Shown: piece after piece, positions 1 to 64,000 of the stretch | How the letters are laid out: every line of letters starts with the position of its first letter | Position numbering within the stretch: the stretch's first letter is position 1 | DNA from: Ramazzottius varieornatus | Lineage: Eukaryota > Animalia > Tardigrada | Assembly (NCBI GenBank): GCA_001949185.1 | Contig: BDGG01000014.1 | Coordinates: 248,001 to 312,000 of the forward strand | Length of the DNA stretch: 64,000 nt | Direction: 5' to 3' | Translations under genes and position numbers: made by a program | Notes under the pieces: model-generated | The model's database searches: none | What the model saw: only the letters and a program-made list of their open reading frames with translations | Told to the model about the DNA's origin: nothing

Positions 1-1078
1 TCAAAAGGATTACAGGTACAAATCAACGCTGTGTGAGGTCATTTTGTAGTCGGAAATTGAGTCAAAAATTCGCAATCTTCAAGCTTTCCCAACGTAGCCA
101 CTTAACGACTTGTCATCTCATAGTAGGGCGCGACAAGCACATATATACTTCAAAAGCACAAAACGCAGCCCTGCCCCTGAATGACCGGTTCGGCTTTTTT
201 TATATATGTTGCAATCGGCGTTGACCGTTGTTCGACGTTATCGATATTACTGCTGTATAACCCACACTAGTCAACGGACTTCAGGATCGTGTCACTCAAG
301 GTAACAAGCACTTGTGACTACTTACGTAGGAGGGAGAAGGTTTGAGACGTTATCCCGCAGGCCGCAGCATCCCGATGACCGGGTTTGATCGAAAGAGCGG
401 CCCAGTTGGCAGCGGGCCAAGCTATGGCTGAACGAGACGTACCATTCAGTGTCATAATCCTGTTTACGGAATATACTGCAGGGTCCGGAAAACTTTCGAT
501 TGCAAATCTTTGCTCTGTCTTCGTTTAGGTTAACTGAGAACACCCCACAACGAGTGCCTAATTTGATAGGGGCCATGCTTACCCAAGAAGGAAACCAATC
601 TGTCTGGCGAACATCAAACATGCTTTATCTTCCTGTTAACAAAGGCGTCACCCTCTGTGCACATAGCCTCATCTTGGTTGACAGTTCTGTCTGTGCGTCG
701 CCACTCATTAGCTGCAGGATTCAAGCTACGAGAAGGAGGAGGGGTGCCGTTTCCGTCTTTCAGCACGGGCTGAAAATAGAGCAGCACCTTCCCGCACAGT
801 ATACGCGGCTGGCCTAATTCTGGGCATGGAAAAAGTTGAGGGCAGCACAAGCTGGAGGTAATTTAACGCAAAGTATGTCGTATCCGATCAGAAACCAGCC
901 ATGCGACGGAGGGGACCCTAGGCCAGGAGGTCAGGGCATGGCGGGTAGGGGGCGTAAAGGAAGTCAAAGTTTCGCAATGCGCTCCTTGTTGTACGTTGTC
1001 ATTACAGGTTCTGTAATCTGTACTCCTTCATAAGATTCCCATCTCGATAAACTTTACCTTGTAAAACGTAGGAAGGTC

Positions 1079-1586
1079 TCAAGAGCAGGAACCGCCGAAA
1101 GTACACCGAAGGAAGTCTGAGAGATGCAATGCGCGCAGTGGCGGACGAGATGACAGCTCGGAAAGCGTCGCTAACGTCTCGCGTTCCGCGGATGACGGTT
1201 GTCCGCCACGAAAGATCTCCCGCAGCTCAGAAGACTGGCCGGAAGACGAAGCCGGATCCGACAGAAGAGGCTTTACTCGTGGACGTGTTGATCGCTTTTG
1301 GGAAAAGCCGATTCCCCGTGAACAAACACCATCTACGTACATTCGCGGGTGAAATGGGCTTTAGGTAAGGTATGGCTTGGTTTCTTGGAAGTATTCAGTG
1401 AGATCGATTCTTCTTTCCTTGATAGGTATAGGCACGATCTTTAGCGAGAAATGGGACCGTCGCTTTCTGCGTGACCATGAGAAACAGATTCTTCTTCGTA
1501 TGGGATGCAACGTTGATCGAGAGAAGGCGTGTCGGGATTCATTCCAGGGTTTGAAAAAAGGAAAGTCTACGCCGCAAGAGGATTGA
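1079..1586 (+). mobile_element. Degenerate pogo/Fot1-like transposase N-terminus (psq HTH + CENP-B-type HTH)
   Basis: Translates to RNRRKYTEGSLRDAMRAVADEMTARKASLTSRVPRMTV (psq-like HTH), then GRKTKPDPTEEALLVDVLIAFGKSRFPV. After an intron it continues EKWDRRFLRDHEKQILLRMGCNVDREKA, a Fot1-like pattern. No intact DDE domain follows. Confidence 0.6.
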
Positions 1587-3503
1587 AGCATGTCCCCTCA
1601 CACGCGGACGGAACTACTAGAGACGCTGTCAGCACTTTGTTTTGCGGTGATGCAACCTGAGAACATGTACAAGTCTCTGGTTCTTTTCGATCGAACTATG
1701 CATCTGCAAAGTATTTTTGATAACACTGATGGTAAACTCTACATCGCTGCGAACGTTCCAGAAGTTATGGACTGCGACGTCCTGAGGTATCATTTCGAAA
1801 AGACATCCTGCCGACTGCGCCTCAGCAGGTATCGTGTTTTGAATATTACGAAATCTCTTATCAAGAACTGTTGAAAGCGTGTCGTTTCGCTGAAAGGATT
1901 GTGAGCTGCCATTTTGACTCTGATCTAAGTGTACTGTAGTACTTCTTGGACTTCGCGAACTGACGTCACAGTACGCGAAGAGTTCACTGTTATGATGAAG
2001 CATACAGCGCAGGCTTACTATGACGAAATTCGCAAAGTTTGAGAAACATTACGGTATTGTTCCGCAGTGTGTTGTTATATGCAATGGGCACTACAGCCAT
2101 GTAAAGAACGCTCGGCTTTTCAAGTGATGCAAGGACTCCGGCAAGGACATCAGACTCATGTGTCTGCCTGCGGGACAAACGAACAGCCGTTGGACAGCTG
2201 TGTGTTTGGATGTATGAAAAACATGTGGGAAAAGTAGAAAGCATGATACCTTGAAAGAATGGGAAAGAGTTAGTCTGAGATGTGACTGTGGTTAATACTG
2301 CACATTGGCAAAGTCTACGTCGGCAAGACCAGTAAGAGAATTGGGACTGCTGCTGAAAACGCAGAAGAAAGAAAGATCCAGCAGTAACAGGATATCGCGT
2401 TACAGAGCCTCTTCATCCCACTGAGATGCAAAACCTGAGGATCATGGGGACCAGCTGCGACCGAGCTGATCAACGCGATCCTGAAGAAGCTTGTTGGCGG
2501 TTCGCGTCCACTGATTAGGGCTATCCACCCTTCACAAAAAAATTATAACTCGGTCATCTTCCATCTGATCAGCCTGAACTTTGGATCTAAAGAAGCGCCG
2601 ATGAGTTATGCAGAAGGCTGCGTTAGACGTTTCAAATCGACCCAGACAGCCCCAGACGAAAAAAAATTCAATCCTGAACATTTTGCCCGCTGACCAAAAT
2701 ACCAAGTCCGAAATGAGTTTCTCCAAATTAGAAGTAATGCCAACGGTTCAGGAATCGACTTTTTGTGTTTTGACACCGGGAGCTCATTCGAGGCATTTTT
2801 ACGATGCGATAGAGCAACTCAAGAGCAACCTATCGCGCTTGAAAGAGTATCAACAGATTTACGAGATATTGATGCGGGAACGATGTATGCGACGATGGGT
2901 TTTTCTGAAACGCAATGTCCCAAAATGAAACTAAAGTATTCATTCAAGCCGAGCATTAACACTGCAATAACGTTCAAAAATGTAAATGCAGGTTCATGCC
3001 GTCATTCTACATTCTACAGTACTCTGGCTGTCTCTCTCTGTCAGCTTTGCTTACTCTGGCTTAACTCATGCACAGTTCGTTGTTCGTTAGCTTACAGTGC
3101 AGTCCGGTCGCTCGAAATGTGTACACACGTTTTCGTTTCAGTTTAAGGGATGCTAAACGTCCGCCAAACAGCGTGCCAAGCAAAAGGTGAAAATAACGTC
3201 ACACGTACAGTGCACCGTGCTCTGACTGGGGTAATCAAGTAATCAAGTCGCACGTTTCCGTCTGTGTGCTCGTGGTGAGTAGTATTGTTAACTTTGAATG
3301 ATTTTCGTGGTCAGAATTATAAAATTTTGTAACATTATCCAGAGGTTCTTTTCTTCCCAGAGGGCTATAAAATTTCAAAGTTTTGTTGCCGGCTTCTTTG
3401 TGTGCGGCCTTTTGCGGCATTCTCAGGTCCGACGAACCTTTTTTCTCTATAAACTAGGCTAAGCAAAGCACTTTTCGGAATTTTCGTATGATTTAGGGTT
3501 TTC

Positions 3504-3825
3504 CAGTCCACTCGTTCGAAATCCGTACACTATTCTTCGATTTCTATTTGCTATCAGTACACAACCGTACAGATTGCAGAAGAAGGCGACGTCTTCTGCA
3601 CAAAAAAAAGAAGGCGACGTCGATAGGCTGTGGACAATCAATTTATCAACTACTATTTTTCTATATCAATATCAACTACTATTTTTCTACCATATGAAAT
3701 GCCTTCACTTTGCGATTCGAAAGGCTAAACAATCAGAAAGCTTCCTGGCCAGCCCTCCTGTGATCATGGTGATTTTGGCAAGTTGAAATAGAATAGTAGT
3801 GTACGGATTTCGAACAAGGGGGCTG
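3504..3825. mobile_element. Tigger/pogo-like MITE
   Basis: Imperfect TIRs CAGTCCACTCGTTCGAAATCCGTACACTA / TAGTGTACGGATTTCGAACAAGGGGGCTG followed by TA. Short internal direct duplications are present. Confidence 0.55.
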
Positions 3826-3879
3826 TACTGTAGTTTGACAGTACCCGTTTGTCCTCCGCACTAGATTCTCTCGCTTTAA

Positions 3880-4763
3880 CCAGGGTCAGTTGAGTACTGG
3901 TCGTACAGCTGTATAACACGGTAATACCGGATCAGTGAAAACACAATCTCAGGCTTGATTGGAGAAAGCGAAAATACACGGACACGCCCATCAAAACTGA
4001 TGACGTCATAATTTACTGAAAATAAAGTGTAAAGCAACAGCACAGTAACAGGATAAGTGGGTAGCACTGGGCACCGTCAGCTAACCTGAAAGAAAAGCAG
4101 TCAGGTTGCCAATGATGCATCACACATCCTACGATGTCTTCCGTGAAGGCTGATCACTCACTTCAAGTAGGAGAATCGGGAGAAAGGGGAAGGGGAGACA
4201 GGAATTGAACGCCGAGCAAGGGATGACAGGAAGGCAGGCAAGCTACCACCGGGCTTCGTCGGCCAACCGGAAACAAAGTCAGTCAGGCAACCGGTTAGCC
4301 ACCACACGTGCTCAGGTGACCTCTGTGAAACTGGTGACACTTACTTACTTGATCCTGGAGTATGGGAAGCAAGATGGAAAAGGTGGATACGAGGAGATTC
4401 AGGAAACAAAAAAGAAAATCGAGGAATCATCCTAATTCTGACGCAATGCATGCGTCAGTTCACGCATACCAGGTTGGCGTGTGCATGTTCTTGTCGCGTA
4501 CCATTGTAAGGTACCAAATTTATCGCGCATCAGTCTACAGCTCGGACGGTGTGTGTACGTGGATGACGAGTTTCATTATAAGTGTACCAAAGTTACCACG
4601 CATCACTCTACTATTGCTGGGCGGAGAGCGCTTGCACCTGAACCAGTCAAAACCTGGTTTATCCTGGTTTAGGCGAAGCTTGTGTGAAGTTTCCCACAAA
4701 GCTGAGGCCATTTCAACCGTTCGAGCAATCAACCTCCCAGACCAGTACTCAACTGATCCTGCT
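3880..4763. mobile_element. piggyBac-like non-autonomous element (TTAA-flanked)
   Basis: TTAA(3876-3879)-CCAGGGTCAGTTGAGTACTGGTC ... GACCAGTACTCAACTGATCCTGCT-TTAA(4764-4767). This is a ~23 bp imperfect inverted repeat with TTAA on both sides. Confidence 0.5.
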
Positions 4764-4769
4764 TTAACA

Positions 4770-5000
4770 TACTTGGCATACGCGTTCACAAACCACGCAG
4801 AATGAATGGACTCGGTTATTACTGTATACCCAGTATTCCACCTGGCACGATCCAGTTGTGGAAATTTTCCGGAACCTTGCAAACTTCGTCTCCCGTCAGA
4901 AAATCAACCACCGACAAACCATTACTCCTTCAAATCTTCCGGCTGGAAACTCCAAATCTACGGCGTTCCTCGGCATCAGCTACAACCGAGTGCATTCTTT
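4770..5000 (-). pseudogene. Fragment of a class I SAM-dependent methyltransferase paralog
   Basis: 4835-4980 is colinear and similar at the nucleotide level to 5701-5850 (for example CCATTACTCCTTCAAATCTTCCGGCTGGAAACTCCAAAT vs CCATTATTCCTTCAAAGCTTCCGTCTGGAAATTCCAAAT). The reading frame is disrupted. Confidence 0.6.
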
Positions 5001-5388
5001 CCCCGACACGGCTTTCCACAGTTACATATAATATTACAGGTCGTTGTTGACGTCTGGTGGAAGTCATGTGACCCGAAAGACAAAACACTAGTTTACAGAA
5101 AGACGTTTGAAATATTAGGATCTGATCAATGTGAACTGTGAAGAAAGATAGAAGTTTTTGAATGGAAATAGGGGTGGCCAGATACTTTTGGGGCTCAGTA
5201 TATGCGAGACCGAAATATCAGAAAAGAGATTCACGATAAATGGAGTTTCAATTGAGAATCAAAATCTATCCAGTCAATTGGCCTCACTTTGTATTTGTAA
5301 ACCAAGCGCATGCACATTATCAAGTCAAATCCCGCTAGTGCAACATACTTTTACACTGACGCTCACTTCTTGTCGTGAAAGCCAATGG

Positions 5389-6154
5389 TTAAGATAATGG
5401 ATAAAGTTTTTGAGCAATAGCTCCGACTCCTTCTCTCCCACCCACTTGGTTCTCCTTCAGGTAAAGAGGGCGTCTTTCGTATCTGATCTTCTCAATGACA
5501 AATCCAGCTCGTTCCAGCTCCCTTCGCAACATGTATTCGTCATAGTGAATAGATTTAGCCGGCAGAGTGATGTTAGCCTCAAACTGCGGACCACTTTCTG
5601 TTTGAAACACACCGGGCCACTCCTCGCTGTTTCTCTTTCTCTCAAGGTACTTTGGGTACTCGTTCACGTACCAGGCTCAGCACACAAACACGTAACACAG
5701 ATTTTGCCGCCTGGTATGAGCCACTTGTGAAACTTTTCCAAAACCTTACGAACTTCACCACCCGTCAAGAAGTTGAACCACCGGCAAGCCATTATTCCTT
5801 CAAAGCTTCCGTCTGGAAATTCCAAATTCACAACGTTCTCTAGCACGAGGTGCAATGGAGATCTTTCTTCCTCCGATATGGCATCCTAGAGGACTTTCAG
5901 ATGTTCTTCCGATAGATCGTTAGCAGTGATAATCGCTCCGGCTTTCAGCAACTGTTTCGTCGTGAAACCGTAACCGACACCGAAATCCCCAGTAAGTAAA
6001 ATCTTCGATGAACTCTTGACACGCTCGACGAACTCACCCCCAAAGACTCCTAGTCGATTGCAGAACCCATATTATTCTTCTTTCGGAAGAGCTTCTCGCC
6101 CAGACGCTCGTTCTCAAGAATCCGGTCGACATCAGCAAGGTTGGATTCACCCAT
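5389..6154 (-). pseudogene. Intronless class I SAM-dependent methyltransferase pseudogene
   Basis: Contains motif I GDFGVGYG, ITANDLSEEHL, EFPDGSFEGIMACRWFNFL, KWLIPGGKI and a C-terminal RELERAGF...GREGVGAIAQK. In-frame stops at ~6050 and 5886-5888 plus frameshifts break the gene. Confidence 0.75.
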
Positions 6155-6386
6155 CAGACTTACAAAGATAAGAAAGACGGAAAACCTCAGTCACTTCCTG
6201 CGGAAGGCTGCAAAACGGTATGATACGCAGTACCCGTATCTAAGCCTCTGTTGGGAGATCACTCAACAAAGGCACAAAATTTGGAAGCCGATGTGCTCGT
6301 GATAGCAGCACGTGTACACTGTGAACACGCGCGCGATAGATCGGCGCTCGAAGTCTCGAAGGCATACCCGTGGTCTAAAAACTGTA

Positions 6387-6550
6387 CACACACGACGGAA
6401 AATTATGGGACAGGCGGAAAGGACGGTAAACCGGAAATTCGACCGTAGAAAAGTGTCAAAAAGTGTTTTTACTGTGAATCGGTCGCATACGTACGTGTTT
6501 CCGTACAGCCGTAGCGAAATGGTCTGTCCCACAATTTCCCACTGTGCGTG
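6387..6550. mobile_element. Short MITE, family A (TA-flanked, TIR CACGCACGACGGGAAATTATGGGACAG-like)
   Basis: TA-CACACACGACGGAAAATTATGGGACAG ... CTGTCCCACAATTTCCCACTGTGCGTG-TA. The same TIR bounds 14978-15422 and 17741-18186. Confidence 0.65.
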
Positions 6551-7785
6551 TACTCGCTAAAACTCACCAACGAAGTACCAAGTCGGAATATGCGGATGAG
6601 ACATCAAGAAAAGTGCGCGTTGTTGATACGAGTTCCAGTAGCGCCACCATGACCATCGCGGAATGCGCGTGATTCGATCATTTTATTCACTTCCTGACCC
6701 TCGTGCTCAGCCGCAAAAATTATTCAGCCCTAGTCCTCCAAAATTCGGGACTGTCTTTAGGGTGCATCGTCAAATGAGTGTTGACGCTCCAATTTTCATT
6801 CCAACTGTTTTGACTCCGAACGACCCTATCTCAAGCATCAGGTTATAATGAAGACTGAATGGCACCGCGTGGCGCAAGTGGGATTTGCGCAGAAGCGAAT
6901 CAACAAGCAAATGGTGACATGATCGAGCAGAAAGATCTGTTGCGCATGCGCAGTCACGCCATTGGCCGGTTTTTATCGTTGCACATGCGCACATCCGCCC
7001 CACAAGAGTGCTAAGACTTTGCTTGGCGTCACTTGCTCAATTACTGTGTGGCAAGTTTGCCGTACCTCGAATTAGTCGGTACAAGACTATCAAATAGCTA
7101 CAGTATTGCAGAAGCAGCCATTCAATGCGTTTGGACAAGAAACTTCTGCATGCTCCCATGGTGACACGTTTCTTGTACTCGTAGATTGAGCCATGAGCTT
7201 ATTCTGGCGGGCCATCAGTGGCAAAATGTGAATTACACGCTAACGTAACTCGCAATTCCATATTTTACGGAGCAATCTTCTTTGTCCAGACAACCTAATC
7301 TCTGTATTCTGCGTCCAGTAGGAGATACACGGGCCATCGCATCCTTCTATCTGACATTTCCTGGCCTTAAACTGGACATCGCGAACCCAGTGGTCGGTCG
7401 CCATTGCGACGATGGTTATGTTAAGATCAAGCTTGCTTACCACCAAAAGTTACCTTCATTAGCGAACCTGAAGCATGAGTCGTCTTTTATTGAACTAAAC
7501 ATGACAGGCAGGCTTTGACCAGCTGAAAACACCAAGGACATTCTTACTTGGCGCTCCAATGGCTGTTTCATCACTGGAACAAGGATTCGCCTTTACTGCC
7601 TCTCCGCACTTCCATCCCCTTCGCTTTATCTCGAATTATATCTTGGTTTGAATGCAAACGGAGCTGTTTTTCTGATATAAAATGTTGAAGATGTTGAAGG
7701 ACCTTTACCTACACACCAAATATCTGAAAAGGATCGTGAGAAGTACAGCCGCCAAGATCAAAACTAGGTTGGTCGTAATTGATAA

Positions 7786-10700
7786 ATGAGATACTCCAAG
7801 ACTTTTACTGGAACCTCTAGTGGACGTTACTTTTCTGTTAACAGTTGGGTAAAGGCCGAAACTCATACTGTGCTCCGTCATCTGTACGATACTTCACTTC
7901 CACAGAATGACGAATGGCCGGAACACCGAAAGTCGGAGTTAGCAGCGAAAAGGCGCATCTACGAGTACGCTCAGCATATTGCTGGTGGACCGCAACAAAT
8001 TAAGCTGATACCCGAAGCTGAACTGTTCTCCGACTCTTACAAGGTACAACGAAGAAAAGGCTTGCCTTCTCGTGATCAAATTTTACTACATTAAATATTT
8101 GCTGCTATCGCGCAACACGTCATGATGTTAGGTGCTGAAGTATGACTTGTTACTCCTGAAAACACCCTATCAATTAAATTTCTTAGTTACAGTCCCCCTT
8201 GTCCGTTTAGCCTGCCCCTTTTTCCACTCACTCTGTCAAGTCCTAGCTATTGTTTGGCGTTCCATTGACCCAAGTTTTTCAGCTTCGCTGTTGGGCAGGA
8301 ATGGTTTTGTCGCAATCAGGGCTAACCGAAATTTAGGCGATTCAACTGTTTGAATTTTCTCGAGGCGTCAACCCATCCCACACAACCGCGAAGATATGCT
8401 TTGTTTCTCGTGATGAAGAACCCATCAGTTGAGCCGTTGGAGGTTGGGTAAGTTTTCTCAGCTCTGGAAATTTCTAAGTCGGAAGTCATCCCTAGAGAAG
8501 ACCGAAACTGCAGTTGGACAACAAGGTGCTCGGGGAGTCTGTTGAATCCGATTCTCCCCGAACTTTTTTAAATTCCTTGCGAGACTTTAAGGAATCACTA
8601 AATCTTTGCTGGACATTCGGACAAAAAAGGGAAGGCAAAAAACTTATGGAATCGGATTCCCCGTTCACCGCGCGCACCTTACGATGAACGCAGAATTTGT
8701 CTTTCCGTAACCTCAAGTTTTTGAATGCGAGCCAACCGATCCCCAGTCACGAAGACTGGACTCTGTAAGACGTTCTGAAGCAAAATGAAATGTCTCGAAA
8801 GAGCGGAAGTACCGCAGAAAATATCGAATCGTGAGCGGCACCAAAGGAAAATTATGGTTGCTGTCTGGTTGCTCTCTTATAGTCAATACCGATGTAAAAT
8901 CCTTTTGCCCAGTATAGCGATAACTGCAGACTAGACCTCTGGAACGGGTAAGAATGATAAAAAAAACTGCCGTTCATAAAACCAAATTATTCATTTGACT
9001 CAAAGTGCTACTGTTGCCAGTCAGCTCTAGAGTGCAATTTGAACAACAGGCTTCCGCAAAACTGCAGGAGATGAAGCTGGAAACTCTCCTTCATACACAA
9101 GAAAGTGGGGATCTGGTACTATCGGACTATCACCATGTCGAAAAATTAGAGCACATCCGCTGAGAAAGAAAAATTTCCTCCAGAGAAGCTACAAAATAAT
9201 GACTGCAGAGAGTTCATCTTTTCACTTCCCCATACTCCTACAGTAAAGGCACGAGCACGATGCCGAAAAAATAACCGAAGTACCTTGGTAGTATGGGTGC
9301 ATAATCTAATCAAAAATTTCGAGGTTTGAAGTCAGGAGAAATTTTTGAATTTCTTTCGTCGGAGGAGTAGCAAGTCATACTTGCGCACCTGATACAAGTG
9401 AAGTACAGCCCCGGTCCGGTTTCACTGTCTGCGCAGAGCACAACTCCGTACGGGGGTGCATCGTCACGTACGTATACGTACTGCGCGATAGCTCGAATAT
9501 TTACAGTATTCTCGTGTGAACACGCAACCTCACTAGGACTGCATTAACACTTAGAAGACCACGCAATTCCGAGCTCTGGGAGTAGGAGGGGGGTAGATCA
9601 CCTTCCCCAGTTTTTAACTGGCTGAAATCGTGTGGTGGGGTCAGATCGGGCCAATCACCACATGTATGCTTCGCATTTTTCGAGTAAAATGCGCCACTAA
9701 GTGAACCAAAGTGCCAGACCTTTTTAATTTGCTCTGACCACTGGCCACACAGCATGGAACATACTGGAGCGTCTAACACGGTACCAATTTACTAGCTCTG
9801 TGTCCAGTTTTTAAGGAAGCTTTCCGTTAGCCAGCTTTTGAGTAAAAATTTGGTCTGTCAACTCAAGACACAATGTGGTCAAAAACAAAATAGTCTCTCG
9901 AAATGTTCAGAAATAGTCTCTCGAAATTTTCCTTTTTTTACTGAAAGCGACGAATTTTCGAAAGCAAACGCGAAAATTTGAGACGAAAAGGTTCAACAGT
10001 AGCTATTCCGCAAGGCTTTTGGGGTGCGCCAGGCGACCGGGGTACCTCCTTGGTTTTTTAATTGTTAATGTCTCCACAACTGTTAACCTAATTTGATTAC
10101 GAGACGGCAAGCTCATTTTTCATTGCACAATATTCCCTATTCAGTTAACTAATAACTGGACATTGTTTCGCTATTTTTAGTGGGATATATCTATCCTCAA
10201 AATGAATTTGATCAAAGAAAGTAAGACACTGCAGGCCACTTACGGAGGGAGTGGCTCTTTCAAATCCTTCAAAGATCTGAAGAAGCTGTACAAACAGACC
10301 AAGAAAATGGGACTTCCCCTTAGCCAAAAGCACTGGACCAGTGATTATTGGTTTGGTGCGCAGCGCATACAAGGCGCCAATCCAGTCCTCATAAAACTGG
10401 CCAGGAGCATTCCAACCAAGTAAGCAAGTGCATTTAACAGTGCCCTTCAGCTCTAAACAGTCAATACCATTCGTAAACTTTAGCCTGGATTTCGACCCTT
10501 CTGTCGTCAAAGAAATACTGGGTGGGATGACGCTGCAGGAGGCTGTCGATGCAAAACGAATCTTCAAGATAGATCTGAAAGTGCTAAAAGATTTACCGTG
10601 TGCGGGAGGACGAACAGTAAGCCTTGAAACTAGCAGAATATCCCAATGCACTTTCGTCTGCTAATGCCACTGGTACTGTACTTCGATACTGTGATTGCAG

Positions 10701-13700
10701 ATTTGTTGCCCTATTGCCTTGTTCTACTTGGACCAGAAGAAGAATGATCTACTACCGCTGTGCATCCAGCTTTTCCAAGAGCCAAACGAAACAAATCCCG
10801 TAAGATTTCAAAGTTCTTCAATCTTGCGCGAGGCACTCTGTACCTTATTCGAAATTACAGGTATTCTACCCAACAGATCCACCTTATGCGTAAGTGTACG
10901 CAAAGTAGCTGTTCAGTTCTTAACAAAACTCCAGCAGATTCAGCTCCTCCCTTTCGGATGTTTGCAGGTGGCTGGTGGCGAAGATGTATTATAACAATGC
11001 GGATTCGGCCATGCACCAGTCTATCACCCACCTCGGTAGGCTTTTCTTTTGCAAATTCGTATACTACGTGAAACTTGCGAAACTCTCTCACTGCTGCTAG
11101 GGTTCACCCATATCATAATGGAAGGGACAGTCATTTGTACTCATCGGCACCTGTCAGAAGCACATCCAATGTTCAAGCTTATGGCTCCACATTTTCTTTT
11201 TCTCTTGGCCATCAACAAGTATGCAATACTTACATTGCTTCCTGCACACGTCCACGCGTGCAACGGAAGGTTTATTCTTCAGGCGAGGCCTTGACAAGCT
11301 GATCAACATAGGGGGATGGGTCGACAAAACCACAGTGTATGGTGTCGAAGGAATGCTTGAAGTTATGAGGCGGAAGTGAGTTCTTGTGATTGTTTGAGGA
11401 ACGAACACCGGCAAGTTTGTTTTCCCAAGTGACGCGAGCCGCCATTGTTATTAGCTGACAACGTGCGCCACTTGGGAACATGATGTGGAGATTAATCTAC
11501 CAACATCCCCTTTTCAACCCTGCGCACAAATTACTCCAGCACTTCTTCTTTTACTGAAGGCTTGACGTGTGGAAACTCGACGAGGATCCAATACCGCCGG
11601 CAGACTGCGCAAGGCGAGGGGTGCTGGACAAATTCGTTTTACCTTACTACCCTTACCGCGATGACGCCGTTGCGGTGTACTATCTGATCGAGAAATATGT
11701 GCGGACCGTAGTACGACACTTCTACGGTATGTCCGATTATGCCGTCACTTTCGATCCGGAAGTTTGTGGAAATTTAATGTCTTGTTTTCCAGACAGCCCA
11801 GATAAGATCGAGCACGATTACGAACTACAGAACTGGGCTGCCGAGCTCGTGAGACCGAGGGAAGAAGGGGGCCTCGGATTGAACGTTAGTTACGACTGCT
11901 TCAATGGGATCTCAGTGTGTCGGAAAGTCTTTCTCACTTTATTCTTCCGCAGGGAATTGCCGGTAATGGACGTTTCACCCATGTGGAGCAGATAGTCAGT
12001 GTGATATCCGCTATGATCTGCACATGCAGCGTGGGACACGCTGCTTCGAACTTCATGCAGTATGACGAGTAAGTAATCCCGATATTAGCCCGTTTACGGC
12101 CAAGCATGGACGGGAACTTTTTTCGCACCACTTCAAGAGTGTTTTACCTCATAAATAATTCACGAATACCAGGCAAATAGATCACAGATGCCACGGGTTT
12201 TTGTTTGACGGGAAAACGTTGTATGTTAGGAGTAAACCTCCGTCGTGTTTTTTCTCGACGCCGGCTAAATCAGTGTTAGAGATAAGTAATTTGTTCATGC
12301 AGTTGAGGTATCAAATACATATATAAAATTACGGGAGTTCACCAGTGGATTTCACCGTCGGTAGGTTTTCATCGAACACTGGTGCCGCTCCGCCCTTTAT
12401 CTTTAAGCGCCAGTTAAAATGTGGCGTAAAACCGGTGAAATGGTACTCTTTCGAACGCCTATCTCTTCAAATTCAACAAGAACGAGCAAACTAAGGATTA
12501 GAACTTTTTCTGGTCGCTACTGGCTATTTATGTGCTGGATGTAAGGCTCTGAAGAAAGAACATGCGAAGCGTTTGTGGTGAGAACGGTGTGCATCTCAAA
12601 TAAGGAAAGTGAGCCTTCCTGCTCGGCGAATTGCTGGCACGCTGAAATTCCCCCTTTCCCCGTTTTGTCGTATGGACAAGGCTTACACTCTATTATTACT
12701 AGCCTTCTGCTATCATTCATGCGAGATTTAATAAGGTAGGGTCGAGGATCTGGAAGCACATGCGGAAGACAATGGGCATCGTAAAGTAGGTACGAATTGT
12801 AATATTTGAGGCATCGTGGGGAAAGGATTAAAAAGTAGTGTAGGCACGAGAAATTGTTAATTTTCTTCGAACTTTGATGTGGGACTGCGAAATTGAAACT
12901 CGCTCCGGACCGAGTCTCGATTTCACCGGAAAACCTGGTGGAATTAGACGCTGGTGAAATGTTTCAGCCAATAAACGGTCCCTGGAGGCGGAGCTTCCGC
13001 GCCTGATAGAATCCTACCGGCGGTGGAACTTACTGGTCAACTCTCCCTATTATATACTGTCCACTCGTTCGAGATCCGCACACTAAGCTTGGCAAAAACG
13101 AAAGAAAGTTAGATCAGAGTCTATTTTACCTTAAATCAATCACTTGTATTCTACCGTAGGAAATGCCAGCATTGCGAAAGCAGAGTTGCATAGTCGAACT
13201 GTCAACTTCTGGCCCATGCTTTCGCAATCCATTTGACCGAATGCTGCACTGGCAAGGATTTCTCGTATTGGAAATTGTTTTTGCTTTCGGAGAGCGGAAA
13301 GCGAATGCAGCAGGTTAATTCTGTTGTTGCGTTCGAATGAACAATCGAGAAACCTCATGGCCAACCATCCTGTGCTCATGGTGATTTTGCTAATCTGAAA
13401 CGGAAGAATAATGTACGGATCTCGGAAGAGTGGGAACAAGCTTCATTCTGTGGTTGTTCACCACATATGTTTGTGTGTCCTTGTGTTGGGTAACCAATAA
13501 AAAGTCATCGGTGATCGGGCAAGGGAGTCGGTCAACCATATAGCTGTACAAAAAAGCAGTCCGCGAGCAAAAACGAGCAACACGTCAGAGCGGAGGTAGG
13601 GCTTATGTTGCGAAAGCCAAATCGAATGTAAAGTCGTGCACTCGTTCAACGAGCACGATGGCACGCACATGCAATCTGTAAGCTGTTAATGGAACAGGGT

Positions 13701-16700
13701 ATGGCAGGCCGTTTTGTGATCATGTTCCAGCCTGACCTCATGCGTTTTCGAGCAAGTTCAGAAACCCTTTCTTGCAAGAGACAATCTTGTCTTGTTTGTC
13801 CAGCCGAAGATAGACCAGTTCTTCGGGATTATTCTAATGTATTGGTTGAGTTGACCGGGAACCTAAAAGACGAGATATGGCGGGAACAATGTACGCCAAA
13901 ATGGCCGAGCCTGACGAGGGAATTATGCCTGTCCTCCGCCTTCCCGAAATATTCTGGTATGATAGAATGGTAGAGAAGAGTCTGCTCCATCATCTGAAAC
14001 TGGCGTAGACTGCCGAATGAAATCCTGGAAGCCTATACAGGAACCGGAAGTGACGTCAAAATCTGGGCGGTACATAGTTAGTCAATCAAGCGGTTTGATT
14101 TCCATGTGGTTGATTCGTTGCTGATTGACAGAGCTACGTCGTGCTTCAGCATGCAAGCTCATCACTTCTGTTTTTGAGAATCCCTTTCTCCTCTTCTTCT
14201 CCTTTCGATAGCACCAAGGATCCAGCTAATCCCTTCAACATTTTGAAACTACTGCAGTCGGACTACGAGCAACATTCTCAACTATGCGACCCTCCGAGCG
14301 AATTTGACAGAATGTTAAAGACATTCATCAAGGGTACTGTAAACTTTCACCGTTATATCGCTATTTTAAAGCATGTCTCAGGCTTGATCTTGTACTTAGA
14401 CGTCCAGATTTAGACGTGCAGTAGTTTCAAAATGTTGAAGGGATTAACTGGATCCATGGTGCTATCGAAAGGAGAAGAAGAGGAGAAAGGGATTCTCAAA
14501 AACAGAAGTGATGAGCTTGCATGCTGAAGTACGACGTAGCTCTGTCAATCAGCAACGAATCAACCACATGGAAATCAAACCGCTTGATTGACTAACTATG
14601 TACCGCCCAGATTTTGACGTCACTTCCGGTTCCTGTATAGGCTTCCAGGATTTCATTCGGCAGTCTACGCCAGTTTCAGATGATGGAGCAGACTCTTCTC
14701 TACCATTCTATCATACCAGAATATTTCGGGAAGGCGGAGGACAGGCATAATCCCCTCGTGAGAGCGAGTTGGGCAATCAGTGTTAGCCAAACATGCCAGA
14801 ACGACAAATTTGAAAGCGCTCTGTTTGTACTATACGGCCTGCCTTCGTCTAGGCATCGTTCCGTGACAGACTAACGTCATACTGGGGGTTGTACAGCGTC
14901 CGCCTCAGTACATGACGTCGTGTCGCTGCTAATCATGTCAAGGCCGTGCAGCCGGTATAGTGCGCTGCCTCTTCGTACACGGACGATGGGTAAGTATGGG
15001 ACAGTAAAAAGTATGGGAAAGGCGCAAAGGACGGCAGATTCACATTACGAATGCGAGCCAGCAATGAGAATCGAGCCTATGACGTAACGCAGTGAAATTT
15101 AACCGTAGAAAATTGTAATGGACAGTGCCCATCAGCCAATCAGCTGTTTGACTCTTGCGCTTCGAGGCTGCGGATTGTTTATTTAATTTCTTCTAGAGAT
15201 ACACTTGAGTTTACATCGTTTCTGTTTCCATAATGTGCCAGCCCTTCAAGACCAAGCGACCTCGACGGTACACCGAAACAGGCTTGAAGGACGCGCTTCC
15301 TGCTATTTAGCACGTAAGTACAGCAAAGCAGCCTTCAGTGTTGATTTTGCTTCTAGTAAGAATCACCTACCCGTGCCGCCGTAGCGAAAAGACCTGTCCC
15401 ATACTTGCCCATAGTGAATGTGTAGCTATAGTCAACCAGTCAGCGAGGCACCTGCTGTTTCATGGTTAACAGCAGTATCTGGTGGTGATGTCGGTTCGGC
15501 GCAGTCAGTGCAGTTTTCGCAGTCTTCTCGTGGACAGCAACACTTCCGACCAATACTATAAGCGTGGACTAACTTTTTTAACGAGTTCGCTCACAGCTCT
15601 CCGTCGTGACCAACATGCGTATAAGTTAGATGGTTGCAGCCGGACAGAATTAATCGGATTCGTATGCGTCGATGGCCTTGTATGTGAAACGTCGGCAGCT
15701 GAACTGCTGAAGGCATGTCATATCCGGTCCCTGCTATGTCTTCGGCATTCTTTAGGAGTACGAGGGCTCGACAGTGGAGTGACGACCGCGGGAAAACGAC
15801 TGTCAAGTGGCCACAGCTAGACCCCAGCAGCCGCTTCTTCAATTCTTTTCGTTCATTCGATAGATAATCATGTTAACTTGTTTGTCAGACATAAGGAAGG
15901 CGAAACAAGGCTTGAAACGTTCAGCAGGGATCTGCGGGAGAAGGCAGAGTCTTGCCAATGTTAAAAAGCCTGTTTTGACCAAATCAGCTGATTTTGATCA
16001 GTTAATCAACCACCCCATACGGTGCTTGAACTTTCGTAGTGTGGCCACTCCGACGGCTAATTTCTGGGGTGGCCACTCCACTGCCGACTCCTCGTACTGT
16101 CTCTTTCACCTGAAGATCGCCATGTGTTGACCACTGTAGTCCACAACTACTGCAGAGCCTTCGGGCTGCTACAGGTAGAGGGACAGGGTACTGTATTCCC
16201 TCGATGGTTTCGCGAATCACGTGACGGTCGACGTAAATATTACCCGGCGGGACTAGAAAATTACATGTGTCTTCGATCAAAAGCACTTGCCAATCAATTT
16301 GTGTGACCAATAGCGCTGTATATTTCTGTGGACGAATCTTCCACCGAGCTGAAACTACACTCGAAAGACGCATCTAAATTCTCAGGGCCATCTAAACTCT
16401 CTTCCTTGCCAGCTAACATGTGCAGAGGTTCTGGCATAATATGAGCTCCAACAAAAGAATTTTCAACTGTAGAAACCTTGATTTTCTCCCAAGCTCGAGA
16501 AACAAAATTTATGAAATCCTGACGCCCTGGCTTTTTCCTCTTGGTAACCGCAGTACAATCATCCCTCCACACATGGTAGGATTTGCGCAGGTATGACTTG
16601 AACGGGAAGTTCACACCAACATCCAAAGGCTGGTAGGTACCGGTGAGACCCGCAGGAATAAAAACTCGTTCAATTCCCAAGCTTTCCAGTAGTAGCCGAC

Positions 16701-19310
16701 TTTCAAAACTGCCATGAGCTGGTGCGCGATCGCGAATCAAGGTACCACCGTCATGCCTTTCATCGAACATTTCTTTGATCCAGAACTGATCAAAAGCAGA
16801 ATTCCACCATCCCGAATGAGTACTGAAGATACGGACGTTTCCAGGTATCTCCAACTTGTTGAGAATTCTTGATGAGAGCCTTCCGGTCTTCTTGTTGCCC
16901 TTGAACACAATGGAGGCTGGAAATTTCGAACCATCGGCGCAGATCGTGAGGCAGACCGTCAGACATTCTGAGTCTCCTGGAGGTTGGACTACTCGTACTT
17001 CCTTCGCACCTTTCGGGGACAGAGTCTTTTTATAATGCAGGAGTAATTTATAATACTTTTTATAATGCATGAGTAATTTACGTCGACCGTCACGTGATTC
17101 GCGAAACCACCGAGGGAATACAGTATGGCAATCAGGTTAGTTGTGCCTACCCCGCAGCAAGTAGGCACAACTAACCGTGCTGGGGTCATGTGAGTACTCA
17201 AATGACCCTGGTCGTGTATTGCCCTGTCCCATGTCGAATAAAAACACGACAGTTGTTTGCCAGATGCTCCCTCAGTCCCCCGTTATCTCCTCGAAAGGTT
17301 TCATGGTACATATGTATCAAGCAAATCCTTCCCAACTTTACAGTGATTGTTTCGGATATTTAATATTTTGGCCTCCCTGGTCGAAAAAACTGTTTTCAAA
17401 AAACCCAACAAAATGTTGGAAAAAGGCTTAACTCTGGAAAACCAACAAAACTTTAAACTTCAAACTCACTACTCATCACCAATTATAGTTTTTGTTCGAA
17501 GAGCAACGTCGGTTAAGTGGATTTTTCATATTTGCAAACTATTTGGATTGGTTCTGGATGAGCAGAGATTTTTCCCGCCACTGCCGTATTCTCCTCGACA
17601 CTGGCCGCTACCGGGTTGATAAAATTGAATTTTACCTTTCACCTTTTTGTGTACTCTATTTCCAATGCAGGTATGGATTTCCACCGAACTATCCTGCCTT
17701 TCTTGTGGGAGAGTTTCCGACGCAAAAGGTAAGTGCAGTACACGCACGACGAGATATTATGGGACAGTAAAAATTAGGGGCCAGGCCCTTTCGCTACGGC
17801 AGCACGGCAGGTGATTCTTGCTTCAGGTAAAAACCACATCGAAGGCTACACTGCTGTACGTGCGTGCTGGATATTGGGCCGAGGAGCCAAAGCTTGTCAT
17901 AATTATTGATGTTATAGCAGTCAGATCTTCATTATACCTTCGACAGTTCAAACTACTCCAAGGCTTCTCCGACCTCCGGGAGAAAGTTGACAGCAGCATA
18001 GAAGCGTTGGAGTAAAACAGCCGATCAGCTGATGGCCACTGTCCATGAAAATTTTCTACGGTTGAATTTTACTACGCTACGTCATTTGTGCGATTTCTGT
18101 TTCTGACTTCCATACAAATTGTATATTTGCCGTCTTTTCCGCCTGGCTCGTAATTTTTTCTGGCCCGTAATATCTTGTCGTGCGTGTACTGACAAGGGCT
18201 TAACGTCAATACTGGATCCAGCTCTAGGCCGCAGAACCAGAGCAAGAGAAGACTTTGTTCTACAAACTGGGATAGGCAGTCTCGCTCAAAACAAAATCCT
18301 GGACTCCAGGCGGAATTCGGGAAGGGCGCACAGGCCTTACAGGACTGGTTCCGATGACGTGACGTTCTCTGATTAAAGCTATCGATTGACTACAGAACGA
18401 TCATGACTGCCAGTCCCCCCCTCCCCCACTGCCCACCATTAGTACCCACCGTCGCAGTTTTTCCAGCAAAACAGGCTCTTCCTTATCATTCTGCTGTCAC
18501 GGTTTGCGGCTTAGAGCTGGCAGACTTGCGTAAGCCCCTTGTGAGGGATGTACAATGGCCTCTGTGATAACTTCAGTACGTCATAGCTCTTGTTTTAACT
18601 TGCGAGAATAGGATATTGAGGAGCTTGCAAATGTCTTACGAAGGATACGACGTCATCCACAGTACATACTAAGCCGGGCTTGAGTGTTATCTGTGCGTAA
18701 GTCTCAACCATTTCTTACGTCTCTGGCTTTTCACAGTTTTATTTCTAATCTCTGATACACTAGAAGACCACGACCGCCTATTAGATTATTTTTATTAACT
18801 GGAATATATGCCGCAATGAGAAATCTTTGAATTTTGAGTGCTTGCAGGCTAAATACTCGCTACTTTGCAGCCGTACTTCCTACTTTCTGACGTCACAAGT
18901 ATCTTGAAATATAGATCCACGCAAACCCCCTAACACGATCGACGGGCTGTGACGTATTGAAGTCATCACAGAGGCCAGTGTATCTTGTTGCTGTACTGTA
19001 CCATGCTAGATAATCTGTTTCACAGGAAGGATTCACGGAGAAGGATATCTTTGATCAACTTCCTCCCCAGAATTTGATTTTAGACGCAATGGTCGTGACG
19101 CGGTTACTGAGTACGAGGGGAACTCAGCCTCTGGGGGATTTCGAGGTGCAATACTTGCACGATCCAGTCAGTGTTGCCGCTGCCGAACAACTGCGTCAAG
19201 ACCTTCGGGGCGTATCAGACAACATACGGAAGAGGAACGCGGCCAAAACTACCAGGTTTCCTTATCCGTGGCTCGATCCTGACGGCATCCCCAACTCTAT
19301 CAGTATCTGA
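7786..19310 (+). CDS. Iron lipoxygenase (animal type, resembling coral/invertebrate LOX), multi-exon; 5' PLAT exons unresolved
   Basis: Spliced exons give DTSLPQNDEWPEHRKSEL, WTSDYWFGAQRIQGANP, WLVAKMYYNNADSAMHQSITHLGFTH (His ligands), YYPYRDDA, CSVGHAASNFMQYDE, a 58-nt exon YGFPPNYP (17671-17728) and a last exon 19026-19310 ending PNSISI (C-terminal Ile ligand). Splice phases are consistent where checked. Confidence 0.93.
12325..13050. mobile_element. Degenerate MITE in LOX intron
   Basis: Imperfect inverted ends GGGAGTTCACCAGTGGATTTCACCGTCGGTAGG / CCTACCGGCGGTGGAACTTACTGGTCAACTCTCCC. Confidence 0.45.
13915..14758. repeat. Long near-perfect inverted repeat (foldback-like element): 342-bp arms, 160-bp spacer
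   Basis: 13915-14256 is the reverse complement of 14417-14758, with about four mismatches seen by eye. TGA lies immediately outside both ends and may be a 3-bp TSD. Confidence 0.9.
14978..15422 (+). mobile_element. MITE family A copy carrying a pogo psq-HTH remnant
   Basis: TA-flanked family A TIRs. Internal sequence at ~15255-15310 translates KTKRPRRYTETGLKDALPAI*, resembling the N-terminus at 1079-1140. Confidence 0.65.
16191..17123 (-). mobile_element. Internally deleted pogo/Tigger-like DNA transposon with DDE_1 transposase fragment
   Basis: TA-CTGTATTCCCTCGATGGTTTCGCGAATCACGTGACGGTCGACGTAAA at the left, with a near-perfect inverse followed by TA at the right. ORF 16294-17070 has TVCLTICADGSKFPASIVFKG, IRDRAPAH and YQPLDVGVNFPFK. 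The HTH region and first catalytic Asp are missing. Confidence 0.9.
17741..18186 (-). mobile_element. MITE family A copy, inverted relative to 14978-15422
   Basis: TA-CACGCACGACGAGATATTATGGGACAG ... CCGTAATATCTTGTCGTGCGTG-TA. Internal blocks match the reverse complement of 15080-15150 and 15300-15400. Confidence 0.7.
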
Positions 19311-19498
19311 TCCGAACAATCGTTCAGTCTGTTGAAACTATGTGACAGTGATTGCCCTGAATCCATTTTAGCGTTTTCTACTCATCGCGAATTTCTCTTC
19401 CGTACACAACTGATGCGCGAGTATTACCCGAAAGTCGAAAAATGAAATTCTTCGAAGAAGTGCTAGAATAAGAACACGGCATGCTAATGAATGTTATA

Positions 19499-20120
19499 TC
19501 ATCTAGATAGTTTTCCAGATCGAAACAAGTTCAGTAAAACTACTGCGAGCAAGAATGGTATACTAGTCCGGTGATTTCGTTTCAGGTTAGACGCGTTGCA
19601 CAGATGCTTGTTATCACAGTGACATAGGACTTCTTGTCCTCCGTCGGTACTGTTGCTGATACTGCACTCCATGAGGGGCTTGGTGTTGTTCGGGTTTGCC
19701 AGGCCGCAGGAATATTTCCGTACTAATAACTCTATGCGACAGCACAATTTTAATTATGATGTGTTGGGAAGTGAAGCACTCCCCATGGAGGGCGCACGTA
19801 CCTGCTCCGTTTGCAGCTTTTCGAAAATACTCCGTCTTGGTACAGTATGGTGGATTGGCCAGTAGTTCGTTGCCGGCGCAAGTAACTTCAGTAACGGGTG
19901 GCTTTGTCCTACTACAGGGATTATGGGTTGCGTTGTGAACACTGTCGCAGCCTCCGTCGTAACATAGCAAAGCGCTTCCTACGAATTTTTAAGACAAGAA
20001 CTTTTAATGACCCGTCTACACAATACTTCCCAGCCCTTGTACTTTGGGGCATACAGTGCCTTGAGGAAAAAATAATACGCTGGTCCACAGAAAATATAAG
20101 GCAACATCGGTCTCCGACAT
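19499..20120 (-). CDS. Ly6/uPAR three-finger (quiver/sleepless-like) GPI-anchored protein
   Basis: Hydrophobic leader exon, LLCYDGGCD...YCTKT, then RKYSCG...CHCDNKHLCN (CxCxxxxxCN) and a hydrophobic tail IPFLLAVVLLNLF. The first splice donor is uncertain. Confidence 0.7.
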
Positions 20121-20917
20121 TTTAGGCGCCGAATTAAGCAAAGGATTGGCTGTACGATTGGAGTAAGCCTATAGAATCAGTGTATGACAGTAATGCAAAA
20201 AATAAACAGTCCAAGGCGGTAGTACGTGTTTTCGGTCTTTCTGACTTCTTTTGTGGTTCGTGCACGTTATACATTATGGAATCACTTCCTATCGATTCCG
20301 TTTTTCTGGGGACAAGACGCCACTCCGCAACCAGATGAAGCATCCGCATCGGTTCGTAGCGAGGCTGGTCGGACAGTGTGCACTTATCTCATGCTCACGG
20401 GTCACTTCGTACCACTTCGTACCTCGGGCTCAAGCAATTCACTCATCATATCTCCACAAACTCACAACTACAAACTGAGCGGCACGTTTACCTTCGAAAG
20501 CAAAAATTGTATTCGTTCAGCTTAAGTGACTGAGTCTCCATATACTACAGAAGTCCAAACAGGAAAGCCGAAAAATATTGTAGTCTCATACAATCCGAGA
20601 ACTAGATCCCATTATTTACGAAAACAAGTAATACCACAGCCAAACCAGCAGACAAATGTTTTTTATTGGTAGAAAGCCACTTGTTTGAACATGACCAGGA
20701 AATGTCAGAATCGGAGCCGCATGTGCACTGAAGCAGGCGTTCCAGAGTTCGGATTATTCCTGTTTGGCCAGCATTACTAGGCCTTGTCCTGCTTAGACAT
20801 GGGGCTTCGGGACAGAATGTTGGATGCTTTCTCATTCCGGGCCATAGGGGTGAAAAATTGGAAAGGATAGAACCTTCGGCCTACAAAGTTAGAGAAAGTT
20901 TCGTCGGCAGTCGTACA

Positions 20918-21442
20918 TTATTCTGATGAGGCTTTAGGAAATTCGGGAATCTGGCTGCGCGGTCTTTCATACCTATAGCTTCCGAGGTAGGTCCCCACGA
21001 AGAGTACATCCACGGGGGTAATGACCCAGTGTTGGAATAGAGACTGATGGGGGACTGGTTGTCGTTGTTGGGTGGCGCAACGAGACTACAAAAATAACAG
21101 CAGTCGGTTTTCTGAAGAGTATACCACTTCGTTCAATCGAAGAGCACGTAAGTTTAAAGGTTATTGTAGAAGAGTATCCTTTTCGCACCTGTCAAGCGAT
21201 TCATCTTGCGGGTCAGCGTCCAGTTGGACATCGTTCGGGCTGTTCAGTTGGTACAAGCTATCACCTCCGCGCTTGCCGAAGCCTCTGGCTGTCTGAAGTC
21301 CAAAGTTCTTGAAGGCAAAGGTGCGTCTTTGTGACCGCGGCATCCCGTAATCCAGTGCCGTACACAGGAACATCTGTTGCGTAATAAGAACCGCAGCGCA
21401 ATACATGATTAACCAACAAGACAAACTCACACTGGAAGACAT
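20918..21442 (-). CDS. AT: Allatotropin (orexin-type) neuropeptide precursor
   Basis: Signal peptide, then RR-TFAFKNFGLQTARGF-GKR, giving an amidated TARGFamide, the allatotropin signature. The main exon (~21188-21442) is clear; the short last exon (~20918-20972) is tentative. Confidence 0.85.
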
Positions 21443-21799
21443 TTCGAAAATATTCGGTCGGAATATCGTCGCCTAGTCCTCCTGGTCGAAAATGCGACGA
21501 TAGCTCAGAGCGAATGAAAGCTCAACTGGCTTAAGGGGTCAACTTCCTGGCTGAACTTCAAACTAGTCGATTCTTCCAAGCGATTTCATTTATATGCCTT
21601 CCAAACGGCGCCTTTTGATGCCCACCAACGCGAGGGACAATTACTGTCATGCTCCGCGGGACAGCTCAGTTGAAGGATCCACGTCATGAACTCATCGATG
21701 TGAGTTTGCCAAAGTCCCCGGGCCATTGAGCAGCGATGACAAGACATGCTTGACAAGATCAACCTGGGATCGCACTCAATCGAATTATGGGATTAAGTG

Positions 21800-22398
21800 T
21801 CCAATTCACAGCAATAACATTGGTATATCGAGCGTCAGCCGCCGTTTGCACAAACTGTTACAAAGAACAACTTTATCTGCCTTTAGGGCATTGGGCGAGG
21901 CCACCAATCTACGTTGCCGCAAAAGTTGAGCTGCTCATCATCAGCAGAAATCAATGGCAATCTGTTGGGAGCACCCATCCGAATATGCATGCCTACTAAA
22001 AGTTTTTTGGTTTTTCCGGGATCGTCACTGTACCGTTGCAAACGCAGGTTCAAGAAACGACAATCCTTCGTGAATGGAAGCGGTCGAAATGCAATTATCG
22101 AGACTTTCGACGGCCTGCAGTCAATCGACAGTATTTTTCTAACGGTGCTCCGCCAGACTTGTTTGCTTGGTGTCCCCACGACGTAGACGCCGGCACTAGA
22201 GCTTCTAGAATAGTTGAGATCCTTTGGGCTCGCCCAATTCGCAGTAACCAATTTACTCCCAGAAATCTTCAAGGACCCGTATGAGCGTAAAAGTTGCGTG
22301 ACGGAATAAGTTTCGGGGATCTGTGGATTTAGCGCTACACTGTTTCCTTTCGAACGATGCGAACAGAATAACCAACTGATCGACATTCCCATGAGCAT
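21800..22398 (-). pseudogene. Probable decayed paralog of the adjacent Ly6-like genes
   Basis: LLRSYGS resembles LHRSYGS, and FRPLPFTKDC resembles VASLPFNQC/VTPLPYDAC in the neighbouring genes. Most cysteines are lost. Confidence 0.35.
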
Positions 22399-22605
22399 TT
22401 TATGCTACCGCCACTTTAGACAAAAGCAAAAAGTGAGCTGTTCGCTCTGCAATGCAGCCAGCATAATGTCGGGCATGCTTGCAAATCCGATGCCAAATTA
22501 ACTTCTTCGTGTGACCACGATACTACGTTAAGGCATTACTCTGTCACACGCAATAAAACAATCAAGTTTGTCATCGGGTGGGCAAGCATACTCGACATTT
22601 TAGAC

Positions 22606-24076
22606 TTAGAACAGGACGACAGCACATGCCACCAAACCGCTAAACATCAAAGGGGCACCAGCCGGTCTCCCAATCACCCCTCTACTATTGCCTTGGTTTT
22701 GAACGTCCATCCCGCTCAGATCGGTGGCGTTGTTGCGCGGTAAAATTACTTGCTGGTAATAATGTGAACCATTGGGCCACATCGCAAGTTGAGTGTGCCC
22801 GACGTTGTTGCAAAAGTCGCCTTCACAGGTACACATCCAAGCTAGACCTTTCGGACCGATGGATGTGTTTGTTTGGTGGACTTTGGTGCACGTGCCGTCT
22901 ATCATCGATGGATCGTCCCGAAAGCACCCTCTCGCCACTCTCGTGGCTAGAAAAGATAACAGAAAGAATTGCGCGACAGCGGTGGGTACTGAAATCTGAA
23001 TTTTCTGAACTGAACCAAATCGTCATATCAGGCGGCGCACGTTCTCATAACTACTGGTTGAAAGAGTGCGCCACTTGGGAAAGCGTTCTGGCTCAAATCA
23101 GTTGCTCGCGTCGCGCCTACGTTTTCCAGTCAGGATGTCGTTGTTGTGATAAGCCAGGTAGGTGACGCATCGGGTATAATTCATTTTTCGTGTGGGCGGT
23201 ACTTCAAATATGAACTCCATAAGGTTGTCTTTGTGAAGTGGGATGTGCACGCAAGAGATCTTGAAGCGCTCCAAGATTTCCGGGTCGGACTGAAAGCAGT
23301 CCGGTGCGCTCCGAAAGCTTTCCGGGGTGAGTCGATCATGGATTATACCCCGATCTCCAGTGTCGCAAACGTAGCATTCCCGATATAAACCTGGGACACA
23401 ATTTCGAATTTACCATCGATCGGAACGAAGCCGGATACATTAATACTGTGGTAAATTCGCACCTTGACCAGGACGGTTCTTAGCCTCGATCAGGCCAGCT
23501 GGCGGGTTGTACAGTTCATAGTAGGTTACCCCGGTTTGCTTGCTAACTTTTACTCGAGGCCGTTTGTATGTATTGCACGCTGGACCCTTGCAATAACAGT
23601 GCAACACTGTGGGATTCTGGACATCCGTGAAGCAGCTCTTGTCAGGATTGTTGGCCACAGTGCAAGTCCGTTTTACGGATACCGCTGTGATAGAGGATAA
23701 GCTAAGAACGGTTTCTTGGTACAGTCATTCAGACATTACACTAGAGAGAACTAGACTTACGGTACTGGTGGTAATCTCCGTTGTCAAACTCGTACATCAT
23801 CATGCACTGGTTGAACGGTAGAGATGCAACAGAAGCATTCTGCAAATGGATACAGGGTCGAACGAGCAGTTTCAGTTTGTTCCAATCGTTTGTCCAACAT
23901 TCCTCTCGGTTTTTGTTTTGTCGCGGCATAAGCCAGTCATCCTCCGACGAGCCATACGATCGGTGCAACTCCGAGTCACACATGACACATTTAAGTGGCT
24001 GAGCAACTGTTTGGCCCAGAACAGAGTGCTGAAGCAGAAGTAAGTTAACTGATACATGAACCAAACGGTAAATCAT
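22606..24076 (-). CDS. Secreted/GPI-anchored protein with two tandem Ly6/three-finger-like domains (4 exons)
   Basis: Signal MIYRLVHVSVNLLLLQHSVLG; domain 1 LKCVMCDS...HCYCKGPACN; a phase-1 intron leads into domain 2 ECYVCDTG...VARGC...MCTCEGDFCN; hydrophobic C-terminus LMFSGLVACAVVLF. Confidence 0.75.
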
Positions 24077-24331
24077 AGTGAAAATAGATCAAGCTGAAAG
24101 TCGCGTAGGTCAGTAGTGCATCTTATCAAAAATTCGCAGTGCAGTTCCCCCTCGAAAAGAAGTACTTCAGACAGACTCAGCAGTGCAAAACGCTTTCAGA
24201 GATGTACAAGTCGGACAGTCCATCTTGTTCAGAGTTTATCTGCAGATCACAAACTACCTGTTACTGGGAAACCAGCATGCGGTAACTCCGCCAGAATGCA
24301 ACAATCAGTACAATAACTCAACGAAACAAGC

Positions 24332-25325
24332 CTAGAACATGAATCCAAATAATATTAAGAAAATACTAAACAATAGTCCACAGGGTTGGATCCATTTTGC
24401 TGTGCCTATAACGTCCAGCACGACTGGTCTGGTGACGTTCGAGTGCGTCAAATCTATGGTATTTTGCATGAATTCGTAGGGGTTTGCGGTGACGAACGGG
24501 TCGTTATCAGCCGAGCTCGGAAAGTCCGCAGGGTCGTTGGACATCTCGTAATACGTTTTTTTCTGGCTGTCAGTTTTGATCACTGGTCGCTTGTAACAGT
24601 TGCAGTTATTCCCGCGACACCAGCATTTGAGGGTGTTATTGAGGTAAGGACTTTGGTCGTAACATCTGTTGTTTGCTTGATCGTTGATCCAGCACGTTCG
24701 TAAAACACGAACCGCTAAAAATGGTCACAACAGATTCTGGTTGTGTCGGAACCATATCAATAACCGCAGTGCCCACCCGACAGTGCTGCGTTTAGTTTCG
24801 GGCATGAATTCCGTACTTTCGATCAATCAAGCACAGCGGATCCACTGAGACTGGATAGTAATGATTGGTTCTTGTAACTCGACTTCAAATCAGTTTTCAA
24901 CATCAGTCTTCACTTGATTTGGCGTCGCTTGATCGATGGTTAAGTAGGAAAAACATACCCAGACGGAATACGACACTGTCACGCGACCAGTGTTATGCTA
25001 GGAGTTGATCAGACTTACGGTCGCGATCAAAGCCACCTTTGTCGAAAACGAAATTTGTCTGGCACGCGTCATATGGAAGAGGCGTCACACTAAATGCCGG
25101 TAGATGAAGGCAGGGTCGGCTAAACGGTTTTAGTACTTCAGGATCGTTGGATGCGCATTCCGGACGACCTAAACTTTTGGGCGGTATGAGGTACGCATCC
25201 TCGGGTACGTCCAATTTTTCACCTGTGTCACAAATGTAGCAATTCGATTGTCCAACGACCAACACAGGCTGCTCGAGAAAAATTGTACAAGATAATGCCA
25301 TGATCACCAGCCATGTGCAAGCCAT
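24332..25325 (-). CDS. Ly6/three-finger-like membrane-anchored protein (2 exons), paralog of 22606-24076
   Basis: Signal peptide, NCYICDTG...PECASNDPEVLKPFSRPCLHLP...; exon 2 VLRTC...KCWCRGNNCNCYKRPVIK...TYYE; hydrophobic tail LLFSIFLILFGFMF. Confidence 0.75.
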
Positions 25326-25683
25326 GGAGATGGTAGCGTTAGGCCGAAAGGATACTGCATTTTTTTCATCGAAGTCTGCATTTACACATAGAACCACATT
25401 CAGATATTCGCTTGTACTGAGTCGCAGTCACGGTTCGACCAAGCCAGGCGCGGAGAAGTCCTCCACGGCAACCTGGGTAACGAGACTAAAATGAGGCGTT
25501 CGACAGCCGTATAAGTCTCGGATGCGTTGTTACTCAGAGAAAGGCTGGCGCCGACAGCCCCATGTTTTACACATCTTCCCATTTGCCAACAATAAACTGA
25601 GATTCGAACAGATTTCAGGGTTTTGGCGCTTTTCGTTTCTTCATGGGTAAGCCCATTGATAAACTTCTCAAAATATAATCTTG

Positions 25684-27541
25684 TCAAGAAGAAGGAAAAA
25701 TGGGCAAGAAAATGGCTCTCAAACGCGTCGCTAAGCTGCCTGCCAAGTATCGTGCTTTAGCGCGTGGTGACGTGAAGGCTTTCATGATACTCCTTATTGG
25801 CTCCTCAAGCTTGTTACTGCCAAGTGCGGCAACCTTCGGCACGTGGACCTGTAGGGCCGAGAAATACTTTTCACTGTAAGCATTCTGGATGCTGTGCGGC
25901 AGAGCCCTCCAGTGACGATCTATCGTTCTTATCAGCGCTTTGTTGTTGGCCAATTCGGTGCTCCTGTAGGCACCCGGCTCAATGGTAGAAACTAAAAACA
26001 GCCGAAACGCCACCTTGTGAATTCGTTCCAGCTCGACGTGCACAAATTCGCTGGTACTGCAAGACATACCTTGTATTCCAAACTTGTTCAGTTCGCGTCT
26101 GAGACCGTCGGCTAGCCCGATCTGGGCGTACTTGGTCATACTGTAGACTGTAAAGCCAGGAATTGCATAACGACCTGTAAAACGATTATGAAATTCTCCG
26201 ATGGTAAATCTGCAGGCGCAGTAGTCTCTACAGTATGAACACACGTACCTCCCAAACTGGACATGATGAGAAGACGGCCCTGCGATTCCCTTAGTAACGG
26301 CAGAAAAGCTTTAACCACTCTGACTGTCCCCATACAGTTCACGTTGATCATATCCTGCAAGTGACAAAAAATACAGACTTTAAACTCAAAATCCTTTTCC
26401 AGGCTTGTGGCAGCCTTCTGACGTTAACACTTTCAGCACGATCGTTTTCATGTTTGCAGAATACTACCGTCCTCTTTGTGTATGAGGAATTTTATTGGCT
26501 GGTACCGTGTTAGAGAGGCTGGTCCAACCAATAAGCAATTTTAGAAATTTCAAAATTCGGATAATTGGCAGGCCATGAAAGCCAAATCTCTCAGGGGAGA
26601 ACTGGTCGTCTTGATTTTCTTCTGACCGCACTGATGACTACAAAATTTATCCCAGGCTTGGCTTCGATAGATAAGACTGTCTCTAGTGCTCCAGTTTTTT
26701 CTAAGCGAATACCGTGTCACGCGTCTCGCGCGAAGAGACGAAACACCAAATTTCCCCAAAACCACCCGAAACCGTAGAAGAAATTTCCAGCGTGCTGGGG
26801 TTTTGCTGACCGATGGTCATTAGTGTTGCTTTGGGGAGAAGACCGAGGTACATGCAAACAAAAAGACCCAGACCCGAAAGATCAGAAGCTAAAACTGGGA
26901 GCTGAATAAAACTGAGTGATTGTATACACAGAGAGGACGGTCGTACTCATAGTGTTAAATAGAATGAGTGTACTTGCTGATTTCGTGGTCTTCCAGTGGT
27001 ACCCATTCAAACTCCGAAAACGTTGCTACACCTATGAATGCATGTTATACATGTTACAGAACGATATACATGTTTTTAGACAACGCTTATATTGAGGCTA
27101 TTACTTACCAGCGTTGGTCATGACAGCCCACAGCTCTAGGTTATTCTTCGAGAGGTCGTCGGTGATGTACTGGGAACAAGCACGAATTTCTTTCCACTTG
27201 GTAACATCGCACTGCAGTACTTTCATGCGTCCTTTCTTTTCCAGTTTCTGCAGTTGTCGACCGCCGTTTAACTCTGGAACCAGGCAGCCGCTGTAGACAT
27301 GAAAACCGTAATCGTGCAACTGCTCGGCCGCGGCATTCCCAAAGCCGGTGTCGCATCCCGTTATGAAGACTGCTTTGCCTTCTGGGTTTACTTTTCTACT
27401 GAAAAACGTCCGGCAAAATAGCTTGGAAGACGCTACTGAGCTTTGCTGCCCAAACCGAATAATTAAGCAGGATAATTGGGTCCTGCTACCGCAATTGATG
27501 GCGTACGACGAGCAAGCTATCGATGTAATTCCTCTTAGCAT
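25684..27541 (-). CDS. Short-chain dehydrogenase/reductase, SDR9C (BDH1/retinol dehydrogenase-like)
   Basis: Motifs VFITGCDTGFG, LWAVMTNAG, VNCMGTVRVVKAFLPLLRESQGR, catalytic YSMTK and IEPGAYRS across exons. Exact termini are uncertain. Confidence 0.85.
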
Positions 27542-28806
27542 GGCGACAAATCGTAACAATCATGGCATAGTCAACAGAGAAAAGAGTTTGCGGAGATAGA
27601 TTTGGCGATATTACAGGGCAGAATACGTCAGTTCGTCTATATTAATAAGGCAAACGTTGACGCCATTGTCTATTGTTGCTCTTAATCCTCCCGCCCGCCT
27701 GCTAGGGAACCTCTGGGTTCGTTGCTGGGCTCCATTCGGGGTGCGACTGGCGATGTCGCAGACAGATTAGATTCGTTAAGAATCTCTGCAAGTGAGCGAG
27801 AAGCTTCCTGCTTCATGAAACGTCAGCTGGCAACTGCTATCGAAGAACAATAAAACTTCAGCTTTCTGTCCATTTGGTTGGATAGCGGACTGGATGCACT
27901 GTTTCAGCTCCTGTTCCATACGAAGCCTCGAATTCCTGGCTGTAAACAGATACAGTTACATGGGTCATCGTGCACCCATGGTCTTCATTTGCCTGCTTGT
28001 ATCTTTTGAACCCGTCGTCCGATTTCGCTCTAATTCGAATACGGCCAAGTAGGACACATTTAATACTTCCGTATCAGTGACAGGTGAGTTGCTGGTTCAA
28101 TCAATCAACCGAATTGATTCAAAGTCGGATTCAGTTCGAAAGTGGGTGATTCAGACAAGAAAATAGGGTGATTGGTGACCAAACCACAGCAATCAAGGCC
28201 ACGTATTGTGTACCCTTGTAGCTGCGTGCATTCGTTTCTTGGCCGTTCTGTGGTCGATTCATCCATCTCAAAAGTCGAAAACGAATGTAAGTGCCCACCG
28301 GTGCTTGCAGTGTCAAGAGATAGTCCGTGAAGGGGCAATTTAATTATTGTGGCAGTCTCTGATCTCCCTGTCCATAACCGACCTCAAAGATACTTTTCTA
28401 AACTGCGTGTGCGCACTTTCCTGCGCGCATGTCTGGTGTGGTGCAGCCGGATAAAACGCGCTACGGTTTCTTCCTACTAAACAATGAACTAGTAACGGTA
28501 AATCATGTCTCGCTGAGGACTCCGTTTTCGGAAGGGTTGTCAGTGTGTGACCAACTGTTACATGCATTTCAGAAACAGGTCTTCTCTTTTTCCGCTGCCC
28601 AGCTGAACTAGCTACGAAATTGCCGAAATGTTCTGAAACAAAACGACCAGGGAAACTGCAACTCCCAGTTTTCGGACCAAGTATAAGCTCGTCAGAAATC
28701 CTCCTTTACTTCTCATTGCATAATCGCATGGGGTTCTCGTTCTGTTTTCCATTTTCCTTCTTTTGTCAAGAAATACCTTCCGTTGCTTACTCATCAACCG
28801 TGAAAA

Positions 28807-29845
28807 TGTCGGACAGCGAAAGCGGGAGCCAGAAGGAAAGAGATGATTCCCAGCCAAGCCGGAGATGTAGATTTGCCTACAAACCGTGTCATCTGATTGC
28901 TCTTGTCCGTCAAGTGGCCGCCGAAAATCCATTCCAGTATGCCAGCGGATCTGCTCAGGACAAAGCATGGGAGTCTATACGAGCTGCCTTGAAGGAAGCA
29001 GGGATTAAAGCCCAGGCACGAAGCAACTTTCTGAAAGTGAGGAAACTGTTGGATGATCAAGACAAGAAGATGAGCAAGCTTCCGAAGTCTGGTACGGAGA
29101 AACAGTATAAAGAGTTGAAGCAGCTGCTGGAAGAACTCGCCTTCCTGCGAAAGGAAGAAGCCAGACATCACGCTGAAGAAGCTGCAAAAGCGCCAGCTGT
29201 TCCTGCTGCGAAGAAGTCAAGCCGAAAAGCTAGGGGAGTCACGGAGGTCCAGCAGGGGAAGAACATTCGAGATGCTTCGATGAACATGATGAAACGACGT
29301 CGAGGTAAGGTTCAATCTTGACTACTGTTGCTTACCCAGGTGAAGTGGCGCATTTTTCTGGTTTGTTAACCGGATACTTGCGCAAGTGGTAGTCTTGCCT
29401 TCTCACGGCGTCTACTTGCAGGAAAGCTTGGTTCTTCGAGTGATGACGGAGATACGGACGGGGAAGAGGAACACGAAATCAATGGCCATATGGGAGTCAA
29501 CACACGCAATCCGAACCGAAAAGCGGAACACGGGAAGACGATGCTGATCGTTTCAAACGATACAGGCCACCGACCGGAAGCGATAGACTGGCTGACGTTC
29601 TGTCGGCTTCTGCCAAGACCGAACAAAAGTACGGTACCATGAAGTTAGATTTGCAGAACCGTCAGCTGGCATTTCAGGAGGCTCAGTTAGCTGAACAAAA
29701 GGCAGCCAGAGAGGAAGCTGCTGCTTTAAGAATTCGAGAACTGGAGCTCGAAACCATCAAGACTAAAGCTCGTATTAAGAGCGATCAAGAAAAAGACGCA
29801 TTACTAAGCTCAGTGCTAAGGCGTATGATGGACAAGATGTCCTAA
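28807..29845 (+). mobile_element. Harbinger transposon Myb/SANT-like accessory protein (spliced, probably disrupted)
   Basis: LIALVRQVAAENPF...KAWESIRAAL...KSGTEKQYKELKQLLEEL, followed by a coiled-coil C-terminus. It is convergent with a Harbinger transposase remnant. Confidence 0.7.
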
Positions 29846-30099
29846 ATGATCCTGCTAACTTTGTTCTCGACTGAAAGCGGGAGGAACCTTGGATCGCGAC
29901 TAGTTTGATAACTTCTGAAGTATTTCTGACTTTTATCCCGTCTTTTCTGCCTGGTGGCGCAGTACGTCATGAAATGTGGAAAAGCTGTGGGGATGTTTTT
30001 GAGTCTTTAATTTTTCTTTCTGACGTCGTACGGTGAACTAAAAAGTACAAATCAGCGGTTAAAATTCATTCAGCCGTCAGATAAACTTCCAAGTGCGGA

Positions 30100-31240
30100 G
30101 GATTGCAGAAAAAGCCTGAGAAACGATATTGCAGTACAGACAGGCATGGCAGTTCATCAAGATGGTCTCTACTAAATAGTAAACAGCAACTGGCTGGGAG
30201 TATACTCATAGGTTCTTTTTGAAGTCCAGAAAAGCAAGCTTGTTGACGGTATTTCCAAACCGGCCATACGGGTATTCCATGCTTGCTGGTCTACGGTGAC
30301 TCTTGCTCTCCCGAAAGGACTCAGCAAGTACCTGGACATAGGGTAGGCAGGACATAGGGTAGGCAGGAGCAACTTCCGTCCGGTCTGTTGAATGCAGCTC
30401 GTAGGTCGGTCAGGAGTCCACTCTCGCGAAGAATGCCTGCATCGTGCCTACATCTTTCCATAGGCCCAAAGAGATGCCCGATTACCCCGTTCGGATACAT
30501 TACAGACTGGAACTTGATACCGTGTTGTCGTTTGTGGCCGGTGAAAGCTGCCTTTTGACTTCGAGAGGGACGACAAGTAAGTCTCATGGTCCCGTCGATG
30601 AACCTAACACAAGTTTCCAGCGGAGCTCCCCGTGCTGTGATCTTGGAAGCAAAGGTCGTAAGGGTGTTTCCGTTCATCCAAGGGTGAATTATAGCTGCAA
30701 AACACCAACCGGAAATGACCGAACAAAGTGAAATAGGATCTGGTATCGCACGGGCTACCCGCTTGTCTTTTCCCGCAGCTTACCTCTCAACAAATGACCA
30801 TGTTCTCGGTGAATCAACATAACGGTGTGATTAAAAATCCTGCTGAAGGAAGGAGCAGACCGCTTCATCAGTCGTTTGCTTTCGAAGAGTCGGTTAGGTA
30901 CGTTCCATGACTCCCTTCGCGATATACCCCATAAGTCTGACATGACTTGCGACAATCCTTATGTGAATTTCAACATCGACTTTCTGCGTTGGAATCCTGT
31001 GGTAAGCGAGGTGGACGGTCATCCGACTTGGAAGAAACCCCATGCGATAAAGAGCGGATAGGTTGTCATGTAAGGAACTGTCATAATTCATAACTTGACA
31101 AGTATTATCAATACGTTGGACGATACTACCTACCGATATGACATCACTATCTTCCAGTTGGAAGTAAGTGATAAAGTTAATGACAATCAGTGATGTGCTG
31201 CCGAAGCGCACGTCTGCTAGAGCGTGGCAAGCCAAAACGC
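30100..31240 (-). mobile_element. Degenerate PIF/Harbinger (HARBI1-like) DDE transposase
   Basis: GAPLETCVRFIDGTMRLTCRP...GHKRQHGIKFQSVMYPNGVIGHLFGPMERCRHDAGILRESGLL. Frameshifted, with a short tandem duplication (GGACATAGGGTAGGCA x2) near 30334-30365. No TIRs found. Confidence 0.85.
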
Positions 31241-31652
31241 GCAAAATTGAAATGGTGAGCCATGAATTTACCGGAGCCAGATTTTGTAGATAGGAAACCT
31301 TGGCATCGAATGCCGGTAGAAGTGCTTTTTCAAATATTGAGCTAACAGGTGTAGTTAATCAATTGAAGAGTGGTTTTGTTTCCTTTTCATACCCAAGCTG
31401 CGGTGAAGGTTGATTGAATGATCTTACTTTTCTGTCAAATAACAATCTTGTACGTCATGACTAAAATCTGCCCCGCTTTATTCTTTGACGTATAACGTCA
31501 AGGATACTTTACAGTGGCCTTCCTTCCAGCAACGCACGCTTCAGCAGCACATCAGTGATGACAATCTTGTTCTTGTATTGCAGTTCGCGAACGTATCGAC
31601 TAAGTACATTCTCACAGATCTCATTCGCTTAATTCAAGATTGATCTGCGAAA

Positions 31653-34614
31653 ATGGCCGATGATGTTCAGGTTGTACCGGAGATGAAGACTGCCGTCTCG
31701 GAAAAGAACAAGGAGAAAGCCGAACGCTTCAAGAACGATGGCAACGAAGCTTTCAAGAACGGGCATTACAGCGACGCAGTGACCATGTATACGGTACGTT
31801 GATTGCTTTAGTATCTACCGCTGGGAAGCTGATCTTTTCATCGCGTTTTCCGAATCTGTTTAGAACGCTATCGAGTGGGATCCGTCCGTCGCCGTTTACT
31901 ACGGAAACCGAAGCTTTGCTTATTTGAGGGTACGAGAAAATTATTGCGGATGAGGAAACAGGAGCGGGATTGTTTTTTTCTCGTGCAGAGGCAGCAGATC
32001 ATCTTTCTGTTTTCCAGGAAGAGCTGTATGGCGCCGCTCTGGAAGATGCGACTACTGCCATCAAGCTGGACCCGAAATACATCAAGGTAGAGCACCCCAT
32101 TACTCATCCAGAATATTTTGCTTATTTCTAACGGAAGATCAACGACACAGTTCATTCGGGAGGGTAAATCAGCCGTGCTCGACTGCTCGTCCATAAACTT
32201 GTTCTTCGTGGTTCGGACCGATCGGCCGACCACACTCGTTATGGCGAGGCGTTTAGATGAAATGGTTTTCTGTTGGTTGCGCGGTTGATTGCGAATCTTG
32301 ATTGATTGTGCAATCCGTTCGTCTTCCAGCCAGACGATTTCCTGTTTTTCCCTTCTCCATCTTGAAACTTGACTTCTTCGTTCAGAATGGCTTTCGCGTG
32401 TAAACAATGTCGTTATTTCTGTACTTCACAGGGATACTACCGGAGAGCGGCGTCGTTGATGGCCTTGGGGAAGCTCAAGCAGGCTTTGAAGGACTTCGAA
32501 ACGGTAGGTATCTCGCCGTTCAGTTTCCTACTTTCGTACCCTACAGAACTGTCCTCTTACTGTTGTGTCACTCTGTGTTAAAGGTAACGAAACGTGTCCC
32601 ATCGGACAAGGACGCCAAGTTGAAGCTGAACGAATGCCAGAAACTTTACAAGCAGAAACAGTTTGAATGGGCCATCCGTTCCGATGACAAGTCAACGTCC
32701 GTCTTTGACACTGTCGATCCTACCACCATCGGTAAGTTCATCTCCCGTTCTTACCATATTTATTCCTGAAGGTTGGTACGTTTTAGTGGTGGAGGATAGT
32801 TACACTGGTCCGAGGTTAATCGACGGCAAGGTGACGGAGGATTTCATGCAGCAACTCATCCCCCACTTTAAGGACCAGAAGCCTCTTCATCGGAAATACG
32901 CACTTGAGGTACGGCTTCCATCCTTTTTCTTGTTCCCGAACGTTCTTAGAACTTATTCTCTCGTGTTTTATTGTAGATACTCCTGCAAATAAGGGACTAC
33001 TTCAAAGCAGCACCGTCGATGGTTGAAATTCCTGTGCCTGAGGTAAGATACCGCATATCACATGGTAGTAGGAAACCGGTTCGTCTGACGTCACGGTTAG
33101 TTGATGTTCATGCCATAGGTGATTCTTGCATCATAGGGATTGATTTTGTTCGGTTCGGCTCATCTATGCTTTTCTGCTTGTAGAAGTCGAAGTTTAGTGT
33201 TTGCGGAGACATCCACGGCCAGTACTATGATCTGTGCAACATTTTCGACCTCAACGGACTTCCGTCCACGGAAAACCCTTACGTAAGATTTCCTTTACAT
33301 GGGGAGAAAGTTAAAATTTACTCGTTGTTCTTTGCAGCTTTTCAACGGCGATTTCGTCGACAGAGGCTCCTTCTCGATAGAGTGTATTTTTACCCTGTTT
33401 GGGTTCAAGCTCCTTTACCCCAACCATTTCTTTCTTGCCAGAGGTAACTATCTTCTCGCTCTTGCACTTTACTGCAGATTACGATTGAGGGTCGATCTTC
33501 TGCAGGGAACCATGAAACGGATAACATGAATTCCATTTACGGTTTCCGCGGTGAAGTTAAGGCCAAATACTCTGACCAAATGTACGACGTGTTTACCGAA
33601 GTCTTCAACCTCCTGCCTTTGTCGCATTTAATCAATAAGAAGGTTCTGGTGATGCATGGAGGCCTTTTTAGCAAGCCTGACGTAACTATCGAAGTAAGTG
33701 AAACATCTCGCACCGTTGATATTATGCTTGTTTTCTCAGAGCTTATTCTTACTGTTTTCTTGTAGGATATCCGGCACATTGATAGAAACAGGCAACCGCC
33801 TGATTCCGGTACGTTATTCTGCTCTTTAAAAGAATAAAGAAGTTTTCTCAATGATTGGGTGCTCGGTTAACATGGTCGACCATATCGGTTCTTCAAGTGG
33901 CGCACTATTCCAGTCGATAACCTCGAAAAATTGCGCTACTTGAAGAAACGTTCAGTTGAGGTTGCAAGTGAAGCACGTTTTCACTGTTGTTGGCCGGCAG
34001 CGTGCGTCACTTTGAAATTCGACCAGATTGTATTCCCAAGTGGCGCATGATTTTAGCAAGATTTACCGGTTGGGTGCGCCACTTGGAAAAGATCTGATAC
34101 AGTTTGTCTGACGAGCTCCCAATTTCTGGAAATGAATTTTCAAATATTGTTTTTCTGAATATTTTTGGATTGCGATTTTTGTAGGTTTGATGTGCGAGAT
34201 ACTGTGGTCAGATCCACAAGATCAGCTAGGTCTGAAAGCTTCGAAGCGTGGTGTGGCTTTCGAATTCGGTCCCGACGTGACAGAAAACTTCTGTAAGCTA
34301 AACAACATTGACTACGTGATCCGCAGTCATGAAGTCAAGCCGGAAGGCTACGAAGTGTCGCACAACGGACGTTGTATCACCGTCTTCAGCGCACCCAACT
34401 ACTGTGATACCATCGGCAACTTGGGAGCCCTCATCATCTTTACTGGTGGCGATCTCACGCCCAAATTTGTTACCTTCAAAGCTGTGGTAAGAATTTTCAG
34501 TCTGTGAACTTTATCTCACTTTTTCACTAATATATTTTGGTTTTTTTCCAGCCACATCCCAACGTTGCAGCAATGTCGTACGCTTCTTCGATGTTCCGAA
34601 TGCTCGGCGGATAA
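31653..34614 (+). CDS. PPP5C: Serine/threonine protein phosphatase 5 (TPR + PPP catalytic domain), multi-exon
   Basis: TPR exons ([38 protein letters not shown]), catalytic motifs [39 protein letters not shown], and C-terminal [13 protein letters not shown]. Confidence 0.96.
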
Positions 34615-34990
34615 ATTATCTTGATAGGATATCTTTGGGTTACGAGTTTTTGTTGGAGTTTCTCGCGAAAATCGGAAGTATTTCAAACCCTTTCATTGAT
34701 CGAAAGTGTGTGATTTGTTATTCTGAGTTTGCTTTTATCTTCTTCTCCCTGTTGAATATTCCCAAGATCATCGATGTCGGAAAATAAGGACTTTTGGTAT
34801 TTGTAACAGTTAAACGATGCCAGCATCCGGTCTAAACAACCAAGTTCGTTCAACGAGATGTCCTGTAAACTTCTTCGACGGGAAAAAAACAGACATTTCA
34901 CGACTACAGTTGCTCCGTGATTCCAGATACAATCCACGAGTCTCTGGTTAGAGGGGATAGTTTTGTGTACTTTACAGTTTCTGTGAACAG

Positions 34991-35248
34991 AAAAGGTGAA
35001 GTTGCAGTTCGACTTGCTCAACAAAATGCTCACCTACATACAGCGGTTCCTCGCGAATAACGGCGGCTGATGCCTTGACGCATTCGTTCTTCACGGGACC
35101 TCGCAAGATCACGCGACAGCCGAAGAAGCGACGTGTTGGAAGAAGAAAGACCGCTGGTGCGCCAAAGACCAAGAAACTAAAGACGGCGAAAAAATGTCGA
35201 TCAGTTTCGGCGAGAAAGTCCAGATCAGTCTCCGCCAGACAGTCGTAA
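34991..35248 (+). pseudogene. Orphan CMGC-type protein kinase C-terminal fragment with a basic tail
   Basis: FDLLNKMLTY / frameshift / RITAADALTHSFF matches kinase subdomain XI, followed by RQPKKRRVGRRKTAGAPKTKKLK. No upstream kinase subdomains are recognisable. Confidence 0.5.
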
Positions 35249-35480
35249 AACTATCAAGTTTATTCTACATCGAGCCAGCCGCTTACAGTCTGTCTTATCC
35301 TCATTTCACGAGGCCTTCCACAAGACACATTTGTACACCAAAGACCGATAAAACATTCAAATTTGTAAAAGTCGGGCAGTGAAACGATGCCAGCATCAGA
35401 CTGAAAACACCCGTTCTTCTAAAGGTACAGTCAACTTATGACAAAAAACACAACGTTCGTTGCACGCTACAGTAGCTAGG

Positions 35481-37001
35481 CTATTGCTGATCGTTCTCGG
35501 TATCCTTGGTCCACTTGACTCGGATGGAGATGGCCTTTGGGTCGAGTGAGTCAGCCATGGTGGAGAACTTGTCGCGAACGTTCCTGTCCGAAATGGCAAC
35601 TTTACCTGTCAAAAAGAAAGCCATTCGGGTCAAGAACTGTGAAACGCGCAAGGACAGCGAAAGAGTTCAAAGAAAATAGAGGAAGACTTTGCTTACCGCT
35701 CTTGATTTCGCTGGCGAACTTTCCCCGCTCGCTGATGAGCTTCTTGGCCACCTTGCTGATGGTCCCGTACGGGCTGCCTTCTTCGGTCTTGGCTTCAGCT
35801 GCGCTGTCCCAGCCGGTGGTCTCGTCATCCAACAGCTCTTTGGCGATCTTCCAGCCTTTCCTCAGCACACTGAGCCATGCCCGAGCCCTGACTTCTTCGT
35901 CATTGATCGCTGCGCCCACCGCCGAACCGCCAACAGCTTCAGCGGCCCCACCGGCCAATTTCTTGACAAACTTGGCGGAGGTCTTCTCGACCAGGACACC
36001 GGTATCACCTTGCGTATCCTCAGAGTCGCGGAACCACTTCTTGACGACTACCTTGTCGGGACGTCCGTGACGATGGCGATGGTGATGACGATGGTGATGA
36101 CGATGTCGGTGCCTGTTCCAGTCTTGGAGAGGAATGCCGACGGAATCTTCCGCCACGATCGCACGACGACTGGTGGGACCTTGAAGAGCTTGGAGAATGT
36201 TGAGGACTTGACGCAGCTTGGCCAGGTTCTTCTCCGAAGGGTCGGACTTGGCGACATCTTGGAGGTAGCGGCCAATGTCCAGCAGGATCTCCACCGTCAG
36301 GCTGTTGAAGGTGCGGTACAGTTCGACCACGTCTTTGGCTTCAGCCTGGGCTTCGTCGCTCTGCAGATCCTCCTTGATGAAGCGTTGAACCTCTGCGATA
36401 GACAATACATACTAATCGAGTCACAGACCAAAGCATCAACCAAGGAAAGGAAGGAGGGCACTGCGAGCTTTGCCAGTCTCTTACCGGCAAAGTGGTTGGA
36501 GACATGGCACATGCGGCTGTAGTCTTGGAAGACCTTCAGTTTGTCGTTCCACTTGAAGAAGCGGGCTTCACATCCGCATCGATCGGCCAGGCACTTGGCA
36601 TCGTCCATCAGCTGGCAACGAGTCTTCTCGCAGGCGTTGGGAAGGCAGACTTGTCCGACCGATGGATCACAGCTGCTGATCGGCAAAGAAGGCGCAGAGA
36701 AAGAGGTGGAATTGGATGAGACGCCTTCATCGCCCGGACGGTAGTAACAGCGGCCTTCCGCCCACGATAGATCGTTCTTCTGGCAGTACATTCCTCCACA
36801 GCAGTTATCTCCCTGACAGGGAGCATCTACGTGCAAACCAGAGTGAAAACACGCACAACGAGGACAAAGCCGAAGTCGAGCAGATTATTCGAAAGTTGAC
36901 GGAGGGGAAAGTTTATGCTCACCGTGTCCTTGGCATGCTTCAGCACACTTCAGCCAGCTTCCCACAGCTAGACAGGCCAAGACGACGACCAAGACCTTCA
37001 T
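35481..37001 (-). CDS. Secreted 413-aa modular precursor (knottin + Cys-rich + His/Arg-rich + cationic amphipathic segments); candidate antimicrobial polyprotein
   Basis: Exons 37001-36923, 36826-36485, 36392-35697 and 35605-35481 have phase-1 GT-AG introns and sum to 1242 nt in one open frame. Signal peptide MKVLVVVLACLAVGSWLKCAEA is followed by CQGHDAPCQGDNCCGGMYCQKNDLSWAEGRC. The gene model is well supported; the function is inferred. Confidence 0.8.
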
Positions 37002-37111
37002 GGCGAACCTCCAATCAAAGACCAAGAAGACACACGATACTATGCCTGGAAAGAAGTCTTTCAGCCGAGCTTGAAAGTTATATCAACTGTGGGGACTCGG
37101 GAGAGCCTACG

Positions 37112-37148
37112 ACTGAACCAAGAAAGACTTCTTCCACTGCTATTTATA
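37112..37148 (-). promoter_or_regulatory. TATA box + initiator of the secreted precursor gene
   Basis: On the minus strand, TATAAATA (37148-37141) lies ~30 nt upstream of TCAGT (37116-37112), an arthropod-type Inr, about 110 nt before the ATG. Confidence 0.6.
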
Positions 37149-37346
37149 CCTTCGCTGTGATTTTGATCAAGCGTGGACATTCAACTGGACCAAGTCCGGC
37201 TGCGAGTCCGGACGCTCGAAAGCCCAACCAGGCCGCATCCGTGTCCATTTCTTCAGTTGCCTGCTTCGACGTTTCTTTATTGTACTGAACTCTGAAAGGT
37301 TTCAAGAAAGAAAACCATGCAATCAGGCAGCAAAACCCACGAAGAA

Positions 37347-40794
<3,448 letters not shown>

Positions 40795-41147
40795 CTTCCA
40801 TATGCAGACGAACAACCATCACTGTTCTCCACCACCGCAACCATCAAATCCCAAAGATGTCATCTACGATTCAGAAATCAGAGGGAGAGGAACCAAAACG
40901 AACTTTCCGCCGGTGAGGCGCTGACTGGTACCGATTTTGCTACAGAACTAATGTGTTTGGGGTGTGACGTCAGGAACAGACTCCGTTCCGCTTCCGCAGA
41001 CACTTCTAGAAGCAGATTGATTTTAAATTTTCTTATCTTTGATTTTTCCATTCTTCAGTAATCTGAACCCTCTGCGTCTGCTAATTTCGATTTCCAGCTT
41101 TGGATGGATGCAGATCAATCCCGCATAGTTTGCGCTCTCTAAGCATC

Positions 41148-43578
41148 ATGAATGGCAAGAAGAAACGGACCGATACGGGCAGGTAAGGTAGCAACCTGGT
41201 CGAAGTGATTTTGCACAATGTGTTCGTATTCCTAAATAACAGGCGCACTTTGTCGCGTGATGCTATAGTATGTTGCGACATGCACGTGACACATCGCGCT
41301 GTCTGACGAGGAAAATTGTCTTCACAGTTCATGCTGTGCGCATTTGACCATGTTGGCGTTCTTTAGCAGGAAGTTGAATTCGGCTCTCGAGCTAGCGGTC
41401 AAGAAGCACAACTTATCTCCGGACCAACTGCTGAACGTTTTGCAGAAGAAAGGATGCCCGGAAGACGTTGCAGCCAGGCTCAGGTTTGACTGTTGCAAAT
41501 TCCAACCATGCTGCTCAACGCATAGCTTTGTCATTTGTGTAGGTCCACCATATCTCTGGGTGGATCCTCGATTCAGCTCCCAGACATCTCCAGCACCTTC
41601 GGCCTTCCCAGTAGCGATAGTTCAGGCGATGCACCACCAGATAGCCAGAAGAGCGTCGAAAGAGACTGCAGCTATCCATCGTATGCCAGTTCCTGTCAAC
41701 CGGTGCCAAATTACCTCGACTTCCTAGCTATCCTGGCCCAACAACCCGCCCGAAGTCCCACCATAACACGAGCAAATTCAACCTCTTCGAGAGAAACGCA
41801 CCATGACACTGTTCCTGAGCAGAATACCCAAGGGAACGCGTCCACTCTGACTGCTGCAGTTTCGACTGTCGCTGACGACATTCCTTCCCCTGCCATCGTA
41901 CCTTTCGACTCCTTTCCGCAACCCGAAATTCACCTTGACGTGCAAAACCACCAGCAGTATCCTTCACCTTCTGTGAACGAAGTGCAACGGTAATGTGAAT
42001 TTAAAGTATGTCGTTTTCTGTATCTGTCTCAGTGTCTCTCACGACTCTGCATACACCAAACCGTAAGTTTCTTTTGTAAGCTCGTATGCAGGTTAAGTGT
42101 GTTCTGTCTGTTTGTCTTTCATGAGCCTGCACACGGAAGCCTGTATGTTTTTCAAAGCGAATTGTATGCAGGTATGAATACTGTGCCCGATCTTGTCCTC
42201 GCTTGACGGTGGGTCGTTTTCTGGCAGGGATGATATGGTCAGTGATACGCTCGAGAGAGCAGTGGAGGCTGTGCTGTTCGGAAAGGGTATCCGAGAAGCT
42301 GCGACACTTTACAACGTCGATCGGGATCGTCTGCGCGCCACGCTGGTCGAACGAGGCTGTCAGCTGGGACCGCGGCCTTCTACATCTCCACCTGCCCCTT
42401 TTCCTCCCGTACTGGCCCATGTACCGACGCAAAGTACTGTGACATCGTCAGTAAATCAGGGTACGTCGGAAGATGTAGCCGACTTGACGGAAGACGACGA
42501 CGGTCCAACAAACTCTGAGGTAGACATGCGTCAGGCCAACTACACCGAAGTTGGCGACTGGGAACTTGAAGAAAGCGAGGTCGAAGAAACTTTGGCGGTG
42601 TATGCAGGACTTCATCAGCCCGAGATGGAAAAGATGGAAAAAGAGGAGGTTGAAGAGGTGGGGATGACGCTCAAACTTCTCGTGGCCAACCCCGCTCCCC
42701 TCGAGCCTGTGATGGCCGAAGCTTTGGAGATTCCCCATGAGGGAGAAGCAGAACAAGAAGAAGACAGTTTGGAAATACCGGAACCTCCGTAAGTTCAGGC
42801 GAACACAATCGGCGAGATCGTCGTTCCAAGTGGCGCACGCTTCCAGCCACCGACGCTGAAACGTGCGCCGCTTTGGATGGTAACTCAACAAGGTTGTCGT
42901 TGCAAGAGGCGCATGCTTTCGGCTGATCTGCCGGAAGCGTGCGTCACTTGGACAAATGTTTTTCTCTGACTGTGTTTGCCGAGTTGCCAGATGACCTGCG
43001 CTTTTGAAGATTTCAATGCTGGGTCTTTTTTCAAAAGACATCCCTCACATTTTGCTAAAAGTGTTCTGTTTTGCAGAATTCCGAAAGTGATGCAGGCTGC
43101 TATCGATGATGTAGAGTATCAAAAAATGACGGCTTTCGCGGCTGCGAAGCACCATGGAGTCTCTTACGCTTCCCTCAAGAAGCTTCTTCTGACCCGTGGC
43201 CTGATCGACCCCAAAACGCAGTTGCACCACAGGCAGATTGGCTGTTCACTGAAAGCCAAAGTGAGGAAGTTTAAACTGTGTCAGTCACAACATAAATCCA
43301 GAGTGGCTAGAACCCTCAGTAAGAGACTACGCGTAATCACCAAAGTCATTCAGGAATTACGCCCAAAATCCCAACGAACTAAGAGGCGTCCCACGAGACT
43401 GATCATCGAGCAGGAAACAGAAGGGAAGGTTGAAGTGGACGAACGGGAGATCGAAGGTATTGTGGAAGTGAGGACGGTGCGGCAGTATCTGGTGAAATGG
43501 CAGGGGGAAACGGAGCCGGCCTGGGTTGATGACAGTCTGTTTGAGGGGCTGAAACGTGCTGTCCCTCTCCAAGAATGA
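41148..43578 (+). CDS. Nuclear protein with psq-type HTH repeats and a C-terminal chromodomain-like module; start tentative
   Basis: Phase-consistent exons ~41370-41482, 41543-41989, 42228-42788 and 43077-43578. They encode LERAVEAVLFGKGIREAATLYNVDRDRL and MQAAIDDVEYQKMTAFAAAKHHGVSYASL (psq-like), an acidic linker, and EREIEGIVEVRTVRQYLVKWQGETEPAWV (chromo-like). Confidence 0.7.
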
Positions 43579-44785
43579 TGTCCCAATTTTCTTCTTGTTA
43601 GTTCTTTCGCTGTGCAACGTTACTAGGTTTTCTGCATTGATCCTCATTACGACTGAAGCGCTCAGAAACTGACTTTGCTAGCTTTCCTCTCTACGGCTAT
43701 TGTTATTTATTCCTTATTTATATTTATGCTGGAGAAGCGGAAGTCCGCTGACACGTGCAGTACCGTGTGGTTGCAGTTGGTTCGAAATTCCAGTACATTT
43801 TTCAGTCTAATGCTGTTTTTTTGTTTGCTCAAGGTCGTGGTTTACTTATGAGCGCACTCGTGATGGTGGTCCATGACAAGACTTGGCTGTGGAAAACTAA
43901 CGAACCGCTATCAGGCGTTTGTAATGAGAATTGTTTGGTCTACGACTGTACGTGGGCTGAGAGACTTGGACTTTTGGCGGTTTCAGAGTTGCCGGGAAGG
44001 GGGAAGCGGCTTGTTTTGCCGCCTTGTGATTGTCTCCAAGATGGATGATGTCAGAAGCTTAAGGCGGGTTGGTCAGCGGTAAGAGGAGGCGGAGAATCCA
44101 TCAACGGCCTTGGCGATACCTACTGTGAGCCTACGTAATTAACTGCAGCTGATGTCGAACTATGACAGCGTTCCAACTTCTAAGCAAGTTTACATACGGG
44201 TCCGCAAGTTGACCAAGTGTTGTACATGCCGGTTTGCCTGTAAGCAAGTCTTCTCGGCAGAAGTTCATTACTCATCGTTGGCGATCCGCTCGAAACTTTG
44301 TCCGCCCCTCCTCCTGCATTTTACTCTGTGTATTTTTTGTTGGTGAAAGTTCGATATATCGATTGACGCGTCGTGGTTCATGGGTGTCGTCTTTGATCGG
44401 TGTCTCACAATTGAACTTGCGACTAATATAAATGCGCAAGGTTTCCCGCTACTTTGGACGTTCGACGCTCCGGTGACGTTTATGGCATCGATGTCGCGAT
44501 GTCGCGTCAGCTAGCAATCAATGCTACAACAATACTACTTCGTTTAGGGGAAATCGGGCACAGAGCGACGGGATATGTCCTGCGTGCACTCAGTTGCGTC
44601 TTGTTTGTTCGATGTGTAAGAGCGACGTTTTTTGCTCGACAACCTAGCTGACTTTTGATCACAAGCTGCGATGCGCTTTCGAGTCTTCCCGAGAGCTTTG
44701 ATCTGTCTCGGTCTAATCACTCTAATGTGAACTTTGGGAAAAGGGTCGTTGATAAATCCATTGTCATCGCGTGGTGCAGGCGCCA

Positions 44786-47700
44786 ATGTGCCAAAATTGC
44801 CAGCTGGTTTTGGTTTCCTTGTTGTTGCAGACGATGATAGCATCGTTAGGTCACGCTGATCAGCTGAGTAACCATACTTACTCGGGTTTCAAAACGCCTT
44901 CAAGCCCTCGAGTGCACTTTGTAGCCTTTGTGGCCTATTATGGACCATTTGTTATCCCGGCGATTCATGTGGCCATTAAGGGTGCTTCCAGAGGCAACGC
45001 TAACGTCACTTTCACATATTCAACTCTCTCCAATCCTGGTGACCCCAGCTGTGACCAGTTTAACGGACTGGTCACTAATTACCTGGCCAATTACTATTAC
45101 AAGCTGCAGGAGCAACCCGACGTTTACCTGATCGTTCTTGCCACAGGTGCGTAGCCTAGCATATGTAAAACCGCCATCTTGTTGCAGTGCTTGATGGGAA
45201 AGTAGTTCCACAGCGACCACAAATTGAAAAGCTATCAAGTCCCTCCAAAATCGACGTCAAGGAAAATCGATTTTCCCCCGAGGGTCGAAACAGATCAAAC
45301 AATCGAAACTGCGAATCTCGACACCTTGCGAAAGCATCTGCGAGGAACACTCTTAACAGAAACGTGAAGATCGGTTATGACAAGTATACAGGACAAATGA
45401 GGCTGTCCGCCACCGGTTGTCACTAATTCCAAACTGTTCAAAACACGGCTTCTTCGTCGAGCTGAACAAGACAATCGGACGATCGGCCAGCCGGTCGAGT
45501 GGACAGCCTTAGTTTCTGTCGGTGTCTTTTTAGGCTGCAGTACAGCGACCGCAGGGATAGCCGATTTAGCTCGAGGTGAGGAAGGATCTGTTGCCGTTTA
45601 CGCATTACCATTGACGATACCGTTTTTGTCTTTATGCAGAGTGGGATATTCCCATTGTTGTGAGGTAAATAGGATGGCTTAAGCATTTGCTGCAAAGAAA
45701 GGCTTTGAGGATTTGCCTTGTTTTTGCCCCCTGTAGTGCGGGGACGGGGAACGAGCTGCGTGATAAGAGGCGCTATCCGTCGTTGGTGGGTTTCATGCCG
45801 GCGGACTACGGGGCCTACTCGCACGTCTTTCGCCACCTGATGGACTGGTACAAGTGGAGAACCGTCTCCATCATTTGCGACCCCATGGCTTCTGAAATGG
45901 CCGGTTCCTACTACGCCAATGAGTATCGCGGTATGTGTGATTCCTGGGCCAGGATTCTCAGTCCCAAGTACACTGTCTTCGCCTTGACGGCCAATCTTAC
46001 CTCCAGCGCATCCAGGAAAAATGCTCTCATACAAGCTAGAGCCCAATGCCGAGGTACGTCGACGTCTCCTTCAGGTCTACCAAACACTGGCGCCGATGGC
46101 TTTCAGCTTTAGATTTGTGCTGTTTTCAGTTATTGTGATCATAACTCATATGGATCGCCTCCGACAAACCATGGTGAGACCTTGTTTAAAGCTGCAATGA
46201 TTGTTTCGGAAACCAACACAAATCATAGTGAAAACGCCTAGATTGCGACCACTCTTCATGGCCTGAACTTGTACAGGTGGAAGCGTATCGGAGGAACATG
46301 ACGTCTCCAGATTTCGTGCGTAACCAGATTTAGTTGAATTAACAAATTAAACAACAAAGTCGAAGCTCTTAAGATTTTGCAACAATAAACGATCATCAGT
46401 TTCCTGTGGCCATCACTAGGTTTACATGTCTTTCTGCACATACAACGTACCGGACAGCTTTCAAGGAACCCCGCACTGGAAGCGAAATGACATTCTAGAC
46501 ACGGTAAGCCAAACATGGATTATAAACAACACGCTGTAGACTTTATATTAGCATTGTAATTATTATCCACAAAGAAACGGGTAGAACCACGTGGGATCAC
46601 CTGCTGAACAATGGCCTTGCTGGGCTCAGTCTCGGATTCCCCATAGGAAACGACATGTTGACATAAGAGGGAACACAAAGGGCAGGTTTGGCCCCTGCGC
46701 CCCCGCCCTTCCACCCCTTCTTTTTGCCGAGGCTCAGGATTAAGCATGGGTTACTTCGGACCTATCGAGCAAGATTGTTAAATATACTCGCGTTCCCTTG
46801 GACTATAGCTCGGCACTAACCCGAGTCATTAAGCAGTAGGCTAGCCCTAGGCTACCAACGAAGGATGGAAGAGTTGAGGGTGAAGAGGCTAAACCTTTCT
46901 CCAAAAACCCTACCTTTGTCGCTCTGGATCTCCTTTTCTATGGGAATTCGAGGCCGACAACAGCAACACTTTTGATCAGAAAGTTTTTACGTGGTTCTGT
47001 CCGATTTTCTTCGGTGCCGCGTGTTTGATCAAAAAGAATCGTTCTCGGGTTTCTTGGACATGAAACTTGAATTTTTTCAAATTAAGAAATTCAAATTAGA
47101 ATTTGTTTTTTCCAGGAAGCTGGGTTGGCGTTCGAAAGTCTGCTGATTATCACACTGGCCCATCCGCCGGTCTCTGTGGGACTGCAGTCGTACTACGAAG
47201 CCGTACTGAATGCGTCACGTGAATTATTCAACAAGTCTCAACCAATAACCGATAATGTACATCTTTTCACAGCCTTGTTGTCCATCCAACACCACCTAAT
47301 GGATCTTTTTCTTCAAGGGCAAAATATTCGGTATCTCGGCGCACACGGCGGTGCACGTAACAGCGCAAGTTTTGGCCGAGAAGCAGGAAGTAGACATCCT
47401 GCGAGATGGCAGTTCTTTCGCCAAATCGACGAGGAACCGAGCGTTTCCCTCGGTGGATGGGCAGTGCAAGCTCAACGCCAAAGGAGACCGGGATAGTCTG
47501 TATGCCGTGATCGGCATTACGCATGAAACTGGGCAAATTGAGGTGGCAGATTGCTTTGTAAACTTCATAGGAAAAATGCCAAGAAGTTCTCGTTCCTACC
47601 CCGCTTTCCAGACGAATTATCATAATACAGTATCATGAGACATTGCCCAGCTGCACGTTTCGGTTCAGTCACACAAATGGGTATCGGGTGTCGGTATAGA

Positions 47701-49193
47701 AGGCTCGGCGAAGCTAATATAAGCCGTTTTAACCGTTCTTAGCGGTGGCCAAGAATGTTTTAGCCGCGGCTAAAGCTGCTAGAATACTTTTAGCCACGGC
47801 TAGGAACGGCTAAGGCGGCTNNNNNNNNNNNNNNNNNNNNNNNNNNNNNNNNNNNNNNNNNNNNNNNNNNCCTTCTATAGGTATCGGCCTCCCAAGTTGG
47901 GGACAATCATCCACCGACCAAGTTGTACAGGAATAAAGTTCAAAATGTTGGTAGCCTACGGGTGAGGCTAAGGTGACATCGCAGTCCGATATATCAAAAA
48001 TCAAGGAACAGAAATCCGAAGTCTGCTTGAAGGTCTGACCAATGATCCGACGGCTGTGATAGGAACATCTCAAGGGGTTGCAGTTTGTGACTTGCAAAAT
48101 TTTTGCGTCGGAATGGCCTCATGCAGCGAAAAAATGCACATGCATCCGATTTTCGACATCAAACCCTGATGTGGGAGTGTATCAGCTGTGGTATTCACCC
48201 CTGTCATTCTCGAGAATATCTACCTGAAAGAGCAAACAGTTTTCTTAAGCTTCAAGGCGTGGCGAAGCGTGGCGAGCTTACCATCCGATGCCCGTAAATA
48301 TCCTAAAGCATTCCGTGTCAGAAAAGGCTCATTTGCGGTGTCTGAAAAGTTTGTCCCCAAATTGGGCCGCCGATACCCAAATGTTTTTCCCCTATTTTTT
48401 CAGGCAGTTCTGCTGTTCGATTCGTTCGAGAAAAGATTGTATGCGGCACCAGGAACGTCTTGGACGCGAAACACCAACGTTCCTTTGGATCGGCCTGCCT
48501 GTGGCTACCGTGATGACGAAGGACTCTGCAATGGAGGTGAGTGGCTCGCTGATACTGCACACGCACGATGAGAAAGTTTGGAACAGGTGATTCCGAAACA
48601 GCGGAAGTTCGTTCGTACGTACGTATGCAATTAATACCAATTCACTTTTTTACAATTTTCTACGGCTGAATACTGAGCTTTTCCGCCTGTTCCAAACTTT
48701 CCCTTCGCGCGTGTATACTGTAATGCTTCATGAACTTCGCGAAGCACGTGATCATACGCGTGCAGTTGAACCCCGGTCCGAAATTTTGCCCTACCAACCC
48801 CCTAAGGGATGTTTCGCGAAGTTCATGAAGCATTACAGTACAGCACGTGGAGGCCTTGAGACTGGATGGGTTGTCAAGTGCGGGATTTCGGCAGCAGATG
48901 GCTTCTCGTCCTCCGCCGTCGCTGGGTCTACGATGGCTACTTGCTTCATCCTGGTAGGGGTACTTGCAGGTGGCAGCGTTGTCGTCATGAGGTGCGGAAC
49001 GTAGAACAGACAACTAGGGACACTACCATACTGGCTGGTATGCATTTTGGTTCATGTTTGAAGTTTCGTTTGCAGAAGATGGCGTGCGCAGCACATTTAC
49101 TTATCACTCCTCCTGGACTCCAGCGCTTTTGTGTTTCCTGCAGCACTACCAGAAAACACAGCGTTTTCAAGATCTTTTTACCAAAGATTTTAG
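44786..49193 (+). CDS. Natriuretic-peptide-receptor/receptor-guanylyl-cyclase-like ectodomain (PBP type 1) + TM + short tail, copy 1
   Basis: Signal peptide, PAIHVAI, EWDIPIV, LRDKRRYPS, WYKWRTVSIICD, VEAYRRNMTSPDF, LNAKGDRD, PLDRPACGYRDD, TM TCFILVGVLAGGSVVVM, then a ~38-aa tail and stop. The gene spans the N gap within an intron. Confidence 0.75.
47821..47870. other. Assembly gap (50 N)
   Basis: Run of n, preceded by short repeated palindromic TTAGCCGCGGCTAA-like units. Confidence 1.
48718..48838. mobile_element. 121-bp MITE (TA TSD, 26-bp perfect TIR)
   Basis: TA-CTGTAATGCTTCATGAACTTCGCGAA ... TTCGCGAAGTTCATGAAGCATTACAG-TA, located in an intron. Confidence 0.85.
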
Positions 49194-49324
49194 GCGGATC
49201 AGCAGCTCTGGTCTTGCCGACCCGGCTGCACTGAATTTCAACGTCATGAATACTTTGCTCTGGCGCTTTCCGTGAGAAGATGCGGTGCGTCCCTGCCGGT
49301 GATAGCTCAATGCTTTTGAGGCTA

Positions 49325-49665
49325 CGAGGTAAACGACATAATTCTGGCATACTCGATTTTCGCCCCGTAATTCGGGCAACGCGAAAAGTTTGAACATTAT
49401 CATCATCGCTTGCTTCTTCTCTCATCGTACGCCTGTTGATACAACATTAGGCTTTTTGACATCGGACAGACCCATCCCTCTCCCAGGTCAAATTCCCGTG
49501 CTCCACAACGCTTTGTCGTTCTCAAACCTATTGAAACCTCGAGGAGAGTGATCAGTCTACCTCAGGAAACAAGAAGCGATTCGCTACGCGCAGCAAGAGC
49601 TGAGAAAAAATATGCCCGAATTACGAGTGAGAAACCACTATGCCCGAATTATGTCGTTTACCTCG
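49325..49665. mobile_element. mariner-like MITE (TA TSD)
   Basis: TA-CGAGGTAAACGACATAATTC ... GAATTATGTCGTTTACCTCG-TA, with subterminal TAATTCGGGCA repeats. Confidence 0.8.
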
Positions 49666-50128
49666 TACCTGAAGCTATAAAGTGGGTACTATCATTCAGG
49701 AACTAACTTTTTTGCGGTTTCTCAAATTTTTCAGGAGACTCATCTTTCGTTTTCGCGCTCAAGTGTCCAACTGAGGGTATTCATGCCTGTCCACAGAGAA
49801 TTTAATGGGCTATCAACCGTGTGTGATACATTTTACGTCCATCATCCGGGTACAAAGCTAGGGAGGAAGTAGACTGACAAGGAAATCCAGTATTGCATTT
49901 GTTTACGAGCGTGCCGCGAAACGTCATGTGCAGACGTAGAGTCGAACTTCGGTCCGGTTATGATACCTCAGCAATCCCGCCGGCGATTTATAACGTAAAT
50001 GATGACGTCGAGGGCATGCTCGTAAGCATGAGTGCGCATTCGGCACAAGGGAAAAACATATGATTTGAAATACTGAATCTTTCTCGTCATACTGTCACCC
50101 AGTCATTTCTTTTCTGATCTGCCGTATA

Positions 50129-50697
50129 CAGTGCGGCCCCGCCAAGTTTGTGCAAGAGTTGAAAGTTTTTGTGCAGTTTTGAAAAAATCGCTCCTGTCCT
50201 TCGGCCAAAGGTATTCCGTTCGAAATCAGTTCAGATGCAAGCAAACGCATCTGACTTTCTGACTAATCACAGTTTCAGGTCCACTCTTAATTTCTACGCC
50301 GAAACGAAATTTTTGAAATAATCAGGGTTTCCCGGTAAACCCGAAAATTTCGGACAGAACGTTCGGTTGCCTTTCGGGATTGAATAGTAGATTATTCTCT
50401 TCAGCCTCGTCGGACATCCTAAACCCTGGCTCATCACTTGCGGCCAATTTGGTCTCTGGAGATCGACTGTGGGGACCTGTAGAAAAATATTCGTTTATGG
50501 TTGGGAACTCTCATTACCGCCAACAGCTCAAATCGAGTTTGCGAAACGACCGTTGCCGATAGAACAGCAACCCCCATCTCAAAAAAGGCAGCATAAGCTA
50601 ATGATTGGACTTCAATGATTGGTTTGGAGGAAAAACTTGATCTGAATCTTTCACAAGACCTAGGATTGAGTTGCACAAACTTGGCGGGGCCGTACTG
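50129..50697. mobile_element. Tc1/mariner-type MITE (TA TSD)
   Basis: TA-CAGTGCGGCCCCGCCAAGTTTGTGCAA ... TTGCACAAACTTGGCGGGGCCGTACTG-TA. Confidence 0.85.
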
Positions 50698-51216
50698 TAG
50701 TACTACCAGATAGCTCGAATGTTGTCTACGACCTCACGTCAAGAACGCGAGGTTCAAGGGAATCGCGTAAACGTGAGTTTCTATAAACGTGTGTCTTTAA
50801 ACGTGTGTATTCCTAATAATCCATTCCTTTTTGTATTCCGTTCCTTTCCAGGAATTTCTGTCCGTTTCAAGTGGTATGGATTTGGAACGATGGAAATCCC
50901 GTTTCAGAAAACTGGCAAAGTCTGGAAATTTACTAGGAATTCCGCTATTTTCCATATTCTGCGAACAGAGTGAGCGTCTTACTTCATTAAATGTCTATCG
51001 AAATCTCACAAAGGTGTGCTCCATTGGACGCACTATCAATTTCTACTGCGTGACGGAAAACAGGAATATATGAATATTAGAAATTCCTGTCCTGTTTCTC
51101 CTTCCAGGAGGGTTTGGCCTGGAATGCACAATCTTATCTACTGTACTTGACAGTAACCCATGTATTCGCTTTAAATTGCATTTATTCAAAGATCGTGGAA
51201 GTACCCCTTTTAGCTA

Positions 51217-51681
51217 AGGATGAGCATCCCGCCTGACCTTCTCCCTGGAATGAATTCGGAGCTGAAATTCTGAATTCCGTTCCGTCCTATTTTCCATTTT
51301 CCAAAACGGCCAGATCAAGAATCGGAATTTAAGTGTTGTATCACATAAGCAAAAAACCAGCCAGAAGCTCGAATTGGACCCGGCTGACGTTTTCCCAAAT
51401 GACGCACGCGTTGTGCCGCTCACCTGCGCCACTTCGGAAAATATTCTTGTCGAATTTGCTTGACGAGCTTTTGGTCACCGAGTGGAACTGCAGCGATTGT
51501 CGCAAAAGCAGCAAATTCGCTGTGGAAACTGAGTTTTTACAAGCGGAATTCCGGTCTGACTGGCACAGTACAGTACTCCGATTCGGAATTCCAGCGCTTC
51601 AGGTCAAGCTCAGCCGGAAAGGACCGGAATTCCTGTTTTCCAGGCGGGATTAGGAACGGGGCAAAAGCGGAATGCGCATCT
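51217..51681. mobile_element. Degenerate MITE rich in GGAATTCC motifs
   Basis: Ends TAAGGATGAGCATCCCGC / GCGGAATGCGCATCTTTA form an imperfect inverted repeat. A similar motif-rich block lies at ~50800-51135. Confidence 0.4.
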
Positions 51682-52586
51682 TTATACTGTAAGCTGCTAC
51701 AGATTATTCACTGACGATGCTTGAATTATTTGGGCGTATCTCTTTACAGGAACAAGGAATTGGCGGGGAGATGAAAAGGAGCTGTACTGCACCAGTCTGA
51801 TGCGGCACACACTTGGCAGACAATCAGCTGTCCCGAAAGCCCTCAAACCTTGGACATGCGTCGAACATCAAGGCAGAGGCTCTATTCAGCTGGTTGAGTG
51901 GTTTATTTCTTGAATCTTTGATGTCATCCTGCTCGAAGTCAGCATGTCATACAGTCCGACCATCTGTGCTTCACACTCTACGGCCATACTTTTTGCCACG
52001 CTTTTGTATGCGTACTATAATAGTACAGTCCGCTCGCTCGAGATCCATACACTGCCTTCCGAATTCATTTTGAGGCCCGCTATAGACTCACCACACAGCA
52101 TGCCAAGCTTAGGGCCAAAATTACATAACACATGCCCTACAGTGCCTACACCGTACTTTAACTGGCGTGATCAAGTAAACAAGTCGCTTGTGTCCGGCTG
52201 TGTTGGCATGGCGAGCAGTATCGTTAACCTTGCATGATCTTCCCATTTTGGAATCAGAAAAAATTGTACGGATCTCGAGCGAGTGGACTGTATGACGATT
52301 GCGGTGAAATATCCCACCACCTGCAAGGGCTGTTAGCCTCCCTGTCACTCTCGTAACTCGCATCGGTACGAGCTCGTACCCGGAACAATTAGGGCCTCGT
52401 GATGATGCGCGAGGGACCGGATGAATTCGTTCAGCCACTCGATCTAATTACCGCTCCGAGGTACGTATTCCAGTTTGATAGTAGAGGCGGGTATTTTCTT
52501 GAAACCTGTGGGAAGTTATACATCCGAAACCTTTTATCTGTGTCTACCGAAAATATGAATGTTGTCACACTGTTCCTCCAGACATT

Positions 52587-55010
52587 ATGTCGACCATGTC
52601 GATTACCGATGACTCCTTCACAACTTCCGCTTGGTTACTGATTTTGCTTCCACTCTTGTCGAGGGCTGCGCAGTTCAACAACAATTGCAGCAGTAGCCAG
52701 CTGGACCTGCCGTTGATGTTCAACGAAACACTACCGTCCGGAAGACCTCGCGTTCATTTTGTGTCCTTCGTCGCTTATTACGTTCCCTTTGTCATCGCGG
52801 CCATTCATGTGGCGGTGGAGGACGCCCGAAGACGGTACCCCGAAATTAATTTCACCTACTCGATCTACTCTAATCCCAGCGACCCCAGCTGTGATATCTT
52901 TGACGGGGCGGTCCCCGACCATTTAGCCCGATATTATTACAAACTCAGGGAGGCTCCGGACTCTGACGTCTATCTAATCGTCCTCACCACAGGTAACTTT
53001 CGTCTTTCCTTTTGTCTTCCGTTCAATTGGCGATTCCGTTTTTAGGGTGCCGAAGAGGCTCGACCGGAATGGCCGATTTAGCCAGAGGTACATAACTCGG
53101 TTATACCTAAAGCGCAATTACACGCATGGCATGTTCCGAATCCAAAGGTCCTAGCACTCATGTCAAATTTTACTGGTGTTTTTTTTGCAGAATGGAATAT
53201 TCCGATCGTTGTAAGGTAGGGCCATGAACTCTTTTCGTTTTGGCCGTCGAATTCTTGGCAGTTGGCATCTGGTTTTAGTGCGGGGAGGGGGAGTGATTTG
53301 CGGAACAAGACGCGCTACCCGTCGTCAGTGGGTCTCATGCCAGCAGACTTCGGCACTTACGCCCATGTTTTTCGCCATTTGATGGATTGGTACAAATGGC
53401 GGACCGTGATAATTATCTGTGACCCGATGGCCATTGACATGCAAGGTGCTTCCTACAACAACGACTACCGCCAGATCTGCGATACCTGGGCCAGTATCCT
53501 GAACAACAGTGGCAACTACTACCAAGTTTACACCCTGACTGCCGACCTCGGTCAGGGAGGCTCACGCAGAAAAGTTTTGCTGGAAGCTCATACACGCTGT
53601 CGACGTACTGACCTCACCACTAGCTTAATCCCACGTACAGGAACGCAACCATAATTTTACAGAGTATCACCTTCTTTGTAGTGCTGGCGATAATAACGCA
53701 CATGGATCGTCTTCGCCAAACCATGGTAAAGCGTACACGTACCATCTTCGTTACAGTTTATTAGTAGCAATCAGGAGCCTCTTTTTGCTCTTCGCAGGTG
53801 GAGGCATACCGTATGAATATGACGTCGCCTGACTACGTCTACCTGTCTTTCTGCTCATACAATGTGCCGGATAGCTTTGAAGGAACGCCGCACTGGTGGC
53901 GCAACGACACCTTGGACAAGGTCTGATATCTGCCCGTATACGTATTTCGAATTAATTATTAATTTCTTTCAATAACGTACTTGTCTCTTCAGGAAGCAAG
54001 GCTTGCTTTCACCAGCCTACTAATTGTGACGTTGGCGAACCCTCCGTCGTCAGAAGAACTGGATGCATATTATGATACTGTGCGGAACGTGTCTCTTGCG
54101 CTCTTCAACACATCGGACGTTTTCTCCGACAATGTACTGTGGCGTAGTCCTCACTCGTGCAACTTACTTCGAATAGATAATTTAGTTTCAGGTATGCTGT
54201 GTTGTAGGGTAAAATTTTCGGAGTGGCGACGCACACGGCTGTGCACGTCACCACTCAGGTTTTTGCCGACAACCTGTGCGCGTGCCCAAGAAGATTACAC
54301 GACGGGACAACGTTTGCCATGTCGATGGCTAATCGGGTGTTTTCCACGATCGAGGGCCGCTGCAAGCTCAACCAAAAAGGGAATCGGCAAAGCGTTTATG
54401 CTGTTATTGGCGCCACCGGCAACTCTGACGTCTTAGCGGTCAGAAATCAGTTTCAAACATCATAGTGCCCAGTTATAATGGCTGAACTGATTTACAGGAA
54501 GTTTTTTATTATGACTCCGCTGATCGACGATTCTATTCCTCGCCGCAAAGAAAAACCTGGATAAGAAACAGCACAGCTACGCCTCATCGTCCATTCTGTG
54601 GATATCGTGGAGACGAAGGTCCTTGCGGCACAGGTAACATTGAAAAGTCGGCGTATATTTCCGCTCTTGACTGGCCTCGATAAATTGACAGGGACGTCCG
54701 CGGCATTGATTTTGCTGGGAATAGTTTTGGCCGCCTTCGTACTAGTGACAACACCTTTCGCTGCAGTGATGGTCGTGTCGAGGCAAGCTATCGAAACTTG
54801 ATAGAGTTCAAACTGATAACTTTTTTTCACCCACCTGTTTTTTGCTCCAGGAGGCGACATATGCGCCAGATAGTTCGCTTATGGTTTTTGGACGCGGCAG
54901 ATCCTTTGCTGCCGTGTGAAACGAACCATTACGGCTTCAGCTTTTTGCGCCCTTCTGTTAACATGTTTAGATCTTCCGCCTCTAGATCCTGGAAATCGGT
55001 ACAAACCTGA
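52587..55010 (+). CDS. Natriuretic-peptide-receptor-like ectodomain + TM + short tail, copy 2
   Basis: Paralog of 44786-49193: PRVHFVSFVAYY, EWNIPIV, LRNKTRYPS, WYKWRTVIIICD, PHRPFCGYRGDEGPC, TM ALILLGIVLAAFVLVTTPFAAVMVV, and a ~52-aa tail after a GC-AG intron (54783-54850). Confidence 0.8.
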
Positions 55011-55314
55011 TCAAACTTTGTCATTTAATAGATATAGTGCTCGATTACTGCACGTACTGACTATCCTCCGTCAAAAAACGCACGAAGTGATCACAAAAAT
55101 CTGGCTTTCAAAACAAGTGATCGTTTATTATTTCCAGCCAAAATTTGACCAGACGTATAGACTGGAAACTTCACAAAGATTGTCCTCGACAGAAAGAATG
55201 TCAATGTCACTACAAAATTTGGTATTGTAATTCACAAAGGCCGGAAACTGTAAACGCCTTTTTCCGAAGTGATAAGTGGAATTCTTATTAATTTTTTGGT
55301 AGGCGGCAGAATGT

Positions 55315-56140
55315 TCAGGAAATTATACATGAATAGCGTTTAGGTCGGTATTCTTTGGGGAAGAGTACTGATCTGACGGACTCCTCGAAGACCGTCTTGA
55401 GTCCCTTCTGTGTCAGGGCCGAGCACTCCAAGTAGCGCACCGCGCGGATCTTGTGCGCCATCTTCAGGCCCTGTTCTCTCCTGATGGGACTGTGGCCACT
55501 TTCCGCCAGATGCTCCAGCATTGTTCGGTCATCCCGTAGGTCCACTTTGGTTCCCACTAGTATTATCGGCGTGTTCGGACAATGGTGATGTATTTCAGGA
55601 TACCATTTCAGCAGGACGTTGTCGTAGGAGGAAGGCGAAACTACGCTGAAGCAGACCAGAAAGACATCCGTCTACGAACAAACATTCCAGAATATTAACC
55701 AAATGCTTAAAAATATTCTAACCTCAAAACCGAACTTCGCGGTGAAAGTTTTAAAAATTCGAGCGCAGAGATATCTGACTTGGGGATAAGAAAGTGGCCT
55801 CAAGCGATCGTAATCTTCCTGTCCGGCAGTATCCCACAACCCGAGGTTGACCAACATATCATCCACTTTTAAGGCTGCCGAAAAATTGTCGAACCTGCGA
55901 AAAAACTGTACATTAAATTCCCGAAACACTTTACTGTCCGTCACGGAAGTCAAATTTCAGAAAAAGCGCAGAATCATAACAACAGGATGAAGTAAGAAAG
56001 GCAGTAGGAGGTAATTATACTTACACGGTCGGTACATATTCACCCGGGAAGCTGTCCGTAGTGTAGGAGATGAGCATACAGGTTTTTCCCACCGTTCCAT
56101 CGCCCACCACCACACACTTTACCGGTCTTCCCACTGACAT
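55315..56140 (-). CDS. Mtl: Rho-family GTPase, Mig-2-like/RhoG (3 coding exons)
   Basis: [75 protein letters not shown] and CAAX box CIIS. Confidence 0.93.
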
Positions 56141-57274
56141 ACTTCTCTCCTTAATTATATCCACAGCCGCTTCAACAAGAAAAATCGGGAGAGGAAATTG
56201 ACTGCTTGTCAAAAGCTGAAAAGATCAATAGGCCCAGATCGATCAGCGCGTTTCACAGTACCATTATCCTCTATGGACCACCAGAATATTTCCACATGCT
56301 TTCCCACAAAACCAGATCACAACTAACAGTCGGTCCAAAAATAAACGCTGGGAACGTGTCGGTACAAATTAGCGTTGGGCAGTAGTGGAAGAGTTTGTTT
56401 TCGACACAGTCCGGGCTCTTGTTTGAGAAATGCTCCTCATTTGGAGCAAATGGATAACATACACACATGCCTATCTTTCAGCTGCACTAACATCATCTCG
56501 CTTTGATGTGCTGGTGCTGCTGCTGCTCATCGCGTCTCTTCGGCCCGGGCTATTTGCTTCGGCAGGTCAGGATTATGCGTTCGTACATGAAATATCGATT
56601 TCTGATTGTGACTGGTCAAAATGACCAAGGCAACTCATACATTTTCATTGAGGGCCGCGATGATCATCACGATGAGTCAGTCAGACAAACTTTACAGTAG
56701 CTCTACACGTACTGCTCTAATGATAACACGCCATGGATGTACTCTTCCGCCTACTGTATAGCAGATGGCCAGCTTCCGTCCAACGGCAAAACGGAAGCTG
56801 CGCTGACGGGCAGCTGTATGGCAGAGGGAAATTGACAAGCTTTCCAGAATTAAAATGGACCGGCAATAAATTATGGAACAGACCAAACAAACAGGGCTGA
56901 TCACACTGCATTGTCAACCAACTGCAATCTGCTTCCTGCTGCTGTACCAGCGCTTGGCGTAGTCGTGCGAGTGTAATTCTGGACGCTGTTCCAGCGGTGG
57001 CTTCCGGCTCCAGGCAAACCTGTCAAGTATGACCTAATTTGTTCTTTACACTTTGTCGATCCAGAAAACAACGTCGACCATCGAGCGATGCCACGTTTTC
57101 GATGTGGAGGGCCAACTACCGATAAAAGGTTCGGCAGTCTAAACTTCTGATACAACTGTAGACAATGGTCAAAATAAAAGGGAAAAAGCCAGCGGAAGAA
57201 AAAACGGAAACCAGAAACTTGAAAGCGCAATACAGCGCGAATCATTCAAGCCGAATGAGTTAGGTTTTTCCACT

Positions 57275-58216
57275 TTATTTTTTCTTGGGTAAATCAAGAG
57301 AATATCTCCGGAAAACCAAGTCTTGTATTCGAGTGGACAGCCAAGGTACCAAGGTTCCTCTGACACGCGCCCAGTGGGAGGCCGCCATGTAGCGAGGTTT
57401 GATCCGCGATGACGTCACAGCTTCCATGGTGACGTCTACGGGCTCGTTGACGTGGGGACTGGCGGTTTCGGCCAGCTTGGGCCAATGAGCTTTCAAGGCT
57501 TCCAGGTAGTACCAGCCGTAGGCATGTTGGACACTGGCTGGGATCGATCCCCAGTACTGGCCCAGTTGAGCGACGACGTTCTTTGTGTCGGCTATCTGAG
57601 TTCTGTAACTGGCGGGCTCAATTGTGCTAACTAGAGCAGAGAAATGTATTTTTAATATTTCACTGGACCCACGTAACCCAAATGGAGGCCGGCAAACGAT
57701 ACGTTCAGGATCGCTGTCCCAAGTGGCGCATACTACCCGTCAGTAACAGTGTGTGTGTGTGCGTCACTCGAACACTCGAACAAGATCGCTTTTCCCAAGT
57801 GGCACACTTTACCAGCCAATAACAGCAGGACCGTGCGCCACTTGTATTAAAGATCTTGCGCCCTTCGTTGGCCGTCCAGCCGAATGTTTCAGCCACTTCG
57901 TGTGGCGTGTGGATCGTTACCCGTTATGCCAAACTTTCTGAGTTCGCGCCGAAGTCCATCACCCAGGGCGATCTGGGCGTGTTTTGTCATACTATAGCCA
58001 GTGAAACCGGGCACCACATATCTTCCTACAGAACGGGGCGAACATCATGGAAGTTCAGACTGTCGGTAGGCGCAACCACAAGTTACAGCTACAGATACTT
58101 ACCAGCTAAACTGGCCATGATGATGAGACGACCTCGAGCTTCCCGTAGTAGCGGCAAGAAAGCTTTCACCACTCGGATGGATCCCATGCAGTTCACATCG
58201 ATCATGTTCCAAATGC
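57275..58216 (-). pseudogene. 5'-truncated duplicate of the SDR9C dehydrogenase
   Basis: Three exons parallel the SDR at 25684-27541 (MIDVNCMGSIRVVKAFLPLLREARGR; GYSMTKHAQIALGDGLRRELRKFG; VSTIEPASYRT...). The acceptor of the first retained exon reads TTGG instead of a YAG, and no TGCDxGFG exon is found upstream. Confidence 0.7.
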
Positions 58217-59871
58217 ATGAAAGTTGTCATTACAAACATTGTCACAGAAGGAGCGAGAAGTAAAAAAATACTAGCGGCTAACATGGAAAGTATATTATTC
58301 CTAGCTGGCGATGTCGTCCATAAAACCTTTCTCAACATACTCGGAGTACTACTCGACGGCGCATTTACGAACCTTTGATTTTTCCATCAGAACCATCCAG
58401 ATGGCCAAAAGTGGTCGAATCAATTCAAAAAAATTTAATGGTTTGACGAATAAGGAGTGGAAATTACAGAACTACCCTTCTCTTATATGGCCGACTTCGG
58501 TTGCCGGGTACTCCGACAAAGTATGACTGTATTGGACGACGTCTAGGTAACTGTACGATCCTTCCCGCTGCCTAGAAAAGCCACTTGTTATTTCTCACCC
58601 ATTCAAAATGCCTTCGGATACTTTGTCACCCTGCCGAAAGATTTCGAGAACAGATGATATCGAGAACAGAATGGCAGTCAGCAGTCGTGCGTATAGGCTT
58701 GACCACTTCCGGGGGAAGTTACCGGACGAGTACTGACCACTCTGCGTTGCTGTTGCAACAACACCATTACCTTAGTCCATTATCTTTGAACTAGGATGAC
58801 ACTGAGCTGAAGAACAAACCCTCTGTCGATTCTCCCGACTTTGCTCCTCAAAGGGAACGAATATTTCTGATGGGAATTCTCACGAGAATTTCACTCTCAA
58901 CTTGTTCTCACTTTTGTGATCTCTCAGATACACTCCGCCCAAGCCAACTTTCTACCACCTGGCATTTCGACGCTGAAAAATTCAAAGTACGACCCCAGCA
59001 TTCATGCTTCCACACGTTCCGTGCAGTATTTGAAGCTGCTTCGACTGCGCTATGATACTTCTTACTATAATGGGAAATAGTTCGAAAAAGTTGAGCAGTG
59101 TGACTTCCGGTGGGGAAGACATACCGCAGCAGGTAGAACGCTGTACGCAAAAATTCCAGGTGGGAGTTTTCATCCCCGAACTGACGCAAACAAACTTACA
59201 ACTGTGTTGGTGGTCGGAAAAAATCAAGAGCAGGAAAGCTCCAAACGAACTTGCCAAAGGAATTAAAACCGTCGAATTCCTCCGTCTTACCGGGAAGACT
59301 CTTTTCTGGCAAAATTTCTAGCTGTATTCCAGGACGGCGGTTTTTGAACTTTGGACCTCTTTTCCAGTAGTTAAATGTTTGTTCTAATCAATTTTAACCA
59401 ACGTGCCACAGAATGTCAAAGGAAAACTGAAAGGTAATTTTTCGAACAGAGGTCCAAAAATGACAGAAGTTGTTGCATTTTTCACTTTGCACCTCCCCGA
59501 GTTTAATTTCGATCCTGACTTTCTGTGCACGGATTTCTGGCCGGTAAAATTCTTGGAGGTGGCAAATAGAGTGCTAGACCAAGAGAAATTGGTTTCGAAG
59601 TGGAACTCGACTCGAGTCGAGACAGCCCTCGATTTAATGAGTGGTAGCAAGCTGGCTTGGGCGGGCTGTACAGGAAAATTAACACTTACAAAGGTAAGTT
59701 GGCTTTTTGAAGAACGGTCCTAAAAATGTTCCTTGATGGCTACGTTCAAATAAAATAACTGTTGTGCGAAAATCGAAGAAATATCGCTGGAAAAACAGGA
59801 TCGGAAAATACTAACGAGACTGTGGCAGTGTTCCGCAACTTCCGTTCAAGACTATTAATCCATTATACGGT

Positions 59872-60309
59872 TCAGAGATTTTCCACGGCTTTGTCGATTT
59901 TGGATACGCTACTGATCAGCTTCTTCCACTGATCCGGGTTCAGCGCGATACCTTTCTTCCCCGGACGCATTTCTCCGCTGTCTCGATCCATGTAGAATTC
60001 GCGGATGTCGATCAGAGGTTTGCCTTTGAATTCGCGGACAGCCAAGAAACGGTTGCCACCCAGATCGATCTTCAACTCACCGTCCTCGTCTTCCGCACTG
60101 GCTTCACGTTTGCCTTTGGACTTCTTGCTGGAGGACGAGGAGGCCTTGCTGTCTTTCTTGTCCGACTTTTGACGCTTAGCATCCTTGGAGGAGCTCTTCT
60201 TGGGCTCATCGTCCGAGTCGGAGGCTGAAGAAAATTCACGCTTCATCTTCTTTGCCGGTGTGCGCTTGTCGTCGTTGCCTGACGCGTCGCTGGAGTCGGT
60301 GTCCGACAT
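59872..60309 (-). CDS. SUB1: Transcriptional coactivator PC4/p15 (ssDNA-binding)
   Basis: Ser/Lys-rich N-terminus, then DLGGNRFLAVREFKGKPLIDIREFYMDRDSGEMRPGKKGIALNPDQWKKL. Confidence 0.95.
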   Translation of the reverse strand: MSDTDSSDASGNDDKRTPAKKMKREFSSASDSDDEPKKSSSKDAKRQKSDKKDSKASSSSSKKSKGKREASAEDEDGELKIDLGGNRFLAVREFKGKPLIDIREFYMDRDSGEMRPGKKGIALNPDQWKKLISSVSKIDKAVENL

Positions 60310-63300
60310 CGTGAGGTGTACCTGGAAAGAAAACACAACCACGATCACGTTCTCTGAGGTAGACGAGAAGAATCGCGCAGATCGAAAAGTCGTCACAGTT
60401 GGAGACTGAAAAGAAACGCAACTAGCCAGAACACAAATTTCAAAATTCTGCCGAAATTTACTATTCGTGCTCTTCCGCCCCCCGCTCTGGAGGCCCCCGT
60501 GAGGGGTCACGGGCAAAGAGTATCTGGGTCACCCTTGGGCCAGGGTCCGAGGTTTAAGCCCTAATGATGGCGCCACTTGAGCTCAAAGGAAAACCAAAGT
60601 CTCAGTTGTCTTCCAAGTTCCACTTTGCATACATGTGCATAGAATCTCTCAAAACTGAATCTTCACGATCTCATCATGCAAAAACTACCGTTCGAACGAA
60701 AATGATGGTCGTTCATAATACACACAGGCACGCACGACTGTTTATAGAAATTTCATCTCCATGGTGGGCACAAGACTTATGTTTTGGGGAACAGTCGCTT
60801 TGGCCTTTTACCGCACACCCTTCTTGGTAGCCCGATGGAATGTTTTCCCCAGTTCCTCACTATAGTTACAGTCAAAATACCTGTCTGGGTTTGGCAGGTG
60901 GCGGTGGCTGCGAGTTTTCTGAGTCAACGTACAGATCAGCCTGCCGTATTAGGGCGTGGTTGTTAGCCGTCCTCGACGTCTGCTGGTCTGCTTGCGCAAA
61001 ATCTGCCTCACTCCAGCACCAGAGCAACTCATTCATGCCGCGGGGTGCAGTACTGCACTAAGTTTAGCTGTACTCGTATAGAAAGAGAAAGATAAGGATA
61101 TGATTATTGGTGTTGGCCGATATGTTGACTTGGATTGTGGCGAAATATCGATACGCGCGCAGCGCTCTTTCTATAGCTAGGCACAGCTTTCCGCGACAGC
61201 CTTTGTTAGAGCTTTCTAGCCATGTTTAGAAATAAACGGCCATAGAGGCCGACTTTCATAGCGCAACTTCCTGCTGGTATCCGAGCTAAACTTTACCCAT
61301 GTTTCACTCTTGATAATATCCCACAGCATTGCACGCTCTGATCCAATTTCTCCGGCTGAACTTCGATGGTCAGCTTTTCCTGCCAAGCCCTCAGATTACC
61401 ATAAACGCTGGACTTCTACTATAGCTGAAATACCTAACGAATACTGTCTCTTGCACGGAAATATTCTGGAACTTCAACCCGTAAGTCATTTCACAGTGCA
61501 GTCTGTAGGAAGCATCGGCAAGTCTAATTGAGGGAACTCACGCTTGAGTATTTTAGATAAAATACTTGAGTTTGCTTGTTCCTTGAAAACTCGGGTTTTA
61601 TATTTCTTGGTACTGGAGCAAAGTTCAGATTGAAGTGGTCTCCATATTCTGAATATACAGACGAAAAGCATAGCGAAAGGCCAGGTGCTCGTCTATTCCG
61701 GCTTATGTTGTGATGGTTTTCGTCAAAGGCAGTGCCGAAAAGGACGGTGATAATTATGCATAACGGTGAGCATAGAAGAGTAGTATTTTGACAGGTAGAG
61801 TCGTCATTATGGGTGCGTTCATCCAACGAGGCGGAAAATACAGCGTGTAGCCATGTCGAGCTTACATATCGCGGTGCATGTAGCGAGCCATCGGAGGAGC
61901 TCACGATGACTATGATGTAGTGAGTAGCTAGCGTACCGTGGGGAGCTCGCGAGTTGCGACGAGAAAACCTCGCTGGCCATGTTGTCACAGCAGTTGATGG
62001 TTGAGGTCAAATGTAGTTGCGCTTTGCTGTTGTCGTTATTCAGGTCGAGACCGGTCGAGCAGTGTTGAAGATGCTGTTTGCTTTAGCTCAAGTGCAGGAA
62101 CATACACACCATGGCTCATGCTGTAGCATTAACTAAACGAACTACTAATTTGGGGGCTTTTGTACTCGACGTCGGAGCATGTTGGTGTAAAAAATCACGG
62201 GGCGAACTTGAATGGGGAAATCAAGGCGAAAAACGGTTTCGAAGGATCAACAGAAAACTTCTTGGATCGATATACGCTGAAAACTTGATGTTTTCAGGAA
62301 CCAGTTGTAATTGCAGTAGAGCCTCTTGAGGGTTTCTTGTTCTGCTGTACACTTATGCAAGAGTCTGACAGTAATTTTTCTGACCCTGAGAGAGAAAGAC
62401 TGGCTTGCGTGATGAGGATCGTTTGTTGGGGTCTGGGAATTTAAAAGTCATTGCAGCTGTCTGGGTCTTCAAAGCTATTACAGTGAAAGAAGAGTTCGTG
62501 GACGATTATTTAAATTTTCTACGACGTCAATGCTTTTTCTTTGATGTTTGGTGTGAGTGACAAACACGTAATGCGAAAAGAACTTTCCTGGAGAGCTCGA
62601 GACTTTAAATGACAATCTGAAGTGCATGTCGACGTGAAGGAATGTGCGCGGATGAGCCAGCGCTAGTTTAATGAACGATCACGCACATGCATAGACATCA
62701 AAGCGGTATCTGCACTGCACTGGTTTTTTCTCCGGCTGCGTCTTCCTGTGAGGATACCAGCGCGTCTTTTGGGTTACGTAATCTTTTATGGACCAGGAGT
62801 AATTGTGGGTACGTGGTCTGTTATCAATTTCATCGAAGACCAAATTGCGTAATTTTCTGGTGTGCGAGGAAGAAATTGCCTGTACGCGCCTGAAATGCTG
62901 AAACACATCCAGTGACGTCAGGGGAAAAACATTTCACTAGAAATTAACGGCTTAGAAGTGTCGAAAGAAGTAGGCTAATCTCAGTGCTAATTGCTCGTCA
63001 AAAGAAATATTAAAAAATTAAAATTAACAATTTCAGCACATGGACCTAACCATTTTGTTAGTGGTTAATGTTAATTACGAGTACTGTCACCCAGGGGGAG
63101 ACAACTGGAAGAAGAATAGAATGGGCCAGCGGGCAAGCAATGAAACGTGCTGGCCAAATGGGAGCCGTCATTTTGCTCGAATCTGTCGATGTACGAATTT
63201 ATGAAACGGTATCACAGCTGGTCACATTGGCCTCGCCGACATGATTGAGCCGTTTATGGAGTATTACCGGCTAATGCAACTTTTGTCCGGTATCTTTGTA

Positions 63301-64000
63301 ACACATGTTGTTCTGAGTGGACATTACAAGGTCTGGAATGATGGAAGTCTTCCCCCTCTCGAACATTAACAAGTAAGTAATGGGTCTCTAAGGTACGATG
63401 TTTCCCGCCTGTCACTAAGGGGGTTCTAATTTTTCCACCATTTTTCTACGGTATTTCGGCCGGTATTCTCCTTGGTGATATGGTAGAAAAAGGGCCAGAG
63501 TATGTAGGTTCGTCTCTCAAATCAGAAAGCGACAGCTGCTGCGATGCTTCTGATCTTGTCTTTGGATCTTGTTCGTTTCCGTCGATGATGCGCATTAATT
63601 TCGCACAGAAGCCAGCTTAGATAACTGGTTTGCTTTATCCTCCAGTCCAAGCTAATATCCTGTTGTCGATCTATCAGCTCTGCACGTCTAACTGTCAAGA
63701 AGCAGCCATCCTTCCTCATTGTTCCCTGACTGGTGTTCTGGCAGCTCTGACCGCACATTATCGACGAGGACTGCTGTTCCCCAGTCCACAAGACACTCAC
63801 ACAGATCTTCCATGCAACCCTTTTGGCAGCATCCCTAACACTAAAATCAATAACTATCTTGACAGTGCACCAAAAAGACAACTTCAAGTTGAACACCACG
63901 GAGAGTAATGCAACATGAAGTATCAATCAGTCAATCAAGCGTACTGCATTTAAAGCTTAGGACTGAGTATGATTTCCCTCAACCCAGAAATCCACGGTTC

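Follow-up and report, generated by a model that had tools for sequence, protein, structure and literature searches.

The tardigrade Ramazzottius varieornatus carries a four-exon gene that is real and transcribed, and whose product joins a knottin to a tardigrade-only, Cys-rich helical domain; this presumably secreted protein could plausibly serve as an effector in immunity or feeding. The gene lies within a 64,000-nucleotide stretch of contig BDGG01000014.1 (termed here the window, in whose numbering all positions are given) and, like each of its parts described below, is on the minus strand. Its translations contain the elements listed in a preliminary description of this DNA, namely a hydrophobic N-terminus, a six-Cys knottin, eight more Cys, a helical region and a His/Arg tract.

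The coding sequence runs from an ATG at 37001–36999 to a TAG stop at 35483–35481, both read off the sequence, and is divided into coding exons of 79, 342, 696 and 125 nt, together 1242 nt for 413 amino acids and the stop; this protein length is arithmetic over the exons, and the joined mRNA was seen in public RNA contigs only. The coding part of exon 1 (36923–37001) begins with the ATG, encodes a signal-peptide-like N-terminus, reaches the first knottin Cys at codon 23 (36935–36933) and ends in phase 1. Exon 2 (36485–36826) encodes the remaining knottin, a Ser-rich linker and an 8-Cys module, and exon 3 (35697–36392) and the coding part of exon 4 with the stop (35481–35605) were placed by the sequence together with the RNA contigs. 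The three introns, of 96 nt (36827–36922), 92 nt (36393–36484) and 91 nt (35606–35696), are all in phase 1 and all GT..AG. They are skipped in the public RNA contigs of three studies (X5, X9 and X14), each of which provides one contig of about 1.5 kb with all four exons; the contig joints fall at 36923/36826, 36485/36392 and 35697/35605 and are CT..AC on the plus strand, the joint at intron 3 being reported with a cut of +4. The proposal of four phase-1-spliced exons in one 413-aa frame was therefore exact in its span, and the exons occur together in each contig, not in separate transcripts. The open reading frame list does indeed split the gene as had been noted, into pieces of 46, 179, 267 and 56 aa. 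The 5' UTR (37002–37106) has an approximate 5' end taken from the contig ends, and the 3' UTR covers 35300–35480, with RNA contigs extending 10–25 nt past 35300. A TATAAATA box, recognised in the sequence at 37141–37148, lies 35–56 nt upstream of the RNA-contig 5' ends (37092–37106). One X14 contig has a word depth of 603, contig depth being a poor measure of expression.

The sole public protein found for the gene's sequence is a 151-aa partial model, which seems to derive from a duplicate, inverted and near-identical, that lies 9 kb beyond the window and contains an assembly gap. Modular loss, by which this duplicate would be a shortened paralog lacking the Cys, helix and His part, was ruled out: the missing 589 bp are a run of 50 N at 321792–321841 in contig numbering. 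Word-based protein searches returned matches from R. varieornatus only. The full-length product seems to be absent from public protein sets and would therefore be missed by proteomics searches relying on those sets.

The knottin (36747–36935; C-x6-C-x4-CC-x4-C-x11-C) is Alo-3-like and directly follows the putative signal peptide, with its Cys in the order C-C-CC-C-C and with intron 1 between Cys1 and Cys2. Its CC, C and C columns are invariant in alignment A3, it is 75% identical to the knottin-only genes of the same genome, and in paralogs and knottin-only proteins alike the hydrophobic leader ends just before the first knottin Cys. The same six-Cys order, with the first Cys right after the signal peptide, is found in the insect antifungal knottins of the Alo-3/psacotheasin type (1Q3J), and Alo-3 shares with the knottin-only paralogs of this genome the core G-S-Q-G-N-C-C ... 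C-x-K ... W-x-x-G-x-C. A relationship of the knottin to this antifungal family can be upheld at a borderline level and through a paralog, not through the window protein: the best sequence match of paralog P0030 in the PDB is ALO3 (1Q3J, E 0.027), over the full length and with all six Cys aligned. No Pfam match was obtained for the window's own knottin exon, and knottin profile A3 retrieved only spider knottin toxins from the PDB (E 0.08–0.44). The window knottin also differs from the Alo-3 type, which is a free peptide of 34–36 residues, in its shorter Cys2–Cys3 loop, in lacking the Gly and basic end that its paralogs have, and in running on, after Y-Y-R-P-G-D-E-G, into about 350 more residues. 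At the same place the paralogs carry G-RKRR, PG-K, PG-KK or PG-RK, and the knottin-only peptides end in PG-K, PG-KK or PG-RK, which are of the amidation type; with R-P-G-D-E instead, the window gene has, on sequence comparison, lost the basic site (G-RKRR / PG-K(K)) present in its paralogs. Other knottin relatives include multi-knottin proteins in a thrips and, in the same genome, the knottin–GH19 chitinase fusion RvY_16177 (PF00182, E 1.7e-8), whose domain order shows the knottin serving as the N-terminal add-on of a larger, presumably secreted effector. Plant class I chitinases consist of hevein and GH19, a Cys-rich binding module fused to an enzyme, and RvY_16177 resembles them in uniting a Cys-rich module with GH19, whereas the window gene has no enzyme domain detected by Pfam.

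Most of the remaining protein belongs to a family domain. Its N-terminal half is the 8-Cys module (36507–36671; alignments A4 and A5), which has an invariant D-R-C-G-C-E-A-R-F-F core and matches paralogs in its own genome at E 1.6e-29 to 5e-12. Directly after it comes a helical core (exon-3 aa 1–75, 36166–36390) with the motif N-x-L-x-x-E ... Y-L ... P-x3-N ... L (alignment A4), which has matches in its own genome at E 7e-13 to 1e-8, is conserved across Ramazzottius, Hypsibius and Paramacrobiotus, and ends in the basic pair R74-R75 (36171–36166); most members likewise close the core with clustered basic residues (R-x-x-R, K-R or R-R) and then acidic ones. A C-terminal family motif, G-x-F-x-x-E-I-x-S-G-K-V-A-I-S-D-x-N-V-R, straddles intron 3, from the last part of exon 3 into the first part of exon 4 (35571–35766). 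The uncharacterised proteins RvY_17070, RvY_17084, RvY_16545, BV898_00116 and LOC129582775, which carry neither a family name nor a Pfam assignment, have the 8-Cys module, helical core, a Trp-containing helix and the C-terminal motif in common with the window protein; two of them, RvY_17070 and RvY_17084, have the knottin too, show the same module order and can be aligned from end to end, through the Trp helix and the C-terminal motif. The family core was found only in tardigrades, namely R. varieornatus, Hypsibius exemplaris, Paramacrobiotus metropolitanus and further transcript contigs. Matches of the 8-Cys module beyond tardigrades were weak (E 6e-7 and weaker), to multi-repeat rotifer proteins and a brittle-star hyalin-like protein, and Pfam assigned no domain to the module part of these proteins. 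Exon by exon, the window gene had no Pfam match above cut-off, the weak ones being to Disintegrin (E 0.55) and, in exon 3, to the zinc-uptake protein family ZrgA (E 0.022); the paralogs gave none either. The Cys-module profile yielded 0 matches among PDB sequences, and no fold-class claim is therefore made for the module. ESM Atlas returned no usable match for RvY_17070 or exon 3, and a literature search by locus tags found no papers. The view of the 8-Cys module, helical region, Trp helix and C-terminal segment as separate effector classes has to be given up, as they form one conserved tardigrade-only domain family.

Structure prediction likewise points to a single unit. An AlphaFold2 model of RvY_17070 built from a 28-row alignment reached a pLDDT of 84–95 over residues 81–306 with a pTM of 0.61 (an earlier run with an 8-row alignment had been uninformative, at pLDDT 44). 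In this model (P0002) the helical core contributes helices to the bundle, the Trp helix lies within the helical unit at a pLDDT of about 86–90, and the knottin part is below 50. The family domain is thus predicted to be one compact Cys module and helix bundle, a prediction that applies to the paralog RvY_17070 and not to the window protein. Foldseek of the model against the PDB gave no match at E <= 0.001, and by VIA-align residues 178–306 matched up-down helical bundles of a generic kind, the best Z of 10.3 being below the informative level for helical proteins.

Compared with its family, the window gene has about 90 extra residues between the bundle helices, made up of the His/Arg tract and a Gly/Ala-rich stretch, as well as another insertion ahead of the C-terminal motif; a Cys pair found at the C-terminus of several relatives is missing from it. 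The His/Arg tract, RHRHRHHHRHHHRHRH (16 residues, exon-3 aa 93–108, 36067–36114), is encoded by a 12-nt tandem repeat (TRF at 36072–36105: period 12, 2.8 copies, 95% matches); it sits inside this hypervariable insertion and is missing from the paralogs. The Gly/Ala-rich cationic stretch (aa 137–163, 35902–35982) has E-K before it and D-E-E after it, and is moderately amphipathic (hydrophobic moment 0.48, calculated from aa 136). The Trp-containing amphipathic cationic helix (exon-3 aa 169–187, 35830–35886), with E-E-V-R ahead of it and D-D-E behind, has a hydrophobic moment of 0.71 and a net charge of +4, values reached in 10 of 2000 shuffles; it ends in L-L-D-E/D, as in the family, and is homologous to stretches in P0002, P0003, P0005, P0009, P0011, P0033 and P0035.

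The explanation that we favour, and to which we would give about an even chance, is that of a secreted effector which works for the most part as an intact chain, or with limited R-R cleavage, and has the knottin as a binding or antifungal module. The 413-aa chain, headed by a leader of the secretion type, would have been assembled by exon shuffling, all introns being in phase 1, such that an Alo-3-type knottin came to lie right behind the signal peptide and was joined, without a processing site, to the tardigrade-specific domain, in which the 8-Cys module would be followed by an amphipathic helix bundle and then by the conserved C-terminal motif. In the window member, a large hypervariable insertion between the bundle helices holds the His/Arg repeat and the Gly/Ala-rich stretch. 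The protein would act extracellularly in defence or feeding, mainly as one chain or with limited cleavage at the R-R that closes the helical core. The knottin may be the target-binding or antifungal module, as presumably in the GH19 chitinase fusion, and the His/Arg tract and amphipathic helices may provide surface, metal or membrane interaction.

According to the alternative that survives best, which we nonetheless regard as doubtful, the protein is a precursor whose cleavage, once it is secreted, releases several free effectors, namely the knottin, a His/Arg peptide, and Gly/Ala-rich and Trp-containing amphipathic peptides, with the 8-Cys and helix part as a conserved pro-domain. The multi-peptide precursors of frog skin peptides and the spider latarcin-type 'complex' precursors, the latter with E-x-x-R processing motifs, likewise have a signal peptide and cationic amphipathic stretches with acidic stretches between them, and the window gene resembles them in having an acidic residue and Arg/Lys ahead of its stretches. 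It has no homology to these precursors, however, and no dibasic or furin-type sites at its proposed peptide borders. Its stretches differ from one another instead of repeating one peptide; some of this sequence is conserved across genera, and it is predicted to contribute to a fold. In cathelicidins, a conserved Cys-containing pro-domain is combined with a variable C-terminal peptide. The window gene is similar in that a conserved, disulfide-containing N-terminal part is followed by a faster-evolving cationic C-terminal part: identity to its closest relative, P0005, is 63% in the core and 38% in the cassette region, and the middle is unalignable, as would be expected for a conserved pro-region with variable effectors. 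It has no sequence or fold relation to cathelicidins, its C-terminal motif is conserved, and cleavage is putative. Further in favour of a precursor, the pattern [D/E]-x(0-2)-[K/R], then 14–32 net-cationic residues, then [D/E][D/E], occurred 15 times in the tails of the family against 6.3 +/- 2.3 times after shuffling (0 of 1000 shuffles reaching 15), although the rows are related to each other and the enrichment therefore does not come from independent events. Three such units stand in tandem in the window gene, P0007, P0009 and P0011 have 2–3 Gly/Lys-rich amphipathic stretches each, and the relative P0033/P0079 carries copies of the stretch ahead of and within the Cys module, as if it were an autonomous unit. 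The enriched pattern and the relatives with 2–3 Gly/Lys-rich stretches are not accounted for by a simple folded domain and point towards released peptides. The basic cluster with acidic residues at the close of the helical core is on the same side, as is G-RKRR after the knottin of paralogs, which makes some processing in the family likely.

The claim of short cationic segments with acidic ends stood in part, since such stretches followed by acidic residues are present but only one of them is strongly amphipathic; over the C-terminal 122 residues of exon 3, charges almost balance (22 K+R against 20 D+E). In the conserved core, the third helix is equally amphipathic and cationic, with a moment of up to 0.93, and amphipathicity, having been considered as a marker of released peptides, was therefore rejected as such, the core helix scoring the same as or higher than the cassettes. 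Processing sites at the peptide borders were not borne out either: the window gene has no K-R, R-R or R-x-x-R at its cassette borders, where one E-K or E-E-V-R precedes a cassette and nothing basic comes after it, the sole R-R is at exon-3 aa 74–75, and the site after the knottin is lost as well. The conservation across genera of the Trp helix and C-terminal motif, modelled confidently within one domain, also argues against release. The canonical immune pathways of arthropods are incomplete in tardigrades. Whether they possess antimicrobial peptides of their own was left open by a comparative study in 2020 (PMC7056985), and our literature searches found no later description of any, which may be counted towards a precursor. 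It nevertheless seems unlikely that the family represents the precursors of the first tardigrade antimicrobial or cytolytic peptides, with a conserved disulfide-rich pro-domain, varying numbers of a mobile amphipathic cassette bordered by an acidic residue and Lys/Arg ahead and D/E-D/E behind, and, in Ramazzottius, a captured Alo-3-type knottin and His/Arg tract.

It is similarly improbable, in our judgement, that the secreted protein has no direct antimicrobial role and is instead a structural or matrix protein of the cuticle, eggshell or feeding apparatus, a metal-binding or transport protein acting via the His tract, or a stylet or salivary-gland factor that assists in opening food cells. 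No defence family could be linked to the conserved Cys module and helix bundle, which is consistent with such a role, and so is the recurrence of His-rich or basic low-complexity insertions at the site of the His/Arg tract, where P0005 has about 230 aa of His/Gly/Ser repeats and RvY_16521 a further example. The only near-threshold Pfam match of exon 3, that to ZrgA, is driven by the His tract, and the knottin–GH19 fusion might just as well digest fungal or algal walls. Against this, the nearest characterised relative of the knottin is an antifungal peptide, and the matches of the 8-Cys module outside tardigrades are, besides being weak, to uncharacterised proteins. A stress protectant whose amphipathic helices shield membranes or proteins in desiccation, like the tardigrade-specific heat-soluble proteins, is very improbable: the restriction of the family to tardigrades, its amphipathic helices and the depth of the X14 contig (for what such a measure is worth) would fit, but the known disordered protectants are unlike a protein with fourteen disulfide-type Cys and a domain predicted to fold with confidence, no similarity to any heat-soluble protectant family was found, and the knottin has no link to desiccation.

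Were the protein an ordinary folded secreted protein, its interest would be confined to the evolution of a tardigrade gene family; were it a precursor, one gene would deliver several effector classes. A knottin akin to an antifungal peptide of beetles appears to have been put to three uses, on its own as a free peptide, attached to a chitinase, and heading the window protein, and the family adds to it a Cys/helix domain that is specific to the lineage and has cationic stretches resembling peptides. The gene and its family provide concrete, expressed candidates for secreted effectors of tardigrades.

The gene on the minus strand at 37001-35481 was resolved, by reverse-complement reading and per-exon translation, into four exons: exon 1 (37001-36923, 79 nt), exon 2 (36826-36485, 342 nt), exon 3 (36392-35697, 696 nt) and exon 4 (35605-35481, 125 nt including the TAG), together 1242 nt, or 413 codons plus stop. 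All three introns (96, 92 and 91 nt) have GT..AG ends and lie in phase 1, splitting the codons GAT, GAG and GGT. The stretch is contained in 20 public sequencing runs; in 14 of them about 0.72-0.76 of its words are present, the fraction that spliced RNA would give. Contigs from four runs (X1, X5, X9 and X14) were aligned to it, and X5, X9 and X14, which come from three different studies, each provided one contig of about 1.5 kb that spans all four exons and omits exactly the three predicted introns. The intron ends read CT..AC on the plus strand, which places the transcript on the minus strand and argues against the long plus-strand ORFs that lie antisense to the exons. The RNA contigs have their 5' ends at 37092-37106, with TATAAATA located 35-56 nt upstream (37148-37141), and the 3' UTR extends beyond 35300. 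The four-exon gene and TATA+Inr promoter of the preliminary description therefore stand, and the gene model and its modular composition are confirmed. The X1 contig extends across the introns, as DNA or unspliced material would; its three differences from the window in the 3' UTR (35401, 35443 and 35458; two C>T and one missing base) could be strain or allele variation, or reads from a duplicate copy.

The full-length product seems to be unannotated, since no protein of 147-467 aa containing exon 3 was found in the protein collection searched; the sole database protein matching this exon was the 151-aa 'hypothetical protein RvY_16695-1, partial [Ramazzottius varieornatus]'. The assembly searched (55.8 Mb, 200 contigs) contains a near-identical, inverted, gene-sized duplicate 9.1-10.9 kb past the window end (C14:321142-322869; L009:1058-2588), which is 98.3-99.7% identical to window 34999-37267. 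A run of 50 Ns (C14:321792-321841) stands there in place of 589 bp, and the RvY_16695-1 model begins exactly where the duplicate resumes behind it; that the duplicate seems to lack the Cys/helix/His part is thus an assembly artefact, and a biological loss was rejected. Directly upstream of the window gene, on the same strand, is a multi-exon gene for an NSUN2-type RNA cytosine methyltransferase (37350-40523, minus) with RsmB/F methyltransferase, Pre-PUA and PUA domains. A minus-strand ORF at 30324-30677 matches the Harbinger-type transposase DDE_Tnp_4 (E 6e-7) and is probably a transposon remnant, and a PPP5-like fragment lies at 32.4 kb; no functionally linked neighbour was apparent among the nearby genes.

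Similarity searches were run exon by exon, or with real full-length paralogs as query. The window gene can be aligned with its paralogs RvY_17070 and RvY_17084 across the 8-Cys module, the helical region, a Trp-containing helix and a C-terminal motif (G-x-F-x-x-E-I-x-S-G-K-V-A-I-S-D), and these parts belong to one family instead of being unrelated modules. Searching 1.84 billion representatives with a HMMER profile yielded 60 proteins, among which all those with the Cys module and helical core and a named source are tardigrade: RvY_16545 and RvY_16521 from R. varieornatus, BV898_00116 and BV898_06983 from Hypsibius exemplaris, and three LOC entries from Paramacrobiotus metropolitanus, the remaining members being transcript or genomic contigs. 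No match to this family was found in Pfam, PDB sequences or Atlas clusters. RvY_16545 lacks the first two module cysteines, both missing together, which suggests that they pair with each other. At C2:1045919-1046603, minus strand (L006/L022), lies what is probably a pseudogene fragment: a decayed version of the C-terminal half, 39-74% identical over the Trp helix, the C-terminal motif and the last exon, with in-frame TGA and TAA stops.

AlphaFold2 was run on RvY_17070 with a 28-row family alignment. The model (pTM 0.61) is confident at residues 81-306 (pLDDT 84-95), where a Cys module with short strands is followed by long helices, including the Trp helix (residues 246-268, pLDDT about 86-90); residues 1-77, the knottin and linker, are of low confidence. 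Foldseek returned no match at E <= 0.001, and in VIA-align residues 178-306 matched the up-down helical bundles of many unrelated proteins, with Z up to 10.3, which according to the tool's guidance lies within the range that helical models attain through helix arrangement alone. The model thus predicts that in RvY_17070 the Cys module and the helix bundle fold as one domain, and it does not hint at a function.

The knottin takes its first cysteine from the end of exon 1 and C, CC, C and C from exon 2. Own-genome searches recovered the same knottin in RvY_17070 and RvY_17084, and at 75% identity in a contig 13 cluster of small genes with two exons each (C13:~508100-513600; L014, L016, L017), where RvY_16177 (P0049) also joins it to a GH19 chitinase domain (PF00182, E 1.7e-8). 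RvY_17070 (L010, C14:1360381-1361193, plus) and RvY_17084 (L011, 1406062-1406863, minus) are separated by about 45 kb and point in opposite directions, resembling the window gene and its duplicate, and have an extra intron within the knottin that the window gene does not. The knottin is absent from most members with the Cys module and helical core, so that its fusion is a later addition within Ramazzottius. The window gene's own knottin exon had no Pfam match; the knottin-only paralog P0030, compared with PDB sequences, best matched ALO3 (1Q3J) over its full length with all six cysteines aligned, though at a borderline E of 0.027. Beetle knottin peptides of the Alo-3 type consist of a signal peptide and a 34-residue mature peptide (PMC10743862), an architecture that differs from that of the window gene. 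The profile search also returned many knottin-only proteins of 48-92 aa and multi-knottin proteins of Thrips palmi; P0010 (Thrips palmi XP_034247553), P0008, P0017, P0020 and P0064 consist of 3-6 Alo-3-like knottins in tandem, with Pro/Ala-rich linkers between them, an arrangement that marks them as true knottin polyproteins outside tardigrades. The small knottin forms terminate in PG-K, PG-KK or PG-RK, and in the two large paralogs G-RKRR follows the knottin; all of these are usual cleavage and C-terminal amidation signals. The window gene has R-P-G-D-E-G in place of such a basic site, so its knottin is not equipped for release by this route.

The middle of the window gene cannot be aligned with its closest relative, P0005, whilst the helical core is 63% and the C-terminal part 38% identical. 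It comprises, in this order, a His/Arg tract (a 12-nt tandem repeat in the DNA), a short Lys-rich stretch and a cationic stretch rich in Gly and Ala. In P0005 this position is taken up by about 230 residues of His/Gly/Ser repeats, and RvY_16521 has an Arg/His-rich tail; low-complexity inserts of basic or His-rich character thus recur in the family, but without a common sequence.

The preliminary description read the gene as a multi-effector antimicrobial polyprotein, cut after secretion at acidic spacers. In its favour, the tails of 16 family members contain 15 instances of a pattern in which an acidic residue, 0-2 further residues and a Lys/Arg precede a net-cationic run of 14-32 residues closed by an acidic pair, against 6.3 +/- 2.3 in composition-preserving shuffles (0 of 1000 reach 15, although the rows are related and the events not independent), with three units in tandem within the window gene. 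Relatives from other genera have two or three Gly/Lys-rich amphipathic stretches, and in most members the helical core ends in a cluster of basic residues with acidic ones behind it. In P0033/P0079 (genomic contigs, ENA), two amphipathic, Trp-containing stretches that are nearly identical and both terminate in D-E-D/N lie ahead of the 8-Cys module and in its last loop, and look like a mobile peptide cassette. However, the window gene has a single strongly amphipathic stretch (exon 3 aa 169-187; hydrophobic moment 0.71, equalled in 10 of 2000 shuffles; net +4), net charge is close to zero over the C-terminal 122 residues encoded by exon 3, and no cassette exceeds the third helix of the conserved core in amphipathicity or cationic character. 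The cassette borders carry no dibasic or R-x-x-R sites, and the Trp helix and C-terminal motif are kept across genera, inside the predicted fold. Two elements of the polyprotein reading, modules that are independent and a cut at each acidic spacer, are contradicted by conservation and predicted fold, and we consider the reading as a whole possible but unlikely.

A comparative study of tardigrade immunity left open the existence of novel tardigrade antimicrobial peptides (PMC7056985); our literature searches found no later description of such peptides and no mention of the locus tags. The window gene is best classified as a new member, with a fused knottin, of an uncharacterised family of putatively secreted proteins that is found only in tardigrades, and its product is probably an extracellular defence or feeding effector.
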